Shown here: piece by piece, positions 1-64,000 of the stretch
How positions within the stretch are numbered: the stretch's first letter is position 1
Layout of the letters: every line of letters starts with the position of its first letter
NCBI GenBank assembly: GCA_030837225.1
Contig: JAUPKX010000007.1
Coordinates: 65,182 to 129,181, forward strand
Direction: 5' to 3'
Length of the DNA stretch: 64,000 nt
DNA from: Patescibacteria group bacterium
GTDB taxonomy: Bacteria > Patescibacteriota > Minisyncoccia > Phycocordibacterales > Phycocordibacteraceae
Program-made: the position numbers and the translations under genes
The notes under the pieces: model-generated
What the model was told of the DNA's origin: nothing
What the model saw: the letters and a program-made list of their open reading frames with translations, nothing else
The model's database searches: none

Positions 1-2
1 GT

Positions 3-191
3 CTTGAGGAAATTCTTGCGGTGCTCATGTCGGAAGATTCTTCGTCACTGGATATTAAGAAACTGAAAGGAGTCGATGATGTATACCGAGTACGAACCGG
101 AGATTTGCGAGTCATCTTCCAAAAGCAAGGTGGAGAGATTCGGATTCTCGAGATAAGCCAGAGAGACGAGAGCACATACAAGAAATACTAA
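3..191 (+). CDS. RelE/ParE-family type II toxin, 3' fragment (5' end lies outside the window)
   Basis: Frame-3 translation ...DIKKLKGVDDVYRVRTGDLRVIFQKQGGEIRILEISQRDESTYKKY* matches the conserved C-terminal core of RelE/ParE toxins (LKG..YRxRxGDxRxIY...IxIL.I..R). No start codon in the window; a hairpin terminator follows. Confidence 0.5.
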   Translation, partial: LEEILAVLMSEDSSSLDIKKLKGVDDVYRVRTGDLRVIFQKQGGEIRILEISQRDESTYKKY

Positions 192-204
192 TGCTTGAAC
201 CAAA

Positions 205-238
205 AGACCGCCCTGTGAGCGGTCTTTCCTTGTTTCTG
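205..238 (+). terminator. rho-independent terminator after the toxin fragment
   Basis: agaccgc-cctgtga-gcggtct stem-loop followed by a T-rich run. Confidence 0.45.
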
Positions 239-243
239 AACGT

Positions 244-320
244 TGGCGCGGTCGAAGGGACTTGAACCCTCGGTCTCCGCCGTGACAGGGCGGCGCTTTA
301 ACCAGCTAAGCTACGACCGC
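244..320 (-). tRNA. tRNA-Asp (anticodon GTC), CCA encoded
   Basis: Minus-strand read GCGGTCGTAGCTTAGCTGGTTAAAGCGCCGCCCTGTCACGGCGGAGACCGAGGGTTCAAGTCCCTTCGACCGCGCCA folds as a cloverleaf. Acceptor GCGGTCG/CGACCGC, D-stem GCTT/AAGC, anticodon stem CCGCC/GGCGG, loop CTGTCAC. Confidence 0.9.
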
Positions 321-321
321 A

Positions 322-1023
322 TTATTTGTCAAGTCTTAAAACTTGTATCGCTTTTTCTAGTTTCTCCCGCTTTCGCGGCAGAGACAGGTCAGAGACTTCA
401 GCAGTATGATACATGAGGCGATAGAGTGCAAGACTGTCATGATGACTGAACTTCAACTCAAATCCGCTTGCAGATTTCTTACAGAAAGACCCTCCTCGTA
501 CACCATATCTTCTGAGTGCCGTGTGCAGTGACTGCAAAAAGCTCAGAGACCCAGATGTAAATAGCGTGAGCAGTACCCACCGTTTATAGCTTCGATCTGC
601 ATACTTGAGCTCACTAAAGTATACACACCCATCTCCATCGAAATACCCGCGCACGAAATGGCCTATATACTTCTGTGGAATATTTGGGAACTCAAGCGCA
701 TTGCTTTTGTGTTGTCTAAAACCTAGTGCTGCAAGATCGGTAAACCACTCTTTACTCCCTATCTGCAATCGATACAGCTGCTTCCAATGTTTTTTGTTCC
801 GCGCATCCGGAGTACGTTCTGCAATCTTATGATTTGAACCGATTGCGCGCTGAATTTGTTCAAGCACTATTCGATCGGTGATATTAAACTCAATGAAGTA
901 CCCGCCCCTCTTATTTGCAAGCATCGAACCATCGGCAGCAAAGAATCCAAGAACATACGCCATATTCGATGACCATGTCTTGAAGAAATCTTGATTTAAG
1001 GTTCGAGCCAGCGCCATACACAA
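322..1023 (-). CDS. LAGLIDADG-family homing endonuclease, double-motif monomeric type, free-standing
   Basis: 233 aa with two dodecapeptide motifs (VLGFFAADGSM and VRGYFDGDGCVYF) about 100 aa apart, typical of single-chain LAGLIDADG enzymes. The stop codon abuts the tRNA-Asp 5' end. GC content is lower than the flanks. Confidence 0.8.
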   Translation of the reverse strand: MCMALARTLNQDFFKTWSSNMAYVLGFFAADGSMLANKRGGYFIEFNITDRIVLEQIQRAIGSNHKIAERTPDARNKKHWKQLYRLQIGSKEWFTDLAALGFRQHKSNALEFPNIPQKYIGHFVRGYFDGDGCVYFSELKYADRSYKRWVLLTLFTSGSLSFLQSLHTALRRYGVRGGSFCKKSASGFELKFSHHDSLALYRLMYHTAEVSDLSLPRKREKLEKAIQVLRLDK

Positions 1024-1085
1024 AGCATATCACCACAACAGGACTATACTCTACCCATATCCCCCAAGCACTACGAGACTTTACT

Positions 1086-1160
1086 TGGTGCCGGTGGGTG
1101 GAGTCGCGCCACCGTCTAGGGTTTATGAGTCCCTCGTTCTAACTCTTGAACTACACCGGC
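1086..1160 (-). tRNA. tRNA with anticodon CAT (elongator Met or lysidine-modified Ile2), CCA encoded
   Basis: GCCGGTGTAGTTCAAGAGTTAGAACGAGGGACTCATAAACCCTAGACGGTGGCGCGACTCCACCCACCGGCACCA. G1-C72 is paired and position 11:24 is a Y:R pair, both elongator-like. The anticodon loop is CTCATAA. The T-loop CGCGACT and an A31/A39 mismatch are unusual. Confidence 0.75.
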
Positions 1161-1194
1161 GATACAAGCACCATACTATAGTGACCGAGCTGAT

Positions 1195-1893
1195 TCAACG
1201 TCCAAACACCAGAAGTGCTGCCTCTGCTTTCTGTAGGTCCTCGGGTGCAGTTACTTGTATCCAGAATGAGGCCTGTACTGCAGCAAGGGAGATTCCAGAC
1301 TCCTTAGATGCAGCGAGGACCGTTTGAGGGAGACCGTACTCATTGCTTCCAAGGGCTTTGGGCACCATGGGGTACTCGAAGAGGCGAGGGTCGAGCGCGA
1401 GCATATTCGTGTTCATGAGACCAGGCTTTCCTGTATGATCCCCTTCTTCAATATCGACGATGAAGCCACGCTCATCCATAACCATACGTCCCCCAGAAGC
1501 CATGGTCTCGGTCTTCTCAACGAGCACACTCCACTCTGGAGACGCAAAGCATGCCTCCACATCTTTGCGTGCGTAAAGATCGTCCCCCATCATCACAATG
1601 AATCGGTCTGACAGAAATGGTCGTGCGAGCCAGAGCGCACCTGCTGTGCCATTCAGGTCTTCCTGCTCAACGTATCGAATCCTGCGTCCACCAAACTCAT
1701 CCTTGAAGTACTCGCGGATAACATTTCCTTGATACCCGATTATGAGAATGACTTCTGTAACCTCAGGAGGAAGCGCATCGAGTTTATGCTCAATAAGAGT
1801 CTTTCCGTTAACGACGAGCATGGGTTTCGGCACTGACTGTGTCAGTTCCTTCATACGCGTGCCTTTTCCGGCGGCGAGGATGACAGCTTGCAT
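1195..1893 (-). CDS. sugar-phosphate nucleotidyltransferase (NTP_transferase family)
   Basis: N-terminal ILAAGKGTRM signature (G-x-G-T-R) and a Rossmann-like fold pattern. Confidence 0.75.
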   Translation of the reverse strand: MQAVILAAGKGTRMKELTQSVPKPMLVVNGKTLIEHKLDALPPEVTEVILIIGYQGNVIREYFKDEFGGRRIRYVEQEDLNGTAGALWLARPFLSDRFIVMMGDDLYARKDVEACFASPEWSVLVEKTETMASGGRMVMDERGFIVDIEEGDHTGKPGLMNTNMLALDPRLFEYPMVPKALGSNEYGLPQTVLAASKESGISLAAVQASFWIQVTAPEDLQKAEAALLVFGR

Positions 1894-1986
1894 AGAAATA
1901 GAGTCCCTCAGGCTATGTCCCTAACATTGCGACAGGACGCCACTATTTGCAATGGCAGCATAGAGCACGCCTGGTATCATTCCCTC

Positions 1987-3120
1987 ATGATACCCAAAGG
2001 CCTCTGCGGACTCCTACTCGGCGTACTGTTATTTGCTCCTATACTTGCAACGGCACAAGAACCCTCCGAGAACGCATTCCCTACTGTCGAGCAACAGCGT
2101 CTTTTGAAGGCTCGCGTGCTTGAAGCCTCCCCTTCTTTACAAAAGGTAGTAGAGGGCACGAGTATAACAACCGACACCCAGTCTCTCACCATTGAAGTCC
2201 TCGAAGGAGAAGATGAGGGACGTACCGTTACCTTCGAGAATGACTTCACCCAGCTTGAGAAAGGAGACGTGTTTTATGTGCGGCACATTGTAGGAGGATT
2301 CGATCTTGAAACGTGGGCCGTATCCGATCCCTACCGACTCAACATTCTCCTTTGGATCGGTATCGCGTTCCTTGTTTTGGTGTCTCTGTTTGGAGGTATT
2401 CAGGGCATTCGAGGAGTTGCCTCTCTTGCAGGAAGTCTTGTCCTTATCTTCTATCTCCTTTTACCGAGCATCCATAACGGCATCTCTCCTATCCTGGTCT
2501 CGCTTGGCGTAGTCTCGCTCATAATCCTTGTTGGTTCCTATATAACGCACGGCGTGAACCGAACGACGACTGCTGCCATGCTTGGTATGGTGGCGACCAT
2601 TGTGATAACGGGTATCGCTACCTATTTAGCTATTGACCTAGCACAGCTCTCTGGATTCACCTCTGACGAAAACGTCTACCTAAACTTCAACACGGATGGA
2701 CGTATCGATATGGTTGGTCTCCTATTCGGCGGAATCATGATTGGTCTTCTTGGTGTTCTCTATGACAGCGCCATTGGGCAGGCTGTAGCCGTTGAGGAGC
2801 TATACCGTGCGAGCGCAAACTACACGCGAAAACAAGTCTATCTTCGGGGGCTTCGTATCGGCCGCGAGCACATCGGGGCACTCGTAAACACTCTTGCGAT
2901 TGCGTACGTTGGTGCTTCACTTCCCCTTCTCCTCCTTCTCAAGCAATCAACCGCAAGTCCTCTCTATCTATTAAATAGCGAGGTCTTTGCAACAGAGATT
3001 ATTCGCATTCTCATGAGCTCTATTGGCATCATCCTCGCGGTTCCTGTTACAACCTTGATTGCCACCTACATGCTGAAAGGTGCTCAAGCATCGGGACTAC
3101 ACTCGCACACAAAAGAGTAG
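1987..3120 (+). CDS. YibE/F-family polytopic membrane protein
   Basis: Multiple TM helices and the characteristic YibE/F layout. The ORF opens at 1888, but the signal/TM segment begins right after Met-34 (1987). The start is uncertain. Confidence 0.6.
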   Translation: MIPKGLCGLLLGVLLFAPILATAQEPSENAFPTVEQQRLLKARVLEASPSLQKVVEGTSITTDTQSLTIEVLEGEDEGRTVTFENDFTQLEKGDVFYVRHIVGGFDLETWAVSDPYRLNILLWIGIAFLVLVSLFGGIQGIRGVASLAGSLVLIFYLLLPSIHNGISPILVSLGVVSLIILVGSYITHGVNRTTTAAMLGMVATIVITGIATYLAIDLAQLSGFTSDENVYLNFNTDGRIDMVGLLFGGIMIGLLGVLYDSAIGQAVAVEELYRASANYTRKQVYLRGLRIGREHIGALVNTLAIAYVGASLPLLLLLKQSTASPLYLLNSEVFATEIIRILMSSIGIILAVPVTTLIATYMLKGAQASGLHSHTKE

Positions 3121-3121
3121 T

Positions 3122-3136
3122 TGCAAATGTTTTGCA
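3122..3136. promoter_or_regulatory. candidate Fur/Zur box (TGCAAAtgtTTTGCA, a 6-3-6 palindrome) upstream of the fur-family gene
   Basis: Perfect inverted repeat 20-35 nt upstream of the start codon at 3156. Position and symmetry fit an autoregulatory Fur-family operator. Confidence 0.35.
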
Positions 3137-3155
3137 TCTATAGTACGGTGCGTAT

Positions 3156-3563
3156 ATGGATTTCCCTACCCTCCTACGCGAGAAGGACCTACGCGCTACT
3201 CCAGGTCGGCTCCAGGTGCTCGAGATACTTTCCTCAGAAAAGCATCCGGTTACTGTGGATCAGATAAAGGAGAAGCTCTCCTCGAGCCTTGATACGGTTA
3301 CGCTGTATCGCACACTCGAAACCCTAAGGGAAGCGCGTATTGTTGACCGGACCGATCTGCAGCATGGCCATGCCCACTACGAACTTCTCGTTGGACGACC
3401 GCACCATCATCACGCGGTATGTCGCTCGTGCGGATTAATCGAGGACATTGAGGTGCCGCACCCAGCAAAGCCTGAGAAACAAGCAGAACAAGCGACTAAG
3501 AAATTCTCCACAATAGATTCCTATGCACTTGAGTTCTTTGGCACCTGCACCAGCTGTGCGTAA
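3156..3563 (+). CDS. Fur-family metalloregulator, likely Zur (zinc uptake regulator)
   Basis: ATPGRLQVLEIL DNA-binding helix, His-rich HHHH patch, CxxC...CxxC zinc site. It lies immediately upstream of a ZIP transporter. Confidence 0.8.
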   Translation: MDFPTLLREKDLRATPGRLQVLEILSSEKHPVTVDQIKEKLSSSLDTVTLYRTLETLREARIVDRTDLQHGHAHYELLVGRPHHHHAVCRSCGLIEDIEVPHPAKPEKQAEQATKKFSTIDSYALEFFGTCTSCA

Positions 3564-3575
3564 TTCTTTAGTACC

Positions 3576-4322
3576 ATGATCGTCCTCCCCACTCTCGCCA
3601 GCGTCATACTCATCAGCCTCATTTCCTTCGTTGGTGCAATAACACTCGTACTAAACAAGACCCTGCTCCACAAGAGTATCTTTATACTCGTCTCTCTTGC
3701 GGTTGGCGCCCTTCTCGGAGACGTGTTCATACACATCATCCCAGAGGCATACGAAGCAATCGGAAACTCTACCCTTGTATCGCTCGCCATCATTACGGGC
3801 ATCATCATGTTCTTTATTCTTGAGAAAGCTCTGCACTGGCATCATCACACTACGGAGCACGCCGAAGAGCACGCACATCCTATTGGACGTTTGCTGCTAG
3901 TATCTGACGGCGTCCACAACTTCATAGACGGTCTCATAATCGCAGCCGGCTACATGGTTTCAATCGAAGTTGGTATCGCAACAACCATCGCCGTTATCCT
4001 TCATGAGATCCCTCAAGAGATTGGGAACTTCGGCGTTCTACTGCATGCAGGATACTCAAAGACTAAAGCGCTTTGGTTCAACTTCCTCTCTGCACTCACG
4101 GCAATTGCCGGAGCGGTTGTAGCGCTCCTTCTGGGAAGCATTACAGAACAATTTGCGATGTGGCTCCTCCCTATTGCTGCAGGCGGATTCATCTACGTCG
4201 CACTCTCGGACCTCATACCAGAACTTCATAAAAGCAACCGTGGCAGCCAAGGTGTCGTTCAGGTTATCGCCATTATCGTGGGCGTTGCTGCTATAGCAGC
4301 CCTTCTCGCGCTTGAAGCGTAG
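3576..4322 (+). CDS. zupT: ZIP-family divalent metal transporter (ZupT-like)
   Basis: HEIPQEIGNFGVLL ZIP signature, 8 TM segments, and a His-rich loop (HWHHHTTEHAEEHAH). Confidence 0.85.
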   Translation: MIVLPTLASVILISLISFVGAITLVLNKTLLHKSIFILVSLAVGALLGDVFIHIIPEAYEAIGNSTLVSLAIITGIIMFFILEKALHWHHHTTEHAEEHAHPIGRLLLVSDGVHNFIDGLIIAAGYMVSIEVGIATTIAVILHEIPQEIGNFGVLLHAGYSKTKALWFNFLSALTAIAGAVVALLLGSITEQFAMWLLPIAAGGFIYVALSDLIPELHKSNRGSQGVVQVIAIIVGVAAIAALLALEA

Positions 4323-4473
4323 ACACAACATACGAGGGAAGATGCTGATATTCACTTAGAATCGTTACTGCACGCAGCCTTTGACTTGATGCTGCTGGCA
4401 GCCCGGGACGACGTTAGTACTTTTACGGTTTATGTTTAGGTATTCGAAAATACCAATGAATAGAGCGCATTAA

Positions 4474-4863
4474 CTAAAGGAACCGTACTGAAAAGCTATA
4501 CATTCCCATGGCGCAGGTGCCTTCAAGTGTTCCCTGGGCAACCTTTATGGGTACTTCAACTTCAGTTATACCCGTTGCAACAAGGTTCTTGCGGAACCCG
4601 ACACTTGGAATAGTTACGGCTGACGAGCAATCGTAAGTACCGCTTGTCTTTAAACGAAGCACTGTGGGTACTCCTGCTTTGGCCGTGGTGAGCTTAGGAG
4701 AGTACCCGCCCTTAGCATCTATTTCGATTATTTGTTTCTCGCCTTCCATAAAGACATTCTGTACGACCTGCTCTGTACCATCTGATTTCTGGCTTAATAC
4801 AATGGCCCCTGCAATTACCAAGGCGGCTACGAGAACCGACAGAATCATTGGCAGATTTTTCAT
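4474..4863 (-). CDS. small exported/anchored cupredoxin-like protein (putative metal-binding)
   Basis: N-terminal signal anchor and a beta-rich domain with C-terminal Cys/Met motifs (DCSSAV...TCAMGMYSF). Last gene of the csoR-copA operon. Confidence 0.45.
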   Translation of the reverse strand: MKNLPMILSVLVAALVIAGAIVLSQKSDGTEQVVQNVFMEGEKQIIEIDAKGGYSPKLTTAKAGVPTVLRLKTSGTYDCSSAVTIPSVGFRKNLVATGITEVEVPIKVAQGTLEGTCAMGMYSFSVRFL

Positions 4864-4877
4864 AATGTAAGTCTACG

Positions 4878-5894
4878 CTAAAAGCTAATAAACGGCTGGA
4901 TAATCCCTGCAGCAACCAAACTGTTCATGAGATTAAAGAGACCAAAGAATATCACCACAAGACCAGCTGTCTTGTAGAACACGCCTGTCTGCATCTTTTT
5001 GATGCTGAGGGCACTAAAACTTAGGAGTGCGAGCACTGGCAGCGTCCCCAGCGCAAAAACGAACATGGTCAGAGCTCCCTCAGTATAGCTGCCAGTTGTA
5101 AGCGTATAGATCTGCATGGACTGCGTGAAGCCGCACGGTAAGAAGAAGGTCGCGGCCCCAATAAGGAGCGGCGTCATGGCACCTGCGGCCCCCTTAAGGC
5201 CCCTCACACCCTTTCCAAAAGAACTGGGGAGTGTAGGGATAAGCTTCTTAGTCCAAGGGAAAATATCAAGAAGGTTTAAACCCAGAATGAGAAGGATTAC
5301 GGCGACGAGGAAACTCAGAACAAATGTGCCAGTTCCCCCAAGCTGAAACGCTGAACCTACTGCCCCGATCACACCCCCAAGTACAAAGAACGAAATGAGA
5401 CGACCGACATGAAATAAGACTTGAGGACGCACGGCTTCGCCCACCTTTGCGTAGCTTGCTGACATAGAAAGTACGAGACCTCCAACTACTGCCATGCAGG
5501 TTGATACAGAGGCAACAAGGCCAATGACAAAGGCAGTGGCATAGGTCATTTCCCCACCTCCCACAAGGTTCACAATGCCGAGCTTTTGAAGGACGATGAA
5601 AAGTCCTACAAAAACTGCTGCAATTGGAATGGCATAGCTGAAATCAGCCCAGCGCACCGTGTGTGCCTGTTTTTCCAAATGGACGCTATAGCCATGGTGC
5701 TTCAGGGGTTTCGTAAGGAGCTCCGCGATTTGTTCAGGTGTCCGGTCGCCAAACTCACCCGTAACGTCCACGGTATGCGTTTTGAGCGAAGACTCGGCAT
5801 GGGTAACTTCAGGCAAGTCCATCAATTCCCCCTCGGTGAGCACAATACAGGACTTGCAGTGCATTCCCTGAATGTGAAAGGTGTAAGTATCCAT
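4878..5894 (-). CDS. heavy-metal-associated (HMA) domain fused to a DsbD/CcdA-like transmembrane thiol-disulfide transporter domain
   Basis: N-terminal GMHCKSC metal-binding motif, then a polytopic membrane domain with conserved Cys in TM helices (STCMAVVGG, FFLPCGFTQ), as in the DsbD_2/CcdA family. Confidence 0.7.
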   Translation of the reverse strand: MDTYTFHIQGMHCKSCIVLTEGELMDLPEVTHAESSLKTHTVDVTGEFGDRTPEQIAELLTKPLKHHGYSVHLEKQAHTVRWADFSYAIPIAAVFVGLFIVLQKLGIVNLVGGGEMTYATAFVIGLVASVSTCMAVVGGLVLSMSASYAKVGEAVRPQVLFHVGRLISFFVLGGVIGAVGSAFQLGGTGTFVLSFLVAVILLILGLNLLDIFPWTKKLIPTLPSSFGKGVRGLKGAAGAMTPLLIGAATFFLPCGFTQSMQIYTLTTGSYTEGALTMFVFALGTLPVLALLSFSALSIKKMQTGVFYKTAGLVVIFFGLFNLMNSLVAAGIIQPFISF

Positions 5895-5895
5895 A

Positions 5896-8190
5896 TTAGA
5901 GCTTAGCGGTTTTTAATCGGAGTGAGTTGAGCACCACTGACACGCTTGAGAGTGCCATGGCAAGTCCCGCAACTACCGGTGAGAGAAGTATGCCAAAGAA
6001 CGGATAGAGAATACCTGCAGCAATCGGTATGCCTACTAAATTGTAGATGAAGGCCCAGAATAGGTTTTGTTTAATACCGGTCATAGTGAAGCGAGAAAGT
6101 CGTATCGCCTTCACTAGCTTTGCAATGTCGCCGTGGAGGAGTGTGATTCCTGCCGTTTCAATAGCAACATCGGTTCCGGTTCCCATGGCAATACCTACAT
6201 CCGCCTGTGCTAGTGCCGGCGCATCGTTCACTCCATCGCCTGCCATAGCAACCACACGACCGGCAGCCTGCAATGCTTTTATTTTAATAAGCTTTTCGCC
6301 CGGCAATGCCTCAGCCACCACATCATCGATACCCACTTCTTTAGCTATGGCGAGCGCTGTTTGTTTGTTATCGCCCGTAAGCATGACAACTGAAATGCCC
6401 ATGCTGTGCAGCTTCTTAATGGCCGCAGCCGCTTCGGGCTTGAGTGCATCTGCAATCAGTACCAATCCCAGCACCTCCGTACGCGTAGCCAGAAAAACAG
6501 GTGTCCTCCCCTTACTCGTATGGTTTTCAAGGGCCTTGCCATCAAGACTAAGTGTAAGGTCGCTTATTAGTCGAGAATTTCCTGCAAAGTATTCTGTACC
6601 TCTCACGAATCCCGTAACTCCCTTGCCTTCAATAATTTGAAACGTATCCGTTGCGCTTGCTGTTACACCATTATCTTTTGCGTACGCAAGAAGTGCGCTG
6701 GCAAGTGGATGTTCAGATTTATTCTCAAGCGACGCGAGAATACCGAGGATATCTTCTTCTGAACGACTGCCGTAGGTTTCTATGGCAACAACTTCCGGCT
6801 TACCCTTTGTGATCGTGCCGGTTTTGTCTACAACAACCGTATTTACACTTCTGAGCTTCTGGAGCGTAGCCGCATCTTTAATAAGAATACCCTCACTAGC
6901 TCCCTTGCCCACTCCAACAATAACGGCGATAGGCGTAGCAAGTCCGAGCGCGCAAGGGCATGCAATCACAAGAATGCCCACGAAAGACGTGAGACCGAGC
7001 GTAAGTGCCTGCGCAAAGCCGAGCACGGGGATACCAAAGAAGAGCCATGCCGCAAATACAAGAACGGCGAATACTAGGACGATAGGAACAAAGACGCTAG
7101 AGATCTTGTCCGCAAGTCCTTGAATGGGTGCCTTGCTGCCCTGTGCCTCACCTACCATTTTAATGATGCTGGCAAGTAACGTTTCTGAACCTACTTTGGT
7201 CGCCTTGAATATAAAGTGACCTTTAGTATTTAAGGTCCCAGCAACAACGGCATCACCTGCTTTTTTCTCTACCGGTATAGGTTCACCCGTAACCATTGCC
7301 TCGTCTACATAGGAACTTCCTTCCGTAAGAATGCCATCTACTGGTATCTTCCCGCCCGGCTTCATAACAATAAAATCGCCATGCACGACCTGGTCTATAG
7401 GAACCTCAACCTCTGTACCATCGCGCATGACGAGGGCCCTTTTTGCCTGAAGACCAAGAAGCTTCTGAATGGCATCACCGGTCCTGAGCTTCGATTGTGC
7501 CTCAAGATACTTACCAAGGGCGATAAGCGCGATTACTACGATGGTTACGTCGTAATAGGTCTGCTCAACATTAAGAAAAGAGCGCAGCGGCTCCTCAAAG
7601 GCAGTGAGGATAAAGCTGTAAAGAAAGGCAACGGAAGTACCGATACCGATGAGGGTATCCATATTCGCCTTTCCATAACGGAGAAAACGATAGAGGCCGA
7701 GCAGATATGGCTTACCCACCACCACCATAGTGTAGGTAGCAAAGATCGGTAAGAGGTGGTGAAAGAACTCGTACCAAATCTCTGGAATGCTACCCAACCA
7801 GCCGAACTGTGCAGTCATTTCCCAGCCCATAACAAAGACACTGAATGCAGCCAGCGGAAGTACGGAAAGAACCCTCCATCGCATGTCCTTAATCTCTGCT
7901 AACTTCTCTGTCTTAGACTGACTTAGGCCGGTATGGGCAGCGTGCTCGTCAGCCGTCATGCTCATACTTTCAGCTGAAGGTATCACGAGAGTGTAGCCAA
8001 GAGGCTTTATCAGTTCAGAAAGATGCTGAGGGTTCGTCTTCGTATCGTCGAAAGCAATCTTTGCGGTCTCGGTGCCATAGTTCACTTCAACGTGTCCAAC
8101 ACCTTCAATTTTTTTAACAGTACGCTCAATTATGCCTGCACAAGAAGCGCAATGCATACCCTTGATCCGGTACGTTTTATGATTACTCAT
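5896..8190 (-). CDS. copA: copper-translocating P1B-type ATPase
   Basis: N-terminal HMA motif [12 protein letters not shown] metal site ([11 protein letters not shown]), DKTGTIT phosphorylation motif, [10 protein letters not shown] hinge. Confidence 0.95.
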
Positions 8191-8191
8191 G

Positions 8192-8458
8192 CTATTTTCG
8201 TTTTAGACGATAGACGGCGAGGATTTCCTGTTTTGCCCTAGTAATATTCCCCGACTTTATCTGACTAGAGGCACAGGTATCCAAATGATTCTCAAGGAGT
8301 AAGTCCTCAACACCTGAAAGGGCGCTTTTAATAGCCGAGGTTTGGGTAATAACGTCGATGCAGTACGTATCTTTCTCAACAAGTGTTTGAAGTCCACGTA
8401 TCTGTCCTTCGACGCGACGGAGACGATTTTGTATCTGCTTTTTAGTTTCAAGTTTCAT
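8192..8458 (-). CDS. csoR: CsoR/RcnR-family copper-sensing transcriptional repressor
   Basis: 88 aa all-helical protein with Cys-His-Cys ligand pattern (YCIDV...H...C). Sits directly upstream of copA. Confidence 0.85.
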
Positions 8459-8461
8459 ATA

Positions 8462-8490
8462 CTAAATATACCCCTATGGGGTATATTTAG
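8462..8490. promoter_or_regulatory. CsoR-type operator: perfect 13-bp inverted repeat CTAAATATACCCC-tat-GGGGTATATTTAG
   Basis: The GC core flanked by AT arms (ATACCCC...GGGGTAT) matches known CsoR operators. It sits 3 nt upstream of the csoR start codon. Confidence 0.6.
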
Positions 8491-8587
8491 TCAAACTTAC
8501 ATATTGGATACGGTAATACTTGCGGTATCTCTAGGATCCGAAAACATAATCAAGATTATGTTTTCAAGGGTTCTAACTTTTCCTAAT

Positions 8588-8842
8588 CTAAGCCAAAAAA
8601 CTCTTTTCAACCTCCTCCTTATTGATGCCGTTTACCACACGAGCGTAGCCCATGCCCTGCAGAATTATATTGGCTCTCTCGGCGCGCCCACCACTTGCGC
8701 AATAGACGACGATACTGGCATCCTTTGGAATCTGCGCTAGGGCACTCGCCACAAAGTCCGTAACAGGTATGTTTATTGCTCCATGCACATGGTCAACAGC
8801 AAATTCCTCTTGGGTACGGACATCGATTAAGATTTTATTCAT
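8588..8842 (-). CDS. single-domain rhodanese-like sulfurtransferase
   Basis: Active-site loop VVYCASGGRAERA (C-x2-G-x-R). Confidence 0.8.
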   Translation of the reverse strand: MNKILIDVRTQEEFAVDHVHGAINIPVTDFVASALAQIPKDASIVVYCASGGRAERANIILQGMGYARVVNGINKEEVEKSFLA

Positions 8843-9004
8843 TTGTGATTTTGACCTCTAACAGTTACGGGTCAATTCTGACACGTGCCGGTAAGTTTTT
8901 GGGTCACCCAATCTTGTTGCACTGATAAGACGGGATTGGCACCAAAACTACAATTAGCTATTTATTTCTTAGGTAGAACCAACCATTCGCACTTGGTGTA
9001 GCTA

Positions 9005-10225
9005 TTAGTGCCCTTGCCCCTCTATAACTTTGCCGTCATAGATAGCTTTGTTTTCTTCTCCTGAAACCTTAAGAACTCCCCAAAGACCCCGATCAACGCG
9101 CGAGAGCGCATGATCAACAAGGATGTACTTTCCAGGAACCTGGGTATCGAACTCAACAACCGTGGCGCCACCGGCCGGCACGAGCGTTGTCTGGACATCG
9201 GTATGGGGTTCAGAGGTTATAGACCCTTCGGGAAATACCTTGTCGAATACTTCACCAATGACATGGAAGGAAGAGATGAGATTCACGCCTCCATTACCCA
9301 TATAGATTCGTGCAGTCTCCCCTGTCTGCATTTGCATAGACTCCCCAAGACCTCCTGTTTTCCCATTGAAGACCATGTAGGTCGGTTGCCCTGCAAGCAT
9401 CGCTTCAGCATCAAAGAGTTGAATACCTTTGCGACCCATGCCGCCAGTCGTGTAGAACTCGCCCTGCATAACGTAGTACTCGTGATCAACAGAAGGAAGG
9501 CCCTCTTCAGGCTCAACCAGGATGAGTCCGTACATGCCATGCGTCATGTGATTCGCTACATTCGGTGTCGCACAGTGGTAGACGAAGAGTCCGGGATGGA
9601 GTGCCTTGAAGGTAACAGTGGCAGACTCCCCCGGGGCAACCATCGTTGAAACCGCGCCTCCTCCAGGACCAGTAACGGCATGCAGGTCGATATTGTGGTG
9701 ATGTAGGCTCGTCGGATCGTTATGAAGTGTGAGCTCTACCGTGTCCCCTTCCCGCACCCGAATCATTGGTCCTGGCACTTGACCATCAAAGGTCCAATAG
9801 TTGATGAACACGCCCGGTGCCATCTCTGCAATAACTTCCTTAGTAGTTAGCTCCACTTTTACGAGCTCCGGTTCCGTACGTGTAATGGGTGACGGAACGT
9901 CGTTCGGATTGCGTGCGATGTTCTCAACACGCTCGAACGAATTGAAGTTAGAGAAGAACTTTAATACATTCCCCAACGAGAGCACAGGACCTTCAACTGG
10001 ACCGTACGTTTTGAGGAAAAACGGGTATTCAAGTCCACGCGGCAAACCATGCGGGGCATAGAAGAAGATCGAGACACCGAGGAAGACCGTGACAAGGGTA
10101 ACCGTTAGCCAGGTTGAGTGGAGCTTTCGCAAGACGAGGTAGAGAAAGACACCTGCAAAAATGAATGCAATGAAAAGACCGAACCATTCAACAAGAATCG
10201 TGCGCAGAAGGTAAATGATTTCCAT
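9005..10225 (-). CDS. nirK: copper-containing nitrite reductase NirK with N-terminal membrane anchor
   Basis: Two cupredoxin domains. Type-1/type-2 Cu ligands HHHNIDLHAVTG and VYHCATPNVANHMTHGMYGLILVEP align with canonical NirK (YHCAP...H..GMYG). Two N-terminal TM helices. Confidence 0.85.
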   Translation of the reverse strand: MEIIYLLRTILVEWFGLFIAFIFAGVFLYLVLRKLHSTWLTVTLVTVFLGVSIFFYAPHGLPRGLEYPFFLKTYGPVEGPVLSLGNVLKFFSNFNSFERVENIARNPNDVPSPITRTEPELVKVELTTKEVIAEMAPGVFINYWTFDGQVPGPMIRVREGDTVELTLHNDPTSLHHHNIDLHAVTGPGGGAVSTMVAPGESATVTFKALHPGLFVYHCATPNVANHMTHGMYGLILVEPEEGLPSVDHEYYVMQGEFYTTGGMGRKGIQLFDAEAMLAGQPTYMVFNGKTGGLGESMQMQTGETARIYMGNGGVNLISSFHVIGEVFDKVFPEGSITSEPHTDVQTTLVPAGGATVVEFDTQVPGKYILVDHALSRVDRGLWGVLKVSGEENKAIYDGKVIEGQGH

Positions 10226-10234
10226 AAGAAAGGA

Positions 10235-10588
10235 TTAGTACGGGATTTTGCACTCGTCAAAACAGTGCGCGTCGCGATTTAAAGTATAGATGCGCTCGCG
10301 TCCGGAATCAACACTCGTTACCGCATCAACAGAACGCAACACATTCAAATGATGGGTAATGGTTGGCTGCTGCAGCTCGAGTTCCGCGGTCAGCATAGTA
10401 ACGGTCATCCCCTCCTTGGCCTTTCCAAGGAGACAGACCAGCTGGTATCGACTGCGGCTCCCCACGACCTTAAAGCAGTCCGGACAGAGCTCCTCCTCTG
10501 CGGAATCCTTCACCCATTCAGGTCTCGGATACGTTTTCTCCTTCTTCTTCGCGCTCGTAGCAGATCTCCCCACCTTTTTTGTATTCAT
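10235..10588 (-). CDS. ArsR/SmtB-family metal-responsive transcriptional regulator
   Basis: Winged-HTH segment LQQPTITHHLNVLRSVDAV. Candidate metal sites ELCPDC (N-terminal) and HCFDEC (C-terminal). Confidence 0.75.
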   Translation of the reverse strand: MNTKKVGRSATSAKKKEKTYPRPEWVKDSAEEELCPDCFKVVGSRSRYQLVCLLGKAKEGMTVTMLTAELELQQPTITHHLNVLRSVDAVTSVDSGRERIYTLNRDAHCFDECKIPY

Positions 10589-10596
10589 AGATGACT

Positions 10597-10626
10597 GTCT
10601 ATTGGTATACTAAAAATCCAATAGAC
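10597..10626. promoter_or_regulatory. 9-bp inverted repeat (GTCTATTGG...CCAATAGAC) bracketing a TATACT -10-like hexamer between divergent arsR-like and nrdD genes
   Basis: Operator-like symmetry overlapping a putative promoter 42 nt upstream of the nrdD start. Confidence 0.35.
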
Positions 10627-10652
10627 GACTATCAATGTAACATGCTGCGCTT

Positions 10653-12803
10653 ATGAAAAAAGGAAAAACGTCTCGTTCTGAGGAAAAGAAAGGGTTTTCA
10701 CAAATAATCAAAAGAAGCGGCGCGCATGTTCCTTTCAAACGAGAGAAGATAGTTGCGGCTCTTACGAAGGCCGGGAATGCTACAAGCGAATACAATGCAG
10801 CTGATGCAGAGCATCTAACAGATTCTATTATCGCCCGAGCGGAAACACTTTCCTGCGAGTTTCCATCGGTTGAAGAGATACAAGACATTGCTGAACAGGT
10901 TCTGATGGAGGCATCGCATCACCAGACTGCAAAGGCATACATTGTGTACCGTAAACAGCATGCCGACATGCGAGCGCTTGCCGCGGCAGCTTCTGTTGAT
11001 CTCGTCGACGGGTACCTTGATCGACTTGATTGGCAGGTGAAGGAGAACAGCAACATGGACTACTCCCTTCAGGGACTGAACAATTACATCTTTTCTGAAG
11101 TGAGTAAGACGTACTGGCTCACTAAAGTGTACCCACAGGAAGTAAAGGTTGCACACGAGTCAGGAGATTTGCACCTACACGATCTCGGTACCCTCTCGGT
11201 ATATTGCGTCGGATGGGATCTGATGGATCTTCTATTAACGGGATTCCGTGGTGTTCCCGGAAAAATAGAGTCTGCGGCTCCGAAACATTTCCGTGCTGCC
11301 TTAGGGCAGGTCGTGAATTTCATGTATACGCTGCAGGGCGAGGCGGCGGGTGCAATCGCGTTCTCTAACTTCGACACTCTCCTCGCTCCCTTTATTCGAT
11401 ATGACAATCTCTCATACGAAGAGGTGAAGCAGGCGATGCAAGAATTCGTATTCAACATGAATGTGCCCACGCGTGTTGGCTTTCAAACGCCATTCTCAAA
11501 TATCACGCTCGATCTATCGCCATCTGCTAACTTCAAGGACTTGCCAGTCATACGAGGCGGCAAACCACAGGAAGAAACCTATGGAGACTTCCAAGTAGAA
11601 ATGGACACCATGAACCGTGCCTTCTTTGAAATTATGGCTGAGGGCGACGCTGCGGGACGTGTATTCACCTTCCCTATTCCTACCGTGAACGTAACCAAGG
11701 ACTTCGATTGGGATAACCAAAACCTGAATGGGCTCTGGGAAATAACCGCAAAATATGGCATTCCGTACTTCAGTAACTTCGTGAACTCCGACATGAAGCC
11801 TGAAGACACGCGGAGTATGTGCTGCCGTTTGCGTCTTGATCTTGAGGAGCTAGATCGCAGAGGGGGTGGTCTCTTCGGTGCTAACGCCTTAACAGGATCG
11901 GTTGGTGTTGTAACTATTAACCTTCCGCGTCTCGGCTATATTGCAAAGAGTACAGAAGAGTTCCAGACACTTCTTGCTCAGCAAATGGACATTGCCAAGC
12001 AAAGTCTTGAGATAAAGCGAAAAGCCCTTGAGCGCCTTACGCGAGCGAACCTCTATCCGTATACAAAGTTCTATCTCCGCAACATCGCGGAAATGCACGG
12101 CGAGTACTGGAAGAATCACTTCTCCACCATTGGCCTTGTTGGAATGAACGAAGCGGCGAAGAACCTCTTGGGAGAAGACATTGGCACAGAAACGGGACAT
12201 GCATTTGCGGAAGAAACACTCCTCTTCATGCGTGAGCGACTCGTTGCATATCAAAAAGACACCGGAAACCTCTACAACCTTGAGGCGACTCCTGCAGAAG
12301 GAACCGCATATCGTCTTGCCCTGAAAGATAAGAAACAGTATCCAGATATTATTGTCGCGAACGAGACGGAATACGCAAAGGGTGCAGAGCCCTTCTATAC
12401 CAACTCCTCACATCTCCCCGTTAATTACACGGATGACATTATCGAAACTCTAGAACTTCAAGATTCGCTTCAAACCAAGTACACCGGCGGGACGGTTATT
12501 CATGTGTTTCTTGGTGAACGTATTCATGATGCACGTGCGGTGCCGCAATTGGTGCGCAAGATTTGCCAGCAATTCAAGCTCCCGTACTTCACACTCACCC
12601 CAACATTCAGCGTCTGTCCGTCACATGGTTACGTGTCAGGCGAACACCCGCTCTGCCCTACCTGTAAAAGCGAGTGCGAAGTATATTCGCGCATCGTCGG
12701 GTACCTCCGTCCTGTGTCGCAGTGGAATGCGGGCAAGCAGTCAGAATTCTCAGTCAGAGAAACCTACGTAACCGAGCCTTCTGTTGTTCCAACGCTCGTA
12801 TGA
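10653..12803 (+). CDS. nrdD: anaerobic ribonucleoside-triphosphate reductase (class III RNR)
   Basis: N-terminal ATP-cone, C-terminal Zn ribbon (CPSHG...CPTCKSEC) and glycyl-radical motif (SRIVGYLRPVSQWNAGKQSEF). Confidence 0.9.
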   Translation: MKKGKTSRSEEKKGFSQIIKRSGAHVPFKREKIVAALTKAGNATSEYNAADAEHLTDSIIARAETLSCEFPSVEEIQDIAEQVLMEASHHQTAKAYIVYRKQHADMRALAAAASVDLVDGYLDRLDWQVKENSNMDYSLQGLNNYIFSEVSKTYWLTKVYPQEVKVAHESGDLHLHDLGTLSVYCVGWDLMDLLLTGFRGVPGKIESAAPKHFRAALGQVVNFMYTLQGEAAGAIAFSNFDTLLAPFIRYDNLSYEEVKQAMQEFVFNMNVPTRVGFQTPFSNITLDLSPSANFKDLPVIRGGKPQEETYGDFQVEMDTMNRAFFEIMAEGDAAGRVFTFPIPTVNVTKDFDWDNQNLNGLWEITAKYGIPYFSNFVNSDMKPEDTRSMCCRLRLDLEELDRRGGGLFGANALTGSVGVVTINLPRLGYIAKSTEEFQTLLAQQMDIAKQSLEIKRKALERLTRANLYPYTKFYLRNIAEMHGEYWKNHFSTIGLVGMNEAAKNLLGEDIGTETGHAFAEETLLFMRERLVAYQKDTGNLYNLEATPAEGTAYRLALKDKKQYPDIIVANETEYAKGAEPFYTNSSHLPVNYTDDIIETLELQDSLQTKYTGGTVIHVFLGERIHDARAVPQLVRKICQQFKLPYFTLTPTFSVCPSHGYVSGEHPLCPTCKSECEVYSRIVGYLRPVSQWNAGKQSEFSVRETYVTEPSVVPTLV

Positions 12804-13486
12804 TCTTCGGGGGCTTCGAGAAGTGCACGCTCGTTGACTACCCGGGCAAGGTAGCCTGCATGGTGTATACCATTGGGTGCAATTTCCGCTGTCCCTACTG
12901 CCATAACCCAGAACTCGTAGATGAAACGGTCGAAACAACCTACAGCGAGGCTGCCATTCTTGATTTCCTCGATACCAGGAAGGGCCTACTCGATGGTGTA
13001 GTTATCACGGGTGGCGAACCAACGATGCATGAAGAATTGCCCGCGTTCGCTCGGCGCGTGAAAGAGAAGGGGTTTCTGGTAAAACTCGATACAAACGGTA
13101 CTAATCCGGAAATGCTTCGGCGAACTATCGATGAAGGCTTGGTTGACTACGTCGCAATGGACATAAAGTCACCGCTTGATTCTTACAGCCAGACAGTTGC
13201 GCGGGCGGTTGATGTGGAAGCGATACGCGAAAGTATTAGTATATTGCTTGCCTCCTCTATTGAGTACGAGTTCCGGACGACAATCGTGAAGGGTCTGTTG
13301 TCGCCAGAAGATCTAAAACGTATCGGCGAGGCAATACAGGGAGCCAAGTCCTACTACCTTCAGAAATTCGTGCCGACAAAGATCCTCAACCCTCAATTCA
13401 AGCGGAAAGTAACGTATACAGACGAAGAGTTTGTAGAGTTTCAGAAAATAATGCACGAGTATGTTGAAACCTGCAAAATACGCTGA
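12800..13486 (+). CDS. nrdG: anaerobic RNR activating protein (radical SAM)
   Basis: CNFRCPYCHN radical-SAM cluster motif. ATGA start/stop overlap with nrdD; the ORF-track start at 12674 is upstream of the likely Met. Confidence 0.85.
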   Translation: MIFGGFEKCTLVDYPGKVACMVYTIGCNFRCPYCHNPELVDETVETTYSEAAILDFLDTRKGLLDGVVITGGEPTMHEELPAFARRVKEKGFLVKLDTNGTNPEMLRRTIDEGLVDYVAMDIKSPLDSYSQTVARAVDVEAIRESISILLASSIEYEFRTTIVKGLLSPEDLKRIGEAIQGAKSYYLQKFVPTKILNPQFKRKVTYTDEEFVEFQKIMHEYVETCKIR

Positions 13487-14675
13487 ACTATATCTGGACT
13501 ATGCTGCTGGGACACCAGTGGCTCCTGAAATACTTGAAGCCATGCTTCCATATTTCGGAAACGAGTACCATAACCCCTCATCAATGCACGCAGGCGGGCG
13601 TAAGGCTCATAGAGTACTCGACGAAGCTAGAGCAGCCATTGCGGGAATGATTAATGCAGAGAGCGACGAGATCATCTTTACTGGTTCCGGTACCGAATCG
13701 GCTAACCTGGCAATTATTGGAGCCGCACGAGCTGCTAAAGCAAAAGGCAACCACGTCATCATATCAAGCGTGGAGCACAAGGCGGTGCTTGAAGCTGCTA
13801 AAAGTCTCACCAAGGAGGGGTTCGAAGTAACGTGTCTTCCGGTTGACCGGTATGGAATGATTGACCCCGGTACTCTTATCTCACACCTACGTGACGAAAC
13901 AATCCTTGTTTCTGTCATCTACGCAAACAATGAAATCGGTACAGTCGTCCCCATACAAGAACTCTCTGCAAAGATTGCTGATGCCTGCATCAACCGAAAG
14001 AGGCCCGTCTTTCATACCGATGCATGCCAAGCGATCTCGTATCTAGATGTCGATGTGCGGGCTCTTGGAGTTGACCTCATGACCTTCAACAGCGCGAAAG
14101 TGGGCGGCCCCACAGGGGTGGCAGCACTCTACAAGCGGCGCGATGTTCGCCTTTCCCCACTTATGTACGGTGGCGAGCAAGAACAATTGTTGCGGCCCGG
14201 AACGGAGGCCCTGCCTCTTCTGAAAGGATTCGCGCACGCACTCAAAATCGCAAGGAGTCTTCGGGCAAAGGAAGTGGATCGATTGCTGGAACTTCGCCAG
14301 TACTTCATTCACGAGCTAGAGAATCGTATACCAGGACTTATAGTGAACGGCCATCCAACTGCTGTCTTGCCTAACGTAGTACACGTAACTATTCCGGGAA
14401 TTGAAGGAGAGGCAATGCTTCTCATGCTCGACGAGCATGGCATTGCAGTATCAACGGGGTCCGCCTGTTCTGCATTCGACCTCCGACCTTCGCATGTCTT
14501 GTCTGCGATAGGCCAGGAGAGCGATCTCATTCATGGAAGTATTCGATTCTCCTTTGGGCGCGACACAGACAAGGAGAAGCTTGAGTATGTACTCCACGTA
14601 TTCCCCGCTATCGTAGCGCGCCTACGATCGATATCGTCAGTAACAACCCATGCATATGAAAAACAACCCCGGTGA
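13461..14675 (+). CDS. cysteine desulfurase (class V aminotransferase, NifS/IscS-like)
   Basis: LDYAAGTPV N-terminus, PLP-lysine region (FNSAKVGGP), active-site loop STGSACS. Confidence 0.85.
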   Translation: MLKPAKYAELYLDYAAGTPVAPEILEAMLPYFGNEYHNPSSMHAGGRKAHRVLDEARAAIAGMINAESDEIIFTGSGTESANLAIIGAARAAKAKGNHVIISSVEHKAVLEAAKSLTKEGFEVTCLPVDRYGMIDPGTLISHLRDETILVSVIYANNEIGTVVPIQELSAKIADACINRKRPVFHTDACQAISYLDVDVRALGVDLMTFNSAKVGGPTGVAALYKRRDVRLSPLMYGGEQEQLLRPGTEALPLLKGFAHALKIARSLRAKEVDRLLELRQYFIHELENRIPGLIVNGHPTAVLPNVVHVTIPGIEGEAMLLMLDEHGIAVSTGSACSAFDLRPSHVLSAIGQESDLIHGSIRFSFGRDTDKEKLEYVLHVFPAIVARLRSISSVTTHAYEKQPR

Positions 14676-15084
14676 CGTCGGCAACTGGCTTTACAGCGAG
14701 ACTGTGCGCGACCATTTCTTCGCGCCCAGAAATCTTTTGCTTGATGAAGCAACATATGAAGCCGATGGGATAGGAATTGTCGGAAGCCCCGCCTGTGGTG
14801 ACATGATGGCAGTTTGGATAAGGGTGGATCCAAAGGCAGAGCGTATAACCGAGTGCAAGTGGCGGACATTTGGTTGCGCCTCCGCTATCGCCTCAACTTC
14901 GATGATGTCAGTTATGGTGACCGAGGAAGGTGGCATGCTGCTTACCCGAGCAAAAAAACTTACTCCTGAAGCAATTATTGAACGCCTGGATGGGCTTCCA
15001 GACAGGAAATACCACTGTTCTGTGTTAGGACACCTCGCCATTCGTGAAGCAATCAAAGACTATGAACAAAATCATGGAGGATAA
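14650..15084 (+). CDS. Fe-S cluster scaffold protein, IscU/NifU N-terminal domain
   Basis: Three conserved Cys (GSPACGD, FGCASAI, YHCSVL). Confidence 0.85.
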   Translation: MHMKNNPGDVGNWLYSETVRDHFFAPRNLLLDEATYEADGIGIVGSPACGDMMAVWIRVDPKAERITECKWRTFGCASAIASTSMMSVMVTEEGGMLLTRAKKLTPEAIIERLDGLPDRKYHCSVLGHLAIREAIKDYEQNHGG

Positions 15085-15766
15085 GCTTGTATACGTAGTC
15101 ACAGAGAACAAGCGGGAGAATCACGATACGGTGACGCTTTTGCTTTCGTGCGAAAAAGGGTCTGTTCCGCCATTCGTTCCAGGTCAATTCATTAGCATCT
15201 ATTTCCCCGAGCTCAACACGCCCGAGGGTAAGTCGTACAGCATTTCGGGTCCTCCGGGCAAGGAAACAATGGAAATAACAATCAAGGGAATCGGCGAATT
15301 CTCTAACCGCCTTTGTGCCATGAAGCGAGGCGACAGAATTATCGGATCTTCCCCGTATGGTTTCTTTTATAGCGAACAGGATGATACTGGCTTGGTCATG
15401 ATTGCAGGCGGTATTGGCATAACACCGTTCCGCGGCATGATAGCTCATACTCTGGAACACGAGCCTGGACGAAGCATCAGCCTATTCCATAGCGCTAGAA
15501 CGGCTGCTGATCTGATTTTTGATAAAGAGCTAGCGAATGTATCTGGATTAGCAACGCATTATTTCGTTACAAGGGACACTGTTTCTTCCCCTCTTATTAC
15601 TCCAAGAAGAATGAAGCCTGAAGATATTGTTCGGAATTGCAGGCCTGAGCTCGCCGAATTTTTTATCTGCGGATCCATACCTTTCGTACGAGATCTATGG
15701 CATGGCCTCAAGAGCCACGGTATTGCCGAAGATAGAATTTACACTGAGGCTTTCTTTTCACACTAA
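15044..15766 (+). CDS. FAD/NAD(P)-binding oxidoreductase (ferredoxin-NADP reductase / PyrK-like electron-transfer flavoprotein)
   Basis: FAD-binding R-x-Y-S motif region (GKSYSISG), NAD-binding GGIGITP glycine-rich loop. Confidence 0.7.
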   Translation: MKQSKTMNKIMEDKLVYVVTENKRENHDTVTLLLSCEKGSVPPFVPGQFISIYFPELNTPEGKSYSISGPPGKETMEITIKGIGEFSNRLCAMKRGDRIIGSSPYGFFYSEQDDTGLVMIAGGIGITPFRGMIAHTLEHEPGRSISLFHSARTAADLIFDKELANVSGLATHYFVTRDTVSSPLITPRRMKPEDIVRNCRPELAEFFICGSIPFVRDLWHGLKSHGIAEDRIYTEAFFSH

Positions 15767-15847
15767 TGTCTTCTAGATTGCATCAATAGAACACTGTCGA
15801 TCGTGGATGCGCTTCGCTCTTATCTGCAGGCAAACCGTGTAATCGTG

Positions 15848-16167
15848 TTGCGGGGGCCGGAATCGAACCGGCGTCTGGAGGTTCTTTTACACCTACTGTT
15901 TCCAGAAGGAATGGACTATACCATGATCCTGAACCAGGATCCTCCCATTATAGTCTCTGAACCTTTCCCGGAAAATTCCGAGACTTGGCTGCTGATTGCC
16001 GAATCTTCTTGTTTTTCAAGCATTCACGCTCATCCTTTCGGATCACGTTGTAGCACAAGAAGCTCTAACGGTATTCCAGCAATTTAGAGAGTTTTTCCAC
16101 TACCCGTTACCGGATAGGGTCACGTTGTTCACATGAGCCTCCCGAGGTACCTCTCCTCTACCCCGCT
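15848..16167 (-). tRNA. tRNA(CAT), likely initiator-type Met, interrupted by a group I intron (exons 16133..16167 and 15848..15883)
   Basis: Joined exons give AGCGGGGTAGAGGAGAGGTACCTCGGGAGGCTCAT|AACCTCCAGACGCCGGTTCGATTCCGGCCCCCGCAA. This folds as a canonical cloverleaf: 7-bp acceptor with unpaired A1/A72, U8, D-stem GAGG/CCTC with A11:U24, anticodon stem GGAGG/CCTCC, loop CTCATAA, T-arm GCCGG-TTCGATT-CCGGC. No CCA is encoded. Confidence 0.75.
15884..16132 (-). mobile_element. 249-nt ORF-less group I self-splicing intron in the tRNA(CAT) anticodon loop, between the anticodon and position 37
   Basis: Contains the conserved group I core elements R (GTTCAGAGACTATAA) and S (ATGGTATAGTCC), giving P7 GACTA/TAGTC. 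U at the 5' splice site, terminal G at the 3' splice site, and a candidate P1 guide (GTGACCC) pairing with the exon GGCTCAT. Confidence 0.7.
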
Positions 16168-16295
16168 ATATACTGCTTCATTGAAGAAGCTCAAAAAAGC
16201 ATACCACTTTACTAAAAAGAGTACAATTCTGAGTAGATATAAGGTTATTGCATGGGGTTCATAAACCTCGAATTTTATGATGCTATTCTTGATAT

Positions 16296-16664
16296 ATGCC
16301 TCACAAGGACCCCGAGCGCGCAAAGGAGTATCACGCGAAGTATATGAAAGAAGTGTGGTATCCGAAAAACAAGGAGAAGCACCTTGCTTACGTGCGTCGT
16401 AACAAGCAGCGAGTTACAGCATTCATCGCAGCGTACAAAAAAGATCGCTCATGCACAGACTGTGGGTTCTCGGGGAAGGAATTCCCTTTTGTACTTGATT
16501 TTGACCACCTCGATGGAGGTCTCTCGAAGAAATTTACAATCGGCAGCTGGTCACACTCAGTACTCAGCATTGAAGCTATTGAAAAAGAAATTGAGAAGTG
16601 CGAACTTGTGTGCGCAAACTGTCACCGCATACGAACCTTCTCTAAGAAGGTTGTGGAGGGCTAA
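16296..16664 (+). CDS. free-standing HNH-family (homing-type) endonuclease
   Basis: C-x2-C ... FDHLDGG ... ELVCANCHRIRT (His-Asn-His beta-beta-alpha-metal motif with zinc-finger cysteines). Lower GC than the flanks. 129 nt from the intron-containing tRNA. Confidence 0.75.
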   Translation: MPHKDPERAKEYHAKYMKEVWYPKNKEKHLAYVRRNKQRVTAFIAAYKKDRSCTDCGFSGKEFPFVLDFDHLDGGLSKKFTIGSWSHSVLSIEAIEKEIEKCELVCANCHRIRTFSKKVVEG

Positions 16665-17254
16665 ATCTCCCCATGCTCACGCATCACCATCTCATACATA
16701 GCTATGGTGCGGTGCGCGAGGTGCTCAGTTAACTCGAACGAGGAACCACTATGGGCAATCTCGTTACGTACCTTATGGGCGTCCCACGCGAACTGGAGCG
16801 TCGTAAACTTCGCAGGATTAACGGCCTTGAGCTTCTCCCCGACACCCTGGCCCGGATACCCAAGCTGAGACAACAGATCATCTAGCATAATATCCGCTTC
16901 GATAATCGCCTGGCGCCAGTCGCTCTCGTGCGGACGTTCAACAAGCTCCCGAACGTGCTCCCATCGAGAATGATCTCGTTCCACCTCCGCATGTGCAGAG
17001 TGTTCGGTGGCGTACTTCGCTGATTCTTCCCGCTTCGTCTGATGTAAACGAATGGTGGAGTTAATAAACACCGCGAGGAGCGCAATCGTTACAACAATTG
17101 AAAGCCCCGTTGCTATGAGCCAGATCTGACTCGCAAGAGCGAGCAGACTGGTCTGTAAGGAGAAGCCTCCCGGATTCGAGACGAGCTCGTAGAGGAGCCT
17201 AAAGAAATACTCGACGTTAAGAAAATGAACGGTAGGTTCCGAAGTTGTTCCCAT
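16661..17254 (-). CDS. membrane-anchored protein with C-terminal HEPN-like R-x4-H motif (DUF4145-like); function unknown
   Basis: Long N-terminal hydrophobic hairpin (LLALASQIWLIATGLSIVVTIALLAVFI) followed by a helical domain containing WDAHKVRNEIAHSG. Stop codons overlap convergently with the HNH gene. Confidence 0.45.
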   Translation of the reverse strand: MGTTSEPTVHFLNVEYFFRLLYELVSNPGGFSLQTSLLALASQIWLIATGLSIVVTIALLAVFINSTIRLHQTKREESAKYATEHSAHAEVERDHSRWEHVRELVERPHESDWRQAIIEADIMLDDLLSQLGYPGQGVGEKLKAVNPAKFTTLQFAWDAHKVRNEIAHSGSSFELTEHLAHRTIAMYEMVMREHGEI

Positions 17255-17262
17255 CCCTTGAA

Positions 17263-18690
17263 TTATAGCGTCTCACCGGTCACGAGCGCACCAATTTTAA
17301 ACAATAGGTCGTCAGCTCCGAGCGGCGCGGTAAAGTGGATACCAGTTGGGAGCAGAACACCGTCGCGCTCAACGTTCCCCATAGGTACTGAAATTGCCGG
17401 CATACCAGTGAGGTTCGCAGTAACGGTAAAAATATCTTCGAGATACATGGACACGGGATCTGACTTCTCGCCGAACTTGAATGCGGGTGAAGGAGTTGTC
17501 GGAAACGCGATAACATCACAGCTCTCAAAAGCAGCATCGTATTCTGCACGCAAAACGCCGCGTGCCTGATCAGCCTTCCGGTAGTAGGCATCGATGTACC
17601 CAGAGGAAAGCACGAATGTGCCAAGCAAAATGCGGCGTTTCGGTTCTTCACCAAAACCTTCTGCGCGTGTCTTAACATAGTCGGCAAGCAGTGAATCTCC
17701 TCGCTCAGCCAGTCCGTACCGGACTCCATCATAGCGCGCAAGGTTTACTGAAGCCTCAGCAGGCTGAATAATGTAATACACCGGCAAGGCAAAGACACTG
17801 GTCGGTAGTGATATGGGAACTACCGTATGGCCAAGAGACTCAAGTGACTTAAGTGTTGCATTCAGATTTTCTTTCACATCCTCATCGATACCGTCCTCAA
17901 GAAGGTGGTGCGGTACACCTATACGGAAGGATTTCGGGATTTCAAAGGCGGGATATGTGCCTGGAGCAAACGTTGTTGCGTCTAGTGGATCCTGACCACG
18001 CACAGCATCGAATAGTATCTTTGCATCTTCGGGCGTCTTAGCTATCTCACCCATCTGGTCTAGCGAGGAACCGAGGGCAATGAGGCCCGAACGAGATACG
18101 GCACCGTATGTGGGCTTGAACCCGACAACCCCGGTATGCGAGGCTGGCTGACGACAGGATCCTCCCGTATCCGTACCATAAGCCCCAAGCACCATATGTG
18201 CAGCAACAGCAACGGCAGATCCTCCTGAAGAACCTCCAGGCACTCGGGTTATGTCATGCGGATTCCTGGAAGGTCCGAAAGCTGAATTCTCCGTGGATGC
18301 TCCCATACCGAATTCATCCATATTTGCGCGTCCTATGAAAAGCGCTCCCTGTTCCTTCAGCTTCTTAACTCCGGTTGCGTCATATGTAGCACGATAATTT
18401 GCGAGTATCTTCGATGCTGCACTCGCAATCCTGCCTTCAATGAGGATGTTGTCCTTCATCGCAAGCGGGATACCGCAAAGGAGCGGTGCCTCCCCGCCAT
18501 CGATGCGCTTCTGCGCGGATTCAATTGCAACATCATCCGCCTCAAAGAGCTCGAGGAATGCATTTAGCTCCGGATTCCTCTCCTTCGCTGCAGTTGCACA
18601 CGCATCCCAAAGCTCGCGGACCGTAAACTCCTTGCTACGCAGGCCACGTGCTGCTTCAGTTATAGAAAGCTCGTTCAAGGACTTAGTCAT
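17263..18690 (-). CDS. gatA: Glu-tRNA(Gln)/Asp-tRNA(Asn) amidotransferase subunit A
   Basis: Amidase signature GGSSGGSAVAVAA, Ser-cisSer-Lys triad context, 475 aa. Confidence 0.95.
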   Translation of the reverse strand: MTKSLNELSITEAARGLRSKEFTVRELWDACATAAKERNPELNAFLELFEADDVAIESAQKRIDGGEAPLLCGIPLAMKDNILIEGRIASAASKILANYRATYDATGVKKLKEQGALFIGRANMDEFGMGASTENSAFGPSRNPHDITRVPGGSSGGSAVAVAAHMVLGAYGTDTGGSCRQPASHTGVVGFKPTYGAVSRSGLIALGSSLDQMGEIAKTPEDAKILFDAVRGQDPLDATTFAPGTYPAFEIPKSFRIGVPHHLLEDGIDEDVKENLNATLKSLESLGHTVVPISLPTSVFALPVYYIIQPAEASVNLARYDGVRYGLAERGDSLLADYVKTRAEGFGEEPKRRILLGTFVLSSGYIDAYYRKADQARGVLRAEYDAAFESCDVIAFPTTPSPAFKFGEKSDPVSMYLEDIFTVTANLTGMPAISVPMGNVERDGVLLPTGIHFTAPLGADDLLFKIGALVTGETL

Positions 18691-18985
18691 GGTTGATGAT
18701 CTTCTTCACTGAAAGACTGTTCCCCTCCTTCGCAGGAAACTGCTCGACAATTCGCTGTGTCCACGTGCCCGACTCATAGGGAGCCTCATCTGCTCGCAGC
18801 ACGTTCCGAACCACAGACAGGTTCCGCCCGCTCTCCGGAAGCGTAAGCTCGTCGAGCTTCCCGACATACGCGAGAATGCTGTCGAATTCAGTCGCGAATC
18901 TTGTAAGATCAGCGTCATCGACATCAACACGGGCAAGCGTCGCTAAGCGCTTCACGTCCTTTGTAGTGGCCTTCATGTCACTCAT
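18683..18985 (-). CDS. gatC: Glu-tRNA(Gln) amidotransferase subunit C
   Basis: About 100 aa helical protein directly upstream of and overlapping gatA. The start was chosen at an internal Met (MSDMK). Confidence 0.8.
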   Translation of the reverse strand: MSDMKATTKDVKRLATLARVDVDDADLTRFATEFDSILAYVGKLDELTLPESGRNLSVVRNVLRADEAPYESGTWTQRIVEQFPAKEGNSLSVKKIINHD

Positions 18986-19001
18986 AATACTAGGCAATCT
19001 A

Positions 19002-21029
<2,028 letters not shown>

Positions 21030-21058
21030 CTACCCTAGCGGACGTCCCGACCCAACCA

Positions 21059-21535
21059 CTAATAGAAGACCTTCAATCCGCGCTCGATACGCCTCGGATC
21101 TGTTGTGCTACAGACGTTATAGCCGCTCGCGTATAGACAGCTTTTGGCCGTCCCCGCATTGCACGTTGCTACGCCTGCACTCTTGTAGACTTTTACGGTC
21201 GCAGAAACGCCACCAGGACATGGAACTGAAAACTCGCTGGTTTGCATGCCAGCGCTAACGCTCGAGGTAACTGCCATGTCGGCTGTTCCACAACGGATAG
21301 TCGAAAGGGGTATACCGTATCCAAATGCATTCTGCTGCTGATCCCAATACAGCGCACATTCCATCGCAGAATCCGCAGCATAAAAGGCGTACTGAGACTG
21401 CCGAGCGGTTGAAGAGAGCGTAACTTGCTTGAGTGCAATATCAAGGAGTGCGAGCCCAACCGAGAGCAATACCGACGTTAAGACAACGGCGATGAGGAGT
21501 GTAAATCCACGTGGTTCGTTTGTGATCATAGCCAA
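21059..21535 (-). CDS. type IV pilin-like minor pilin/pseudopilin (atypical: no Glu at +5)
   Basis: N-terminal prepilin motif PRGFTLLIAVVL with hydrophobic helix; Cys pairs near the C-terminus. Confidence 0.65.
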   Translation of the reverse strand: MAMITNEPRGFTLLIAVVLTSVLLSVGLALLDIALKQVTLSSTARQSQYAFYAADSAMECALYWDQQQNAFGYGIPLSTIRCGTADMAVTSSVSAGMQTSEFSVPCPGGVSATVKVYKSAGVATCNAGTAKSCLYASGYNVCSTTDPRRIERGLKVFY

Positions 21536-22059
21536 TTATGCAGACGCTCTGTAATGGTCACGTTTCGCGTCTGATTCTTTGAAGTCCAGGTAACTATGAC
21601 CGTAAGGGTCATCTCGGTAACACTGCCTGAGACAGGAGTGAGTAACACCGTACGGGTGTATATGGTTGGCGTCGGGACGACTGCAACCTGGGTGTAAAGA
21701 TTCGTGGGACTGAGATAGAGAGGACCGATTGTGCGACTCACTGTATTTTGTGTTGGATCGATAACACAGGTAGCTGATATGCAATTTACTGAACCTCCTG
21801 TCCCATCAAGACCATAGAGCCAAGAGCGCGGAGAACCAGCCCTCAGCACAAAGAGATAGTTGCTATCGCGTATACCACGGACATACTCCACACCTTCCTG
21901 TGCGAGCGAAGACGCAATAAGTTGCTCACGCGCAGTCCTCGATGCGTTTAACGACTGCTGAACGGCATACAAGGGACCTACCATGGCCGTCACAACAACC
22001 GTAATAGCGACGAGGGTCTCAACAAGGGTGAATCCACGCATAGGGGTAGTGTTCATCAT
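21526..22059 (-). CDS. type IV minor pilin/pseudopilin
   Basis: Prepilin cleavage/methylation motif MRGFTLVETLVAI. Confidence 0.8.
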   Translation of the reverse strand: MMNTTPMRGFTLVETLVAITVVVTAMVGPLYAVQQSLNASRTAREQLIASSLAQEGVEYVRGIRDSNYLFVLRAGSPRSWLYGLDGTGGSVNCISATCVIDPTQNTVSRTIGPLYLSPTNLYTQVAVVPTPTIYTRTVLLTPVSGSVTEMTLTVIVTWTSKNQTRNVTITERLHNWL

Positions 22060-22613
22060 AGCTCTATGAGTCTCTGTGTCGCCCCGGTCTGTATTGAGAA
22101 GTCTGTTACCTCACCCGCATCCGTGGTCATGGTACCAGCGATAACAAACGTAACGTTGGGCTGCGTGTCATCGTTGACACCAACGCCGCGGACATAAAAT
22201 CTAAGCGAGGTGATATTGATGCGGCGATCGGTTAAAGAGACCGCATTGTTATCAAGGCACCCTGGCGTACCGGTGCACTGCCCGATACTTCCATCACTCT
22301 TTTGGATGTAGGAGATGATCTGACCCTGGCTGTCGAGGAATGAGATGGTGCCACCACCGCTACTGCAATTTAGCGGATTTCCACCCGCATTGCAGTCGTA
22401 GCTGGTACCCGTGCGCATCGAGCGTGCCATACTCTCAACCGCAAACGAGAGGGATGCAGCAAGCTGATTATTCGCGCGAGCTTGTCTATCAAGGCTTATG
22501 AGCGTCACGTATGCACCCATAACAACGAGCATAACCATGCTGAAGATCCCGAGCGACACAATCATCTCGAGGAGCGAATAGCCACGCTGTGTTAAGGAGG
22601 TACTCATGGACAT
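22056..22613 (-). CDS. type IV minor pilin/pseudopilin
   Basis: Prepilin motif QRGYSLLEMIVSLGIF. Confidence 0.8.
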   Translation of the reverse strand: MSMSTSLTQRGYSLLEMIVSLGIFSMVMLVVMGAYVTLISLDRQARANNQLAASLSFAVESMARSMRTGTSYDCNAGGNPLNCSSGGGTISFLDSQGQIISYIQKSDGSIGQCTGTPGCLDNNAVSLTDRRINITSLRFYVRGVGVNDDTQPNVTFVIAGTMTTDAGEVTDFSIQTGATQRLIEL

Positions 22614-23302
22614 TCTGTCTCACCTTTCTGAACTACGGACACCTGCCCTACTCTCGACACATAAATACACCGTTCATCTACACCGTCTGGCGACGTTACG
22701 CGAATCGTTGCATCCACGAGTGCCGTGCGTGTCCCGCCATTCACACCCGTTATAACAGACTGCGTGTTCGGACGCAGATAGACAATATCGAGCGCATCTA
22801 TCGCACCATTGCAGAGCTGTACACCATTCGATTGCCTGCCACAAAATCCGCTGACACGGAATCCGTTATTAAGGCTATATGTCCGCACAACCTCTGATTC
22901 GAGCGTCTGGATGCAGTCCCCTGGTTTCGCTTCAGGATTTGAGGTGGCAACATTCGGGTGTCCCGGACAAATAGCCGTGTACTGCGTATCGCCTGGCGCT
23001 ATCGGATACGTGTCTGCAAAAAGCTTGTACGACGTGGGAGACAGGTTCGCAAAGTGAATCCCGTAGCCTGCATCCTGAGTGCCCGCAAATGCACGACTTG
23101 AGATACCAAGAGCCTGTGCCTCACGCACCGAGAACGCGATGGTGTAGGCGGTATCCGTAAGAACCATAGAGCGATTGAACGAAGACTGTCCGAGAAGCGC
23201 GATAGTCGTAATGATAACGATAATCGCAAGCACGACCATCATCTCAACGAGCGTAAATCCTCGTACGGGTGTCGTCATAGTGTTAAGAGGAGCGGATTCC
23301 AT
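22604..23302 (-). CDS. type IV minor pilin/pseudopilin
   Basis: Prepilin motif VRGFTLVEMMVVLAIIV. Confidence 0.8.
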   Translation of the reverse strand: MESAPLNTMTTPVRGFTLVEMMVVLAIIVIITTIALLGQSSFNRSMVLTDTAYTIAFSVREAQALGISSRAFAGTQDAGYGIHFANLSPTSYKLFADTYPIAPGDTQYTAICPGHPNVATSNPEAKPGDCIQTLESEVVRTYSLNNGFRVSGFCGRQSNGVQLCNGAIDALDIVYLRPNTQSVITGVNGGTRTALVDATIRVTSPDGVDERCIYVSRVGQVSVVQKGETECP

Positions 23303-24036
23303 TGTGTGAAATAGGCGAGCACATATCCCGCCGCGAGAAACGGCACGAACGGTACTTCAATGCCCATTCTATGGCCTTTCGGACGCGAGACCAATATCGC
23401 TATGCCGACAACGGCACCAATCCAAAACGAGAAGAGCAGCCCCGCAATAGCGAGTGAGCCTCCTGTTAGCAACGAGAGAGCAAGAGCTACGGGACTGTCG
23501 CCAAGCCCCATAGCGCGCCCTCGTGAAAGGAAGTGCACCATGAAGAACAGAAACCCCATAACCCCTGCAACCAGAAGCGTCTGTCCAAGGTGCATATTCC
23601 CTCCCGACGTGAGCAGTGCATATCCCAAGGAGGACACAATAAGGAGTGTGGACGCGGTGGTTGGTACGACCGTATGGCGAAGATCGTACATAACTATGAA
23701 TGCGAGCACCGCAAACGCAGCGAGAATCATTATGAGAGCCAGCGACAGACCAAGCTTCAAGTACGCGAGCACGAAAAGCGATCCAAGCGTTGCCTCCCCT
23801 ATCGCATAGGCAGCAGGTATTAAAGCGCTACAGGTGCGGCAGCGACCCTTAAAGCACAGCCATGAGAACACTGGCACGAGATCAAGCGCGCTAAGCTCCC
23901 GGCTACAGGAATTGCATGCAGAGCGCCCTTGTATCCAGGATTGCCCGGTATTGAGGCGCTCAGCGATAACCGCCATGAAACTTGCCACAATCGCACCAAG
24001 AAAGAAGAAACTTATGAAGATCAAGGGAGTGGGCAT
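23275..24036 (-). CDS. pilD: prepilin peptidase (A24 family)
   Basis: Tetracysteine N-terminal zinc site (CNSC...CRTC), catalytic Asp motifs (MYDLRH, MGLGD), polytopic. The start was chosen at Met-25 of the ORF (MPTPLIF). Confidence 0.85.
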   Translation of the reverse strand: MPTPLIFISFFFLGAIVASFMAVIAERLNTGQSWIQGRSACNSCSRELSALDLVPVFSWLCFKGRCRTCSALIPAAYAIGEATLGSLFVLAYLKLGLSLALIMILAAFAVLAFIVMYDLRHTVVPTTASTLLIVSSLGYALLTSGGNMHLGQTLLVAGVMGFLFFMVHFLSRGRAMGLGDSPVALALSLLTGGSLAIAGLLFSFWIGAVVGIAILVSRPKGHRMGIEVPFVPFLAAGYVLAYFTQWNPLLLTL

Positions 24037-24117
24037 GTCGTTTCGTTTAAAAAGTATAGCACCGGCTAAAAGCGAAAAGCCCTCGATCGCTCGAGGACTT
24101 TTCGACAATTGGCTTGA

Positions 24118-24609
24118 TTACGAAGCCGGGCAAACAACTGCATCTGCAGCGAGTGCTGTGCCGTGCGCACGCTTTGCACCAGTAGAGTCGATGCACCAGA
24201 ACGCGGTACCACCGGTTCCACCAGGAAGCGGAGACGAGATAGCCCATGCACCGCTTGCGCCAGTATTTACGTTGCAGCGCATTTCTCCTGTCGCTGAACC
24301 GTTCACTGCCTCTGCTGCAGCGATAGCCTGTACTGTAGTGGTGTCCCACATAGTGCCAGCGTCTACTACGGTTGGGCAAGCATTGTTGGAGATTTCTACG
24401 TCAGAGTAGAGACCGTTGGTGTCGTAGTTAAGCTCCGACTGAACTGAAACGGTAGCCATGTTGGCCTTTACCGATGCTGCGTTTCCACGTGTACGCGCCG
24501 TGTTAAGAGACGCGAGCACAACGGAGGAGAGGATACCGATGATGGCGATCACGACGAGAAGCTCGATGAGCGTGAAGCCGCGATCTGCTTTGATATGTCC
24601 GAGAGTCAT
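24118..24609 (-). CDS. pilA: major type IV pilin (PilA-like)
   Basis: Classic DRGFTLIELLVVIAIIGIL N-terminus; C-terminal Cys pair. Confidence 0.85.
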   Translation of the reverse strand: MTLGHIKADRGFTLIELLVVIAIIGILSSVVLASLNTARTRGNAASVKANMATVSVQSELNYDTNGLYSDVEISNNACPTVVDAGTMWDTTTVQAIAAAEAVNGSATGEMRCNVNTGASGAWAISSPLPGGTGGTAFWCIDSTGAKRAHGTALAADAVVCPAS

Positions 24610-24717
24610 AATGTCTATAAATGTGTTTAATGCGCAGAATGGGTAAATATCCGCTTACTTGTATTGTACGCCACCCCCCTTCCACATCCGCCCCTAATGT
24701 GGATAACCGGTATATGC

Positions 24718-25926
24718 CTAGGAAATGGAACCAGCCATGTTGTAGATAGGAATAAGTACAGACGCAAGGAGTGTACCGACACCGAGACCAAGGAGCACGA
24801 TCATCATAGGCTCAATAAGGTCAACGAGCGTATCAACGGCAGTCGTCACCTCACGCTGGTAGAACTTAGCCAAAGTCGTAAGAATGTTGCCGAGCTCTCC
24901 CGTTTCCTCACCCACACGCACCATGGCGGTCATAATACCGGGAATCTCCGCGTGCTTTGAGAGCGCATCAGAGATTGAAGCACCGCCCTTTACATCCTCT
25001 CCAACGTCATTCAAAAGCCTCTCATACGTCGGACTGCCGACCACAGAGGCGGTAATCTCAACTGCCTCAACAACTGGCACACCCGAGACGAACATGGTCG
25101 CAAAGTTGTCTGCAATACGCGAGAGGTACAGCTTGCTGTAAAGATCACCTACATACGGCACCTCGAGCTTTAGCTTGTCGAAGAACAAGCGCCCAGGACC
25201 CGTCTGGAGCGAGCGCCAGGCAAAGAACGCACCAACACCCATGGCAATGAGGAAGAGGAATCCATAACGGACGAGGAAATCAGACACGCTAATAACAATC
25301 TGTGTGTACAGCGGTATGTCTTGTCCCGAATCCTTAAGAATGCCCGCGATACGCGGGATAACCATAGTAAGCATCAGCGCCATCACGATGAAGAACACAC
25401 CGATGACGAATGCCGGATAGATGAGCGCATTCTGCGCCTTGTTCATTACCTCGTACGTGCGGTCGAGATAGTCTGCGAGGTACCCGAAGGTTTCGGAGAG
25501 GCGTCCCGACTCCTCACCAGACCTAACCATGTTCACGTAGAAGCCCGAAAATACCTTCGGGTGACGCGAGAGAGCCTTTGATATTGGGCTTCCTCCCTGC
25601 AAATCATCCGCAATCTGCGTCATGATCTCAGCGAGATACTTGTTATCGACCTCTGCAGCAAGAAGACGGAAGATACGGAGCGCAGAAACCTGCGCCTCGA
25701 ACAAGGTCGCAATCTGCCGCGAGAGAATCACCACCTCTTTGTTCGACACCTTCTTGAAGAAGCCTATCTCAATGTTAAGTCCGGTACTCTTTGCAATCGG
25801 TTCTATGGACGAAACAATGAGACCACGACGCTGAAGCGTTGAAACAGCAACGTCCACGGAGAGCGCCTCTACGGTTCCCGCTCGTTCGTGTCCGTCCTTA
25901 TCGAGTGCGTGGTACGAGAAAAGCAT
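24718..25926 (-). CDS. pilC: type IV pilus assembly platform protein (GspF/PilC family)
   Basis: Duplicated T2SS-F domains, 3 TM segments, 402 aa. Confidence 0.9.
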   Translation of the reverse strand: MLFSYHALDKDGHERAGTVEALSVDVAVSTLQRRGLIVSSIEPIAKSTGLNIEIGFFKKVSNKEVVILSRQIATLFEAQVSALRIFRLLAAEVDNKYLAEIMTQIADDLQGGSPISKALSRHPKVFSGFYVNMVRSGEESGRLSETFGYLADYLDRTYEVMNKAQNALIYPAFVIGVFFIVMALMLTMVIPRIAGILKDSGQDIPLYTQIVISVSDFLVRYGFLFLIAMGVGAFFAWRSLQTGPGRLFFDKLKLEVPYVGDLYSKLYLSRIADNFATMFVSGVPVVEAVEITASVVGSPTYERLLNDVGEDVKGGASISDALSKHAEIPGIMTAMVRVGEETGELGNILTTLAKFYQREVTTAVDTLVDLIEPMMIVLLGLGVGTLLASVLIPIYNMAGSIS

Positions 25927-25932
25927 AGGAAA

Positions 25933-27000
25933 CTACAGATAACGCTCGAAGGTCTTTGGATCATTAGCGCGTTCGTACGCGTGCTCAATCGTTACCTCGC
26001 CACGTCGCACAAGTTCCGCTAGTGAACGGTCCATGTCGATCATACCCTCCTGACTTGAGGTCTGGATAACCGTCGTGATCTCGTGGGTGCGTCCCTCGCG
26101 AATGAGGTTTGAGACGGCGCTGTTGTTAATCAACAGTTCGTACGCAGGAAGCTGCCCGCCCGCAATGCGTGGAATAAGACGCTGCGAGAAGATACCCGCA
26201 AGTGATCCCGCAAGCTGGACTCGCACCTGATCCTGCTGATTTGGCGGGAACATGTCGATAATACGGTCGATGGTCTGCGCAGCGTTATTCGTGTGGAGCG
26301 TCGAGAGGACAAGGTGACCAGTCTCAGCTGCAGTCACCGCGGAAGAAATAGTCTCCTGATTACGCATCTCTCCCACCATGATTACGTTCACGTCCTCACG
26401 GAACGCGGAGTTAAGTGCGGAGTGGAAGTCAGGAGTATCAATATGAACCTCGCGTTGATGGATCAAGGACTTCTTCTGCTCGAAGATGTACTCCACAGGG
26501 TCCTCGATCGTCACAATATGCTCAGCACGCGTCTCATTAATGCGATCGATGATGGTAGCGAGCGTCGTCGACTTACCCTGCCCCACGGGACCAACCACCA
26601 AGAAGAATCCCTGCGAGCGCTGGCTGAACACCTCAAGAATAGGCGGAAGGTTCAAAGACTCGAACGTGCGAATCTCATGCGGAATGAGACGCATCGCAAT
26701 TGCCGCTGCGCCCTGAACGGTATATCCGTTCACACGGAAGCGTGCCTTAGTGGTATGGGCGTATGAGAAATCGATCGCTTGCTCGGAAGCGAATCGTTCA
26801 AAACGATGACTTGGCGCAATACTCTTAAGGTACGCAATGGTCATCTCGGGGGTCAACACCGGGTGCTGCAAAAGAGGCACCAAGGAACCCGAGATACGAA
26901 GAATGGGGTTATTCCCCGCAGAGAGATGCAGGTCTGACGCCCCTTCGGCCACAACCGTGTCGAAGAGCGCCTTGAGTGAAGCATCTACTGCTTCGTTCAT
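25933..27000 (-). CDS. pilT: twitching-motility retraction ATPase PilT
   Basis: Walker A GPVGQGKSTTLA, Asp box, His box, 355 aa, no N-terminal T2SE_Nter domain. Confidence 0.9.
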   Translation of the reverse strand: MNEAVDASLKALFDTVVAEGASDLHLSAGNNPILRISGSLVPLLQHPVLTPEMTIAYLKSIAPSHRFERFASEQAIDFSYAHTTKARFRVNGYTVQGAAAIAMRLIPHEIRTFESLNLPPILEVFSQRSQGFFLVVGPVGQGKSTTLATIIDRINETRAEHIVTIEDPVEYIFEQKKSLIHQREVHIDTPDFHSALNSAFREDVNVIMVGEMRNQETISSAVTAAETGHLVLSTLHTNNAAQTIDRIIDMFPPNQQDQVRVQLAGSLAGIFSQRLIPRIAGGQLPAYELLINNSAVSNLIREGRTHEITTVIQTSSQEGMIDMDRSLAELVRRGEVTIEHAYERANDPKTFERYL

Positions 27001-27386
27001 GCTTTCGCTTCGATTATCTTCATAGTCTCCGAGAATACTTCAGACGGAATCGCTGACGCCTTGATGATGTACCCGTCCGCACCGAGCTCGCGGGCCTTTG
27101 CGATATCTGATTCCTGTCCCTGATTTGAAAGAACGATAACCTTTGCGGTTTCTGCAAGATTTTCGCGCTTTATTACTTCGAGGATCTCGAAGCCTGTCAT
27201 GCCTGGCATAACGATATCGAGGAGGAGTCCATCAGGAGCCGGCTCCTTGCGAAGCGCTTCGAGCACCTCTTCGCCGCTCGAGAAAGCAGTTACGGTGTGC
27301 CCTGCCGCTTTGAACTTAACGGCATACATGTCGAGAAGAAATCGGTCATCATCGACGAGATAGAGACGATAGGGGGAAGTGGGCAT
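26997..27386 (-). CDS. stand-alone response-regulator receiver domain (CheY-like)
   Basis: LYLVDDD ... phospho-acceptor Asp (LLLDIVMPGMTG) ... conserved Lys (IIKAS). Confidence 0.85.
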   Translation of the reverse strand: MPTSPYRLYLVDDDRFLLDMYAVKFKAAGHTVTAFSSGEEVLEALRKEPAPDGLLLDIVMPGMTGFEILEVIKRENLAETAKVIVLSNQGQESDIAKARELGADGYIIKASAIPSEVFSETMKIIEAKA

Positions 27387-27392
27387 AGGGAT

Positions 27393-29144
27393 CTATTTAG
27401 ACGGATTCTCTTCTTCAAGGATAACCTGGCCGCCAAGCGCGTTCACTTCCTCAAAAGGAATCTGTCCTGCTAACGCTTTAATGATAGCATCCTCACGCAT
27501 CGTGAACATGCCCTTCTGGCGAGCGGCCGCATACACTGCCTCCTCCGTTGGAGCCGTAAGAACCACATGCTCGAGCTCCTTATCCATACGCAGGAACTCG
27601 AACACCGCAAGGCGTCCTCGGGTACCATTCGGACAGTCTGCTGTTGGTTCTGCGCGATAGAATTTGTCGAACGTCGGGAGGTGCTGCCGATACTCCTCAG
27701 GAAGGTCCGAAAACTCCCGTGTCAAAAGACCCTGCATACTCTCGGAGAGCGGAAACGGCTTCCCTGCACCCGGGCAAAGCTTACGCACGAGACGCTGCCC
27801 GATAGCCGCAATCAAGGTTGGTGCAATCAAATACGGATCGACACCCATATCAACCAAGCGCGGAATAACACCCGCCGCGGTGTTGGTGTGAATGGTTGAG
27901 AACACGAGGTGTCCCGTAAGCGCCGCCTGAATTGCAAGCTGCGCGGTCTCCTTGTCGCGAATCTCTCCGACCATGATGATGTCTGGGTCCTGGCGAAGGA
28001 TCGAGCGAAGACCTGAGGCAAAGGTGTAGCCAATCTCTGGACGCACCTGGGACTGTGCAACACCTTCAATCTCATACTCAACCGGATCCTCAACCGACAC
28101 CACGTTTGCCGACTCGCGGTCGAGCTCGGTAAGCATCGAGAACAACGTCGTCGACTTACCCGAACCAGTTGGTCCCGCAATGAGGATAATGCCGTAGGGC
28201 TGCTTGATGATTTCTCGTACTTGCGCCAAGTCCGCTTCGGAGAGACCGATAGTCTCAAGTGTCGCAACTGATTTTGCACTATCCAAAATACGCATCACCA
28301 CCTTCTCCCCTCCTTGTGTTGGGAACGTTGAAACACGGAAGTCGATACGACGTCCCTCCACAGTCGCGGAGAAACGTCCGTCCTGCGGCTTTCGTTTCTC
28401 GTCGAGGCGCATCTGCGAAAGGATCTTGATACGCGCCACAACCGCCGGATGCACCTTTGCAGGAAGCTCGAGCGATGTGTGGAGCTCGCCGTCCATACGG
28501 AAACGCACCCGGGTCTTTTCAGGTGTTGGCTCAACGTGAATGTCGGATGCTCCACCCTCAACTGCATACCGCAGTATTGTTGCAACGATCTTGGTAACCG
28601 GTGCGTCTGCCTTGATATTGGTATCGACGGATTCTTCTGTCGCCGGCTTTCCTTTCGCTTCGTCAGTTGGCGCAGCAGCAGTCCCTTCAATTTCAGAGAG
28701 CGCTTCGTCAACTTCTCCCGAGAGATTCTCGTATTCCTTGAGCACCTTATCGAAATCGTTCCGCGAAATAATAAACAACTTATAGGGCATGCCAACCCTC
28801 GACGAAATGAACTGGAGTGCATCGAGTGCTTCGATGTTGTCTGGGTCGAGGATACCAACCGCTAGCGCACCGTCTACAACCTCTATCGGCACGAACTCAT
28901 AATGCCGCGCAGACTCTTCCGGGATATAGGAGAGTGCCTTTTGGTCCTTGAGCTCATTCGGGAGCGCACGGTACGGGATGCCGTACTTCTCAGAGACAAC
29001 GGCATAGGCTTTCTCCAAGGAAACACCTTTCTTCTCTAGAAAGGTATCAATGGGAAAGCCGGTACTACGTGCTTCATCCTCAACGCTTTGAGCGTCCTCT
29101 GGAGAGAGTATTCCTTTTTCCTTCAGAAGGGCGACGAGGTTCAT
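27393..29144 (-). CDS. pilB: type IV pilus assembly ATPase PilB (GspE family)
   Basis: N-terminal T2SE_Nter domain, Walker A GPTGSGKSTTL, tetracysteine-less variant, 583 aa. Confidence 0.9.
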   Translation of the reverse strand: MNLVALLKEKGILSPEDAQSVEDEARSTGFPIDTFLEKKGVSLEKAYAVVSEKYGIPYRALPNELKDQKALSYIPEESARHYEFVPIEVVDGALAVGILDPDNIEALDALQFISSRVGMPYKLFIISRNDFDKVLKEYENLSGEVDEALSEIEGTAAAPTDEAKGKPATEESVDTNIKADAPVTKIVATILRYAVEGGASDIHVEPTPEKTRVRFRMDGELHTSLELPAKVHPAVVARIKILSQMRLDEKRKPQDGRFSATVEGRRIDFRVSTFPTQGGEKVVMRILDSAKSVATLETIGLSEADLAQVREIIKQPYGIILIAGPTGSGKSTTLFSMLTELDRESANVVSVEDPVEYEIEGVAQSQVRPEIGYTFASGLRSILRQDPDIIMVGEIRDKETAQLAIQAALTGHLVFSTIHTNTAAGVIPRLVDMGVDPYLIAPTLIAAIGQRLVRKLCPGAGKPFPLSESMQGLLTREFSDLPEEYRQHLPTFDKFYRAEPTADCPNGTRGRLAVFEFLRMDKELEHVVLTAPTEEAVYAAARQKGMFTMREDAIIKALAGQIPFEEVNALGGQVILEEENPSK

Positions 29145-29260
29145 CCCGAGTGGTGAGGCAAGGCCCCTTACATTATGAAACAGCCAATAATACGCAAAGC
29201 CGAGAACACTATCTGAAGTGTACTACGACATCCCACTCTCTACGCGCACGCACTGGGGAA

Positions 29261-29572
29261 TTACTGTTCTTTCTTAACGCCTGCCAAGGGCGCAAACGGA
29301 TCAGTACGTCCCGTAGCCTCTGGTAGGATTGCGGTCTTTATGTCCACAAGCGCCACAAAACGCGGGTCCTCGAGTATGCTCGCATTGAACGCGATTGGCT
29401 GGAGCTGTGCCGCTAACGTAAGGAATGTTGCCTGCGCCTGTCCCGTAGGCCCAAAGCTATCAATAGAAACATTCTCAACAGGCTCGGGCTTAAGCCAAAC
29501 GAAATACACCACAACACCAAGTACCACAATTGCGGCGGCGATGAGCATGGTTTTTTTCTTTGTGAGTGCCAT
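29261..29572 (-). CDS. small membrane-anchored pilus assembly accessory protein (PilP-like?)
   Basis: Single N-terminal TM segment. Position downstream of pilO within the pilMNO cluster. Confidence 0.4.
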   Translation of the reverse strand: MALTKKKTMLIAAAIVVLGVVVYFVWLKPEPVENVSIDSFGPTGQAQATFLTLAAQLQPIAFNASILEDPRFVALVDIKTAILPEATGRTDPFAPLAGVKKEQ

Positions 29573-29583
29573 AGAAAGAATCG

Positions 29584-30213
29584 TTAGCGAAGCCAGTAAA
29601 GACGGAACGTCATGTCGTAGGTATACACCCCCGTATCAGAGTCCTGTACCGAGAGTTCAATGACGTCGAGCGGGCGCAGACTCTGCTCAACTCCAGTGAG
29701 GAAGGTGCGAAATGCCGCATAGCTACCCGTAGCGGACACGGAAAGCTCAAGGGATTCGGTCGGTTTTGAGGTCTGGAGCGCAAGCGTATTGGATTGCGGG
29801 GACATAGCAGCAGGACCTGTTGTTGGTCCAGCCGCTGCAAGGGGTGCAGCACTCGTTCTCGCAGAGGAGGTATCAGAATCGGTCGCTCCCCCGGCGATAC
29901 TGAACTCCGAGAGCTGTACTCCTGAGCGCGCAGCAAGCGAATTCAGATCCACGATGAGTTGCACATTATCGACACTGTCTGGAAGGAAAGATTCAAGTCG
30001 CGCAAGTTGCTCTGCGGGCATCGCATTACGCTGTTGAGTGAGCTGAGCTTCTTTCAACTTGAACTGTTCTGCCGCCTTAAGGGCACTATCGAGATTAGTA
30101 ATCTCATCCTTGAGGGCCGCAACAGAGCTGCTGTACGTAGACTGGGTATACCCGACAAAAAGACCGATAGCGCCGATTACGAGAAGTATGGGAATGATGC
30201 GGGAGACTATCAT
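29584..30213 (-). CDS. pilO: type IV pilus assembly protein PilO-like
   Basis: N-terminal TM, coiled coil, then a periplasmic domain; gene order pilM-pilN-pilO. Confidence 0.6.
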   Translation of the reverse strand: MIVSRIIPILLVIGAIGLFVGYTQSTYSSSVAALKDEITNLDSALKAAEQFKLKEAQLTQQRNAMPAEQLARLESFLPDSVDNVQLIVDLNSLAARSGVQLSEFSIAGGATDSDTSSARTSAAPLAAAGPTTGPAAMSPQSNTLALQTSKPTESLELSVSATGSYAAFRTFLTGVEQSLRPLDVIELSVQDSDTGVYTYDMTFRLYWLR

Positions 30214-30941
30214 AGCTGTGGTTGGGTGGTGCTTGCCGTCTTTGGTGCAGCAGGCGTCACCGGAGACGACGTAGCTGCTGGCGCTTTCGTAGCAGGAGCG
30301 GCAGGCTCAGCAGGAGTTGTTACCGCTGGAAGTGTCGCGGGTGCGTCAGGAATTCCCGGAAGCACTTCGCCTGACGTGATGAGACGCGAATCAATCGTAG
30401 CCGTAAGAGAGAAGCCAACCGTTCCGTTCTCGTTTACTGAGATATCGGAGAAGATGGCTCGCTTGATACGCTTTTCGGCGGCAATAGCTGAACTCTGCGC
30501 AGCGAGTGCATTGAAAGTACGGGCGACGCCTTCCATTTTTATCTCTGCTGAGCGATCATCCTCTACCGCAACCGACAACCCGCTGAAACGCACCGTCTGC
30601 AGCGTCCTTGATTCTAAGGTGTCGAAGAATTCAGAGAGTGCAATATGTTGATTAAGTAGAGTCTCAACCGTATTGAGGCGATTCTTCAAGCGAATGAAGC
30701 CTTCGACCGTGTCGAGGTTTACCTCTTTCTGAGCTGCTGCAAGGTCCGCTGACTTCTGGTCGCGGGCATTCTTCAGGTACAGCTCGTACCCAAATACTCC
30801 AGCAGCAAGCGCAACGGATATGATGGCGATAACGCCACCAATAATGAAAAGTACGTTCATGCCGCTCTTCTGCTGACGCGAAGATGGCGCTACCGGCTGT
30901 TTCGGTACGAACGACGTTGGAATGTTCGGAGGGAGGGCCAC
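30210..30941 (-). CDS. pilN: type IV pilus assembly protein PilN-like (Pro/Ala/Thr-rich C-terminal tail)
   Basis: TM anchor, coiled coil, periplasmic domain; follows pilM. Confidence 0.6.
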   Translation of the reverse strand: MALPPNIPTSFVPKQPVAPSSRQQKSGMNVLFIIGGVIAIISVALAAGVFGYELYLKNARDQKSADLAAAQKEVNLDTVEGFIRLKNRLNTVETLLNQHIALSEFFDTLESRTLQTVRFSGLSVAVEDDRSAEIKMEGVARTFNALAAQSSAIAAEKRIKRAIFSDISVNENGTVGFSLTATIDSRLITSGEVLPGIPDAPATLPAVTTPAEPAAPATKAPAATSSPVTPAAPKTASTTQPQL

Positions 30942-30998
30942 AGTACTTTAGAGTATACGGGAACAATGACAGAAACAGTTGCTCTTATGCACAGAGCG

Positions 30999-32087
30999 CT
31001 ACCCTTCCTCCTCCAGCTTCCGAAGCGCGAGCCCAACTGCTACCGCGAACTCGGGACCAATCGCTTCGAGCACTGGGCGCATAAACGCGGGTGCCTGCGT
31101 CTTCCCAAAAGGATCAGCGATTCGTACTTCTACTGAGAAGAACGTCTTCGCATACGCAGCAAGCTCTTTAGTTACGCCACCACCACCCGTGAGAACAAGA
31201 CACGCTACCTGCTTTCCTTTTGCGTTCTCATACTGCGCTAGTGCACGCTTAGCCTCCTCGAAAATCCTCGAGAAGACCAGCTCTATAGAGCGATGATCAT
31301 ACGTACCTGCTTCGTTCGCGAATCCATGCTCCTTTTTCATGATTTCCGCATTCCCGACCGTTATGCCCTGAGACGTTGCGATGGTGCGAGTCACATCCTG
31401 CCCTCCGCGCGGGATGTTATGGGAGAGTGCAACCACCCCATGCTCAACGACATACACCTTGGTAGCGGACGCACCTATATCAAGTACGAGGACCGGCTTC
31501 ACAGGCTCGTCCACAACCGAACGAATGGTACTGAAAATCTCAATCTCGTAGAAACTTGCAGCAAGCTCTGATGCACGTACCACACCCTCAAGAAGGGTGA
31601 GCTCGTCGTTATGGACCGCAACCAAGAGGACCTGAATCTTTGGAGACGGCGGCGCACCTTCAGAGAGTGCCTCGGGGATTATGAACCAGTCGAGCTGCAC
31701 TTCAGACACCGGCACCGGAATATACTTCCTTGCTTCAAGCTCAATCACCGTCTTCTGCTCTGCGGGATCATCCCGGCGCGGAAGCTCAACAAGCGTAAGC
31801 AAGGAACGAGAGAATGGAATGGAGATACCTGCATCTTTTGTTGTTACATTCGCCTCACGCAAGAGGTCATTCAACGTTTCTGCAATCTTTGACGCAGGCA
31901 TGTTCGTTGCCTGCCCCACCTCAACACCTGCATAGGGACCAAGCGCGAGTTCGCCGTATGTTTCAAGCACTGCAGTGCCTCCCTCGCGGCGTAATTGCAC
32001 TACCTTAAGGGAAGACGAACCGATATCAACGCCAATGACGCTCTTCGATTTGCTCGTACCGCCAAAGAATTTAGACAGAAAGCCCAT
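30999..32087 (-). CDS. pilM: type IV pilus assembly ATPase-fold protein PilM (actin-like)
   Basis: Actin/FtsA-like fold motifs (VIGVDIGSSSLKVV, DIGASATK), 362 aa. Confidence 0.85.
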   Translation of the reverse strand: MGFLSKFFGGTSKSKSVIGVDIGSSSLKVVQLRREGGTAVLETYGELALGPYAGVEVGQATNMPASKIAETLNDLLREANVTTKDAGISIPFSRSLLTLVELPRRDDPAEQKTVIELEARKYIPVPVSEVQLDWFIIPEALSEGAPPSPKIQVLLVAVHNDELTLLEGVVRASELAASFYEIEIFSTIRSVVDEPVKPVLVLDIGASATKVYVVEHGVVALSHNIPRGGQDVTRTIATSQGITVGNAEIMKKEHGFANEAGTYDHRSIELVFSRIFEEAKRALAQYENAKGKQVACLVLTGGGGVTKELAAYAKTFFSVEVRIADPFGKTQAPAFMRPVLEAIGPEFAVAVGLALRKLEEEG

Positions 32088-32737
32088 TGCGGGGATTGTA
32101 TCATGCGAGCATGTTGCTGATTCGCTTTATCCTCGACGTATTGTTCCCTCAGAACGGTACGCAAACACATGTCCAGAATGCATCGCTCGAATCAATTGGA
32201 GCCCTCGTGCGACCGAAACATATTGACGAGCATATCGTTGCACTCCTCCCCTATCACCACTCACTTGTCCGTGCGTGCATTATCGAAGCGAAATTTAAAG
32301 ACAACGAGCGGGCACAGCATATACTCGCAGGTGTTCTCGCTGAATACCTTGCCGAATGGAGTGCGGAACATACCGTACTCACTCACAGCACTTTGGTACT
32401 AGTACCCGTTCCGCTCTCAGCCTCTAGACGCACGGAACGTGGCTACAACCAAGCTGAGCGCATAGCGCGCCTTGCCACAAGCAAACTCCCTGACGTATAC
32501 CTCGACACCGATCTCTTGGTGCGGGTCCGGGATACGATTCCACAAACAAGTCTGAGCGGCACGGAGCGTCGCTCCAATCTCGAAGGAGCATTCAAAGCCT
32601 CTGGTCCTTCAGACCCTGACTATACGTATATAGTGCTCGACGACGTAACGACGACCGGAACTACCTTGCGTGCTGCTATTACAGCGCTTACATCCGTTCA
32701 TCCAGGCAGAGTTATCGGGATCGCATTGGCGCATTAA
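32087..32737 (+). CDS. comFC: ComF-family competence protein, phosphoribosyltransferase domain
   Basis: PRTase motif VLDDVTTTGTTL near the C-terminus; divergent from the pil locus. Confidence 0.8.
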   Translation: MRGLYHASMLLIRFILDVLFPQNGTQTHVQNASLESIGALVRPKHIDEHIVALLPYHHSLVRACIIEAKFKDNERAQHILAGVLAEYLAEWSAEHTVLTHSTLVLVPVPLSASRRTERGYNQAERIARLATSKLPDVYLDTDLLVRVRDTIPQTSLSGTERRSNLEGAFKASGPSDPDYTYIVLDDVTTTGTTLRAAITALTSVHPGRVIGIALAH

Positions 32738-32763
32738 GTCTGAAATGATACGGTAGTACGGAA

Positions 32764-32853
32764 GGAGACGTGGCTGAGTGGTCGAAAGTACCTCACTGCT
32801 AACGAGGCGAGCTGTAAAAGGCTCCGAGGGTTCGAATCCCTCCGTCTCCGCCA
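32764..32853 (+). tRNA. tRNA-Ser (anticodon GCT), type II with long variable arm, CCA encoded
   Basis: GGAGACGTGGCTGAGTGGTCGAAAGTACCTCACTGCTAACGAGGCGAGCTGTAAAAGGCTCCGAGGGTTCGAATCCCTCCGTCTCCGCCA; anticodon loop CTGCTAA. Confidence 0.85.
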
Positions 32854-32892
32854 AATTCGTGTTCTCGTGTGATTCCTGGTATATAAAAAGAA

Positions 32893-33750
32893 ATGGACAA
32901 GAGACTTAAGGTAGCGCTTCTCGCGCTTCTCATCGTATTTGCTGGCATTGGACTCCTGTTTTCCGGGGTCTTTATTGCTTTGCAGTTTGGGCTTTTGAAT
33001 GTGCGTGGATCGAGTACGGAACGTAACAGTTTCTTTACTGGTACTGAGGCGCAGCCTGCAGCAGCACTAGCAGCGCAGCCGTGCATCAACACAACCACAG
33101 ACTCATGCGCCTGGAACGAATCACCAGAGTGGCTCGTTGTTGCAGGAGGACTTGAGAAAGATGCCGCACTTATCGCACGCGTCTCAGGCGAGACCGGTGT
33201 GGACGCGCGCCTTATCGCGGCGGTCGTGATTCCCGAGCAGATTCGCTTCTTCACCTCGGAGCGCGAGGTGTTCAAGCGATACTTCGAGCCACTCAAGATC
33301 CTCGGTTCCCTCTCGCAGTTCTCGCTTGGCGTCTCCGGAATAAAGCAGGAGACCGCACGGAAAGTAGAAGCGTATGCGAATGATCCGTCTTCACCATTTT
33401 ATCCAGGTCCTGACGCTGCGCGCCTTCTGGCGTACAGCGATGCAACCAATCAGGACGCGGAGCTCTACAACCGCCTTACGGACGACAAGAATCACTACTA
33501 TTCGTACCTCTACACCGCGATTTATTTGAAGGAGATCATGATGCAGTGGGAGCGTGCAGGATTTGATATCTCGAACGATGCCGATGCGCTCGTTACGCTC
33601 TTTAATATTGGGTTCGAAAACTCGAACCCTAACCCTGACCCTAAGCCAGGAGGTGCATCGATTATGGTTGGTGGACGGAGCTACGCATTCGGACAGCTTG
33701 GGGGCGACTTCTATCGTTCAGACGAGCTCCTCGGTTCCTTTCCGCGCTAA
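32893..33750 (+). CDS. hypothetical membrane-anchored exported protein
   Basis: N-terminal TM helix and a long ORF with plausible composition; no recognisable motif. Confidence 0.5.
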   Translation: MDKRLKVALLALLIVFAGIGLLFSGVFIALQFGLLNVRGSSTERNSFFTGTEAQPAAALAAQPCINTTTDSCAWNESPEWLVVAGGLEKDAALIARVSGETGVDARLIAAVVIPEQIRFFTSEREVFKRYFEPLKILGSLSQFSLGVSGIKQETARKVEAYANDPSSPFYPGPDAARLLAYSDATNQDAELYNRLTDDKNHYYSYLYTAIYLKEIMMQWERAGFDISNDADALVTLFNIGFENSNPNPDPKPGGASIMVGGRSYAFGQLGGDFYRSDELLGSFPR

Positions 33751-33912
33751 CGAAACGTAGACACTCTGAGCATTGCCTCCTTACGTACATCTAGAAGAGA
33801 CGGGGTAGAATACAAAAAAGCCTAGAAGCGTTATCCTGCACTACCATGAATACAAGAAACGTTCTCGCTACTACCGACATACTGTCTCCCGCGATCGTAA
33901 ACAGACAAAAAT

Positions 33913-34350
33913 ATGGATAAGGTTCGCTGCGCTGGTGGCATTGTACTTGGAGACCGCGGCACTATTGCGATGATCCGCAATCGCGGCGGAAGCGGTGCAT
34001 GGCTCTTTCCAAAGGGACACGTCGAACCCGGCGAATCAGATGAGGCTGCAGCACGGCGAGAAGTGGAAGAAGAGACCGGGCTCACACATCTCGAATGTAT
34101 CGATGATCTCGGAACGTACGAGCGGTACGGGATGAGAATCGACGGCACCGACAATCTCGATACCCTGAAAGAGATACATATGTTTCTCTTCGCCGCAGAG
34201 CCGCATGCAGAACTCGCGCCTTCACACGAGACTGAAGAGGCGCGGTGGGTATCGTTTTCTCACATCGTACCTGAAATCGGGAACGTGAAGGACAGGGCTT
34301 GGTTCACCACCGTCTTTGAGCGTATTCGTCACGCCATACAGCGCGATTAG
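33913..34350 (+). CDS. NUDIX hydrolase
   Basis: Nudix box GHVEPGESDEAAARREVEEETGL (G-x5-E-x7-REUxEExGU). Confidence 0.85.
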   Translation: MDKVRCAGGIVLGDRGTIAMIRNRGGSGAWLFPKGHVEPGESDEAAARREVEEETGLTHLECIDDLGTYERYGMRIDGTDNLDTLKEIHMFLFAAEPHAELAPSHETEEARWVSFSHIVPEIGNVKDRAWFTTVFERIRHAIQRD

Positions 34351-35507
34351 CGAATAGTCTTTGCGATTGCTGGTACTACACGCTTGTCGAACACATCCGG
34401 AATTATCTTCTCTGCAGTTGGCTTTACCACAAGCTGTGCAAGTGCCTTGGCGGCCTTAAGCTTCATAGCTTGCGTGATTTCGGTTACTCCACGGTCAAGT
34501 GCGCCACGAAATATACCTGGGAACACGAGTGCGTTGTTTACCTGATTAGGAAAATCTGAGCGTCCGGTTGCGATGACACGTGCACCTCCCTTTTTTGCCT
34601 CCTCTGGCATAATCTCAGGGACAGGATTTGAGAGTGCAAAGACAATGGCGTCTTTTGCCATAGTTTGTACGTCGCTTCTCGTAAGGAGGTTGGGCCCTGA
34701 AACACCGACAAACACATCACTTCCTTCGAGAACACTCGCTAAATCGCCCGAGACTTTGTGTGGATTGGTTATGGAAGCAAGTTCTTGCTTGCTTGGACTC
34801 AGACCTGGACGTCCGTTATAGATTGCGCCAGCACGATCGAGCACAACAATGTCCGTAATCCCTGCGGCACAAAGAAGTTTTGCCACAGCACTTCCGGCCG
34901 CACCTGCACCAGAGATAACTACTCGTAATTTCTTGAACGACTTTCCAACAACCGTCGCTGCATTCATTAGCCCTGCGAGCACTACGATTGCCGTGCCGTG
35001 CTGGTCGTCATGCATAACCGGTATATCGAGTGCTTCAATAAGACGCTTCTCGATGTCGAAACACTCAGGTGCTTTGATGTCCTCAAGGTTGATTCCTCCG
35101 AACCCAGGAGCAATAGCAATAATCGTACGAACAATCTCGTCAGGATCTTGAGTATCGAGCACGATGGGCCACGCATCAACATTGGCGAGCTCCTTAAATA
35201 TAAGCGCCTTTCCTTCCATAACAGGAAGCGCCCCATACGGGCCGATATTTCCGAGTCCAAGAACGGCAGACCCGTCACTAATAACCGCGACACTGTTCTT
35301 TTTAACGGAAAGCTTCCGGGTGTCTTCTGGATGCTTCGCAAGGTGTAGGGACGCAACGCCAACGCCGGGCGTGTAGTAAAGTCCAAGCGCATCCTTATCC
35401 TTAAGTTTTACGCGGCCCTTCGTTTCGATACGAGGACCAATTCGTCTAAAGGCAGCCAACACGTGCGCAGGTGTTTGTGTCTTTGTTTTCTTTTTAGAAG
35501 ATGCCAT
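34347..35507 (-). CDS. NAD(P)-dependent malic enzyme (short form)
   Basis: Malic-enzyme N-terminal domain with Rossmann GAGAAGSA loop and divalent-cation site region (LEDIKAPECF). Confidence 0.85.
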   Translation of the reverse strand: MASSKKKTKTQTPAHVLAAFRRIGPRIETKGRVKLKDKDALGLYYTPGVGVASLHLAKHPEDTRKLSVKKNSVAVISDGSAVLGLGNIGPYGALPVMEGKALIFKELANVDAWPIVLDTQDPDEIVRTIIAIAPGFGGINLEDIKAPECFDIEKRLIEALDIPVMHDDQHGTAIVVLAGLMNAATVVGKSFKKLRVVISGAGAAGSAVAKLLCAAGITDIVVLDRAGAIYNGRPGLSPSKQELASITNPHKVSGDLASVLEGSDVFVGVSGPNLLTRSDVQTMAKDAIVFALSNPVPEIMPEEAKKGGARVIATGRSDFPNQVNNALVFPGIFRGALDRGVTEITQAMKLKAAKALAQLVVKPTAEKIIPDVFDKRVVPAIAKTIR

Positions 35508-35565
35508 AGCCTGAGCAGTATCTCAGTTTAGCTACCCACTGTCGAACAAGACGGCGGGCGTGAAG

Positions 35566-35991
35566 CTACGTACCTTTTGCCTTCTTCTTTGGATGCACAA
35601 ATACTTTCGCCGTGCAGGTTGTCTTGCCGCCAGGACCTACGAATGTGAGCGGGAACTCATGCTTGCCAACCGAGGCTATAGCAACGCGCTCACTCCCTTT
35701 CGTCGGTCGTTGCGCTGTATCACTCATAAAATTAGCCAAGTAATCTGCTCCCTTGCTCTCCCATGCAATCTTCGTAGATTTTCCTGCAGTAATCCATTTC
35801 TTGGTCGAATACACCTTGCAGGTTGGCGGGGCTACGACAGTCTTAATGTCTGAAATTGAGACTGAGGCTTCTTTTGCTTGCACGTCTACTATGGGCGTAA
35901 GAATACCAATTGAGAAAACAAGAGCTGCAAAACTGTATGCAAAAAGTCGATGTGTCATACCTCTATGAGACCATGATTGTGCGATAAACAC
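35566..35991 (-). CDS. hypothetical secreted protein
   Basis: Signal peptide (LFAYSFAALVFSIGILTPIVDVQA), two Cys, Lys-rich tail. Confidence 0.5.
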   Translation of the reverse strand: MFIAQSWSHRGMTHRLFAYSFAALVFSIGILTPIVDVQAKEASVSISDIKTVVAPPTCKVYSTKKWITAGKSTKIAWESKGADYLANFMSDTAQRPTKGSERVAIASVGKHEFPLTFVGPGGKTTCTAKVFVHPKKKAKGT

Positions 35992-36030
35992 TAGTGTCTC
36001 TCTTCTTAAACTGAACGGTATACTGAGCCT

Positions 36031-38211
36031 ATGAAGCCTGAGGATCTTATCTCAATCCATTTCACCCGCCTCAAGCCTGATCAGAAGAAAGCACTGGAGA
36101 AGCTCGGCATCAAAACGATTAAAGACCTCTTGTATCACTTCCCTGCCCGCTACGAGGCAGCGGGACCAACCGGTACTATTGGCAGCGCAACATCCGGAAG
36201 CGAGGTGACGTTGTACGGCACCATCAGGAAGCCAGAAGCGAAGAAATCATGGACCACGAAGCGTCCTATGGGAGAGGCATGGCTTGAGGACGCTTCGGGG
36301 CGAATGAAACTGCGCTGGTTCTCGCAGCCGTACATCGCTAAATCTCTCAAGGACGGCATGGTGGTAAAGGCGAGCGGCAAGATAACCGGAACGGGTGACA
36401 AAATCTATCTCGCAAACCCAGAGATCGATCGCTCTCCTATAAATCCCGAGGAAGTGCACGATTCACTCTTTACTGATACCGAAAACCTTGGTGGTGCACT
36501 CATTGAAGACACGCTCTACGCAATCTATCCTGAGTCGAAAGGTGTTTCCTCACTCTGGTTCCTACATGCACTGAAGCACGTATTCGAAGCGGGCGTACAT
36601 GAGCGTCTTCCAGACCCCATTCCAAAGGAGATGCTTGATCGCTACAGTTTACCGACACTCGCAACCGCACTCATCTGGATGCATGCACCAAGAAAGCTGC
36701 CTGCCTCGCAAGCCGCGCGAAAGCGCTTTGCGTTTCAGGAGGTCCTTGCTATTCAGTTAACGACGCAGCGCCGTAGACTCGAAGCAACGAAAGAACGAGC
36801 CCTTCCTGTGCACGCGGACCGCGCGTCCCTCAAAGCGTTCATGGATTCATTCCCGTTCCCGCCAACAGATGCCCAGGCACGCTCCATAGAGAGCATCGTC
36901 GCAGACTTCGAGAAACCACACCCAATGAGGAGGCTTCTTGAAGGCGACGTAGGCAGCGGAAAGACTGCAGTAGCTGCAGCAACGGCGTATATGGTTGCGA
37001 CATCTCGTCCGCCCGGCCGTGTTGCGGGTACTCTCCAGGTTGCGTATATGTGTCCAACGGAGATTCTTGCAAAGCAACACTTCTCAACCTTTGTTTCGTA
37101 TTTCAAAGACCATCCGATTCCCATTGGTCTCATAACCGGCAATGAGTGCCGCAAATTCCCGGCTAAGGTTCGGTATGAAGAATCGGCTAAGGTGTCGCGT
37201 GCACAGTTCTCAAAATGGGTAGCCAACGGCGAGATTCCGATTGTTATCGGCACGCATGCGCTTGTCTACAAATCCTTGGCCTTTCAGAATCTCGCATACG
37301 CAATTATCGACGAGCAGCATCGCTTCGGGAAGGCGCATCGCCAAAAGCTCACCAAGAAAGATGGCGCGCTCTCGCCCCACCTTCTTTCTATGACGGCGAC
37401 TCCTATTCCCCGTACCCTCGCCCTTTCGATATATGGAGACCTCGACCTCTCGCTCCTTGATCAGATGCCGCTCGGGCGAAAACCAATCATCACGGAAGTG
37501 CTCGGTCCTGAGAAACGCGAGAAAGCATATGAACGTGTGAGAGCAGAGCTTGCGCTCGGGCATCAGGCCTATGTTATCTGCCCGCGTATTAACGAGCCTG
37601 ATCCTCAGAAGGAATTCGCGGTGCAGGCGAAGTCCGTAAAAGCAGAAGCAGAGCGATTGAAGCTGAACGTGTTCCCGGACGCTTCAATCGACATCCTGCA
37701 CAGCAAGATGACGCCGAAGGACAAGGAGTCAGTGATGAAACGTTTCGAAGATGGTCAGGTGCAGATTCTTGTTGCAACCTCTGTAGTTGAAGTGGGTGTG
37801 AACGTCCCGAACGCAACCGTGATTCTTATTGAAGGCTCTGAGCGCTTTGGTCTCGCGCAATTGCATCAGCTTCGTGGCCGCGTAATTCGCTCAAGCAACC
37901 AGGCATACTGCTTCGCACTTCCGGAATCCTATGGTCCCGCGACCAAGGAACGCCTTACCGCCCTCACAACCGCAAAAAACGGCTTCGAGCTTGCTGAGTA
38001 CGATCTCGCACTTCGAGGCGCTGGCGAGCTCTATGGTGCACGCCAATGGGGTGTGTCGGATATTGCTATGGAGGCACTCAAGAATATAAAGATGGTAGAG
38101 GCCGCACGGAATGAGGCCCAGGAACTCGTGAAGAAGGATCCGGAACTCAAGAAGCATCCACTCTTAGCGAAGCTTGCGAAAGACGCGGACGAAGAGGTGC
38201 ATCCTGAGTAG
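36031..38211 (+). CDS. recG: ATP-dependent DNA helicase RecG
   Basis: Wedge domain plus SF2 helicase motifs (DVGSGKT, DEQHRFG, TATPIPRT), 726 aa. Confidence 0.9.
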   Translation: MKPEDLISIHFTRLKPDQKKALEKLGIKTIKDLLYHFPARYEAAGPTGTIGSATSGSEVTLYGTIRKPEAKKSWTTKRPMGEAWLEDASGRMKLRWFSQPYIAKSLKDGMVVKASGKITGTGDKIYLANPEIDRSPINPEEVHDSLFTDTENLGGALIEDTLYAIYPESKGVSSLWFLHALKHVFEAGVHERLPDPIPKEMLDRYSLPTLATALIWMHAPRKLPASQAARKRFAFQEVLAIQLTTQRRRLEATKERALPVHADRASLKAFMDSFPFPPTDAQARSIESIVADFEKPHPMRRLLEGDVGSGKTAVAAATAYMVATSRPPGRVAGTLQVAYMCPTEILAKQHFSTFVSYFKDHPIPIGLITGNECRKFPAKVRYEESAKVSRAQFSKWVANGEIPIVIGTHALVYKSLAFQNLAYAIIDEQHRFGKAHRQKLTKKDGALSPHLLSMTATPIPRTLALSIYGDLDLSLLDQMPLGRKPIITEVLGPEKREKAYERVRAELALGHQAYVICPRINEPDPQKEFAVQAKSVKAEAERLKLNVFPDASIDILHSKMTPKDKESVMKRFEDGQVQILVATSVVEVGVNVPNATVILIEGSERFGLAQLHQLRGRVIRSSNQAYCFALPESYGPATKERLTALTTAKNGFELAEYDLALRGAGELYGARQWGVSDIAMEALKNIKMVEAARNEAQELVKKDPELKKHPLLAKLAKDADEEVHPE

Positions 38212-38248
38212 AAAACGGCCGGCTGTTTCCAGCCGGCCGTTTGACGCG

Positions 38249-39034
38249 CTACTCAACGCGCATCAGTTTTCCATCGAAGCCGGGCTCGTCCCAGACCGCA
38301 ATGAAGTAGGACTCGCCCCCGAAGCGAACCTCGAGGAAGGGGTCCGGATCATTGAAGATGGTTGCTGCCAAGCCGAAGACCTTGAACCAAGGCCCTCTAT
38401 CGTGCTGGAGCTGATGAACCTTGAGCTCAGCGAGCCCGAGAGCGTCTTTCACCTTCAGCGCGATGGTGAGGACTTCCCGAGGAAGGAGAGCCGACTTCGG
38501 CCCGAAGGAGAAGAAGTTATTAATCGCGATAGCGCGCCACGATTTCCGGGGGAAGATTGCATGTTCGGCCCAGACCATGAAGAAGCCGAGGCCGGCAATC
38601 GCTGGCCAGAGCCAGTGAATGTGCATCTCGCCGCCCACGAGTTCGGGCGAGCGATATGCACTGATCATGAGGACGAGCACAGAAACCAGTCCGGCGGACA
38701 GGAGCGGAAACCCAATACCCTTGAAAAAGAGGTTCAGGTTGTTGCCGCTCATATCCACCATGTATCGCAGCACGGATTCGCGATCGAGGGGCCTGATATC
38801 GAGCTCGACAAGCGCTTTCAGTAGAACCACATCAGCAGGAACGCTGATGGTTTCCTGGCTGACCGCCTGAGATAGGGGTCTATAGCCAAGCCTCTTCTCG
38901 GTCTCCTCGGCGAAGCGTTTCCGCTCTTCGAGTTCAGCCTGAGCGTCTGTAGCGCTCTTGATTGCACCAGTCGCGCCGTCAATGATAGCGTGGATGACTT
39001 CCGGCTTCATCAGGGATAATTTTCTCTGGGACAC
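38249..39034 (-). CDS. hypothetical membrane protein
   Basis: Helical N-terminal region and two hydrophobic segments; no recognisable family. Confidence 0.45.
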   Translation of the reverse strand: MSQRKLSLMKPEVIHAIIDGATGAIKSATDAQAELEERKRFAEETEKRLGYRPLSQAVSQETISVPADVVLLKALVELDIRPLDRESVLRYMVDMSGNNLNLFFKGIGFPLLSAGLVSVLVLMISAYRSPELVGGEMHIHWLWPAIAGLGFFMVWAEHAIFPRKSWRAIAINNFFSFGPKSALLPREVLTIALKVKDALGLAELKVHQLQHDRGPWFKVFGLAATIFNDPDPFLEVRFGGESYFIAVWDEPGFDGKLMRVE

Positions 39035-39163
39035 GAGGCCCTCCTGTTAAAAGTTCAATCAGTTGGATACGCACTCTGGCAGCATTCAAGCACACATACC
39101 CCACAAACGCACGAAGCATGCTTAGCACGTGCACCCCTAAAGCAGATACGCTACAGTACAAGG

Positions 39164-39240
39164 GCACCCTTAGCTCAGTTGGTTAGAGCACGGAGCTTAT
39201 ACCTCCGCGGTCCTTGGTTCGAGTCCAAGAGGGTGCACCA
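39164..39240 (+). tRNA. tRNA-Ile with rare anticodon TAT (UAU; decodes AUA), CCA encoded
   Basis: GCACCCTTAGCTCAGTTGGTTAGAGCACGGAGCTTATACCTCCGCGGTCCTTGGTTCGAGTCCAAGAGGGTGCACCA. Anticodon stem CGGAG/CTCCG, loop CTTATAC. Confidence 0.8.
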
Positions 39241-39267
39241 AACGTGCAGGGAGAGTGAGATTTTGTT

Positions 39268-39585
39268 ATGGTGCATTTTAGAGCATATGAAAGGAGGTCA
39301 GCTATGCTGATGAGTACGTTGCTCATTTTCTTCACGTGGGGGCCGCATGCTATTAGGAACTGGCTCGATACTGGCATTTTCCCCTATCTCGCCGCTTGCC
39401 TTGCTGTGACTATGGGCTACGGTATCTGGTCGGTGACTGAGAACAACGCCACAGCCTTCGGCCTGGCACTCATGGCCGGTTCCTACGGTCTCTATGTGGT
39501 CATAGGCGGCTTCTTCTGGTTTACCCTGCAAGGCGACCCGGAGGTAACGCACAAAAACTGGATCGAAGAGTTCTTTGGGCTCTAG
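39268..39585 (+). CDS. small hypothetical membrane protein
   Basis: Three hydrophobic helices; a terminator follows. Confidence 0.45.
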   Translation: MVHFRAYERRSAMLMSTLLIFFTWGPHAIRNWLDTGIFPYLAACLAVTMGYGIWSVTENNATAFGLALMAGSYGLYVVIGGFFWFTLQGDPEVTHKNWIEEFFGL

Positions 39586-39593
39586 AAGACGAG

Positions 39594-39630
39594 AAACGGC
39601 GGCATCAACCGATGCCGCCGTTTTCCTTTT
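39594..39630 (+). terminator. rho-independent terminator (bidirectional; also downstream of ftsH on the minus strand)
   Basis: acggcggcatc-aacc-gatgccgccgt stem-loop followed by TTTTCCTTTT. Confidence 0.6.
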
Positions 39631-39642
39631 ATGCGAACGATG

Positions 39643-41577
39643 CTAGATCGACACGTCTTCCTCTTCCTTCTTCTTTGGCGTTATGCCGTTTGCTATGAGG
39701 ATAGTCTCGAATTCTTCGCGCTCAAGCGTCTCAACCTCAACGAGGCGATTGGCGATAGCATCAAGCGCCTTGCGGTGCTCTTCAAGCACAACACGAGCAC
39801 GTCCCTTAGCGTCGTCGATAATGCGCGCTACCTCTGCGTCAATCTTTGACGCAATCTCCTGAGAGTACATCGCGTCTCCATACGCGCGGTCTCCTGCGTA
39901 TGCAACAGGGCCCAAGATGTCGCTCATACCGTACCGAGACACCATGTCGCGAGCTAAGGCTGCCACAACCGCAAGATCGTTCGAAGGACCAGTGGTAAGA
40001 TCGCCATAGATCATCTCTTCTGCGACGTAGCCGCCAAGGGTTGTGGCAATGTCGTCGAGGAATGTCTTCCGAGACTGCATGCGCTTGTCGTCAAACGGAA
40101 GCTTGAGTGTGTAGCCTGCAGCACGTCCACGGCTGATGATCGAAATCTTATGAATTGGATCAGAGTGCTCGAGCACAGAACCAACGAGGGCGTGCCCTGC
40201 CTCGTGATATGCGGTTAGGCGCTTCTCCTTCTTTCCAAGAAGATGACTCTTTCGTTCTGGACCAAGCATAACCTTCTCGATAGAGCGGATGAGATCATAC
40301 TGGGTAATCTCCTTTCGATTCTCGCGAGCGGCGAGGATTGCACCCTCGTTCATAAGTGAGTAGAGCTCGGCACCGGAGAATCCAGGGGTACGCTCCGCAA
40401 TCACATCGAGTGCAACGTCAGGACCAAATGGCTTTTTGCGCGCATGCACGGTAAGAATCTCGAGACGGTCCTTGCGATCAGGAAGATCAATCGTAACGCG
40501 TCGGTCAAAGCGTCCTGGACGAAGGAGTGCTGGGTCGAGCACGTCAGGGCGGTTCGTTGCCGCCATAACGATAACTTTCTCTGTCGGATCGAATCCATCC
40601 ATCTCAACAAGAATCTGGTTGAGCGTCTGTTCACGCTCGTCATTCCCGCCGCCAACACCCGTACCACGCACACGTCCAACCGCATCGATCTCGTCAACAA
40701 AGATAATGGATGGCGACGTCTTCTTAGCCATGAGGAATAGGTCTCGCACCCTTGAAGCCCCCACACCGACAAACATCTCAACGAACTCAGAACCTGAGAT
40801 GGAGAAGAACGGTACGCCTGCCTCGCCAGCAACTGCGCGCGCAAGCAAGGTTTTTCCAGTACCCGGTGCACCCATAAGGAGAATACCTTTCGGGATACGC
40901 GCACCAATATCAAGAAACTTCTTCGGGTTCTTCAAGAAGTCCACAATTTCAAGAAGCTCTTCTTTTGCTTCCTTGGCACCCGCAACATCAGAGAAGAGCA
41001 CACGCTGATTGGTATCAGCCGGATCAATCATGCGTGCCTTAGACTGTCCGAAGGAAAATGCCTGCATACCGGCCCCGCGTACCTGGCGCGTGAGGAACCA
41101 AAAGAGAATACCGAGGAAGAGGATCGGAAGAAGGATTGGGGCGAGGTTAAAGAACCAGTACTTGAATCCAGACTCGCTCTCAACCGTAACGTTCACGGCC
41201 GTGAGTTGCTCGGGTGTAACGCCGTATGCGGCCAAAGTCTCCGGAAGTGCCGCTTCGGGATCCTTCATGGCCTTCTTCTCGGTCCCGTCCGCGTATGTAA
41301 GGACGAGCTCGTTCCCGTTGATGTGAATCTCAGAGACAGTGCCGGCCTTCACGTCACCTGCTACCTGCGACAGGGAGAGCGGGTCCTGCTTCTCGCCCTG
41401 CCCCGTTATGAGCGAGTAGAGGCTCGTAAGGATAATAAGGACAAGAACCGTAGATAGGAGGTTTACGGTGAATCCCCCGCCGGCTCCCGGCATCTGAATA
41501 CCCCTCTTTCCTGGTAACTTCTTCACTCCCTTCTTCTCTGGCGCGGGCTTTCCGGCCGGTTTCTTGGTAGGTGCCAT
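39643..41577 (-). CDS. ftsH: ATP-dependent zinc metalloprotease FtsH
   Basis: AAA Walker [17 protein letters not shown] zinc motif. Start uncertain: the ORF extends to 41637, and Met at 41577 was chosen. Confidence 0.9.
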
Positions 41578-41660
41578 AATATGCAGAGTATACGCCAGAC
41601 CAGTATGAAGCGCGAAGGAACAGGCGTTTTCTCCCAAATACTGCTACCTTTTATATATCC

Positions 41661-42107
41661 ATGACCGCACTGATCAAGAACAAGAAAGCTACCCTCAGGT
41701 TTGAGGTGCTTGAGACCTTCCAGGCAGGACTCGAGCTCCACGGATACGAGGTTAAATCTATCCGAGCAAAGCTCGGCTCTTTGGACGGGTCCCGGATTAT
41801 TGTCCGTGGCGGCGAAGCCTTTATCGTTGGCATGACGATCCCTCCCTACCAGGCCCCGAACGCACCGAAGACTTATGATCCGGAGCGTCCCCGGAAGCTT
41901 CTTTTAAAGCGAGCTGAAATCGTTGAGCTTCTTGAAGCAGAAGCGAAGAAAGGCTTGACACTAGTGCCTTTAGAAATGTATAATGCGGGGAGATACCTAA
42001 AGGCGCGCATCGCCATCGTCCGCGGAAAAGGAAAAGCTGATAAGCGAGAGGACCTCAAACGCTTGGAAGCTAAGAAAGAAGCGGACCGTGCGATGCGACA
42101 GAAATAA
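41661..42107 (+). CDS. smpB: SsrA-binding protein SmpB
   Basis: Conserved SmpB core (KNKKATLRFEVLETFQAGLELHGYEVKSIR ... basic C-terminal tail), 148 aa. Confidence 0.9.
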   Translation: MTALIKNKKATLRFEVLETFQAGLELHGYEVKSIRAKLGSLDGSRIIVRGGEAFIVGMTIPPYQAPNAPKTYDPERPRKLLLKRAEIVELLEAEAKKGLTLVPLEMYNAGRYLKARIAIVRGKGKADKREDLKRLEAKKEADRAMRQK

Positions 42108-42154
42108 TTCGATCAGTCCCGTTCTGGAACCATTCTCCTGACTGGTTCCAGAAC

Positions 42155-42561
42155 GGGGGTGACCGGCTTTGACGGTCCTGTACTTTGAGAGACGTGCGAC
42201 GCGGTGGAAGGATACTGACCACCTAAAAACGTATTCAATCAAACTTGCCAAGAACACTCTTGCAAGCGTAAAGTCGCCTTACTTCGGTAAGAAGGATTTT
42301 GCGTTCGCTTACGCGTAAAAGCTTCGCGCTTTCGCCTAAGCGACGTTCATACATCTCCGTTTCTTCAGGGAGTTGTATGGGCGGAATCTTCTGAAGAATC
42401 GGTATCGAGAGCCTCCCTGCCTTCGGCCTAAAAGATGGGACTAGGCAGAAGTGTTTTGGCTAACGTTCCTATGCTCCTGCTGAACCCTCAACGTTAGCTA
42501 CGCGTCGTAGACTCGCTCTTAAAGCAGGATTCGGACCGGAGTTCAACTCTCCGCACCTCCA
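42155..42561 (+). ncRNA. ssrA: transfer-messenger RNA (tmRNA, ssrA), about 407 nt, CCA not encoded
   Basis: 5' GGGGGTGACCGGCTTTGACGG resembles the tmRNA 5' consensus (GGGGCUGAUUCUGGAUUCGACGG). 3' T-arm CGGAG-TTCAACT-CTCCG plus acceptor CACCTCC-A. The acceptor includes a G3:U70 wobble pair, the alanine identity element. Lies immediately downstream of smpB. Confidence 0.7.
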
Positions 42562-42562
42562 C

Positions 42563-42607
42563 ATATAGAAACTATAAAACCGCCCTCTGGGCGGTTTTAT
42601 AGTTTCT
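42563..42607. terminator. 20-bp perfect inverted repeat terminator (bidirectional) after ssrA
   Basis: tagaaactataaaaccgccc-tctg-gggcggttttatagtttcta. Confidence 0.6.
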
Positions 42608-42609
42608 AA

Positions 42610-43500
42610 CTAATTAAATTCCCAGCTTGACGCTAGTTGTTCGATTGCGGCTCTCGTTTCCTCATACTCGTATTCAGGCCCTCCTCCCTGAATGACATAA
42701 CTATTACCATTGTCGGCAAACACTATATGGATAGTAAATCTTTCGCCTAGTTCGGGTCTGTCATAAATCCTTGAATTCCGACTCTGCCGCTCTATCGCCA
42801 AGCTTCCGTTAACAGTTCGCTGCAAAGTGCTGGCAATAATGTCGTTTTTAGCGTCATCAAATGTGTCTAGACCTTTTGTTACTCCAACACTAATATAGTG
42901 TTCTCTATTGTCCGTAGTCTTGCCGTCTTCCCGAATCAAATATACAGAACGAGCGTTTGTCTCATTTTCAGGACTGTCGCTAACCTTCCACCCAGCAGGA
43001 ATTGTAAAGGAGGCATTGTAATCAGCACCTCGGAGTGCGTACTTTGACTCAGCAGCTATTGCTTGTGCCGTTCTGTCATCATTTGATACTGCACTCTTTG
43101 GCACTTGCAAACTATAGGATGTAGTCATAAGTCCTGCCTGATATCCCAAGAGACTCCCGAGCAAGAAATAGATAACTCCGCAAACTCCTAGAATCGACCA
43201 GTACCCGAGCTGTGCTGCTCGCACTCCTGGATCATACGCACCGCCTCCATTCCAGATTGGGTAGCTATTACTTTTATTATTGACTGCTAGTAGACGCATG
43301 CCGAACCACGTGGCTCCAATCGCAAGAATAGTTACCGCAAGAACCCATAGCAGCATCTGGGTATTCTCTGTGACGCCCTGAGTAGCATCTGCATCCGGTT
43401 GAATTCCAGAGACATAGCCATTAAGAAGTCCCACAGCCAAGAGTACGAACCAGCAAAAAACGATAACAATTCGTATCATGATTAAAATTCTACCATCCAT
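42610..43500 (-). CDS. hypothetical membrane/exported protein
   Basis: Three N-terminal TM helices then a soluble domain; no recognisable family. Confidence 0.5.
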   Translation of the reverse strand: MDGRILIMIRIVIVFCWFVLLAVGLLNGYVSGIQPDADATQGVTENTQMLLWVLAVTILAIGATWFGMRLLAVNNKSNSYPIWNGGGAYDPGVRAAQLGYWSILGVCGVIYFLLGSLLGYQAGLMTTSYSLQVPKSAVSNDDRTAQAIAAESKYALRGADYNASFTIPAGWKVSDSPENETNARSVYLIREDGKTTDNREHYISVGVTKGLDTFDDAKNDIIASTLQRTVNGSLAIERQSRNSRIYDRPELGERFTIHIVFADNGNSYVIQGGGPEYEYEETRAAIEQLASSWEFN

Positions 43501-43536
43501 CTACAACTCGTAGCGAAAGGCTGTATTCTAGTAGAT

Positions 43537-44382
43537 ATGAAACAGACTATGCAGTCAGTTGTACTGCTCATTCTTCTCGCGCTCTTGATGTTGATTGGGT
43601 TCGTGCTCCTTAAGGAACCCCGCACCGATCGCACCTGGCTTCCTGAGCAAGCTATTGCTGCAACCGCAGAAATCGAAAACGATATTGTTACAATCCGAGG
43701 CGTCCGCGATTGGACCTATGACGAAGAAGCTCCCCTCACAACAGACTGGAATGATGTATCGGTAGACCCTTCAACAATCGTCCGCACCTGGTTCCTTGTT
43801 GAGCCATTCTCAGACATAGAAGCCGTTGGTCACACCTTTCTTTCCTTTGAACTCGAAAACGGTACCGTACTTTCCTTCTCGGTAGAGGCGAGGCGCGAAG
43901 CGACTGAGGAGTACTCTGCGATCAAAGGCCAGTTCCGGGAATATGAGCTCGCGTACCAATGGGGTACCGAGCGCGACTTTGTTACGAGACGACTTATTAA
44001 TCTCGACCACCCGTTACGACTCTACCCGCTTACGCTCACACCTGAGCAATCGCAGGCGCTATTCCGATCACTTGCAGAAGAGACACAGACGCTTTCCGAG
44101 GAACCACGCTTCTATAACACCCTTACCGCAAACTGCACGAACGTACTCGCGAAGATCGTGAACCGCCATTACCCAGGCACCCTCCCCTATGACATTGCAT
44201 GGAACCTAACCGGGTATGCGGACCTCTACCTCATGGAACAGGGACTAATAGAGACTACGACTTCTAAGGAAGAGGCGATCGCTGCGCACGATCTAACGCC
44301 GTTTCGAACGGAAATCATGAAGAGCGCTACAACTTCCCCGACAGACTTCAGCAAATCTATACGAAGTCTTATTTCTTATTAG
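43537..44382 (+). CDS. DUF4105-domain protein (membrane-anchored)
   Basis: N-terminal TM anchor. Conserved DUF4105-type motif YNTLTANCTNVLAKI (N-C-T core). Confidence 0.6.
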   Translation: MKQTMQSVVLLILLALLMLIGFVLLKEPRTDRTWLPEQAIAATAEIENDIVTIRGVRDWTYDEEAPLTTDWNDVSVDPSTIVRTWFLVEPFSDIEAVGHTFLSFELENGTVLSFSVEARREATEEYSAIKGQFREYELAYQWGTERDFVTRRLINLDHPLRLYPLTLTPEQSQALFRSLAEETQTLSEEPRFYNTLTANCTNVLAKIVNRHYPGTLPYDIAWNLTGYADLYLMEQGLIETTTSKEEAIAAHDLTPFRTEIMKSATTSPTDFSKSIRSLISY

Positions 44383-44432
44383 CAAGCCTCAGACATTGGG
44401 GCGTATGGTTCCTGCACATAACCAATACCTAC

Positions 44433-44458
44433 GAAAGGCCCGGACATCCGGGCCTTTC
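44433..44458 (+). terminator. rho-independent terminator
   Basis: aaaggcccggacatccgggccttt stem-loop. Confidence 0.5.
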
Positions 44459-44477
44459 TACATATATTCCTGAACGC

Positions 44478-44696
44478 TTATTGCGTTGCTTCGCCTCCAC
44501 CCACATCAGGCGTTGGGATCTCAACATTCACCTGCGTAGGAGTGGGAGCAGGGGCAGAAGTGCCTCCACCCTTTCCAAATCCTGGCCATACGAAGATCGC
44601 AATGAGTACCACGGCGATAATGAGGACGCCGGCGATGATCCAGCCGCCTGAGCCGCCTTCATTACCTGAATTAGGATTGTTTACGATGGTTGCCAT
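44478..44696 (-). CDS. small hypothetical membrane protein (Gly-rich N-terminus, Pro/Thr-rich tail)
   Basis: 72 aa with a single TM helix; weak support. Confidence 0.35.
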   Translation of the reverse strand: MATIVNNPNSGNEGGSGGWIIAGVLIIAVVLIAIFVWPGFGKGGGTSAPAPTPTQVNVEIPTPDVGGGEATQ

Positions 44697-44753
44697 GTGC
44701 GTATTCGATTAGAAGTATGTGGGCACCCTACTCCTATCCTGATGAACACTTCA

Positions 44754-45302
44754 TTAAGAAAACAAGAGAATCTTAAACGCGAGCAGAATGATGACAACGG
44801 CACCCATAATCTCAATACGAGTACCGAGCAGATGTTTGCTTGAGCGTCCAAGATATACACCCAGAAGGGAGAGCAAGAACGTTACGACGCCAATCGTCAG
44901 CACAGCGGTAGGCACATGGACTGGAAGGAAACTAAAGGTGATACCAACAACAAACGCGTCAATGCTCGTCGCTACCGCGAGAACAAGGAGGGTTTGAATG
45001 TGCAAAATATTCCGTTCGCTCGCTGTATCTTCCTTCTGAAAGGCCTCGAAGAGCATCTTCCCTCCTACAAGGATGAGGAGAACGAATCCGACAATGTGGC
45101 CGTATGCCAGAAGGTACGCACTAAACGCGGAGCCCAAGAGGAGCCCAAGAAGTGGCATGAGTCCCTGAAACGCACCGAACGTGAATGCAACTTTGAGGGC
45201 CTTTGCGACATTAATACGAGCCAGGACTCCGGCACCAACCGCAACAACCGCCGCATCCAAGGAGAGACTTACGGCTAGGAGGAGTATCTCTGGAAACGAC
45301 AT
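44754..45302 (-). CDS. mntP: manganese efflux pump MntP (DUF204)
   Basis: Two-repeat 6-TM architecture with conserved SLDA/SIDA motifs at the start of each repeat (LSLDAAVV, ATSIDAFVV). Confidence 0.8.
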   Translation of the reverse strand: MSFPEILLLAVSLSLDAAVVAVGAGVLARINVAKALKVAFTFGAFQGLMPLLGLLLGSAFSAYLLAYGHIVGFVLLILVGGKMLFEAFQKEDTASERNILHIQTLLVLAVATSIDAFVVGITFSFLPVHVPTAVLTIGVVTFLLSLLGVYLGRSSKHLLGTRIEIMGAVVIILLAFKILLFS

Positions 45303-45348
45303 AGTGTGGAAAGCATAGCATCCACCCCCAAAACCAGCCCTTTCTACC

Positions 45349-45975
45349 TTGTTTACGGCCTATTTACGTGCTAGAATCCGTATACACCAAGAAACCTTGA
45401 GCACGAACACCGATAGAATCCGCATAAACAGAGAGATTAGGGCCCCGAAACTCCGAGTTATAGGCGCCGAGGGAGAGAACCTCGGCGTCCTCGACACGGA
45501 CGAAGCCCTTAAAGTGGCCCAGAACCTCGGTCTGGACCTCATTGAGATCTCTCCGAACGCGGTGCCTCCCGTTGCGAAAATCATGGATTATGGTAAATTC
45601 GAGTACGAGCGAAGCAAGAAAGAAAGTGCCGCGCGCAGCAAGGTAAAGGTCTCTGAGACCAAGGAAGTACAGATCAAAGTAGGCACGGGAGAGAACGATA
45701 TGCGTCTCAAGGCGAAGAAGGCAGCCGAATGGCTCGCCGACGGACACCGCGTTCGCATGGAGCTCTTCCTCAAGGGACGGTACAAGGGCATGGACGAGTC
45801 GTTTCTTAAGACTCGCCTCGAGAAGTTCATGCTCATGATTCCGTACGCCTACAAGATTGCTGAGCCGGTGACGCGCGCTCCGAAAGGATTCGCCGCCATC
45901 ATCGAGCGTGACGCAAAAGCAGCAGCTCCCGCAAAGAAGCCAGACAGTCCTGAAACAGAAACAACCCCAGCATGA
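45349..45975 (+). CDS. infC: translation initiation factor IF-3
   Basis: IRINREIRAPKLRVIGAEGENLGV ... LDLIEISPNAVPPVAKIMDYGKFEYE matches the IF-3 N- and C-domains. The true start may be a non-ATG codon downstream of 45349. Confidence 0.85.
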   Translation: MFTAYLRARIRIHQETLSTNTDRIRINREIRAPKLRVIGAEGENLGVLDTDEALKVAQNLGLDLIEISPNAVPPVAKIMDYGKFEYERSKKESAARSKVKVSETKEVQIKVGTGENDMRLKAKKAAEWLADGHRVRMELFLKGRYKGMDESFLKTRLEKFMLMIPYAYKIAEPVTRAPKGFAAIIERDAKAAAPAKKPDSPETETTPA

Positions 45976-46163
45976 AAACCAACAAGTCATACACAAAGCG
46001 TATCCGCGTAACCAAGAATGGGACGCTTGTTGCGCGTAAGCCGGGTCAGGACCACTTCAACGCGAAGGAGCGTGGACGCACCAAGGGCCTTAAGGGACGT
46101 GCAAACATCCTTACGCTTCCAAAGCGTATCGTCCGCCAGTTCCTCTCGAAAACGAGCAAGTAA
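45972..46163 (+). CDS. rpmI: 50S ribosomal protein L35
   Basis: 63 aa basic protein MKTNKSYTKRIRVTKNG...; infC-rpmI-rplT gene order. Confidence 0.9.
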   Translation: MKTNKSYTKRIRVTKNGTLVARKPGQDHFNAKERGRTKGLKGRANILTLPKRIVRQFLSKTSK

Positions 46164-46182
46164 TTTCAGTAATCATTAACGT

Positions 46183-46533
46183 ATGGCACGAGTAAAAGGA
46201 GGAGTCGCATCGGCAAAGCGCCGCCGCAACATATTGGTACGCGCTAAGGGCTATCGCCATGGCCGTTCAACGAAGGTTCGCCTCGCGAAGGAGTCCCTCG
46301 TGCACGCAGGAAAGAACGCGTTCAACCACCGCCGCGACAAGAAGACTGACTTCCGCCAGCTTTGGATCGTTCGCTTGAACGCTGCTATCCGCGACCTCGG
46401 CTACAAGTCCTACAGCACCTTCATCGCTGCTAAAGCAAAGGCAGGTATCGAGCTCGACCGCAAGGTTCTCGCAACCCTCGCTGCCCAGGAGCCTGAGGTA
46501 TTCGCACGCGTTGCCGCAAAGATTCAGGGCTAA
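46183..46533 (+). CDS. rplT: 50S ribosomal protein L20
   Basis: MARVKGGVASAKRRRNILVRAKGYRHGRS... conserved L20 N-terminus. Confidence 0.95.
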   Translation: MARVKGGVASAKRRRNILVRAKGYRHGRSTKVRLAKESLVHAGKNAFNHRRDKKTDFRQLWIVRLNAAIRDLGYKSYSTFIAAKAKAGIELDRKVLATLAAQEPEVFARVAAKIQG

Positions 46534-46550
46534 GCCCGTTTTACAAAGAA

Positions 46551-46580
46551 AAGCCCCGCACTCGCGGGGCTTTTCTTATT
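46551..46580 (+). terminator. rho-independent terminator after rplT
   Basis: gccccgc-actc-gcggggc followed by TTTTCTTATTT. Confidence 0.6.
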
Positions 46581-47967
46581 TCTCCTTATGCACCCCTTCC
46601 TTCGTTACCGTCCACACCTCCCCTTGCGAAGGAACGATGGCTTTGGCTCCTAAGAAGTCATGAATCCTTTGTGCAAGGAAGCGCTGCGCTGTTGGTTCAC
46701 CTATTGAAACAAAGATTGCCTTAGCGCGCGGAAGCGTTCCTTCTGCAAACTTAAGTAGTCCCTCGCGATCCGCATGTGCAGACCAGCTCGTTAAGTTCTC
46801 TACCTTCGCCTTAACCTTAACTTCGCGTCCATCGAGCTTAACTTTCGGTGCGCCGTCCTGAAGCAAGCGTCCCGGAGAACCTGGCGCCTGATATCCAACA
46901 ATGAAAAGAGTTGTTGAAGGATCCGGCAGATATTTAGCCTCCCACTTCCCTATGCGGCCTCCATGGCTCATGCCAGCTCCGGCGATAATAAGCTTTGGGG
47001 ACGGTTCGCCAGCGATAGTCTCAGAGTCCTCTCTGGACTGCGTCATAGTCAGGAATGGGAACCGGAAAATACTTCCCTCCTTCTTGGTCTCAGCTTGTGC
47101 AGCCGTATTGAAATACTCCCCCGCATGCTTCTCATAGATATCGGTAACGCCAATTGCGAGGGGTGAATCGAGGAATACCGGGAACTCAGGGAGCTCGCCG
47201 GATTCCATGAGGTTGGAGATCTCGTACAGCATGAGCTGCGTACGCTCCATAGAGAAGGCCGGCATGAGCATGGTCCCGCCACGAGCCAGCGCCCGCTTCA
47301 TCGCATCACGCAGATTCGGTACTCTCTGGTCCACATGCGCGTGCACCCGGTCCCCGTACACGGCCTCCATAATAACGGCGTCCGCGTCCGGCACCATCTC
47401 CGCATCATTCAGATACGGGTTCGGCGAGTTGCCGATGTCCCCGGTAACCACAAGGCTCGTACCGTCGCCAGTATCTTTTACACGAACAGAGGCAGCGCCA
47501 AGGATATGCCCCGTGTCGCGCAGGTAGATGGATAGCCCTGGTGCTATCTCCTGCTCCTCGTGATACGCAATGATCTCAACAAGCGACAATAGACGCTCCA
47601 CATCTGCCTCGGTATAGAGAGGTTCCTGGTTATACCGCTTGGCCTCTTGGGTAAGCAGGCTCACGCTGTCTTTGAGCATTAGTGCCATGAGATCGCGCGT
47701 TGCTTCTGTCATATAAGCCTTGCCCTTAAAGCCCTCGCGTACGAGCTTTGGTGCGCGACCTATGTGGTCGAGGTGCGCGTGGGTAATAACAAGCGCATCT
47801 AAGGAAGGCACATCGTACGGAAACGGCTCGTACATGCACTTCATACAGAAGTCCTGTCCTTGTTCGAGTCCCGCATCGATAAGAATCTTGCCCTTCGTCC
47901 CTTCTATGAGGAAGTTGGATCCCGTAACGGCCCCTGCCCCGCCGTGGAAAGTTATGCGTAGCGCCAT
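46576..47967 (-). CDS. MBL-fold beta-CASP family metallo-hydrolase (RNA-processing ribonuclease, RNase J/CPSF-like)
   Basis: HxHxDH motif (THAHLDHIG), downstream Asp/His motifs, beta-CASP-length C-terminal region, 463 aa. Confidence 0.75.
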   Translation of the reverse strand: MALRITFHGGAGAVTGSNFLIEGTKGKILIDAGLEQGQDFCMKCMYEPFPYDVPSLDALVITHAHLDHIGRAPKLVREGFKGKAYMTEATRDLMALMLKDSVSLLTQEAKRYNQEPLYTEADVERLLSLVEIIAYHEEQEIAPGLSIYLRDTGHILGAASVRVKDTGDGTSLVVTGDIGNSPNPYLNDAEMVPDADAVIMEAVYGDRVHAHVDQRVPNLRDAMKRALARGGTMLMPAFSMERTQLMLYEISNLMESGELPEFPVFLDSPLAIGVTDIYEKHAGEYFNTAAQAETKKEGSIFRFPFLTMTQSREDSETIAGEPSPKLIIAGAGMSHGGRIGKWEAKYLPDPSTTLFIVGYQAPGSPGRLLQDGAPKVKLDGREVKVKAKVENLTSWSAHADREGLLKFAEGTLPRAKAIFVSIGEPTAQRFLAQRIHDFLGAKAIVPSQGEVWTVTKEGVHKEK

Positions 47968-48311
47968 ATAGAGAGTCTAGCTGCAAAGTATGTAACCGCC
48001 ATACCAAGCGCGTCCATAAGAAGATCAAGGGAGGTATCGAAGACGAAGTTTGCTTCGCGCTCAGCATTAATAACTAATTCAAAAAGCTCCCACCCAACCG
48101 CTATCCCGAACATCGCCCCGAGAAATATAAGGGTGCGACGCTTGGCGAGGAGCGCAACTCCGAAACTCGCAAGCGCGAGGCCCCCAAGGAAGTGCATCAT
48201 GGTATCGAACCACGGGTAGTACCAGTACAGGAGGTTTGCGAGCGCGTAGTGCTGCAAAAGCGCGAGAGTACTCGCGAGAATAAGTGCTGAGAGGAGCCAG
48301 GAGAAACGCAT
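47952..48311 (-). CDS. hypothetical small membrane protein (4 TM)
   Basis: Hydrophobic helices only. Confidence 0.45.
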   Translation of the reverse strand: MRFSWLLSALILASTLALLQHYALANLLYWYYPWFDTMMHFLGGLALASFGVALLAKRRTLIFLGAMFGIAVGWELFELVINAEREANFVFDTSLDLLMDALGMAVTYFAARLSIWRYA

Positions 48312-48540
48312 GATCCTTCAACTTTACCATGCTAAAACCCTCGCCTAGGCGAGGGTTTTAGCATGGAACCGCCCTGTCGTGGCAACTTTTTGAAGCCACG
48401 TGGGTGCCCGCATCGCGCGACATTGAGCGTCCGGGGACGCTTGCCGTAACGCGGGATATAAGGCTCCCGAGATAGAATCAAGTTGCGTTTTAGGAGCGGC
48501 TCCGGGAATAGTATATCGCTCTCGTATTCCGAGAGCAAAA

Positions 48541-48566
48541 ACAAAGCCCGTCACAAAAACGGGCTT
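48541..48566 (-). terminator. rho-independent terminator downstream of ndk
   Basis: aaagcccg-tcacaaaaa-cgggcttt stem-loop just past the ndk stop. Confidence 0.5.
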
Positions 48567-48584
48567 TGTTCTTATGAATCCCAA

Positions 48585-49193
48585 TTACTCAAGAATGCCG
48601 TCGAGGTTCACGTCGTAGAGAATCTGATCTCCTACGAGACGGTAGGTAACGAGTTCCTCTGGGGTAAACCAAAGATTAATCTCAGTCTCTGCGTTCTCAG
48701 GAGTGTCCGAGCAGTGGATCAAGTTTCGTACTGCACGATCATCAATCGCTGCGATGTTGTACGAGTCTACGGTGTAGTCGCCACGGATTGTTCCAACGTC
48801 AGACGTTGCAGGTTCCGTGCCTCCAACGAGCTTCGTAACAACACTAACGGCCGAATTCCCTTCCCACGCCATCATGACAACAGGACCGCTCGTCATAAAC
48901 TTCTCAAGGGCTCGGATAATATCCTTCCCGTACTCGATTGGCTCCTTCTCAGCCGAGAGGCCAGCTGCAGCACGATCCTCTGCAATCTTAGTGCCTTTCT
49001 TTATGAACCACGCGTCATCCTTGCTGTAGTGCTTCCAGATGCGATCAGCATCAAGGACCGTAAGCTTGAGGCCAATGAGCTTCAAGCCTGTGCGCTCGAA
49101 GCGCTTAATAACTTCTCCGATAAGAGATCGCTGTACGCCGTCTGGCTTCACGATGACGAAGGTGCGCTCGAGCTTTGGGTGTGGAATAGGCAT
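48585..49193 (-). CDS. ndk: nucleoside diphosphate kinase (with C-terminal extension)
   Basis: FVIVKPDGVQR ... active-site NLIHCSD (His), 202 aa. Confidence 0.85.
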   Translation of the reverse strand: MPIPHPKLERTFVIVKPDGVQRSLIGEVIKRFERTGLKLIGLKLTVLDADRIWKHYSKDDAWFIKKGTKIAEDRAAAGLSAEKEPIEYGKDIIRALEKFMTSGPVVMMAWEGNSAVSVVTKLVGGTEPATSDVGTIRGDYTVDSYNIAAIDDRAVRNLIHCSDTPENAETEINLWFTPEELVTYRLVGDQILYDVNLDGILE

Positions 49194-49278
49194 AAGGTGA
49201 TACTAAAAATCGCCCTAGGGCGCTCTAATAACCTCACTATACTATAGGCAGCCCTAGCTGTCAGTACCGTAGTGCCGG

Positions 49279-49581
49279 CTATTTCTCCCCCTTCAAGATA
49301 ATCCTGCCTTCAAATCCTCCCCGTTCTGCTCGTTTCTCTTGTCGAACTACTTCTACATCTCGATACTCAGGAAGAGCGCTCAATGCTGTAATAACCTCGA
49401 GCACATCCCCAAGCTCCTCAACTGAAGTTACCTCTGAAAACTCTCCTGCCTCTTCCACGAGCTTCTTTACGAGTTCTATTTTGTACTCCTCTGGCGTAGC
49501 TATTCTCTTCTCGTAGGAGACACCTTTCGAGTCCAGTAACTCTGGTATGCCGTCCCGCACGAGCTTTTCATATGAGGCCAT
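49279..49581 (-). CDS. MazG-like nucleotide pyrophosphohydrolase (small, YpjD-type)
   Basis: KLVRDGIPE N-terminus and EEAGEF...ELGDVL acidic helical core. Confidence 0.65.
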   Translation of the reverse strand: MASYEKLVRDGIPELLDSKGVSYEKRIATPEEYKIELVKKLVEEAGEFSEVTSVEELGDVLEVITALSALPEYRDVEVVRQEKRAERGGFEGRIILKGEK

Positions 49582-49585
49582 ATAT

Positions 49586-50371
49586 TTATCGTACCACCTC
49601 GTTTGCCCGTCTCGTCACCACAATCGTCCCTTCGTCCTCAACGAGAATCGTATGCTCGGAATGGGACGAGATAGACCCATCACGAGACCGGTACGTATAG
49701 CCGTCTGGCGCGAGAATAACCGAACCCTTCCCTGCGTTTGCGATAGGCTCAAGCGCGAGCACCATACCGGCTTTTATCTCCTCACCGGTCCCTGCGTGGC
49801 CAAAGTTCGAGATATACGGCTCCTCGTGCACCTTATGCCCCACTGCATGTCCCCCGAGCACCTTCACTATGGAAAACTTTGTCTGCTTGAACACGCCTTC
49901 AATAGCATTAGAAATGTCACCAATACGTGCACCTGGGCGCGCGGCGGCAATACCCGCTTCCAGTGCCTCTTCGGTAGCGGCAATGAGCGCACTCGCTTCC
50001 TTGCTTACCTTCCCCACAGGAACCGTTACGGCAGAGTCCGTGATGAGTCCCTTGTGCACGATACCGAAGTCGAGCGAGACAATGTCGCCGGTCTTAAGGA
50101 TACGAGGCTTCTCGTTTGGTATCCCGTGCACCACCTCCTCGTTCACGGATACGCAGAGCGCAGCTGGAAATGGGCGCTGTGCGCCCTCTGGGGTGTAGCC
50201 CTTGAATGCCGGGAGGTCGCCCCCGTCGAGAATCATCTTGAGCGCTGCATCCTCAAGCTCCTCTGTCGACACACCAGGAGCAACCATACCCTCGAGTACT
50301 TCAAGTATGACGCCAAGGCGTCGTCCTGACTCAATGATGCCCTCACGCTCCTCTGGGGTGCGTACGATCAT
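49586..50371 (-). CDS. map: type I methionine aminopeptidase
   Basis: Metal ligands in conserved contexts (DIVSLDFG, GHAVGHKVHEEP, EP...), 261 aa. Confidence 0.9.
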   Translation of the reverse strand: MIVRTPEEREGIIESGRRLGVILEVLEGMVAPGVSTEELEDAALKMILDGGDLPAFKGYTPEGAQRPFPAALCVSVNEEVVHGIPNEKPRILKTGDIVSLDFGIVHKGLITDSAVTVPVGKVSKEASALIAATEEALEAGIAAARPGARIGDISNAIEGVFKQTKFSIVKVLGGHAVGHKVHEEPYISNFGHAGTGEEIKAGMVLALEPIANAGKGSVILAPDGYTYRSRDGSISSHSEHTILVEDEGTIVVTRRANEVVR

Positions 50372-50372
50372 A

Positions 50373-50987
50373 TTAGGTTAGTGCCGCGTGTATAGCCTCC
50401 TCTACCTTCTCAGGGGTCCCTGTCCCGTCGAGAACAGTAAGGAGATCCTTCTCGCGGAAGTAGTCGAGTACAGGGGCGGTATGGGCTTCGTAGACGGCGA
50501 GGCGGGTGCGAATCTTCCCTTCGGTTGAGCTATCAGGGCGATCTTCCTCCACCGCACGCGCAAGCATGCGCGCCATTACCTCCTCTTCAGAGACCTCGAG
50601 GTCGAGTGCGATATACGGACGCTCGACCCAATCCATGACACTCGCGAAGCGTTCCGCCTGTGCGCGGGTACGCGGATACCCGTCGCAGACGATGCCTTGG
50701 TCTGGCCGGAGCGCGAGCACTGCACCCTCGAAGAGATGGTTCGCGAACCAGTCCGGCAAGAGCTCGCCGGCATCGTACGCCTCGCGTACGTGATTAGCAA
50801 GCGGTCCCTCACCCTCACGAAGCGCCTTGAAGCGATCTCCGGTGGAGAAATGAACCCAGCCTAGCTTCTGTGCTAGGCGCTTAGCTTGGGTTCCCTTACC
50901 TGAGCCAGGGCGGCCGGTAAGGATCACGGTAATGATAGATGACTGCTGCATGACAGGAATGGTATCAGTTATGAAATAAGTCGGCAC
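50373..50987 (-). CDS. adk: adenylate kinase (short LID, no zinc knuckle)
   Basis: P-loop GRPGSGKGTQA, NMP-binding region, 204 aa. Confidence 0.85.
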   Translation of the reverse strand: MPTYFITDTIPVMQQSSIITVILTGRPGSGKGTQAKRLAQKLGWVHFSTGDRFKALREGEGPLANHVREAYDAGELLPDWFANHLFEGAVLALRPDQGIVCDGYPRTRAQAERFASVMDWVERPYIALDLEVSEEEVMARMLARAVEEDRPDSSTEGKIRTRLAVYEAHTAPVLDYFREKDLLTVLDGTGTPEKVEEAIHAALT

Positions 50988-51557
50988 CTACGCGAGCCCA
51001 ATTGCCCTTGCGACATCCTCCGCCACCTCTTCAGGAGGGCGTTCTCCGTCAATATCAATACAGGCACCAGCATTTCGGAATACTTCGAGCGCTTTTTCGG
51101 TATAGCGTGCGTACTCCTCAAGCCGTACCTGAACGAAATGGTCATCGGCGCGACCTGATTCATTCTTGCGGTTATCGAGACGGCGATGCACCTCATTGTT
51201 TGAGACGTCTATATTGAGAACAACGAACGAACGATCGAGAAGTTCTGCTGCGGCGATTATAAGATTCGCCTCCTCAATCTTCCGGTTAAAGCCATCGAAA
51301 ATGACGGGCTGGTCATGAGGAATGGTGAACAACGTCTTCAAGTAGAGGTACTCAACGAACCACGGCGGCGACAGGAGTCCCTGATCAATCTCAAGGCGTG
51401 TCCTCCGGCCGGCTGGAGTATCTTCCTCAGCAATTGCACGAAACTGGTCTCCAGACCCAAACATAGGCCAACCAGTCCTCGCTGCTAGCTGCTTTGCCTG
51501 TGTCCCCTTACCACTTCCTGGCTTACCGAGAAAGAAGATGGTCTTCGGTGTTTCCAT
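50988..51557 (-). CDS. second adenylate-kinase-family NMP kinase (tandem paralog)
   Basis: P-loop GKPGSGKGTQAKQLA, 189 aa; directly upstream of adk and downstream of secY. Confidence 0.8.
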   Translation of the reverse strand: METPKTIFFLGKPGSGKGTQAKQLAARTGWPMFGSGDQFRAIAEEDTPAGRRTRLEIDQGLLSPPWFVEYLYLKTLFTIPHDQPVIFDGFNRKIEEANLIIAAAELLDRSFVVLNIDVSNNEVHRRLDNRKNESGRADDHFVQVRLEEYARYTEKALEVFRNAGACIDIDGERPPEEVAEDVARAIGLA

Positions 51558-51614
51558 GTAGCTGTTACTCTAGCATTTCCTACATATAAAGAGCCCCCGA
51601 AGGAGCTCTTTATT

Positions 51615-52877
51615 CTAGTACTCGCGAAGCGAAGCCTGCGCGTCGATCTTCCGGATAAGATCGAGCACCACGTTCACAACGATGAGAAGCGCGGTGCCGC
51701 CAATGAGGATCGCGGTGATACCCGTGAGGCCCTGGATGATGAACGGAATAACCGCAACCAAACCGAGGAAGACTGCACCTGGAAGCGTCACACGGTTAAC
51801 CACTGCACCAATAAAGTTCTCGGTCTCGCGGCCTGGGCGCACGCCTGGGACAAAGGCCCCGGACTTCTGAAGGTTATCCGCTACGCGCTTCGGCTCGAAC
51901 GTAATTGAGGTGTAGAAGAAGGTGAACATAACCACGAGCACGAAGTAGAGTGCGCCGTATGCGAACGGATTCGCTGCAAAGGCCGTGTAGCCTGCGAGCG
52001 CACCTGCCATACCCGCCACTCCAATAGCCGAGAGCCCGGTTAGGATCATCTGCGGAAGAAGGAGAAGTGAGAGCGCGAAGATAATCGGCATCACACCAGC
52101 CTGAAGGAGGCGAATCGGTAGGTAGGTTGGTGCTGCTCCGCCACGGGCTGCACGGGCGTAATGGATCGGGATAGAGCGCTCAGCCTCAGAGACAAGCACA
52201 ACCGCGAAGACAACCAAGAGACCAAGAAGGATGAATCCGAGGTACGCCGGGATATTCGCTGCTGTTGCAGTGAAGAGAAGCTGTGCGAGACCCGCAGGAA
52301 GAGCGGCCACAATACCAGCGAAGATAATGAGCGAAACACCGTTGCCGATACCGAACTCAGTGATGAGCTCGCCGATCCACATAAGGAGCATGGAACCAGC
52401 GGCGATAAGGAAGACGTTAACCGCAAAATCAAACGGGGTAACGGTGCGAACAATACCCTGGCTCTCAAGCAACGAAAGGAACGCTACGCCCTGTAGAATC
52501 GCGAGTGGAATAGAAAGCGCACGAGAGATCGAGGTGAACTTGGTGCGTCCTGCCTCCCCTTCCTCGCTGTACATCGCCTTAACCTGCGGGATGAGCACGG
52601 TAGCGAGCTGCATGATAATGGAGGCCGTAATGTACGGACCTACACCGAGCATAACGATGGAAAGATTCGAGAGACCACCTCCCGAGAAGATATTCAAAAG
52701 GCCGAGAAACTGGTTGTTCGTGAAGAACTGCTCGAGCGCAATGCGATCAACACCAGGGATCGGTACCGCCGCAAGGAAGCGGAACACGGCGAAAGCGCCC
52801 AGGATAAAGAGTATCCGGTTCCTGATGACCCGATCCGAGAAGATGACCTGTACCTTGTGAATCGCCTTAGCAAACAT
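51615..52877 (-). CDS. secY: preprotein translocase subunit SecY
   Basis: 10-TM SecY architecture, 420 aa, position after rplO. Confidence 0.95.
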   Translation of the reverse strand: MFAKAIHKVQVIFSDRVIRNRILFILGAFAVFRFLAAVPIPGVDRIALEQFFTNNQFLGLLNIFSGGGLSNLSIVMLGVGPYITASIIMQLATVLIPQVKAMYSEEGEAGRTKFTSISRALSIPLAILQGVAFLSLLESQGIVRTVTPFDFAVNVFLIAAGSMLLMWIGELITEFGIGNGVSLIIFAGIVAALPAGLAQLLFTATAANIPAYLGFILLGLLVVFAVVLVSEAERSIPIHYARAARGGAAPTYLPIRLLQAGVMPIIFALSLLLLPQMILTGLSAIGVAGMAGALAGYTAFAANPFAYGALYFVLVVMFTFFYTSITFEPKRVADNLQKSGAFVPGVRPGRETENFIGAVVNRVTLPGAVFLGLVAVIPFIIQGLTGITAILIGGTALLIVVNVVLDLIRKIDAQASLREY

Positions 52878-52880
52878 AGG

Positions 52881-53333
52881 CTAGGAGATGAGCGAACCGC
52901 CGGCGGCTTCTACCGCAGTCTTTGCGGCTTCAGAGAACGAGCATGCGGAGATGGAGAGCTTCTTTGTAAGCGTACCGGTGCCGAGGATCTTTACGTACGA
53001 GACCTTGCCGCCACGTGCAGTGATGAGTCCCTTCTTGTAGAGAGTCTCTGGGTTTACGGTGTCGCCTGCATCGAATGCTGCCTCAAGCGTTGAGAGGTTG
53101 ATTGGCTCGTACTCATGGCGCTTCGCGCGTACGGTACGTGCACGGTTCTTTCCGTGTCCGCGACGCTTTGGGAGCTTCTTAAGGAGATCGCGCATCTCAG
53201 GACGCTTCTTGTGTCCTGCACGGGCGTTCTGGCCCTTGGTACCGCGACCCGAGGTCTTACCGCGCTTACCACCACGACCAACACGAGGTGTTGTTATGCG
53301 AGCGGTCTTCGGAGCGAGAGTGTTGGACTGCAT
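52881..53333 (-). CDS. rplO: 50S ribosomal protein L15
   Basis: Gly/Arg/Lys-rich N-terminus (GRGGKRGKTSGRGTKGQNARAG) typical of L15. Confidence 0.9.
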   Translation of the reverse strand: MQSNTLAPKTARITTPRVGRGGKRGKTSGRGTKGQNARAGHKKRPEMRDLLKKLPKRRGHGKNRARTVRAKRHEYEPINLSTLEAAFDAGDTVNPETLYKKGLITARGGKVSYVKILGTGTLTKKLSISACSFSEAAKTAVEAAGGSLIS

Positions 53334-53344
53334 AGAAATAAGGG

Positions 53345-53971
53345 TTAGCGAGTGCCGGCCATAGCGAGAGCGGCTACGGTTGCGCGCGCGATAGTGAGCT
53401 TGTTCTTGGTGCGGGTGAGGATCTTTGCGATCACGTTGGTGACGCCAGCGTGCTCAAGCACAGTACGCATAGCGGATCCTGCAACCACACCACGACCTGG
53501 AGAAGGAATGATAGTGACAATTGAGGACGAGTTCTTGATCGATACATCGTGTGCGATCGAGTTCTCTGGAGTGCGCTTTACGGTGATGAGGTGCTTCTTT
53601 GCATCGCGAACTGCCTTGTCGATAGCGAGTGCAGTGTCAGCACCCTTGCCGAGTCCTACACCAACCCTTCCTTTCTTGTCGCCGATAACAACAGTAACGG
53701 AGAAGGAGAAACGACGACCACCAGCCATAACACGAGCTACACGGCGAACCTCGAGGGTTGCCTGCTCGAACTCGGAACGCTCACGAGGAGCGCGAGGGCC
53801 ACGGGAGTCCCTACGTCCGCCGCCAGGTCCTCCACGTCCACGCTGTGGACCGCTGCGGAAGTTGCCGCGCGCTGGTGCGGCGTCAGCTGCAGGAGCCTGT
53901 GCCTCAACCACTGCCTCTGGGACAACTGCTGGTGCGTCGGTATTCGTGTCGAGGGTAGTAGTGTCAGTCAT
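53345..53971 (-). CDS. rpsE: 30S ribosomal protein S5 with about 60 aa low-complexity N-terminal extension
   Basis: Conserved core EVRRVARVMAGGRRFSFSVTVVIGDKKGRVGVGLGKG. Confidence 0.95.
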   Translation of the reverse strand: MTDTTTLDTNTDAPAVVPEAVVEAQAPAADAAPARGNFRSGPQRGRGGPGGGRRDSRGPRAPRERSEFEQATLEVRRVARVMAGGRRFSFSVTVVIGDKKGRVGVGLGKGADTALAIDKAVRDAKKHLITVKRTPENSIAHDVSIKNSSSIVTIIPSPGRGVVAGSAMRTVLEHAGVTNVIAKILTRTKNKLTIARATVAALAMAGTR

Positions 53972-53974
53972 GTA

Positions 53975-54319
53975 TTAGAAAGTAAGTCCGTTCTCGCGTG
54001 CGGCATCTGCAACCATCTTGATCTGGCCACCATACTCGAAGCCGCCACGATCGAAGACAACAGTGTCGATACCAGCCGTCTTAGCTGCTTCAGCAACTGC
54101 CTTACCGACCGCTGCTGCCTGCACCGAGAGAGAACCTGGGAACTTGCTGCCGTGCGCTGCTGCGAGTGTCTTCTCAGCCTCGTCATCGATAACCTGAGCC
54201 GAGATGAACTTGTTCGACTTGTAGACCGCAAGGCGAGGACGCGCTGCAGTGCCATTGATCTTCGCGCGCACGCGGTTGTGGCGTCGATCGCGGAGTTCTT
54301 TCTTAGTTGGAGTAGCCAT
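53975..54319 (-). CDS. rplR: 50S ribosomal protein L18
   Basis: RLAVYKSNKFISAQVIDD ... conserved L18 pattern. Confidence 0.95.
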   Translation of the reverse strand: MATPTKKELRDRRHNRVRAKINGTAARPRLAVYKSNKFISAQVIDDEAEKTLAAAHGSKFPGSLSVQAAAVGKAVAEAAKTAGIDTVVFDRGGFEYGGQIKMVADAARENGLTF

Positions 54320-54328
54320 ACGTAATTA

Positions 54329-54862
54329 TTAGACAGCCTTCTTACCCTGCTTGCGGCGGATAACCTCGTTGTCGTACGCGATGCCCTTTCCGAGGTATGG
54401 CTCCGGTGGCTTGATGCCGCGGACTTCTGCCGCGAACTGGCCAACCTTCTGCTTGTCAGCGCCTTCGATGGTGATGGTGAGCTTCTCGACCTTCGCCTCG
54501 ATTCCCTCAGGGATCGGCATGGTTACCTGGTGCGAGAATCCGACGTTGAAGACGAGGTCGCGACCGCGGAGCTCTACCTTGAATCCCACACCCTTCATGA
54601 TGAGGACCTTCTTGAACGGAGTCTCAACGCCTGACATCATCGCGCGAGCGTGTGCAGCGAAGGTTCCGGTGAGCGCGCGAGCGAGCTTCGAGGAATTCGC
54701 GGGTGCAATCTGAAGTCCTTCAGACGTAACGTCCATGGTGATTGCCGAGTGGATCGGCATCGCAAGCGTTGCGTTTGATCCCTTCACCGTGAAGACACCA
54801 CCGTCAGTCGTGACAGTTACCTTCGAAGGGATTGCGATTGGCTTCTTTGCAAGACGGGACAT
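54329..54862 (-). CDS. rplF: 50S ribosomal protein L6
   Basis: MSRLAKKPIAIPSKVTV... duplicated L6 domains. Confidence 0.95.
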   Translation of the reverse strand: MSRLAKKPIAIPSKVTVTTDGGVFTVKGSNATLAMPIHSAITMDVTSEGLQIAPANSSKLARALTGTFAAHARAMMSGVETPFKKVLIMKGVGFKVELRGRDLVFNVGFSHQVTMPIPEGIEAKVEKLTITIEGADKQKVGQFAAEVRGIKPPEPYLGKGIAYDNEVIRRKQGKKAV

Positions 54863-54877
54863 AGTACTAAAAATGAA

Positions 54878-55267
54878 TTACCAGATCTCAAAGAGATTCT
54901 CGCCACCGACGCGGACCTTGCGAGCCTCAGCGTCAGTTAGGACACCACGAGGGGTCGAGATAAGGCGAGCGCCCATACCGTTCTTAACGCTGTGCGCTTC
55001 TGCGGACGGGGTGTAGAGCCTGCGACCTGGCTTTGAAACCCGCTTTACGCCGCTAATAGCGTGGCGGCCGCGCTCGTCATACGCGAGAGTAACCTCGAAC
55101 TCGTATGGCTTCTTGCCCTTCTCGACGCCTGCGACGTACCCAAGGGACTTCAACTTGTGTGCGATCTCCTCAACGTGCTTCGAAAACGGCACCGATACCG
55201 TCGGCTTGTTGATTGCGCCTGCATTCTTGAGGCGGATGATGAAATCTCCTACGCGGTCAGATACCAT
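54878..55267 (-). CDS. rpsH: 30S ribosomal protein S8
   Basis: MVSDRVGDFIIRLKNA...; the ORF-track start at 55375 would overlap rpsN, so an internal Met was chosen. Confidence 0.9.
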   Translation of the reverse strand: MVSDRVGDFIIRLKNAGAINKPTVSVPFSKHVEEIAHKLKSLGYVAGVEKGKKPYEFEVTLAYDERGRHAISGVKRVSKPGRRLYTPSAEAHSVKNGMGARLISTPRGVLTDAEARKVRVGGENLFEIW

Positions 55268-55274
55268 ACGAAAA

Positions 55275-55544
55275 TTACCAAGAAGCCTTCTTAACACCCG
55301 GGATCTTACCCTCGCGGGCGAGTTCGCGGAACATGATGCGGGAGAGACCGAACGGGCGCATGTAGCCACGTCCACGTCCCGTAACCGCGCAGCGGTTCTT
55401 TACGCGGGTAGGGCTCGAGTTCTTCGGGAGCTTCTGAAGGCCTTCCCAATCACCCGCAGCCTTAAGAGCAGCGCGCTTGTCAGCGTACTTCGCGACGAGC
55501 TTTATGCGCTTTTCATTGCGGGCGAGTTGGGATGCTTTGGCCAT
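55275..55544 (-). CDS. rpsN: 30S ribosomal protein S14 (long, zinc-less type)
   Basis: [13 protein letters not shown]... [11 protein letters not shown] ... 89 aa. Confidence 0.9.
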
Positions 55545-55615
55545 AAGAAAAAATAGCTCCGGGGAGCCGTAGAGCTAATCTATCAGCTAGGAAGTAGGCT
55601 GTCAAACCAATGAAG

Positions 55616-55644
55616 AGGGCCCCGCAGATTGCTCTGCGGGGCCT
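55616..55644 (-). terminator. stem-loop (putative terminator/attenuator) between the hypothetical gene and rpsN
   Basis: gggccccgcag-attgct-ctgcggggcc, an 11-bp GC-rich stem; the U-tail is weak. Confidence 0.35.
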
Positions 55645-55655
55645 GAAGGAATCAG

Positions 55656-56057
55656 CTAGCCCCAGGAGACCATTAAGCCCGGCTGGGCGCCGTGGGAGTC
55701 GCCCCCGTCTGCCTGTACTGAGAAGCCTTCTGCCTGAAGGAACTCGGTAAGCGCTGCAACGAGGGTTTGTTCTTGGTAGTCTTCGAGCCCATCCGTGTCG
55801 TCGTAAATTCTGAACGTTGCTGACGGCAGGAATGCCCTTGAATTGCCGTCCTCGGCAGCATCCATAAGAGTCGATTTGAAGTGATTGGTATACGTAAATC
55901 GAATAGTGCGCCGTATTTCCCTTGCCACCGTTTCTTTCTTATTTCGGACACGTTCTGCCTCGGCAAGAACACGTTGTGTGCATTCCCGAAGTAATGCAGC
56001 TTCAGTTTTTCTCCGGCCCATATCCTTCTCCTGGCTAGTAACCTCTTCCTGCAGCAA
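55656..56057 (-). CDS. hypothetical protein inserted in the spc ribosomal operon between rplE and rpsN
   Basis: 133 aa ORF bracketed by hairpins on both sides; basic helical N-terminus and acidic C-terminal domain; no recognisable family. Confidence 0.5.
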   Translation of the reverse strand: MLQEEVTSQEKDMGRRKTEAALLRECTQRVLAEAERVRNKKETVAREIRRTIRFTYTNHFKSTLMDAAEDGNSRAFLPSATFRIYDDTDGLEDYQEQTLVAALTEFLQAEGFSVQADGGDSHGAQPGLMVSWG

Positions 56058-56121
56058 ACACTAATAGAGTCCTTAGGTCAAGAATCGTAGAGGCACGAGG
56101 AATATCTTTTCGCATTAGCAT

Positions 56122-56149
56122 CAAGAAAAAAGCCCGCGCGCGGCGGGCT
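56122..56149 (-). terminator. rho-independent terminator downstream of rplE
   Basis: Minus strand reads agcccgc-cgcgc-gcgggct followed by TTTTTTCTTG. Confidence 0.65.
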
Positions 56150-56170
56150 GTTTTCTTGGTGAAACTAAGA

Positions 56171-56707
56171 TTACTCAGCGTCCTTCTTGAACGGAATCCC
56201 GAGGTGGCGGAAGAATGCGTCTGCCTCCTCCTTGGTCTTCGCAGTTGTCACAAGCGTAATCGCGAGACCAAATACGTCCTTAAGGTCCTCTTCAGCGGTC
56301 TCCGGGAAGATCGTGTGGTCCTTGATACCGATAGTGAGGTTACCCATCTCATCAATCGCGGTTGCGTTAAGTCCACGGAAGTCGCGCGTACGAGGAAGCG
56401 TGATGTGGATGAGCTTCTCGAGGAACTCATTCATACGAGCGCCACGAAGCGTAACCTGGTACCCCACGATGTCTCCTTCACGCATCTTGAACTGTGCGAT
56501 GGATTGCTTGGCCGGACGTGCGGATGCCTTCTGGCCTGTGATACGAGCAAGACGGCTCTCAACGAGTGCCTTCTTCGCCTTGTCTGCCTTTCCAACACCG
56601 GACGAAACCGTAATCTTGAGGAGCTTCGGAGAAGCATTCACGTTCGTGTAACCGAACTTCTCCTTGAGAGTTTCGAATGCGCTAACCTGCTTTTCTTTAG
56701 TGATCAT
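56171..56707 (-). CDS. rplE: 50S ribosomal protein L5
   Basis: Conserved L5 sequence (FRGLNATAIDEMGNLTIGIKDHTIFPE). Confidence 0.95.
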   Translation of the reverse strand: MITKEKQVSAFETLKEKFGYTNVNASPKLLKITVSSGVGKADKAKKALVESRLARITGQKASARPAKQSIAQFKMREGDIVGYQVTLRGARMNEFLEKLIHITLPRTRDFRGLNATAIDEMGNLTIGIKDHTIFPETAEEDLKDVFGLAITLVTTAKTKEEADAFFRHLGIPFKKDAE

Positions 56708-56717
56708 ACTGAAATCG

Positions 56718-57062
56718 TTATGCGAGGGTAGTACCGCTCTTTACGGAGATACGTACGTTCTTGCCGTCCTTGTTAGCCTCGCGCTTCACGCGAGTACCCT
56801 TCTTCTCCTTTGGGTCGTAGAACATGACGTTCGAGATTGCGATAGCTGCAGGCTTCTCGACAATGCGTCCAGTCTGGCCGCGAAGTCCGCGGTTGTGACG
56901 CTTTACGAGTCCAACACCTTCAACAACAATCTTCGCATCCTCGCGAAGAATCTTCTCGACGGTTCCCGTCTTACCCTTGTCCTTGCCAGAGATAACGACA
57001 ACGGTGTCGCCTTTCTTCAACTTAAACTTTGCGGTCTGCTTTCCTTGAGTTGCCTTAGACAT
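56718..57062 (-). CDS. rplX: 50S ribosomal protein L24
   Basis: KOW motif KLKKGDTVVVISGKDKGKTGTV. Confidence 0.95.
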   Translation of the reverse strand: MSKATQGKQTAKFKLKKGDTVVVISGKDKGKTGTVEKILREDAKIVVEGVGLVKRHNRGLRGQTGRIVEKPAAIAISNVMFYDPKEKKGTRVKREANKDGKNVRISVKSGTTLA

Positions 57063-57073
57063 AGAAATAGAGA

Positions 57074-57451
57074 TTAGACGACTTCAGGCGCGATAGACGC
57101 GATGTTCTGCCAGCCCTTATCAACGAGGTCGCGAGGAACAGGACCGAAGACACGGTTACCCTTAGGACCCATCTCCTTACCCTGCTTCTCAATGAGGACA
57201 ACAGCGTTGTCATCAAAGCGAACATAGATACCGGACGCACGGCGGAACGCCTTGCGCTGGCGAACCACAACCGCCTTGTAGATATCCTTCTTCTTAACCG
57301 CCTTGCGAGGCTCTGCGGACTGGATGGATACAACCACCACGTCGCCAATCTCAGCGTATCGCTTCTTCGAGCCACCAAGCACCTTGAAGACGCGTGCGAC
57401 TTTACCGCCTGAGTTATCTGTGACCGCTACGATTGACTGTGGCTGTACCAT
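57074..57451 (-). CDS. rplN: 50S ribosomal protein L14
   Basis: MVQPQSIVAVTDNSGGK... conserved L14 N-terminus. Confidence 0.95.
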   Translation of the reverse strand: MVQPQSIVAVTDNSGGKVARVFKVLGGSKKRYAEIGDVVVVSIQSAEPRKAVKKKDIYKAVVVRQRKAFRRASGIYVRFDDNAVVLIEKQGKEMGPKGNRVFGPVPRDLVDKGWQNIASIAPEVV

Positions 57452-57457
57452 AAATAA

Positions 57458-57706
57458 TTACTTTACGAGCGTGAATGACTTACGCTTCGACTTTGGCGCG
57501 CAGGCGACGATAGTAACCTGATCCCCTACCTTGGCAGTGTTGCCCTCGTCATGCACGAGGAACTTCTTGGTACGGGTCTGGTACTTCTTGTACTTCGGGT
57601 GCTTAACATAACGCGATACCGCAACGGTGATCGTGTCAGTCATGGCCGTCTTTACGACGGTTCCCTTGAAGGACTGAGGCTTTGCGGTTGTTGGTGTAGT
57701 TTCCAT
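57458..57706 (-). CDS. rpsQ: 30S ribosomal protein S17
   Basis: KGTVVKTAMTDTITVAV...HDEGNTAKVGDQVTI. Confidence 0.95.
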   Translation of the reverse strand: METTPTTAKPQSFKGTVVKTAMTDTITVAVSRYVKHPKYKKYQTRTKKFLVHDEGNTAKVGDQVTIVACAPKSKRKSFTLVK

Positions 57707-57710
57707 AAAT

Positions 57711-57908
57711 TTATGCGTTGTTCTTCTGCGCGGTCTGCTCAGTTAGAAGACGAGCGATGTCCTTTCGGACCTTCGAGAGCTGGGAAGCGTCCTTTGCGCG
57801 GCCACCAGCGGCGCTGAAGCGAAGAGAACGGAGCTCTTCACGCTTCTCGCCGAGGAGCTTTACAATCTCCTCTGCCTTCTTACCCTTGAATGAAAGTTTC
57901 TTAGCCAT
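57711..57908 (-). CDS. rpmC: 50S ribosomal protein L29
   Basis: 65 aa helical protein at the expected position; LRSLRFSAAGG motif. Confidence 0.9.
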   Translation of the reverse strand: MAKKLSFKGKKAEEIVKLLGEKREELRSLRFSAAGGRAKDASQLSKVRKDIARLLTEQTAQKNNA

Positions 57909-57912
57909 GATA

Positions 57913-58332
57913 TTAGCGGGTGATGACGGTTGTCTTCAAAGGAAGCTTTGAACCGGCGCGGCGAAGTGCGTCACGAGCCTTTGCATCGTCGACGCCATCG
58001 AGCTCGAAGAGGATGCGTCCTGGACGTACCTCGAACACGAAGTGCTTCGGGTCTCCCTTACCCTTACCCATGCCCACCTCAGCCGGCTTGTTCGTGATAG
58101 GACGATCCGGGAAGATGCGGATCCAGAGCTTGCCTCCCTTTCCGGTTACGCGAGTAAGCACCTTACGAGCAGCCTCGATCTGGTTTGAGGTTACACGAGA
58201 CGGAGTCGTTGCGCGAAGACCGTAGGAACCAAACGCAACGGTGATACCACGAGTATCAGGGCGCGCGAGCTTCTCCGGGGACTTTCGTCCGGTCTGCCAC
58301 TTGCGGTGCTTAACTTTCTTAGGGAATAGCAT
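57913..58332 (-). CDS. rplP: 50S ribosomal protein L16
   Basis: MLFPKKVKHRKWQTGR... conserved L16 N-terminus. Confidence 0.95.
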   Translation of the reverse strand: MLFPKKVKHRKWQTGRKSPEKLARPDTRGITVAFGSYGLRATTPSRVTSNQIEAARKVLTRVTGKGGKLWIRIFPDRPITNKPAEVGMGKGKGDPKHFVFEVRPGRILFELDGVDDAKARDALRRAGSKLPLKTTVITR

Positions 58333-58343
58333 GGTAGTGGGTA

Positions 58344-59057
58344 TTAGCGGCGAGGGCCGTTAGTGGTCGGGCGCTCAGACGCAGGACGAGTACCGCTCTC
58401 AGCGTTGAAAGTCTCACCGAGGTAGATCCAAACCTTGATACCAAGGAGTCCGTACGGGAGAAGTGCCTCAACGTGTGCGTAGTCGATGTTTGCACGGAAG
58501 GTCTGAAGCGGAATACGACCGCGCTTGATCTGCTCAGTACGGCTCATGTCAGCACCTCCGAGGCGTCCTGAGAGAACAATACGGACACCGATAACCTCGC
58601 GAACCGCCATAACCTTCTCAACGGTCTGCTTAAGCACGCGGCGGAATGGCATGCGCTTCTCGAGTCCTTCAGCAACCATGTAGCCAACAACTGATGCGGA
58701 GGTCTCCGGCTGGCGGATCTCCATGATGTCGAGCTTTACCGCACGCTTAGCGCCCGTTGCCTTTGAGTTGATGAGTGCCGTTACTTCGTTGCGAAGCTTG
58801 GTTGCGTTCTCGCCTGAGCGGCCGATAACGATACCAGGACGCGCAGTGTGGAGGATGACACGAACCTCACCCTGCGAGCGCTCGATCTCCATGTCGGCGA
58901 TGTGCATAGCCTTTGCGCGCTTCTTGAAGTAGCCACGGATAGCAGCATCAACCGCAATGTTCTCGCGGTAGGACTTCTTGTCGCCAGCAAACCAGCGGCT
59001 CTTCCAGTCACGGATGATGCCAAGGCGATGCGCGTACGGATGGACAGTGTGAGTCAT
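58344..59057 (-). CDS. rpsC: 30S ribosomal protein S3
   Basis: KH domain and conserved S3 C-terminal domain (GIKVWIYLGE). Confidence 0.95.
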   Translation of the reverse strand: MTHTVHPYAHRLGIIRDWKSRWFAGDKKSYRENIAVDAAIRGYFKKRAKAMHIADMEIERSQGEVRVILHTARPGIVIGRSGENATKLRNEVTALINSKATGAKRAVKLDIMEIRQPETSASVVGYMVAEGLEKRMPFRRVLKQTVEKVMAVREVIGVRIVLSGRLGGADMSRTEQIKRGRIPLQTFRANIDYAHVEALLPYGLLGIKVWIYLGETFNAESGTRPASERPTTNGPRR

Positions 59058-59062
59058 GGTAA

Positions 59063-59455
59063 TTACTTGGTGTCAGATGAAAGACGTACGAAAACTTGAG
59101 AACGGCGGCGGCGAATAGGTGCCGAACGACCCATAGCGCGTGGCATAGCACGGACGATCATACCTGCGGAGTCCACGCGGATCTCCGTAACCTTAAGGGT
59201 GTCCATGTCCTCTCCACGAGCCTTGGCAGTAGCCATTGCGGACTCGATGAGCTTCTTTATAGGAAGCGCAGCGCGCTTTGGGAGGAACTGAAGTGCGGCA
59301 ACAGCCTCCGAGACCTTCTTTCCCTTCACGAGCTCCGTAACGAGGCGCACCTTGCGGGGCGACTGGTTGTACGTGTCGATAGACGCGCGGATAGCCTTCT
59401 TTGCTTCCTCCTTGCGGATTGCGGCTGGCTGCTTGTGAGTTCCAGTAGAGGCCAT
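59063..59455 (-). CDS. rplV: 50S ribosomal protein L22
   Basis: Conserved L22 pattern (VSEAVAALQFLPKRAA...). Confidence 0.95.
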   Translation of the reverse strand: MASTGTHKQPAAIRKEEAKKAIRASIDTYNQSPRKVRLVTELVKGKKVSEAVAALQFLPKRAALPIKKLIESAMATAKARGEDMDTLKVTEIRVDSAGMIVRAMPRAMGRSAPIRRRRSQVFVRLSSDTK

Positions 59456-59457
59456 GA

Positions 59458-59805
59458 TTATTTCTTCTTAGGCGCAGCAGGTGCTGCCTTAGCGGCCTTC
59501 GCAGCAGCAATCTCAGCCTGCTGCTTCTTCTGCTCGAGCTGCTTCTGCATCTTTCCTCCGTGACGAGTGAACTTCTTGGTTGAGGAGAACTCTCCTAGGC
59601 GGTGACCAACCATCTCCTCAGTAACGAGGACATCTACGTGCTTCTGGCCGTTATGGACACCGAAGGTGAACCCAATGAACTCAGGAGCGATCTGGCTTGC
59701 CCGTGCCCACGTCTTAATAGCCGGTGTTGAACTCGGCTTCTTGTCCTGAACTTTCTTCAGGAGCTTGATATCGACGTATGGGCCTTTTTTAAGGGAGCGG
59801 GACAT
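59458..59805 (-). CDS. rpsS: 30S ribosomal protein S19 with Lys/Ala-rich C-terminal extension
   Basis: [12 protein letters not shown]... GHRLGEF... conserved S19; about 25 aa [22 protein letters not shown] tail. Confidence 0.95.
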
Positions 59806-59938
59806 AGATAGACAATGGAAAGCCCGCCAAGCGGGATAGATAGAATCTATAGGAAACGGGAGGAAGTGTCAAATTAATGGCTTGCGTGCTAGGGTTCCGG
59901 CAGACGTTCACACACACCACAATGAAGGAATACCCCTC

Positions 59939-60370
59939 ATGGCCCAAGAATCGAGCTTCAAAGCAGTCTTCTGGCATAGTTCACCGAGCAACCGCCCGGG
60001 CCAGCTCGGCATCGCTTCAAAAATAGAATTGCGATTTATGGATCACACCGGCTGTACGGCCGTTCTGGTTCAACAAATTGCCGGAATGAGTGAGAAAAGA
60101 CGTAATTTAGTCGAGACCCTGGCACATGACAGCCAAGGCTTTATAGGCCTTTTGCACCGCTTCCGTCTTTACCGCACCAGGCGAAAACTTAGGCGACTGT
60201 ATGGTCTCGCCATTCGGAGAATTTTGAATATTCTTCTCTATTCTCCGAAAGACTCGGAACAGGAGGTGCTGATTCTTCGCGACGATTGGGCTCCTGCGTC
60301 TGCCGCTGAGCGACGTGAAGTCGCAAGAAAGCTACGGGAAGCAACCAGGTTCTATGTTTACGCGTCGTAG
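59939..60370 (+). CDS. hypothetical Arg-rich protein (first gene of the cassette inserted between rpsS and rplB)
   Basis: RBS-like GAAGGAA upstream of ATG 59939; a plus-strand rho-independent terminator immediately follows the stop. No recognisable family; could alternatively be a non-coding transcript. Confidence 0.35.
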   Translation: MAQESSFKAVFWHSSPSNRPGQLGIASKIELRFMDHTGCTAVLVQQIAGMSEKRRNLVETLAHDSQGFIGLLHRFRLYRTRRKLRRLYGLAIRRILNILLYSPKDSEQEVLILRDDWAPASAAERREVARKLREATRFYVYAS

Positions 60371-60389
60371 AATCCAAAGATGCGCCTTC

Positions 60390-60419
60390 GGTCCCCGCAA
60401 TGCGGGGACCTTCTTTTTG
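60390..60419 (+). terminator. rho-independent terminator
   Basis: ggtccccgc-aatg-cggggacc followed by TTCTTTTTG. Confidence 0.6.
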
Positions 60420-60436
60420 CACGCTATACTATTTCT

Positions 60437-61255
60437 ATGATCGACTTCAACACCCCGAACGCTCGCCGCATGGAGGTCCTCGGCGTGGTTATTCTTGTAG
60501 GACTCGTGCTCGCCTTCACCGTCTGGTACATGGCCACCCATAAGGCCCCAGAGCCATACACAGGAATCCCTGTGGTAGCGACAACCACTCCAGAGGCGCT
60601 TCCACCAAAAGTCGTCGAGGAACACGGCCAGTACTTCGACATCGAAGTCTCCTACCCTGCTGAGACCGCCCTCAAGGCCTCTCTTGGAGCCGAAGCGGAC
60701 CTAGAGGCGGTTACGCTCATGGAGGACTTCGTTGAGGAGTCTGTGAGCGAATTCAAGAAGCAAGGAAACTTCGAGAACCTCACACCCGAAGACGTTCAGA
60801 TCATGGGACTCTCCGAGGATCGCAAGGAGAGCATCCAGATCGCATATGAGGAGATTAGGGGAGAAAATACTGTCTCCTACGTCTATGCCCTGTTCGTTGA
60901 TACGCTTGGCGCGCATCCGAACACCTTCTACCGCACCTTCACCTTCGACCTGAAGACAGGCGTGGAGCTCGATATCACAAGCCTCTTCGTTCCCCGCTCT
61001 GATTATCTCCGCCGTCTCTCTGCAATCTCTCAGTTTGAGCTCGCAAAGTCTTTGGGCGAATTCGCGGACGTCGAGTACATCGGCCAAGGCACTAAACCTG
61101 AGGCGCTGAACTTCCAGAGTTTCGTTATTGAAGACGACGAGCTCGTTCTCCTATTCCCTCCATACCAGGTTGCACCGTACGCAGCCGGCAGCCAGGAAGT
61201 ATCGATTCCGCTCGAGCAGCTCGAGGAGATCCTGAAGCCGGAGTATCAGCCCTAA
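60437..61255 (+). CDS. membrane-anchored DUF3298/DUF4163-domain protein (RsiV/PdaC-like extracytoplasmic domain)
   Basis: N-terminal TM anchor then a domain with the DUF3298-type motif FVDTLGAHPNTFYRTFTFDL. Confidence 0.55.
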   Translation: MIDFNTPNARRMEVLGVVILVGLVLAFTVWYMATHKAPEPYTGIPVVATTTPEALPPKVVEEHGQYFDIEVSYPAETALKASLGAEADLEAVTLMEDFVEESVSEFKKQGNFENLTPEDVQIMGLSEDRKESIQIAYEEIRGENTVSYVYALFVDTLGAHPNTFYRTFTFDLKTGVELDITSLFVPRSDYLRRLSAISQFELAKSLGEFADVEYIGQGTKPEALNFQSFVIEDDELVLLFPPYQVAPYAAGSQEVSIPLEQLEEILKPEYQP

Positions 61256-61336
61256 GTAGCAGTGAGATTTTTACCTGGTAATTTCTTCTACGAGCGGTAC
61301 TATCATCTATATAGGTCTTTTCAGAGAGGTGTCACA

Positions 61337-61600
61337 ATGTCCCGCAACGAGAACGGAGTTGCTTACACAGTAACTGGAATCCGGCTCCATTCAATCGATC
61401 ACCTACAGAGAGCTTCTGCCGAAGCTGATGTCGATGGCTTAGACAAAACTATCAACGAATGGATTGCTCGGGCAAAAGATTCGCCCAGCGGATTCGGCGT
61501 TGGCTCACTCGTCTTTTTCGTAAAGGATAAAGACGGGGAAGAAGCAACCATATTCCTTTCAACAACTGAGGGAGAGCTCTTTCTAAGCGTTCCTGCTTAG
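61337..61600 (+). CDS. small hypothetical protein
   Basis: RBS AGAGAGG upstream of ATG 61337; 87 aa; bidirectional terminator follows. Confidence 0.4.
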   Translation: MSRNENGVAYTVTGIRLHSIDHLQRASAEADVDGLDKTINEWIARAKDSPSGFGVGSLVFFVKDKDGEEATIFLSTTEGELFLSVPA

Positions 61601-61620
61601 AACAATAAGCCAGAAAGACT

Positions 61621-61650
61621 GAGGGCCTCGCATTTGCGAGGCCCTTTCTT
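61621..61650. terminator. bidirectional rho-independent terminator between convergent small genes
   Basis: gggcctcgca-tt-tgcgaggccc followed by TTTCTT. Confidence 0.55.
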
Positions 61651-61954
61651 ATGCACCCTTCTCTTCGAGCTGTGTTATGCGTTGCTCGTGATCGAGCACC
61701 ATAACTGAGTCTGTATCAACCGCAGCGAGTGCTGATGTAAGATCATCCTGCACGTCAGCGATAGAAGCTTTGATTTTCTCCGTATTGCGCTCTAGCGTGC
61801 TTAAGCGAACCTCCACAGAATCGACTCGCTGGTTCACCGTGAGGACCGCATCTTTCACGCCATCTATTTTCTGATTAGTCAGCGACAATACCTCAAGCAC
61901 GTCATGCAACGTTGGCTCATGCTCGAACTCTGTTGGCGCGACGTTCTTAGACAT
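61649..61954 (-). CDS. hypothetical coiled-coil protein
   Basis: 101 aa, heptad-like helical composition; no recognisable family. Confidence 0.4.
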   Translation of the reverse strand: MSKNVAPTEFEHEPTLHDVLEVLSLTNQKIDGVKDAVLTVNQRVDSVEVRLSTLERNTEKIKASIADVQDDLTSALAAVDTDSVMVLDHEQRITQLEEKGA

Positions 61955-61984
61955 GCTTCTATACTACACCCATCCGGAGAGAAG

Positions 61985-62012
61985 CAAGAAACCCCGCTTT
62001 CGCGGGGTTTCT
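61985..62012 (-). terminator. rho-independent terminator downstream of rplB
   Basis: Minus strand reads gaaaccccgc-gaaa-gcggggtttc followed by TTGCTTC. Confidence 0.6.
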
Positions 62013-62018
62013 CTTTGC

Positions 62019-62864
62019 TTATCGCTTCTTCCCAACCTTTCGGCGAGAGACGATGAACTTGTTTGAGTACTTCTTCGGTGTACGGGTCTTCTGTCCCTTA
62101 CCGGTCGGCTTGCCCCACATGGACTTTGCGCGGCGGAGACCACGTCCCTGCTTACCCTCACCACCTCCGTGTGGGTGGTCAACTGGGTTCATGGCAGTAC
62201 CACGAACGGTTGGACGGATACCCTTCCAGCGGCTCTTTCCTGCCTTTCCGTAGTTCTGAAGACGCTGCTCCTCGTTGCCAACGGCACCAACGGATGCCCA
62301 TGCGGACTCGATAACCTTACGGATCTCGGACGACGGCATCTTGATCTGCGCGTACCCCGCGTCATGCGCAACAATCTCAGCGTAGTTTCCAGCAGAGCGT
62401 GCGATACGTGCACCTGCTCCTGGACGAAGCTCTACATTGTAGATGAAGGTTCCAGAAGGAATCTTGCCGAGTGGAAGGCGGTTACCCGTCTTAATCGGTG
62501 CCTTCTCAGACACGATGAACGTGTCGCCCACCTTCATGTCCTTAGGGACCGTGACGTAACGGCGCTCTCCGTCTGCGAACACAACGAGTGCGATGAACGC
62601 AGTGCGGTATGGATCGTACTCAATAGTCTCAACGCGTGCTGGAATGTCGTGCTTGTTGTACTTAAAGTCGACATCGCGAAGGCGCTTCTTATGACCGCCA
62701 CCCTGGTGACGAGTTGTAATGCGTCCTGCATTGTTGCGACCTGCCTGATTCTTCTTTGAAGAAAGGAGTGCCTTGTGTGGCTTCACGCCAGGCGTAAGCA
62801 CGCCACGGTACGTGACGACGGTCATGCTGCGGCGAGATGCGGATGTTGGCTTGAAAGACTTCAT
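62019..62864 (-). CDS. rplB: 50S ribosomal protein L2
   Basis: MKSFKPTSASRRSM... and conserved C-terminal GGGEGKQGR motifs. An internal Met start was chosen; the ORF extends to 62897. Confidence 0.95.
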   Translation of the reverse strand: MKSFKPTSASRRSMTVVTYRGVLTPGVKPHKALLSSKKNQAGRNNAGRITTRHQGGGHKKRLRDVDFKYNKHDIPARVETIEYDPYRTAFIALVVFADGERRYVTVPKDMKVGDTFIVSEKAPIKTGNRLPLGKIPSGTFIYNVELRPGAGARIARSAGNYAEIVAHDAGYAQIKMPSSEIRKVIESAWASVGAVGNEEQRLQNYGKAGKSRWKGIRPTVRGTAMNPVDHPHGGGEGKQGRGLRRAKSMWGKPTGKGQKTRTPKKYSNKFIVSRRKVGKKR

Positions 62865-62874
62865 AGTAATCAGG

Positions 62875-63252
62875 TTATGCGAAGGTGATGGTGTCACCTG
62901 CCTTCAGGTACACGTAGGCCTTGTGGCGGCGTGCGCGGGTTCCCGTACCGCGACGAGTGCGGAGCGCTACCTTCTTTGCTGGAAGGTTAACCATACGGAC
63001 CTTCATCGGCGTTACCTTGTAGGCCGCGATGATAGCGTTCGCCACATCGATCTTGGTTGCGCTTGGAGACACCTCGAAGACGTACACACCATTCTCCGAA
63101 GAGATAAGTGCCTTCTCAGAGAACCAAGGGCGCTTCAGGATGTTCGCGAGGCGGTCGTCGCCAACCGGAAGGATGCCGCGACCCCAGTTACGGGTCTCAG
63201 ACTTAGCCTTCTTAGCCTTTGGTGTCTTCTTGTCGTTAGAGAAAAGTGCCAT
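62875..63252 (-). CDS. rplW: 50S ribosomal protein L23 (N-terminal extension)
   Basis: Conserved L23 core (YVFEVSPSATKIDVANAI...VRMVNLP). Confidence 0.9.
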   Translation of the reverse strand: MALFSNDKKTPKAKKAKSETRNWGRGILPVGDDRLANILKRPWFSEKALISSENGVYVFEVSPSATKIDVANAIIAAYKVTPMKVRMVNLPAKKVALRTRRGTGTRARRHKAYVYLKAGDTITFA

Positions 63253-63262
63253 ACAAGTAGTG

Positions 63263-63964
63263 TTATGCCTTCTTTGTTAGGCGAGCCGCAAGAATCGGAA
63301 GGGACTCGGAAGGATTCTCGATAACAAGGAACTTCTTGTTTACGAGATCAACCGGGTTCAGGTTACGAACCTCCTCGAGGGTAAGGCTACCAATGTTGCG
63401 GTAGGACTTCTCGCTCGTGGTGTCCTTCTTCGCGAACGCGAAGACGGCTGCGTTCTTGCGCTTGGTTGCGAGCTCAGCAACACCTGCACCCTTTGCGAGC
63501 GCTACAATCATGGCCTTAGCGTCTGCAGTCTTTGGTGTTGCGAACGCAAACGAGTCAACGAAGATAACCTGGCCATCGCGATGCTTCCTTGAAAGCACGG
63601 TTGCAAGTGCAGCAACACGCATCTTACGGTTGATCTTAACGGTGTAGTCCTTCTCAGCGCGTGGACCATGAGTCACACCTCCACCCTTCCAGATAGGAGA
63701 GCGAGTCGAGCCGTGACGAGCGCGTCCGGTTCCCTTCTGCTTCCAAGGCTTCTTGCCGCCGCCGGATACCTCTCCACGGAACTTGGTGTGTGCCGTTGTT
63801 GGGCGAGCGTTTGCCTGCATACCAATAACGACCTGGTGCACGAGATCAGAGTTCCACTTAACCCCGAAGAGCTCAGCAGGAAGAGAGACAGAACCTGCCT
63901 TCTCGCCCTTTCCGTTCCAAACGGTTGCCTCAAGAGACACCTCCTTAAGAGCGCTCTTAGGCAT
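63263..63964 (-). CDS. rplD: 50S ribosomal protein L4
   Basis: Conserved L4 pattern (KPWKQKGTGRARHGS). Confidence 0.95.
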   Translation of the reverse strand: MPKSALKEVSLEATVWNGKGEKAGSVSLPAELFGVKWNSDLVHQVVIGMQANARPTTAHTKFRGEVSGGGKKPWKQKGTGRARHGSTRSPIWKGGGVTHGPRAEKDYTVKINRKMRVAALATVLSRKHRDGQVIFVDSFAFATPKTADAKAMIVALAKGAGVAELATKRKNAAVFAFAKKDTTSEKSYRNIGSLTLEEVRNLNPVDLVNKKFLVIENPSESLPILAARLTKKA

Positions 63965-63967
63965 AGG

Positions 63968-64000
63968 AGCATCCTTCTTGACAGGAGCCTTCTTTGCGAC
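63968..64000 (-). CDS. rplC: probable 3' end of 50S ribosomal protein L3 gene (partial; frame not resolved)
   Basis: Gene order L3-L4-L23-L2 is expected. Only about 30 nt of Lys/Ala-rich coding sequence lie within the window. Confidence 0.3.

Follow-up and report, generated by a model that had tools for sequence, protein, structure and literature searches.

A Predicted Membrane-Anchored HEPN-Domain Protein Encoded Next to gatCA in Patescibacteria, and Its Incidental Contact with an HNH Endonuclease Gene

Introduction

What is the role of a small, apparently membrane-anchored protein with a HEPN-type RNase motif in a patescibacterial genome, and does it have anything to do with the HNH endonuclease gene that it touches tail to tail? 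The question is raised by gene X, which lies in a 64-kb window (the whole stretch of DNA that was analysed) of a patescibacterial contig. A sequence-only reading of this locus had proposed a 197-aa protein, with a hydrophobic hairpin at its N-terminus and a HEPN, DUF4145-like domain at its C-terminus; it had further suggested that gene X and the neighboring HNH gene might form a functional pair in a small defence or addiction island associated with an intron locus, with mere coincidence as the fallback. The ORF is indeed present, on the minus strand, and begins with ATG. Its features, together with those of the neighboring genes, are collected in Table 1.

Table 1. Features of the gene X locus, with positions numbered from the first letter of the window.
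Feature	Position	Strand	Basis or remark
tRNA-Met(CAT) 3' exon	15847..15883	-	97.7% identical to L007 6667-6708
Group I intron, 249 nt, directly 3' of the CAT anticodon	15884..16132	-	Rfam RF00028, 68.7 bits, E 2.6e-15
tRNA-Met(CAT) 5' exon	16133..16167	-	100% identical to L007 6629-6666
Free-standing HNH endonuclease gene, 122 aa	16296..16664	+	PHROG HNH families; outside the X system
Gene X, predicted membrane-anchored HEPN-domain protein, 197 aa	16661..17254	-	ORF, ATG start; stop codon 16661-16663
Predicted cytoplasmic HEPN-fold domain, residues 86-197	16664..16999	-	
Rx4H signature, R163-N-E-I-A-H168	16751..16768	-	Sequence; C-terminal half/end of helix 3; Asn after Arg
Acidic residues E119-A-D121, helix 2 (EADIML block)	16892..16900	-	Invariant in alignment A1; at least 90% conserved in diverse set A2
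Predicted single hydrophobic membrane anchor, residues ~36-68	17051..17149	-	Hydropathy windows >1.8 here only
N-terminal amphipathic helix, residues 14-26 (VEYFFRLLYELVS)	17177..17215	-	AlphaFold secondary structure; charged, no TM segment
gatA, amidase subunit, Glu/Asp-tRNA amidotransferase	17263..18690	-	ORF; PF01425 Amidase on orthologs
gatC, overlaps gatA start	18683..18997	-	ORF; PF02686 GatC in orthologous loci; conserved order
ligA, NAD-dependent DNA ligase, first gene of the block	19002..21020	-	ORF; DNA-ligase Pfam domains in orthologous loci

Distribution, Synteny, and Selection

Gene X has a large number of relatives. A search at E ≤ 1e-3 returned more than 1000 homologs, and those with names all derive from Patescibacteria or Paceibacterota, are annotated as "hypothetical", and lack a precomputed Pfam domain. 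An exhaustive profile search returned 2707 representatives of 50%-identity clusters (692 of them at E ≤ 1e-30), and at least 501 GTDB species-level genomes carry a relative. Judging by the names and sources of these records, the family appears to belong to Patescibacteria. Scanned as a single sequence, X had no relevant match in Pfam, NCBIfam, or PADLOC, and among the PHROGs only a weak one, of unknown function, at its transmembrane (TM) region. No second copy or paralog of X occurs within the 64-kb window.

The position of the gene is remarkably constant. Synteny was surveyed at 80 loci from different GTDB species, with X proteins 42-93% identical to that of the window, and X was found immediately downstream of gatA, in the order gatC-gatA-X, in 79 of them. 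In the window, the stop codon of gatA and the start codon of X are 8 nt apart. The ligA gene precedes gatC-gatA-X wherever the contig extends far enough, and an intact tRNA-Met(CAT) gene follows X on the same strand, ~40-480 nt downstream, at 47 loci; at 13 further loci the tRNA-Met(CAT) downstream of X is split by an intron. Gene X closes a conserved ligA-gatC-gatA-X block as its last protein gene, with tRNA-Met(CAT) usually next, and variable, island-like DNA in the orthologous loci starts only past the tRNA gene. The linkage to gatCA may reflect co-expression only, since ligA is likewise linked without a known functional tie. Scans for promoters and terminators around the operon gave sites that were no more frequent than in shuffled sequence. 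Other genes of the window are ordinary core genes, including those for SecY, FtsH, RecG, type IV pilus components, and a beta-CASP metallo-beta-lactamase-family RNase.

The closest relative of the locus, L007, encodes an X protein 93% identical to that of the window, and the DNA is 78% identical over the region. Between these two genes, dN/dS is 0.03; on this comparison, X is under strong purifying selection. Overall, Patescibacteria (Paceibacteria/Parcubacteria lineage) carry X as a core gene that is inherited vertically.

The HEPN Signature and Fold

The R-x4-H motif that had been read into the C-terminus is present, within WDAHKVRNEIAHSG at residues 157-170. A bare R-x4-H does not exceed chance: the protein is rich in Arg and His, and 50% of its shuffled versions contain one (1.7% contain RNxxxH). 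The motif is meaningful only because it is conserved and correctly placed in the fold. R163, N164, and H168 are invariant in all 33 homologs of alignment A1, as are W113, R114, E119, D121, W157, H160, and G170, among others. Likewise, RNxxxH is retained in 269 of 270 X relatives, having been lost in P0131. The sequence-only reading had made its proposal depend on the conservation of the motif residues, and they are conserved.

In the AlphaFold model, the C-terminal domain (pLDDT 91.9) forms a four-helix up-down bundle of two alpha-hairpins, with helix 1 at residues ~86-106, helix 2 at 110-131, helix 3 at 153-172, and helix 4 at 177-193. The insert between helices 2 and 3 (residues 132-152) consists of a loop and a short helix, 138-144, that contains the GEKLK block. 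In the survey by Anantharaman et al. (2013; PMC3710099), HEPN domains are defined by an acidic residue in helix 2, typically within Ex3[KR], by an insert that separates helix 2 from helix 3, and by an Rx4-6H motif that ends helix 3 and whose Arg is followed by a polar N, D, or H. The 2/3 insert and the motif position of X agree with the definition as given there; its acidic residues likewise lie in helix 2 but, in E119-A-D-I-M123, lack the typical Ex3[KR] spacing.

A profile search of the C-terminal part had been proposed together with the sequence-only reading. Pfam scans, run member by member on the diverse C-domain alignment A2 (39 members), did match HEPN-clan families, and the five families with the most members matched all belong to the HEPN clan (CL0291). 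These are HEPN_Swt1 (PF18731; 17 of 39 members, best E 2.8e-4), DUF4145 (PF13643; 4 of 39, best E 4.7e-3), RiboL-PSP-HEPN (4 of 39, best E 5.1e-3), Cthe_2314-HEPN (3 of 39, best E 2.9e-3), and pEK499_p136-HEPN (3 of 39, best E 0.021). The alignments are colinear across the whole domain, covering positions 25-110 of 115 in Swt1 and 8-87 of 88 in DUF4145. The HEPN alignments shown score ~13-17 bits (13.5 bits in the DUF4145 example), and no HEPN-family match of an A2 member reached the gathering cut-offs (23-28 bits; 23.1 for DUF4145); for the X protein of the window itself, the Pfam scans gave no DUF4145 match. Because the top five families are all of the HEPN clan, membership of the superfamily is supported, and that of any single family is not. 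The earlier assignment, "HEPN, DUF4145-like", thus stands for the superfamily, by topology, signature, and top five families, and is not upheld for DUF4145, the matches to which are sub-threshold.

Structural comparison pointed in the same direction, with Foldseek E-values for X that were in no case significant. The best match was 1wty (probability 0.84-0.92), which we take to be an MNT-associated HEPN protein. Further structural neighbors include the KNTase C-domain, YutE, sacsin HEPN, HepT, ST0689, HI0074, and Csx1, as well as Csm6 and HepN toxins, with MtlR, GlnE, DrrA, LsoA, AbiA, and HepS ranked lower. Sequence-profile searches of the PDB with the full-length and C-domain alignments produced only chance matches, which either fell on TM segments or had E > 0.1. 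On sequence and model together, the C-terminal domain of X is assigned to the HEPN superfamily, as a family for which current libraries hold no model.

Membrane Anchor and Long Orthologs

The N-terminus of X was earlier described as a hydrophobic hairpin. Hydropathy reveals instead one continuous stretch, at residues ~36-68, which AlphaFold includes in one long helix spanning residues 31-81 (pLDDT 91-96). A two-TM hairpin was rejected, as the sole hydrophobic stretch is modelled as a continuous helix; X, so modelled, looks like a single-pass membrane protein. Residues F11, N13, Y16, F18, and Y22, in and around the N-terminal amphipathic helix, are conserved among close homologs. Since basic residues (R69, K74, and R75) directly follow the hydrophobic segment, the positive-inside rule predicts a cytoplasmic C-terminus.

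Long orthologs are consistent with this orientation. For example, the 607-aa ortholog P0265, whose gene begins 2 nt past gatA, is predicted to have two TM helices ahead of the same HEPN domain, the first at the N-terminus, and SH3_3 repeats (E 6.6e-11) lie between these two hydrophobic segments. The short and long forms are positional orthologs because both sit directly after gatA. The X protein of the window is without an SH3 part; in the long orthologs, a TM helix and SH3b repeats replace the short N-terminus. With this predicted arrangement of segments, the HEPN domain of the long orthologs must face the cytoplasm and the SH3b repeats would be extracytoplasmic, which hints at a receptor-like design. 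From the basic residues and the long-form architecture, we infer an N-out/C-in topology for X.

Proposed Function of Gene X

In their known structures, HEPN RNases are dimers in which the Rx4-6H motifs are juxtaposed. Characterised HEPN RNases are described as metal-independent endoribonucleases in PMC3710099. The reading that we favor, and consider probable, is that X is a core, vertically inherited, membrane-tethered HEPN protein, most likely a metal-independent endoribonuclease that is co-expressed with GatCA. The protein would be anchored by one membrane-spanning helix, with a short N-terminal segment and with the HEPN domain in the cytoplasm. By analogy with characterised HEPN RNases, we infer RNase activity and dimerisation, in which two RNxxxH motifs would be juxtaposed and cleavage would leave 2',3'-cyclic phosphate ends. 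Context allows a guess that the substrate may be a cellular RNA, possibly tRNA or the operon's own tRNA-Met-containing transcript, and that the activity would be housekeeping or regulatory, with a putative functional link to GatCA through co-expression. As SH3b-bearing orthologs hold the same position, the membrane-spanning part may couple an outside signal to dimerisation and activity.

Alternatively, X might belong to a conflict system, as an addiction toxin or as an RNase of signal-gated suicide or abortive infection, with the membrane or ectodomain part sensing attack and unleashing indiscriminate cleavage of RNA. Prokaryotic HEPN domains are found mostly in defence and toxin systems (PMC3710099), the structural neighbors of X include HepN/HepT toxins, Csm6, Csx1, AbiA, LsoA, and HepS, and the ectodomains of long orthologs are sensor-like. 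In addition, defence-type genes (SMODS/AGS_C and recombinases) occur a few kb away at loci L005 and L006, albeit past the tRNA gene, where the island-like variable DNA is confined. Against this stand the fixed place of X after gatA (79 of 80 species), its dN/dS of 0.03, its single copy within the window, the lack of any PADLOC match, and the lack of an adjoining MNT or antitoxin-like small gene, the neighbors being gatA and the tRNA gene. Synteny, selection, the missing partner gene, and the PADLOC result together render a defence or toxin role unlikely. The identity of X as a toxin-antitoxin component or part of a defence island was rejected on synteny and selection: neither a known defence-protein model (PADLOC) nor an island-like location (80 loci) was found for X, and a check of neighborhood conservation bears against the island that had been suspected, since the ligA-gatC-gatA-X order is kept and the HNH gene occurs at only 8 of the 80 loci.

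A non-catalytic role has a similarly low probability in our estimate. There are HEPN domains that bind without catalysis, and X might serve as a membrane scaffold or ligand-binding partner that tethers GatCA, the transamidosome, or tRNA, with the conserved Arg, Asn, and His binding nucleotide or RNA. Non-catalytic HEPN families, however, have lost the Rx4-6H motif (PMC3710099), whereas X keeps it almost universally, and with it the polar Asn and the acidic residues of helix 2, and a scaffold role is for this reason less likely. X was also considered as a substitute for GatB, the gene for which is absent within the 64-kb window; similarity of X to GatB or YqeY was absent from all Pfam scans.

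A more elaborate version of the favored RNase reading, which we regard as quite doubtful, would make X a receptor in the core gene set of episymbiotic Patescibacteria. The outside part (the cell-wall-binding SH3b repeats of long orthologs, or the short conserved peptide here) would sense contact with a host or cell wall and trigger dimerisation of the HEPN domain and specific RNA cleavage, the cleaved RNAs plausibly being tRNAs linked to the GatCA transamidation pathway. If true, X would be a bacterial counterpart of Ire1/RNase L, serving housekeeping or host sensing and not defence.

The HNH Gene, the Group I Intron, and the Split tRNA-Met

The 4-nt tail-to-tail overlap of the two genes is real: the TAA of the HNH gene occupies 16662-16664, and the TAG of X is the reverse complement of 16661-16663. 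The neighbor is, by profile comparison, a true HNH endonuclease gene, its product matching PHROG 2255 (E 8.4e-24) and a second PHROG HNH endonuclease family (E 3.1e-23); the match to Pfam HNH reached E 0.069 only. With an HNH-family domain and a sporadic presence at one genomic site, it is a predicted homing endonuclease.

Boundaries between intron and exons were set by alignment to the uninterrupted tRNA of L007, in which window positions 16170-16133 and 15883-15841 correspond to the abutting segments 6629-6666 and 6667-6708. When joined in silico, the exons adopt a canonical tRNA-Met(CAT) fold with an A1xA72 mismatch. L007 thus represents the empty site, without the HNH gene and without the intron, and with an intact tRNA-Met 33 nt after the X stop. 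Relative to it, the window carries two insertions, namely ~490 nt (16171-16660) in the gap between X and the tRNA, with the HNH gene, and the 249-nt intron. A 94-aa ORF at 15803-16087 on the plus strand was treated as spurious, because it has no Pfam match and lies antisense to the intron and a tRNA exon.

Homologs of the HNH gene were found at 8 of the 80 loci, plus L005 and L006, and always converge on the 3' end of X. Where at least 900 nt of sequence follow X, the intron was present at all 6 loci with the HNH gene (intron absent, 0); of the loci without the HNH gene, 5 had the intron and 58 did not (Fisher's exact p = 3.9e-6). Both also occur together at L037, which lies outside this set. 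Because the HNH gene is found only alongside the intron, at 6 of 6 such loci plus L037, it belongs with the intron. At loci where the identity of X falls to 42-54%, that of the HNH proteins is still 70-78%, which would be expected of an HNH gene with a history separate from that of X.

These data bear directly on the notion of a functional pair made up of X and the HNH gene that converges on it, as a small defence or addiction island moving with the intron. The overlap in the window, and a convergent layout repeated at L005, L006, and 8 of 80 surveyed loci, might favor such a pair; X, however, occurs without the HNH gene at 72 of 80 loci, the HNH gene keeps company with the intron and not with X, both are missing from the empty site L007, where X is 93% identical, and the distance between the gene ends appears variable among loci, as judged from the ends of tblastn matches. 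The pair is contradicted by the presence/absence data and is highly improbable: the contact between the HNH gene and X is incidental, the HNH gene and intron constitute a separate mobile element, and the fallback of mere coincidence was the correct reading.

The arrangement looks like collaborative homing. Collaborative (trans) homing has been described in phages (reviewed in PMC3984707), and the likeness lies in the two parts being sporadic and co-occurring. The described cases are those of phages, whereas the putative case here involves a patescibacterial contig, core genes, and tRNA-Met.

Comparison with Known Systems

RNase Y is a membrane-anchored housekeeping RNase of Firmicutes with an N-terminal single TM anchor and KH and HD domains. 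X shares with it an N-terminal TM anchor and a cytoplasmic (in X, putative) endoribonuclease, and RNase Y may be a functional analog; the catalytic domains, KH plus HD versus HEPN, are unrelated. The HepT/HepN toxins of HEPN-MNT systems (SO_3166, PDB 5yep; 7ae2; 8xdj) are 8-9% identical to X, which differs from them in its predicted membrane anchor, its core operon, and the absence of an adjacent MNT partner gene, none having been found beside X in the window or in the orthologous loci examined. Within the HEPN superfamily (CL0291), X is nearest to HEPN_Swt1 and DUF4145, with which it shares the four-helix bundle, the 2/3 insert, and weak colinear alignments; it differs in its sub-threshold scores, in lacking Ex3[KR], and in being apparently patescibacterial and encoded in a housekeeping operon.

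A transmembrane HEPN is not without precedent: Anantharaman et al. (2013; PMC3710099, Table 1) already list, for Firmicutes, a fusion of DUF4145 with "TM and SH3". A membrane HEPN is therefore not new in kind. Compared by description, those proteins and the long X orthologs share a logic of extracytoplasmic SH3-type repeats, a TM helix, and HEPN. In contrast, the X of the window has no SH3 part, and X is not DUF4145 by Pfam; gatCA synteny and a patescibacterial distribution do not figure in the passages of PMC3710099 that were consulted.

A possible likeness to Ire1/RNase L lies in the combination of a sensor part, dimerisation controlled by the membrane or a ligand, and a HEPN RNase active as a dimer. 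The KEN domain of that group is assigned to HEPN in circularly permuted form (PMC3710099), whereas the helix order of X is canonical, and a Pfam scan of its 197 aa gave no kinase or pseudokinase. X is, by these features, not a member of the Ire1/RNase L group, and the resemblance would be functional only.

Conclusions

A literature search returned no paper that ties HEPN to a core patescibacterial gene. In the searchable literature, neither the large patescibacterial X family, nor its lack of a library profile, nor its constant position behind gatCA appears to have been described. At this locus, a false lead has been removed: the surroundings of X are not a defence island, and the HNH gene is explained by a separate mobile element. 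The group I intron and free-standing HNH gene at a chromosomal tRNA-Met in turn provide a clean natural case that resembles collaborative homing outside of phages.

Prokaryotic HEPN domains have mostly been known from toxins and defence effectors, whereas the X family combines the full catalytic signature with the behavior of a core gene. In hundreds of species of Patescibacteria the gene follows gatC-gatA at a constant position, and Pfam, NCBIfam, and PADLOC contain no model of the family. Given the orthologs that bear SH3b repeats, signal input to the protein seems testable. If X is an RNase, it would be a candidate membrane-tethered enzyme for RNA processing or regulation, in a phylum in which both RNA metabolism and the interaction with hosts are little understood.

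A Group I Intron and a Free-Standing HNH Gene at tRNA-Met

The group I intron that interrupts the tRNA-Met(CAT) gene of the window is ORF-less, with an HNH endonuclease gene lying outside the intron boundary. A free-standing HNH gene also occurs at other loci that carry relatives of the membrane-anchored HEPN-domain gene (L005, L023, L031, L037, L045, L053, L059, L064, and L075), and in all testable loci the HNH gene is accompanied by the intron. Between hosts, the HNH gene retains 70-78% identity, whereas the hosts' own proteins are far more diverged. The arrangement looks like collaborative (trans) homing, here at a chromosomal patescibacterial tRNA gene; this form of homing is known from phages, according to a review (PMC3984707). 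The same intron is present in tRNA-Met, just downstream of the HEPN-domain gene and without the HNH gene, at six loci (L008, L021, L042, L047, L050, and L078). These HNH-less introns may be remnants left after loss of the endonuclease or, alternatively, may be introns that spread in trans.

The split tRNA gene was detected by ARAGORN only once its exons had been joined. After splicing, the acceptor stem of the tRNA is topped by an A1xA72 mismatch, which is a trait linked to bacterial initiator tRNAs. A 94-aa ORF (window 15803-16087, plus strand) runs antisense to the intron and the tRNA 3' exon; it has no family match and is almost certainly not a gene. ARAGORN also predicts, elsewhere in the window, a tRNA-Ile with a TAT anticodon, which is unusual in bacteria, where AUA is normally decoded by a lysidine-modified CAT tRNA.

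Features of the tRNA-Met locus, with RNA genes found elsewhere
Feature	Location	Strand	Remarks
tRNA-Met(CAT) gene	window 15847-16167	minus	interrupted by group I intron
Group I intron, 249 nt	window 15884-16132	minus	in tRNA-Met(CAT), inserted immediately 3' of anticodon
Insertion holding free-standing HNH endonuclease gene	window 16171-16660		divergent from tRNA-Met, just outside intron
tRNA-Ile, anticodon TAT	window 39164-39240	plus	ARAGORN call
LOOT RNA (RF03000)	L005 8774-8895		Rfam match, 73.1 bits; in variable region near recombinase gene

Motif Loss in a Relative of the HEPN-Domain Protein

Among 270 relatives of the HEPN-domain protein, the catalytic RNxxxH signature is lost solely in P0131 (206 aa), where the sequence reads ...ANKAHDVRVVMREN... 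and the remaining domain is kept. This protein may represent an inactivated copy.

DNA Beyond the tRNA-Met Gene

In the window, a run of plus-strand ORFs on the far side of tRNA-Met (10653-15766), judged by eye from their translations only, resembles an anaerobic ribonucleotide reductase and its activase, along with a cysteine desulfurase of the NifS type and proteins like NifU and flavin reductase; these look like ordinary metabolic genes rather than a defence island. Past the tRNA-Met gene of two related loci lies variable, island-like DNA (L005 6500-10606 and L006 6700-10606) with serine recombinases, a ParB-methylase in L005, and a CBASS-type SMODS/AGS_C gene in L006. The tRNA-Met gene seems to form the edge of an integration hotspot, and such an edge could mislead toward placing the HEPN-domain gene in a defence island.

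Follow-up and report, generated by a model that had tools for sequence, protein, structure and literature searches.

The window, by which we mean the whole 64-kb stretch of DNA analyzed here, contains an S10-spc cluster in which the intergenic gaps are 3-15 nt each, except for the gap between rplE and rpsN at 55545-56170, which is exactly 626 bp long and contains one ORF and a GC-rich hairpin (Table 1). We refer to the interval between these two genes as the slot, to the window locus as WIN, and to the corresponding loci of relatives as L001, L002, etc.; all window features are on the minus strand. The window rpsN product is the long, 89-aa form of uS14 with one Cys.

Table 1. Features of the rplE-rpsN interval and its flanks, in the direction of transcription
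Feature	Position	Strand	Evidence or remarks
rplE (uL5), left flank of the slot	56171-56707	minus	Pfam Ribosomal_L5, E = 1e-12; Ribosomal_L5_C, E = 1e-29
Predicted intrinsic terminator of rplE	Core stem-loop 56131-56149; A-tract/U-tract pairing extends to 56122-56158	minus	
Predicted promoter of the slot gene	56053-56081	minus	-35 TTGACC, 56081-56076; -10 TTTGCT, 56058-56053
Shine-Dalgarno sequence AGGAG	56028-56032	minus	6 nt upstream of ATG 56021
Slot gene, 121-aa orphan protein (family A)	55656-56021	minus	ATG 56021, dN/dS, homologues
GNRA-capped hairpin, right edge of the variable segment	55618-55643	minus	CCCCGCAGA-GCAA-TCTGCGGGG
Predicted dedicated rpsN promoter	55577-55605	minus	TTGACA, 17 nt, TG-extended TAGATT; 10/12 consensus matches
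rpsN 5' leader	55545-55568	minus	Tetraloop hairpin 55555-55568, U-run, no Shine-Dalgarno sequence
rpsN (uS14), right flank of the slot	55275-55544	minus	Pfam Ribosomal_S14, E = 2e-29
rpsH	54878-55270	minus	

By in silico criteria, the element downstream of the rplE stop codon is an intrinsic terminator, i.e., a stable G+C-rich stem-loop with a U-tract. The stem has a 7-bp GC core that is lengthened to ~15 bp, and the stem-loop is followed by TTTTTTCTT, with UUUUUUCUU as the U-tract tail. It folds with an MFE of -23.1 kcal/mol (z = -4.6), which none of 200 shuffled sequences matched. A similar hairpin with a T-run is located at a distance of ≤90 nt from the rplE stop codon in 53 of the 59 related loci with a gap of >150 bp.

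The hairpin between the ORF and rpsN spans 26 nt and has a perfect 11-bp stem with 9 G-C pairs; a 51-nt segment around it folds with an MFE of -26.6 kcal/mol (z = -4.7). The stem is excellent and the U-tract weak: the tail, CTCTTCATTGGTTT, has only a moderate U content, and approximately half of CUCUUCAUUGGUUU is U. In 15 other loci (16 with the window), the same GNRA hairpin comes after slot genes that are unrelated, and it also separates two successive cassettes in L087, L090, and L106; only one copy is present within the window. A location immediately behind the slot genes of the 16 loci fits a terminator, and the hairpin is the probable terminator of the slot gene.

The predicted rpsN promoter lies downstream of the slot ORF and only ~30 nt before the rpsN ATG. 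Its TTGAC and TGnTA...T motifs show no variation among 40 aligned loci of the clade, some of which are from insert-free genomes. The hairpin in the rpsN leader has a predicted free energy of -5.7 kcal/mol; its pairs form in 89% of cells in the alignment of 37 distinct sequences. Covariation from U-A to C-G is seen at one pair in 5 of the 37, and the support is modest. In the region 54800-57200, 9 terminator-like sites were present compared with 2.5 ± 1.7 in shuffled sequences. A Rfam scan of 54500-57500 (E ≤ 10) returned sub-threshold terminator-like matches and no known RNA, with the best match, BjrC68, at 22 bits relative to a gathering score of 39.

The elements named in the original prediction, i.e., rplE, the ORF, the hairpin, and rpsN, are all present at the positions given there, on the minus strand, and our analysis bears out the strong Rho-independent terminator that it placed after rplE as well as the GC-rich stem-loop before rpsN. 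Its claim that L5-S14-S8 continuity is broken by an independently organized gene agrees with the purifying selection on this gene (see below), its predicted promoter, its location between the predicted rplE terminator and a second hairpin, and the predicted rpsN promoter. We suggest that the spc operon of the clade is cut in two, with rplE ending at an intrinsic terminator and rpsN restarting from its own promoter, and that the interval between these two signals is a self-contained unit that would consist of a promoter, a Shine-Dalgarno sequence, the 121-aa ORF, and a terminator hairpin capped by a GNRA tetraloop. On this model, transcripts would start near 56046 and 55570 and end near 56122 and 55612.

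The slot gene and its protein

The longest reading of the ORF, 55656-56057, starts at a TTG and yields 133 aa, the length originally reported, while ATG 56021, which yields 121 aa, is the likelier start. The position of this ATG is the start in all four database homologues, and GGAG-type Shine-Dalgarno sites are present at the same position in homologous loci. We rejected the start at TTG 56057, which lies inside the putative -10 element and lacks a Shine-Dalgarno sequence, while homologues begin at the ATG. The 17-nt spacer of the predicted slot-gene promoter ends in TG (56060-56059). This promoter was read from the sequence by inspection, and a consensus scan missed it because the -10 element (TTTGCT), a poor match, is weak. 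Upstream of family members in six loci (WIN, L001, L082, L083, L084, and L017), the pattern TTGACn, a 17-nt spacer, and a -10 element of the form TTTGCT, TTAGCT, TTTAGT, or TTATCT is kept despite saturated coding DNA, and the spacer ends in gTG in five of the six.

The slot ORF is a real gene that encodes a protein and is subject to purifying selection. In a comparison with its one close homologue, in L001, dN/dS is 0.13, and the substitutions are distributed 7/5/24 over the three codon positions, i.e., 24 of 36 are at third positions. For the same pair, omega in other frames is 0.8-2.4, except in the antisense frame that shares third positions. An overlapping 99-aa ORF (55673-55972) was rejected based on an omega of 1.5-1.9 in the other same-strand frames of this region.

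The original description of a basic helical N-terminus and an acidic C-terminus holds: residues 1-57 have a pI of 10.5 and are modeled as one long helix, while residues 58-121 have a pI of 4.05. The structure prediction proposed at that stage gave confident AF2 models, all five of which agree (pLDDT 83.9, with a range of 80-84 over the five; pTM 0.70) on a basic 50-residue helix followed by a small acidic alpha/beta (beta-alpha-beta-beta) domain. The protein ends in ..GxSHGxQPGLxVSW, and as read from its sequence, it has neither a signal peptide nor a transmembrane segment.

Of the original claim of a 133-aa ORF of no recognizable family, the length did not stand, while the ORF did, and in a Pfam search no family reached the cut-off. 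Searches of the ORF and family A against PHROG, PADLOC, and PDB sequences gave nothing usable; across known families (Pfam, NCBIfam-type, PHROG, PADLOC, and PDB), there was no significant profile or fold match, and Foldseek found no match in the PDB. Foldseek against BFVD returned a weak similarity to small uncharacterized phage proteins, while tblastn against 50,697 phage genomes gave no match and a search of IMG/VR gave no relative. Searches that covered 1.84 billion cluster representatives and 5.8 billion clusters gave only four homologues, all of which are at the same slot; the two closest alleles came from SRR22387820 and SRR22388146. A profile search of the 1.84 billion proteins recovered P0002 to P0004 with E-values of 1e-10 to 6e-5, 33-37% identity, and conserved motifs. 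Family A has ~7-10 members in billions of proteins, and apart from one close pair their identity is 19-45%. The remote homologues have the same length, conserved motifs, and the same slot. Wherever genomic context was readable, families A and C were found only at this slot.

Variation of the slot across the clade

An insert is present at the rplE-rpsN junction in 56 of 63 related Paceibacterota loci, with a size of 470-2,294 bp and a median of 723 bp. The distance between the rplE and rpsN matches is roughly 20-210 nt in outgroups and 36-71 nt in L025, L026, L046, and L049 of the same clade. The comparison sequences are nearly all MAGs or short metagenome contigs, and chimeric assembly at a variable site is possible in some of them; the same slot architecture recurs in contigs of 190-690 kb. 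Our literature search found no description of an insert or split at rplE-rpsN in CPR bacteria.

The content of the slot differs between close relatives. L002, L003, L004, and L101 have L5 proteins that are 98-99% identical to that of the window and yet carry unrelated ORFs in the slot; the window's gene is absent from L002-L004, L006, L053, and L101, in which L5 is 94-99% identical. The nucleotide identity of rpsN is 94-96% among WIN, L001, L084, L002, and L004. We identified at least five recurrent slot families, among them A, C, F, G, and H, and many singletons. Nineteen of the 20 slot ORFs tested had no Pfam match at E ≤ 0.01, and one of these 19 had a sub-threshold RHH_3 match. Judged by eye, many slot genes of the clade have signal-peptide or lipoprotein-like N-termini. 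Families A, C, F, and G have no detectable similarity to one another and differ in length and in the presence of a signal-peptide-like N-terminus. The idea that all slot ORFs belong to one fast-evolving family was rejected by a search with the family A HMM, which matched only WIN, L001, L007, L017, and L096 and, marginally, L089; the E-value of the next match in the first search was 2.2.

The limits of the variable segment are sharp and close to the predicted signals. Nucleotide homology of 90-92% to sisters extends no further than the stop codon of rplE or its terminator (56170-56123) and resumes at 55643 or 55615, i.e., at or just after the 3' hairpin. In the comparisons with L003, L004, and L084, homology resumes exactly at 55643, where the hairpin starts, while the left breakpoints vary between the stop codon, mid-terminator, and a position past the terminator. 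A search for flanking direct or inverted repeats and att-like sites gave only short, chance-level matches; one of these, a 15-of-20 repeat shared by the T-run after the terminator and the start of rpsN, is probably due to chance. Within ~4 kb of the slot, we found no recombinase gene in loci with called genes, and we saw no DGR-like template repeat with a reverse transcriptase in the loci examined.

The similarity of slot alleles is incongruent with that of their flanks. WIN and L084 share 95% identity over the right flank, which runs from the hairpin through rpsH, and dS is 0.20 for rpsN and 0.28 for rpsH, while their slot proteins are only 33% identical and their synonymous sites are saturated (pS = 0.81). 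The flanks of WIN and L001 are as distant from each other as those of WIN and L084, yet the alleles are 90% identical. The saturated synonymous sites next to flanks with such low dS indicate that slot alleles are imported by recombination rather than diverged in place. The GC content of the ORF is 0.533 compared with 0.521 for the window, and in this comparison we found no compositional anomaly of the cassette; based on this similarity, the donors of slot alleles are probably within the clade.

Interpretation, alternatives, and related systems

Based on these data, we consider it likely that the interval is one allele of a variable slot found throughout this clade of Paceibacterota, i.e., a small replacement island of moron-like cassettes within the ribosomal cluster. 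The breakpoints and the incongruence suggest that slot genes are swapped by homologous recombination through the conserved ribosomal-gene flanks. Replacement may leave the expression of ribosomal proteins undisturbed because the slot would be insulated transcriptionally on both sides. The slot protein could be a small cytoplasmic accessory protein, perhaps a modulator that binds nucleic acids or proteins, and its diversity might plausibly be kept by frequency-dependent selection, e.g., in interactions with phages or hosts. We propose only tentatively, as a doubtful extension, that the slot is a polymorphic expression site under selection, in which non-homologous, locus-restricted orphans, whether cytoplasmic, lipoprotein, or secreted, are ancient alternative alleles, comparable to idiomorphs. 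Recombination through the ribosomal-gene flanks would shuffle them between lineages, and phages or the hosts of these episymbionts would exert frequency-dependent selection on them. If so, the most conserved gene cluster of bacteria would be a recombination scaffold for a locus that is among the most variable in the genome.

The original prediction guessed at a ribosome-associated or translation-regulatory role. A lineage-specific protein of this type, sited for co-regulation with ribosomal proteins, would fit a gene inside the spc cluster, a basic N-terminal helix (pI 10.5), and a family of which all known members are at the same position. We consider it quite unlikely, as sisters with 98-99% identity in L5 and 94-95% in rpsN lack the gene and have unrelated genes instead; moreover, ~7-10 family members with 19-45% identity are very unlike ribosomal factors, for which lineage-wide conservation with the ribosomal genes is expected but was not observed here, and the predicted terminator insulates the gene, with its own predicted promoter, from the ribosomal genes. 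The protein is probably not a component of the ribosome. The absence of the ORF from sisters with the same flanks had also been suggested as a sign of a spurious ORF. The ORF is indeed not kept in these sisters; this is because the gene is replaced and not because the ORF is spurious. Together with the orphan status of the family, the doubtful TTG start, and the hairpins at both ends, its absence is compatible with the 626 bp being a long structured 5' untranslated region or a noncoding RNA upstream of rpsN; however, this explanation is extremely improbable in view of the dN/dS of 0.13 and third-position bias, same-length remote homologues with conserved motifs in the same slot, the good Shine-Dalgarno sequence at the start, a confident and reproducible AF2 model, the lack of any Rfam family near its gathering score, and the position of the rpsN promoter downstream of the ORF.

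Two further explanations concern how the variation arose. One ancestral gene could have diverged very fast in place, by arms-race positive selection or local hypermutation, as might be read from family A alleles that span 19-90% identity, from the remote members L007, L105, and L089 that are barely recognizable, and from the common 3' hairpin after different genes. That the synonymous sites of WIN and L084 are saturated next to rpsN and rpsH with dS of 0.20-0.28 speaks against it, as do an omega of only 0.13 for the same gene in WIN and L001, the lack of similarity between families A, C, F, and G with their different lengths and N-termini, and the incongruence between alleles and flanks, and we regard it as very unlikely. 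Site-specific recombination, integron-like or borne by an element, in which the conserved hairpin serves as the site of exchange, would account for the right breakpoint at exactly 55643 in three comparisons and for a hairpin that follows unrelated genes in 16 loci and lies between successive cassettes in three. We consider it unlikely: no recombinase is within ~4 kb of the slot in loci with called genes, the left breakpoints vary, flanking repeats do not exceed chance, the perfect 11-bp stem with a tetraloop is terminator-like and unlike attC, and the 64-kb window has a single copy of the hairpin.

In integrons, attC sites are imperfect and 57-141 nt long. Similar to integron cassettes, the ORFs of the slot occur singly at a fixed locus, are mostly orphans, and have a hairpin-forming element behind them, and the content of the locus varies between strains. 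In contrast, there is no integrase among the called neighbors of the slot and no attI or attC architecture, the slot cassettes bring their own predicted promoters, and the hairpin is a terminator-like, perfect 26-nt stem-loop. The preferred reading as a replacement island of moron-like cassettes draws on two other systems. Replacement flexible genomic islands, as described by Lopez-Perez, Martin-Cuadrado and Rodriguez-Valera (2014, PMC4033161), are gene clusters of 10-100 kb. Variation of surface structures is the usual rationale for such islands, and substitution peaks at the boundaries are a tell-tale sign. As in these islands, the slot has the same chromosomal position in all relatives, its gene content differs and its alleles are often non-homologous, conserved core genes flank it and would permit exchange by homologous recombination, and allele ages are incongruent with the flanks. 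Unlike these islands, the slot is a single gene of ~0.5 kb, rarely two or three, inside a ribosomal protein super-operon; the window allele appears cytoplasmic rather than an exposed structure, and the surface rationale is not obviously applicable; and boundary substitution peaks are not detectable against the ~10% divergence throughout. Phage morons are reviewed in "The moron comes of age" (PMC3594210). The slot unit resembles a moron in having, in silico, an independent promoter, one ORF, and a terminator, in its insertion between two genes that are neighbors in relatives, and in carrying an accessory gene, in morons usually of unknown function. Unlike a moron, it is in the ribosomal cluster of a bacterial chromosome and not in a phage or prophage, its protein has no sequence homologue in the phage collections searched (50,697 records and IMG/VR), and its composition equals that of the host; the only link to phages is the weak Foldseek similarity to small uncharacterized phage proteins.

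In this clade, a gap that is predicted to be insulated turns over accessory genes even where the flanking ribosomal proteins are 98-99% identical. The slot is a defined and easily recovered locus, as any contig with rplE and rpsN contains it, and lends itself to work on gene flux, recombination, and the evolution of orphan genes in uncultivated Patescibacteria. It may also serve as a metagenomic strain marker and is a likely point of assembly breaks.

The S10-spc cluster is a textbook example of genes that keep their order and are co-transcribed, and CPR phylogenomics uses it as its backbone. In Escherichia coli, the spc operon (rplN-rplX-rplE-rpsN-rpsH...) is one transcript that is autoregulated by S8 at the rplE start; this canonical operon was reportedly described by Cerretti et al. 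in 1983, a study in the reference list of PMC9297842. Similar to it, the window keeps the order L14-L24-L5-S14-S8-L6-L18-S5-L15-SecY with short spacers elsewhere. Unlike it, the window has a predicted terminator after rplE, an inserted accessory gene, and a predicted dedicated promoter and leader for rpsN, and the entire clade appears to split the operon by such a terminator and new rpsN promoter. Any S8-type feedback on the distal part of spc would need a new target in this clade and a different mode of action; candidates are the rpsN leader and, in some genomes such as L012 and L017, an extra structured leader.

The gene between rplE and rpsN

In the window, rplE, rpsN, and rpsH are supported by Pfam matches with E-values of 1e-12 to 1e-34 (see the table of features). 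The gap between rplE and rpsN, here called the slot, is 626 bp, and all remaining spacers of the S10-spc cluster, from rpsC to rplO, are 3-15 nt. The GC stem-loop following rplE is lengthened by A/U-tract pairing to 56122-56158 and is followed by UUUUUUCUU; this terminator has an MFE of -23.1 kcal/mol (z -4.6), and 0 of 200 shuffled sequences folded equally well. For a 51-nt segment spanning the 3' hairpin at the other end of the slot, the MFE is -26.6 kcal/mol (z -4.7). An Rfam search of the slot region (54500-57500) found no known RNA. The arrangement and coordinates of terminator, ORF, and 3' hairpin are as originally predicted.

Coordinates of features in the window and of the extra rpsN leader element in relatives
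Feature	Coordinates	Strand	Remarks
rplE	56171-56707	-	Pfam
rplE-rpsN gap (slot)	55545-56170	-	
rplE terminator GC stem-loop	56131-56149	-	directly 3' of rplE stop
ORF as originally predicted	55656-56057	-	TTG start
Slot gene	55656-56021	-	ATG start
3' hairpin of slot	55618-55643	-	11-bp stem
rpsN promoter	55605-55577	-	TTGACA, 17 nt, TGATAGATT
rpsN leader hairpin	55568-55555	-	
rpsN	55275-55544	-	Pfam
rpsH	54878-55270	-	Pfam
rpsE (uS5)	53345-53971	-	208 aa
tmRNA gene	42155-42564	+	RF00023, 96.4 bits
tRNA-Ile, anticodon TAT	39164-39240	+	
ORF adjoining group I intron	16296-16664	+	122 aa
Group I intron	15892-16123	-	RF00028, 68.7 bits
Extra rpsN leader element	L012:5385-5477, L017:1826-1918, L023:5388-5480, L036:4668-4760		absent from window
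Extra rpsN leader element, further loci	L040:4957-5049, L055:5046-5138, L088:1462-1554, L096:1691-1783(-)		

The ORF had been read as a 133-aa protein; the gene is real, but its start is not the TTG at 56057, which was rejected because it falls within the putative -10 hexamer of the gene. The ATG at 56021, which has AGGAG 6 nt upstream and is the start position of all database homologues, is favored, giving 121 aa. The single close homologue, P0001 from a Logan assembly, lies in the same slot (locus L001) and differs by 36 substitutions, of which 7, 5, and 24 fall at first, second, and third codon positions, respectively (dN/dS 0.13). Omega is 0.8-2.4 in the remaining frames, except for the antisense frame sharing third positions, while the neighboring ribosomal genes have omega values of 0.007-0.044 at similar dS (0.28-0.59). 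When 1.84 billion cluster representatives were scanned in full with HMMER, only three further relatives of 121-126 aa and 33-37% identity emerged (P0002, E 1.4e-10; P0003, E 7.9e-8; P0004, E 5.9e-5); no others came from a word-indexed profile search across 5.8 billion clusters. All four homologues are located between rplE and rpsN. The slot ORFs of L017 and L096 clearly belong to this family (family A), and those of L007, L105, and L089 are marginal members. Its conserved motifs are TEA..LR..T..LAE, AA.dGeS, L..FL..EGFtV, and a C-terminal G.SHG.QPGL.VSW.

Six family A loci have in common a TTGACn element, a 17-nt spacer, ending in gTG in five of the six, and a -10 hexamer (TTTGCT, TTAGCT, TTTAGT, or TTATCT), with a GGAG-type Shine-Dalgarno sequence and ATG ~25-35 nt downstream. 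At four of these loci, the -35 element and the rplE terminator's U-tract overlap. The conservation of this predicted promoter despite saturated coding DNA argues that it is functional. The proposal that the orphan gene is an insulated, separately transcribed unit is well supported in silico.

The split spc operon

With L5 as query, the relatives found among GTDB representative genomes were MAGs of Patescibacteria, Paceibacterota, and Parcubacteria. Together with protein-context loci and 22 metagenome contigs, the latter recovered by the rpsN promoter pattern only, 63 clade loci were counted. The rplE-rpsN gap exceeds 400 bp in 56 of them (range 470-2294, median 723), is 150-400 bp in three, and is ≤150 bp in four; in outgroup loci, ~20-210 nt lie between the rplE and rpsN matches. 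A terminator-like hairpin with a T-run follows rplE in 53 of the 59 loci with gaps >150 bp.

Across 40 aligned loci, the ~70 nt upstream of rpsN contain an invariant TTGAC -35 element, separated by a 17-nt spacer from an extended -10 element, TGnTAnnnT. About 8 nt further on, there is a 4-5 bp tetraloop hairpin (loop variants CCCG, UUCG, and GAAA), then a U-run and the ATG, without a Shine-Dalgarno sequence. In this hairpin, 89% of cells are paired, and covariation, seen for one pair in five sequences, gives modest backing; the short leader may be a 5' stabilizer or a translational or attenuator element. The promoter is kept in loci without an insert, namely, L025 and L026 (gap of 71 nt) and L046 and L049 (gap of 36 nt); in the latter two, it overlaps the rplE 3' end. 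The spc operon is split at rplE|rpsN throughout the clade.

The slot clade has a long, Cys-poor uS14 of 89 aa. In most other CPR/outgroup loci (L044-L081), rplE-rpsN spacers are short, and uS14 is taken to be the short form because only residues 37-89, approximately the C-terminal half, align. The operon break could have arisen if, in the past, rpsN was replaced by a xenologous copy that brought a promoter of its own.

Some relatives carry an extra element of ~85 nt that separates the rpsN leader hairpin from the ATG; it has a nested helix and conserved GCGAG[UGC]GAG and CGAGCGAG motifs. RNAalifold predicted 17 pairs, 15 of which have compensatory changes, and no Rfam family matched at gathering level. 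The element is a candidate for a new ribosomal-protein leader, possibly an S8 or S14 target. Further downstream in the window, rpsE has a ~65-residue N-terminal extension before the conserved domain that is Ala/Pro-rich and then Arg/Gly-rich (..GPQRGRGGPGGGRRDSRGPRAPRER..).

Occupancy of the slot and replacement of its alleles

Nearly every insert contains a same-strand ORF of ~90-300 aa. These ORFs form several unrelated families and many singletons: besides family A, family C (L003, L004, L101, and L102), family F (11 loci; lipoprotein-like N-terminus), family G (L009, L011, L012, and L086), and family H (L021-L023). The family A HMM did not detect the other slot families, and, wherever the context is readable, families A and C are confined to the slot in the 5.8-billion-cluster database. 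Among 20 slot ORFs scanned, 19 had no Pfam match at E ≤ 0.01, one of these having a sub-threshold RHH_3 match; the exception, in a 2.3-kb insert, matched Methyltransf_33. Several slot proteins of more distant relatives (L020, L024, L027, L028, L029, L032, L034, and L055) have a signal-peptide-like start (..A[FY]AQE..), some with an aromatic C-terminal motif (..ELRWKF, ..ELGWQF, or ..FALHW), and look like small secreted proteins. The sole slot-type hint outside the slot is a tblastn match of a 102-aa ORF from the L018 slot region, where several ORFs overlap, to window positions 43186-43317 on the minus strand (44 aa, 39% identical, E 7e-6).

Nucleotide homology to the window is 90-92% for L002, L003, and L004 and ~78-84% for L006, L053, L007, L008, and L082. 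It is unbroken over 1.8 kb of upstream ribosomal genes to the rplE stop or terminator (56170-56123), is then lost, and restarts in L003, L004, and L084 at 55643, precisely where the 3' hairpin begins, or at 55615 in L002, L053, and L007. L084 and the window share 95% identity over a 779-nt right flank running from the hairpin to rpsH inclusive, with rpsN at 96% nucleotide identity and dS values of 0.20 (rpsN) and 0.28 (rpsH), and the slot proteins are 33% identical with a saturated pS of 0.81. For L001, the corresponding values are 94% for rpsN, an adjacent dS of 0.28-0.59, 90% for the slot protein, and a slot pS of 0.28 (dS 0.35). Because selection on the protein does not drive synonymous sites, the L084 and window alleles are far older than their flanks, which indicates import by recombination. 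Slot turnover is replacement and not decay or divergence in place. The GC content of the cassette (0.533) matches that of the window (0.521), which suggests donors from within the clade.

The 3' hairpin, CCCCGCAGA-GCAA-TCTGCGGGG, has a GNRA tetraloop; variants have GCGA or GAAA loops, and some stem pairs are altered on both sides, as read from the sequences. It is present in 15 other loci, 460-670 nt past rplE, and in L087, L090, and L106 a second cassette follows it. Since it recurs behind unrelated first genes, it probably behaves as a fixed slot terminator or a preferred crossover boundary. We favor homologous exchange through the flanks over movement of cassettes by site-specific recombination; the latter is improbable, as the genes called next to the slot include no recombinase and its flanks have no meaningful repeats. 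An integron cassette was also rejected as the identity of the unit. With its promoter, ORF, and terminator inserted between genes adjacent elsewhere, the unit resembles a phage moron (PMC3594210) but is chromosomal and without phage homologues. In population behavior, the slot is a miniature version of a replacement flexible genomic island (PMC4033161), with different genes at the same locus and incongruence between alleles and flanks. It differs in that the window allele lacks the "exposed structure" feature; boundary substitution peaks are not demonstrable against the ~10% background divergence throughout. No paper describing a break or insertion of this kind in the spc operons of CPR bacteria was found. 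The novelty is one of context: a variable slot in the midst of the ribosomal super-operon, present across the clade and driven by recombination.

The slot protein and other features of the window

AF2 with a five-sequence alignment gave a model with pLDDT 83.9 and pTM 0.70 (all five models at 80-84), in the order helix 7-57 (50 residues), beta 62-66, helix 80-98, beta 101-105, and beta 115-119. The pI is 10.5 for residues 1-57 and 4.05 for residues 58-121, in agreement with the basic helical N-terminus and acidic C-terminus of the original prediction. The protein has no signal peptide. Pfam matches were below cut-off, PHROG and PADLOC gave nothing consistent, the best E-value in a PDB sequence search was 0.46, and Foldseek against PDB returned nothing; assignment to a family or fold is impossible. 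Foldseek against BFVD gave many weak matches of the model to small uncharacterized phage proteins (best E 2.5e-4, TM ~0.4-0.5), a lead rather than evidence. The ribosome-associated or translation-regulatory role guessed for the gene is unsupported, and the gene lacks the conservation that a ribosomal factor should show. Our best guess, a tentative one, is an accessory binding protein, non-ribosomal and subject to frequency-dependent selection.

Elsewhere in the window, which has no rRNA match, a group I intron is present; the adjoining 122-aa ORF has Cys/His motifs and, by eye, looks like an HNH homing endonuclease. The tmRNA gene was not reported by ARAGORN. The window also encodes a tRNA-Ile with anticodon TAT, which is uncommon in bacteria, where AUA is usually decoded by a lysidine-modified CAT tRNA.

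Follow-up and report, generated by a model that had tools for sequence, protein, structure and literature searches.

The S10-spc string of ribosomal protein genes is a textbook case of extreme conservation of gene order, and its genes are standard markers in the binning and phylogeny of uncultured bacteria. The stretch of DNA analysed here (64,000 nucleotides, referred to as the window) contains this string in a form interrupted between rplB and rpsS by a gap of 2,213 nt (59806-62018). The ribosomal protein genes all lie on the minus strand, and the gap contains four genes, orfA to orfD, bounded by predicted strong hairpin terminators (Table 1). A four-gene gap of 2.2 kb, with an Arg-rich orfA, an orfB carrying a DUF3298 domain and an N-terminal transmembrane helix, and convergent orfC and orfD, had been reported in a preliminary description of this DNA and was seen again as described. 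The rpsS product has a C-terminal tail rich in Lys, Gln and Ala.

Table 1. Positions in the window of the genes and predicted signals at the two interrupted junctions.
Feature	Position	Strand	Remarks
rplE|rpsN break	55545-56170	-	second break; contains putative terminators, an ORFan, a putative promoter and a hairpin
rpsN leader hairpin	55568-55555	-	-5.7 kcal/mol, z about -1.3
rpsN promoter (predicted)	55605-55577	-	TTGACA-17-TAGATT; same design as the rpsS promoter
Terminator after orfE (predicted)	55643-55618	-	in the rplE|rpsN break
orfE	56057-55656	-	ORFan within the rplE|rpsN break
Terminator, rplE|rpsN (predicted)	56149-56131	-	
rpsS (S19)	59458-59805	-	Pfam S19, E = 1.5e-31; would open the restarted ribosomal protein unit
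Short leader hairpin	59823-59835	-	CCCGC-UUG-GCGGG; marks the predicted 5' end of the rpsS transcript or lies close to it
rpsS promoter (predicted)	59872-59844	-	TTGACA-17-TAGATT; consensus match, conserved position
orfA	59939-60370	+	143 aa, Arg-rich; most likely start ATG 59939
T3, terminator after orfA (predicted)	60390-60410	+	-20.6 kcal/mol
orfB	60437-61255	+	conserved core gene; PF11738, 58.0 bits (cutoff 24.1), E = 1.9e-15
orfC	61337-61600	+	87-aa ORFan
T2, bidirectional terminator (predicted)	61622-61645	.	common to convergent orfC and orfD; -25.5 and -26.8 kcal/mol on the two strands
orfD	61649-61954	-	101-aa coiled-coil protein, accessory
T1, terminator after rplB (predicted)	61987-62012	.	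-23.4 kcal/mol, z -5.2; A-tract/hairpin/T-tract, bidirectional type
rplB (L2)	62019-62864	-	Pfam L2_N + L2_C; would be the last gene of the upstream ribosomal protein unit

The synteny of the rplB-rpsS junction, a check that had been proposed with the preliminary description, was compared among relatives. The best 80 of 258 rplB relatives (L001-L080; 72-100% identity to the rplB of the window) were taken in, and the comparison set was formed by 64 related genomes of Paceibacteria/Parcubacteria at species level that contain rplB as well as rpsS. The source organism is an uncultured Paceibacteria (CPR), and the clade includes MAGs labelled Kaiserbacteria. Besides the window, 58 of the 64 related loci have a homologue of orfB in the gap, in antisense orientation relative to the ribosomal protein genes, and a layout recurring at this frequency is far from chance. 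The gap measures 0.9-4.0 kb at these loci, in one rearranged locus a few accessory genes are flipped too, and the canonical rplB-rpsS spacing of about 80 nt is found in only two genomes (L060 and L077). In an NJ tree of four ribosomal proteins the loci lacking orfB, including both short-gap genomes, nest among the carriers, and the distances between orfB homologues track those between the ribosomal proteins (Mantel r = 0.49, 0/999 permutations). A single ancient gain of orfB followed by losses is the reading suggested by this tree, which was built on 787 columns, unrooted and then midpoint-rooted, and carries no support values; L060 and L077, in which the promoter is present, could equally represent the ancestral state, implying more than one gain. 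It had been anticipated that the insertion might prove universal and annotated in the lineage, and for the core gene orfB this is largely the case, its homologues being named 'RsiV family protein', 'DUF3298 domain-containing protein' or 'hypothetical protein' by NCBI. No description of an operon split at rplB|rpsS was found in the literature.

Long ribosomal protein clusters can hold internal promoters and terminators. In the present case the S10 operon is physically split, the signals read from the sequence support a transcriptional split as well, and the promoters and terminators of Table 1 probably act as such. The strong terminator noted earlier after rplB was found again as T1, and a hairpin with a T-tract located 0-32 nt from the rplB stop codon occurs at about 57 of the 64 insert-bearing loci that were scanned besides the window; it is kept as a feature, the terminator sequences being unrelated between loci. 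The hairpins T1, T2 and T3 (-20.6 to -26.8 kcal/mol) bound each inserted unit, as had been stated. A separate promoter for rpsS was also supported by the sequence, the same arrangement of -35, 17-nt spacer and -10 being present at 61/64 loci, the insert-less L077 included. Its position had been misplaced: the promoter was thought to lie 2.2 kb away and sits 67 nt upstream of the rpsS ATG.

The predicted rpsS transcript, for which a promoter inside the ribosomal protein string would provide an independent restart, would begin with, or a few nucleotides from, a small hairpin, and downstream of it the leader is U-rich and free of a Shine-Dalgarno motif. A stem-loop at the 5' end is known to stabilise some messages, those of E. 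coli ompA and B. subtilis aprE among them. Among 39 aligned loci the loop is variable and the stem nearly invariant, with 89.7% of the cells paired (-7.5 kcal/mol, z -1.2); the covariation is weak to almost nil because the stem is invariant, and the leader hairpins could be conserved as a DNA site instead. No Rfam leader or riboswitch matched at the gathering score in the region, and seven loci in which the rpsS leader is long were negative too.

The string is broken a second time between rplE and rpsN. The rpsN promoter and hairpin were found at 54/57 loci whatever the size of the gap, including loci with no more than 51-80 nt between rplE and rpsN; the rplE|rpsN gap has no conserved resident gene, and its contents are unrelated between species. 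The two junctions are read as slots delimited by a terminator and a promoter, so that the S10-spc string would be divided into at least three units, and the internal promoter appears to make the junction tolerant of insertions. The breaks do not fall at the classical S10|spc|alpha boundaries.

The most likely start of orfB is ATG 60437, downstream of the orfA terminator, which gives a protein of 272 aa in agreement with the 270-274 aa usual among its homologues. The protein consists of a short N-terminal tail, one transmembrane helix (residues 7-34 in the AF2 model) and an ectodomain with a DUF4163-like and a DUF3298 domain. PF11738 is present in all 120 orfB homologues among the matches listed, and the Pfam DUF4163 model gave no match to orfB at E < 0.1. 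The AF2 model (pLDDT 91.7) retrieved by Foldseek 3cyg, 3s5t, RsiV 5jen, 4e72 and MPT64 (E = 1e-7 to 1e-12), and a profile search against PDB sequences returned the same set. The two-domain fold is that of 3CYG, 5JEN, 3S5T and 4E72 (Foldseek E 2.6e-12 to 3.3e-9, 213-245 aligned columns), and the RsiV/PdaC-type fold proposed earlier is thus confirmed by both the profile match and the model. The anatomy of the locus, the conservation of this anatomy and the fold of orfB are established.

A candidate -10 element, TATACT, lies at 60425-60430, 6 nt upstream of the orfB ATG. An element of this kind 6-9 nt upstream of the ATG, mostly TATACT and without a Shine-Dalgarno motif, precedes 56/57 orfB genes as compared with 6.5% of the ATGs in the same loci, a comparison that carries some selection bias, as the orfB start was picked among candidates upstream of the transmembrane helix. 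Such a short distance implies a leaderless mRNA, and the orfB message appears to be of this type. The dN/dS values of orfB (0.06-0.19) demonstrate purifying selection and lend no support to positive selection. In dS, orfB exceeds its flanking genes by a factor of 2-3, which can be explained by the codon bias of ribosomal protein genes or by occasional allelic replacement through recombination.

Several other explanations of the gap were weighed. An assembly error at the rplB or rpsS junction, which had been named as a possible objection, has a practically negligible probability: four independent contigs (sequencing runs SRR24011131, SRR24011158, SRR24011149 and SRR24011160), each spanning the junctions, are 99.5-100% identical to the window across 55939-64000, and the same arrangement occurs in 58 other genomes from unrelated studies. 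The gap could also be a recent, laterally transferred cassette of four genes, a genomic islet or mobile element that landed in the S10 operon, and the patchy or unique spread of three of the genes (orfC an ORFan, the orfA family at 11/65 loci, orfD at about 8), each with its own terminator, would fit such an origin. The gene orfB does not fit it, being found at the same antisense site in most relatives with a divergence that tracks the ribosomal proteins. Moreover, the flanks show no direct or inverted repeats beyond chance level, no integrase, transposase or other recombinase domain was detected in the gap, and the composition shows no break (GC 0.48-0.56 in the gap against 0.53-0.58 in the flanks, no shift called); a mobile element or genomic island was accordingly rejected. 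A defence island or prophage remnant was rejected as well, PADLOC and PHROGs giving weak coiled-coil matches to orfD alone (E > 2e-4). Nor do the four genes travel together. The nearest species, L001 and L003, have flanks 89-94% identical in DNA to those of the window, and in both the rplB terminator (61986) is the exact point at which the homology breaks off; towards rpsS the limit is the -35 element (59873) in L001 and, in L003, a point some 30 nt past that element (59905). Between these limits orfA, orfC and orfD are missing or swapped for other genes, L001 having orfB alone and L003 orfB with an unrelated family, and L002 carries orfD, orfB and a relative of orfA. Other loci hold HIT, NUDIX, HD, methyltransferase, 2OG-oxygenase, purC/purE or kinase-like genes in the slot. 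Genes in the slot thus turn over even between close relatives, and orfA, orfC and orfD are replaceable genes, each acquired on its own. Arrival as a single recent cassette is very unlikely, and of the earlier view of a four-gene cassette placed in the operon the physical split stands, while its unity does not, the gap being a mosaic of an old resident, orfB, and exchangeable neighbours.

The remaining alternatives concern orfB itself. The RsiV fold of its ectodomain, the gene for a small basic protein directly upstream on the same strand and the NCBI name 'RsiV family protein' given to some homologues would be expected if orfA and orfB were a sigma/anti-sigma pair of the SigV/RsiV type sensing lysozyme or envelope stress. 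However, in 56 orfB homologues the chain has only 2-25 residues ahead of the hydrophobic core predicted for the transmembrane helix, and therefore there is no cytoplasmic sigma-binding domain. Furthermore, orfA gave no match to sigma-70 region 2 or 4 (Pfam, NCBIfam) and has no PDB neighbour, a strong predicted terminator separates it from orfB, most orfB loci lack orfA or any other upstream partner, and the NCBIfam RsiV equivalog scores 27.2 bits against orfB with a cutoff of 250. Such a pair is highly improbable, and orfB is better regarded as a cell-envelope ligand-binding protein than as an anti-sigma factor. It might instead be kept beside rpsS for its function: the back-to-back promoters, or antisense or convergent transcription, would tie the production of an envelope protein to that of ribosomes or modulate the expression of the ribosomal protein genes. 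In line with this, orfB stayed in the slot throughout the clade while its neighbours turned over, many loci have its start about 100-180 nt from that of rpsS with the promoters back to back, and 22 loci have a conserved TGnTAGGGT box 13-14 nt from the rpsS -35 element. On the other hand, at least 17 loci place a gene of the orfA family or of family F8 between orfB and the rpsS promoter, orfB keeping its TATACT -10; the slot also takes unrelated housekeeping genes, several lineages have lost orfB and retained the promoter, and the rplE|rpsN slot manages without a conserved resident. Simple inertia at a tolerated site accounts for the conservation just as well, and functional coupling is considered unlikely.

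We regard it as probable that the S10 operon was interrupted here long ago and that the interruption, common to this Paceibacteria/Parcubacteria (CPR) clade, has been inherited vertically. According to this model the S10-spc string would run as at least three transcription units. One would end with rplD-rplW-rplB and close at the intrinsic terminator; another, from rpsS to rplE, would start at a near-consensus promoter of the sigma-70 type and carry the small 5' hairpin and the leader lacking a Shine-Dalgarno motif; and a further one would restart at rpsN from a promoter of the rpsS design. The stretch from the rplB terminator to the rpsS promoter would constitute a transcriptionally insulated slot with orfB as its long-term resident, an N-terminally membrane-anchored protein with a predicted extracytoplasmic DUF4163/DUF3298 domain of the RsiV/MPT64 fold. 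Oriented away from rpsS, orfB would be transcribed from a separate TATACT -10 into a leaderless mRNA and converge on rplB at a bidirectional terminator. Around it, small genes, each with its own putative promoter and terminator, come, go and are exchanged at short evolutionary distances.

It is tempting to speculate further that rplB|rpsS and rplE|rpsN are stable 'landing pads' created by lineage-specific promoters with a 5' hairpin leader, that the antisense DUF3298 gene is kept by coupling to ribosome synthesis through the back-to-back promoters, that orfB is a growth-linked surface or host-interface factor of episymbiotic CPR bacteria and that the invariant hairpin is a new autoregulatory leader of ribosomal proteins. 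All of these together would be a doubtful proposition.

The published account of clade-inherited insertions in the translation-gene cluster describes a similar history, in which a few non-ribosomal genes, often ordinary housekeeping genes, were added and later partly lost. The insertions considered from that account, in Gammaproteobacteria and Bacilli, lie mostly between operons (rpoBC|str, str|S10), with one inside rpoBC, whereas the break described here lies inside S10 at rplB|rpsS, in CPR bacteria, and has a conserved antisense resident; compared with those cases, the site stays connected, with gaps below 4.1 kb and a changing accessory content. As regards orfB, RsiV, which in Firmicutes is both anti-sigma-V factor and lysozyme receptor (PDB 5JEN, PMC5014341), is likewise a single-pass membrane protein with an extracytoplasmic fold of the two domains DUF4163 and DUF3298 (Foldseek E = 6e-10; common structural neighbours 3CYG, 3S5T, 4E72 and 2HHI). 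It differs from orfB in having a cytoplasmic sigma-binding domain and an adjacent ECF sigma gene, and the sequence identity is 19-21% with an NCBIfam RsiV score far below the cutoff. The mycobacterial proteins MPT64 (Rv1980c), found by both the profile and the fold searches, and Rv3036c are, like orfB, exported DUF3298 proteins devoid of a regulatory domain; unlike them, orfB is membrane-anchored and not secreted. The best NCBIfam match of orfB is the Rv3036c esterase model NF043047 (E = 1.7e-16), with a score of 60.3 bits that lies far below the equivalog cutoff of 200. MPT64 has the same fold and does not bind lysozyme, and DUF4163/DUF3298 proteins are not uniformly lysozyme-binding (PMC5014341, PMC6553557).

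A clade that keeps the S10-spc string cut at rplB|rpsS and rplE|rpsN is a natural system for the harmless subdivision of an essential operon, and the order of rplB, antisense DUF3298 gene and rpsS could serve as a practical synteny marker of the clade. The label 'RsiV family protein' should not spread further among the orfB homologues, as these are not anti-sigma factors. The slots gather species-specific small genes beside very strong predicted promoters, and these genes are candidates for the lineage-specific biology of uncultured organisms. The findings involve no new molecular mechanism.

The accessory genes differ in their reach. The start of orfA is the gene caller's choice and is preceded by an AAGGA Shine-Dalgarno-like motif; a candidate extended -10, TGCTAGGGT, lies at 59887-59895. 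Its family is fast-evolving, with relatives that share its position and strand at 10 further loci (16-23% identity, iterative HMM search) and few in databases, and Pfam, NCBIfam, PADLOC and PHROG gave no match. The best AF2 model of orfA, based on a shallow alignment of five sequences, has a pLDDT of 79.6 (43-67 for the other four), and Foldseek returned no PDB structure with E < 0.09. For orfC the only relative in 5.8 billion clusters is the identical 'hypothetical protein QG636_286', and the 64 related gaps contain no homologue; it is a candidate gene by the choice of gene callers and by a Shine-Dalgarno-like motif, and, as no terminator separates the two, would probably be transcribed together with orfB. 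The orfD family of small coiled-coil proteins has 86 cluster representatives in a library of 1.84 billion proteins, and searches of Pfam, PHROGs and PADLOC yielded coiled-coil noise alone. Homologues of orfD occupy the same position in L002, L004, L065 and L052, with weaker relatives in L033, L034 and L040, and a candidate -10, TAGTAT (61966-61961), 6 nt from its ATG, would make this mRNA leaderless, too.

The first gap, between rplB and rpsS, holds four ORFs, orfA, orfB and orfC on the plus strand and orfD on the minus strand. GC-rich, terminator-type hairpins with T-tracts follow rplB and orfA, and another separates orfC from orfD, which converge on it (-20.6 to -26.8 kcal/mol; z-scores of -2.8 to -5.7 versus shuffles). 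These hairpins and the ORF and Pfam content thus bear out the preliminary description of a gap composed of hairpin-bounded units. A chimeric join at the junctions was dismissed by contigs from four separate sequencing runs, retrieved by look-up of the 143-aa orfA protein, which cover rpsS-orfA-orfB-orfC-orfD-rplB and match the window at 99.5-100% identity across as much as 8 kb. The gap is no assembly artefact.

Features of the S10-spc cluster and its two gaps
Feature	Position	Strand	Remark
S10-spc ribosomal-protein cluster	3' end of window	minus	
rplD	63964-63263	minus	
rplW	63252-62875	minus	
rplB	62864-62019	minus	
First gap, rplB/rpsS	62018-59806		
rpsS promoter, TTGACA-17-TAGATT	59872-59844	minus	predicted, consensus match
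rpsS leader hairpin, CCCGC-UUG-GCGGG	59835-59823	minus	predicted, ~8 nt after promoter
rpsS	59805-59458	minus	
rplV, rpsC, rplP, rpmC, rpsQ, rplN, rplX	between rpsS and rplE, in this order	minus	
rplE	56707-56171	minus	
Second gap, rplE/rpsN	56170-55545		terminator, orfE, second terminator, promoter, hairpin, in that order before rpsN
orfE	56057-55656	minus	133-aa ORFan
rpsN	55544-55275	minus	
rpsH, rplF, rplR	after rpsN, in this order	minus	

Relatives were collected by an rplB-based scan in which each GTDB species was represented by a single genome, and the best 80 of 258 loci (L001-L080) were taken, all from Paceibacterota, Parcubacteria, 'Kaiserbacteria' or Patescibacteria MAGs and with rplB 72-100% identical. 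Both rplB and rpsS were present in 64 loci, and the split junction recurs in 58 of these, with a gap of 0.9-4.0 kb and an orfB homologue running antisense to the ribosomal-protein genes. Canonical spacing was found only in L060 (81 nt) and L077 (77 nt); L031, L073 and L075 have gaps of 0.5-0.7 kb without orfB, and L028, L052 and L076 have gaps of 1.1-2.5 kb occupied by other genes. Many MAG records (L011, L015-L017, L019, L023-L025, L027, L029 and others) are titled 'uncultured Candidatus Saccharibacteria bacterium'; their rplB is 74-90% identical to that of the window's Paceibacteria genome and they have the orfB slot in common with it, so that the titles look like mislabelling.

In a midpoint-rooted neighbour-joining tree of rplB, rpsS, rplV and rpsC the loci lacking orfB nest among those bearing it. 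The orfB protein distances increase with the ribosomal-protein distances (Mantel r = 0.49, 0/999 permutations), orfB diverging about 4-5 times faster with saturation near 60%, and dN/dS was 0.06-0.16 versus the five closest genomes and 0.19 versus more distant ones. Most simply, orfB arrived once, long ago, was inherited vertically under purifying selection and was lost several times; this reading is given moderate confidence since the tree is rough. The short-gap genomes could instead represent the ancestral state, orfB having been gained two or more times.

The signals for termination after rplB and for a separate restart of rpsS, both anticipated from the window, reappear among the relatives. 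Of the 64 other insert-bearing loci that were scanned, 57 have an equivalent terminator-like hairpin 0-32 nt from the rplB stop, its sequence being unrelated between loci, and retention of the feature without sequence conservation is good evidence that the predicted terminator is functional. The predicted TTGACA-17-TAGATT promoter precedes rpsS in 61/64 loci, and the promoter-hairpin-leader block could be aligned over 39 distinct sequences, both insert-free genomes included. After the hairpin the leader is U-rich, without a Shine-Dalgarno motif. The folding energy of the hairpin is modest, and covariation is uninformative because the stem is near-invariant. The loop is variable, extra stems enlarging it in some loci, and it is conservation that supports the predicted structure. 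In the alignment of rpsS leaders (A3; window 59803-59850, minus), UAUCCCGC-loop-GCGGGCUUUU...AUG is almost invariant, even across genomes whose adjacent genes are just ~20% identical, and no Rfam family matched it. Possible roles for this leader are stabilisation of the 5' end, attenuation, or ribosomal-protein autoregulation through a site not recognised so far. The distance between promoter and ATG is 104-178 nt in L046, L047, L049, L051, L063, L064 and L067 (93 nt, intermediate, in L039); in L046, L047 and L049 the added length consists of extra stem-loops within the hairpin loop. No Rfam hit was obtained for these long leaders, which look like a larger structured leader. The S19 protein itself has a Lys/Gln/Ala-rich C-terminal extension of ~30 aa past the Pfam domain (59458-59550, minus).

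The same design recurs at the second break, where TTGACA-17-TAGATT is followed after ~8 nt by the hairpin GGCUCC-CC-GGAGCU and a U-run that leads to the rpsN ATG. The gap ranges from 51 to 2,283 nt among the loci, and its ORFs are unrelated between genomes and mostly species-specific; no homologues of orfE were found. Of 57 loci, 54 retain the promoter and hairpin, even at spacings of 51-80 nt, where the -35 extends into the end of rplE; this argues that the predicted internal promoters are a lineage trait independent of inserted content. Since they are present whatever is inserted, a restart promoter would remove polarity, and a junction carrying one may become tolerant of insertions that bring or meet a terminator.

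Clustering of all gap ORFs did not sustain the idea of a single four-gene cassette. The slot, i.e., the space between the rplB terminator and the rpsS promoter, is a mosaic in which orfB is constant and every other gene varies between genomes. The rplB-orfB interval may contain a 2OG-Fe(II) oxygenase (11 loci), an orfD-like coiled-coil gene (~8 loci), a HIT protein (6 loci), a NUDIX hydrolase, an HD phosphohydrolase, a SAM methyltransferase or purC; the orfB-rpsS interval holds the orfA family (window and 10 other loci) or the unrelated family F8 (6 loci), and either interval is empty in some genomes. A kinase-like AAA_18 gene occupies the L075 slot. Purine-biosynthesis genes occur in L076 (3176-4674, purC and purE, without orfB) and L061 (10953-11918, purC). 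In the nearest species, L001 and L003, the flanking ribosomal-protein genes show 89-94% DNA identity to the window; L001 has orfB alone in a gap of 1,015 nt and L003 has orfB and an F8 gene. Homology to the window breaks off exactly at the rplB terminator (61986) in both; towards rpsS it extends as far as the -35 (59873) in L001 and ~30 nt past it (59905) in L003. No flanking repeats, recombinase or GC shift were found at the gap, and PADLOC and PHROGs searches of the gap proteins gave nothing beyond weak coiled-coil matches of orfD.

The start of the Arg-rich orfA was placed at ATG 59939 (143 aa), in agreement with a gene caller and with a Shine-Dalgarno-like AAGGA 8 nt upstream. Ahead of the gene stands TGCTAGGGT, a box of extended -10 type that occurs 13-14 nt from the rpsS -35 in 22 loci. 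It has no Pfam match; an iterative HMM linked it to the 10 other loci at 16-23% identity, recovering only same-position ORFs, on the orfB strand except in one rearranged locus. A moderate-confidence model comprises a β-hairpin, a long helical hairpin and a small α/β C-terminus, with no PDB neighbour. The start of orfC was refined to 61337 (87 aa); it has no Pfam match, is identical to NCBI 'hypothetical protein QG636_286 [Patescibacteria group bacterium]', which shows the genome to be a deposited MAG, and is classed, by sequence, as an ORFan. The coiled-coil orfD, with TAGTAT 6 nt 5' of its ATG, is one of a family of coiled coils 75-140 aa long (86 cluster representatives).

The start of orfB was placed at ATG 60437 (272 aa), a choice that puts it beyond the orfA terminator and gives a protein of the usual homologue length (270-274 aa). 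TATACT occurs 6 nt before this ATG, and in 56/57 homologues the ATG is preceded at 6-9 nt by a TAnnnT hexamer, in most of them TATACT (ATG background 6.5%), the ATGs scored being chosen among candidates 2-25 codons ahead of the predicted transmembrane hydrophobic core. Such spacing is a hallmark of leaderless mRNAs, here predicted for orfB. TATACT stands 6-9 nt ahead of a start ATG at two more sites in the window, 36019-36033 (plus; a 726-aa ORF) and 41592-41575 (minus; a 664-aa ORF, true start probably the internal ATG 41577), and this genome seems to use leaderless expression repeatedly.

The orfB product matches DUF3298 (Pfam, E = 1.9e-15), and in its alignment-based AF2 model (pLDDT 91.7) a transmembrane helix (residues 7-34) is joined by a linker to an ectodomain of two domains. 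The RsiV-type fold proposed earlier was recovered by Foldseek against the PDB (3CYG, 2.6e-12; RsiV-lysozyme 5JEN, 6e-10), with further matches to BF2082 (3S5T), PA4972 (4E72), MPT64 (2HHI) and the SpPgdA N-terminal domain; a PDB sequence profile search gave the same proteins. These include all four structural neighbours named for RsiV (PMC5014341). Orthology with RsiV was rejected, since orfB lacks both a cytoplasmic domain for sigma binding and a partner sigma gene, and scores fell below the equivalog cutoffs for RsiV (27 versus 250 bits) and the Rv3036c esterase (60 versus 200 bits). Lysozyme binding is not general to the DUF3298/RsiV fold (PMC5014341, PMC6553557). We infer that orfB encodes a cell-envelope protein that is anchored in the membrane and binds a ligand outside the cytoplasm, and commit no further; the NCBI label 'RsiV family protein' on homologues over-states present knowledge.

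The individual elements (internal promoters, intrinsic terminators, leaderless mRNAs and DUF3298 proteins) have all been described before. A literature search covering part of the journals found no description of a clade-wide S10-operon break at rplB/rpsS in CPR, of a conserved antisense DUF3298 resident there, or of a paired rplE/rpsN break with the same promoter-hairpin leader. One account (PMC8046335) documents few-gene, clade-inherited and later eroded insertions into the translation-gene cluster in Gammaproteobacteria and Bacilli. The rplB/rpsS break is surprising because it violates a famous synteny, and it is of use for marking the clade and for correcting annotation; it reveals no new mechanism.

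Other RNA genes were noted in the window. A tRNA with anticodon CAU (~15846-16166, minus), not called by ARAGORN, has its anticodon loop split by a group I intron (RF00028, 68.7 bits, 15892-16123). A tRNA-Ile with a UAU anticodon lies at 39164-39240 (plus); this tRNA is uncommon in bacteria, AUA usually being decoded by a lysidine-modified CAU tRNA. A tmRNA gene is located at 42155-42564 (plus; RF00023, 96.4 bits).
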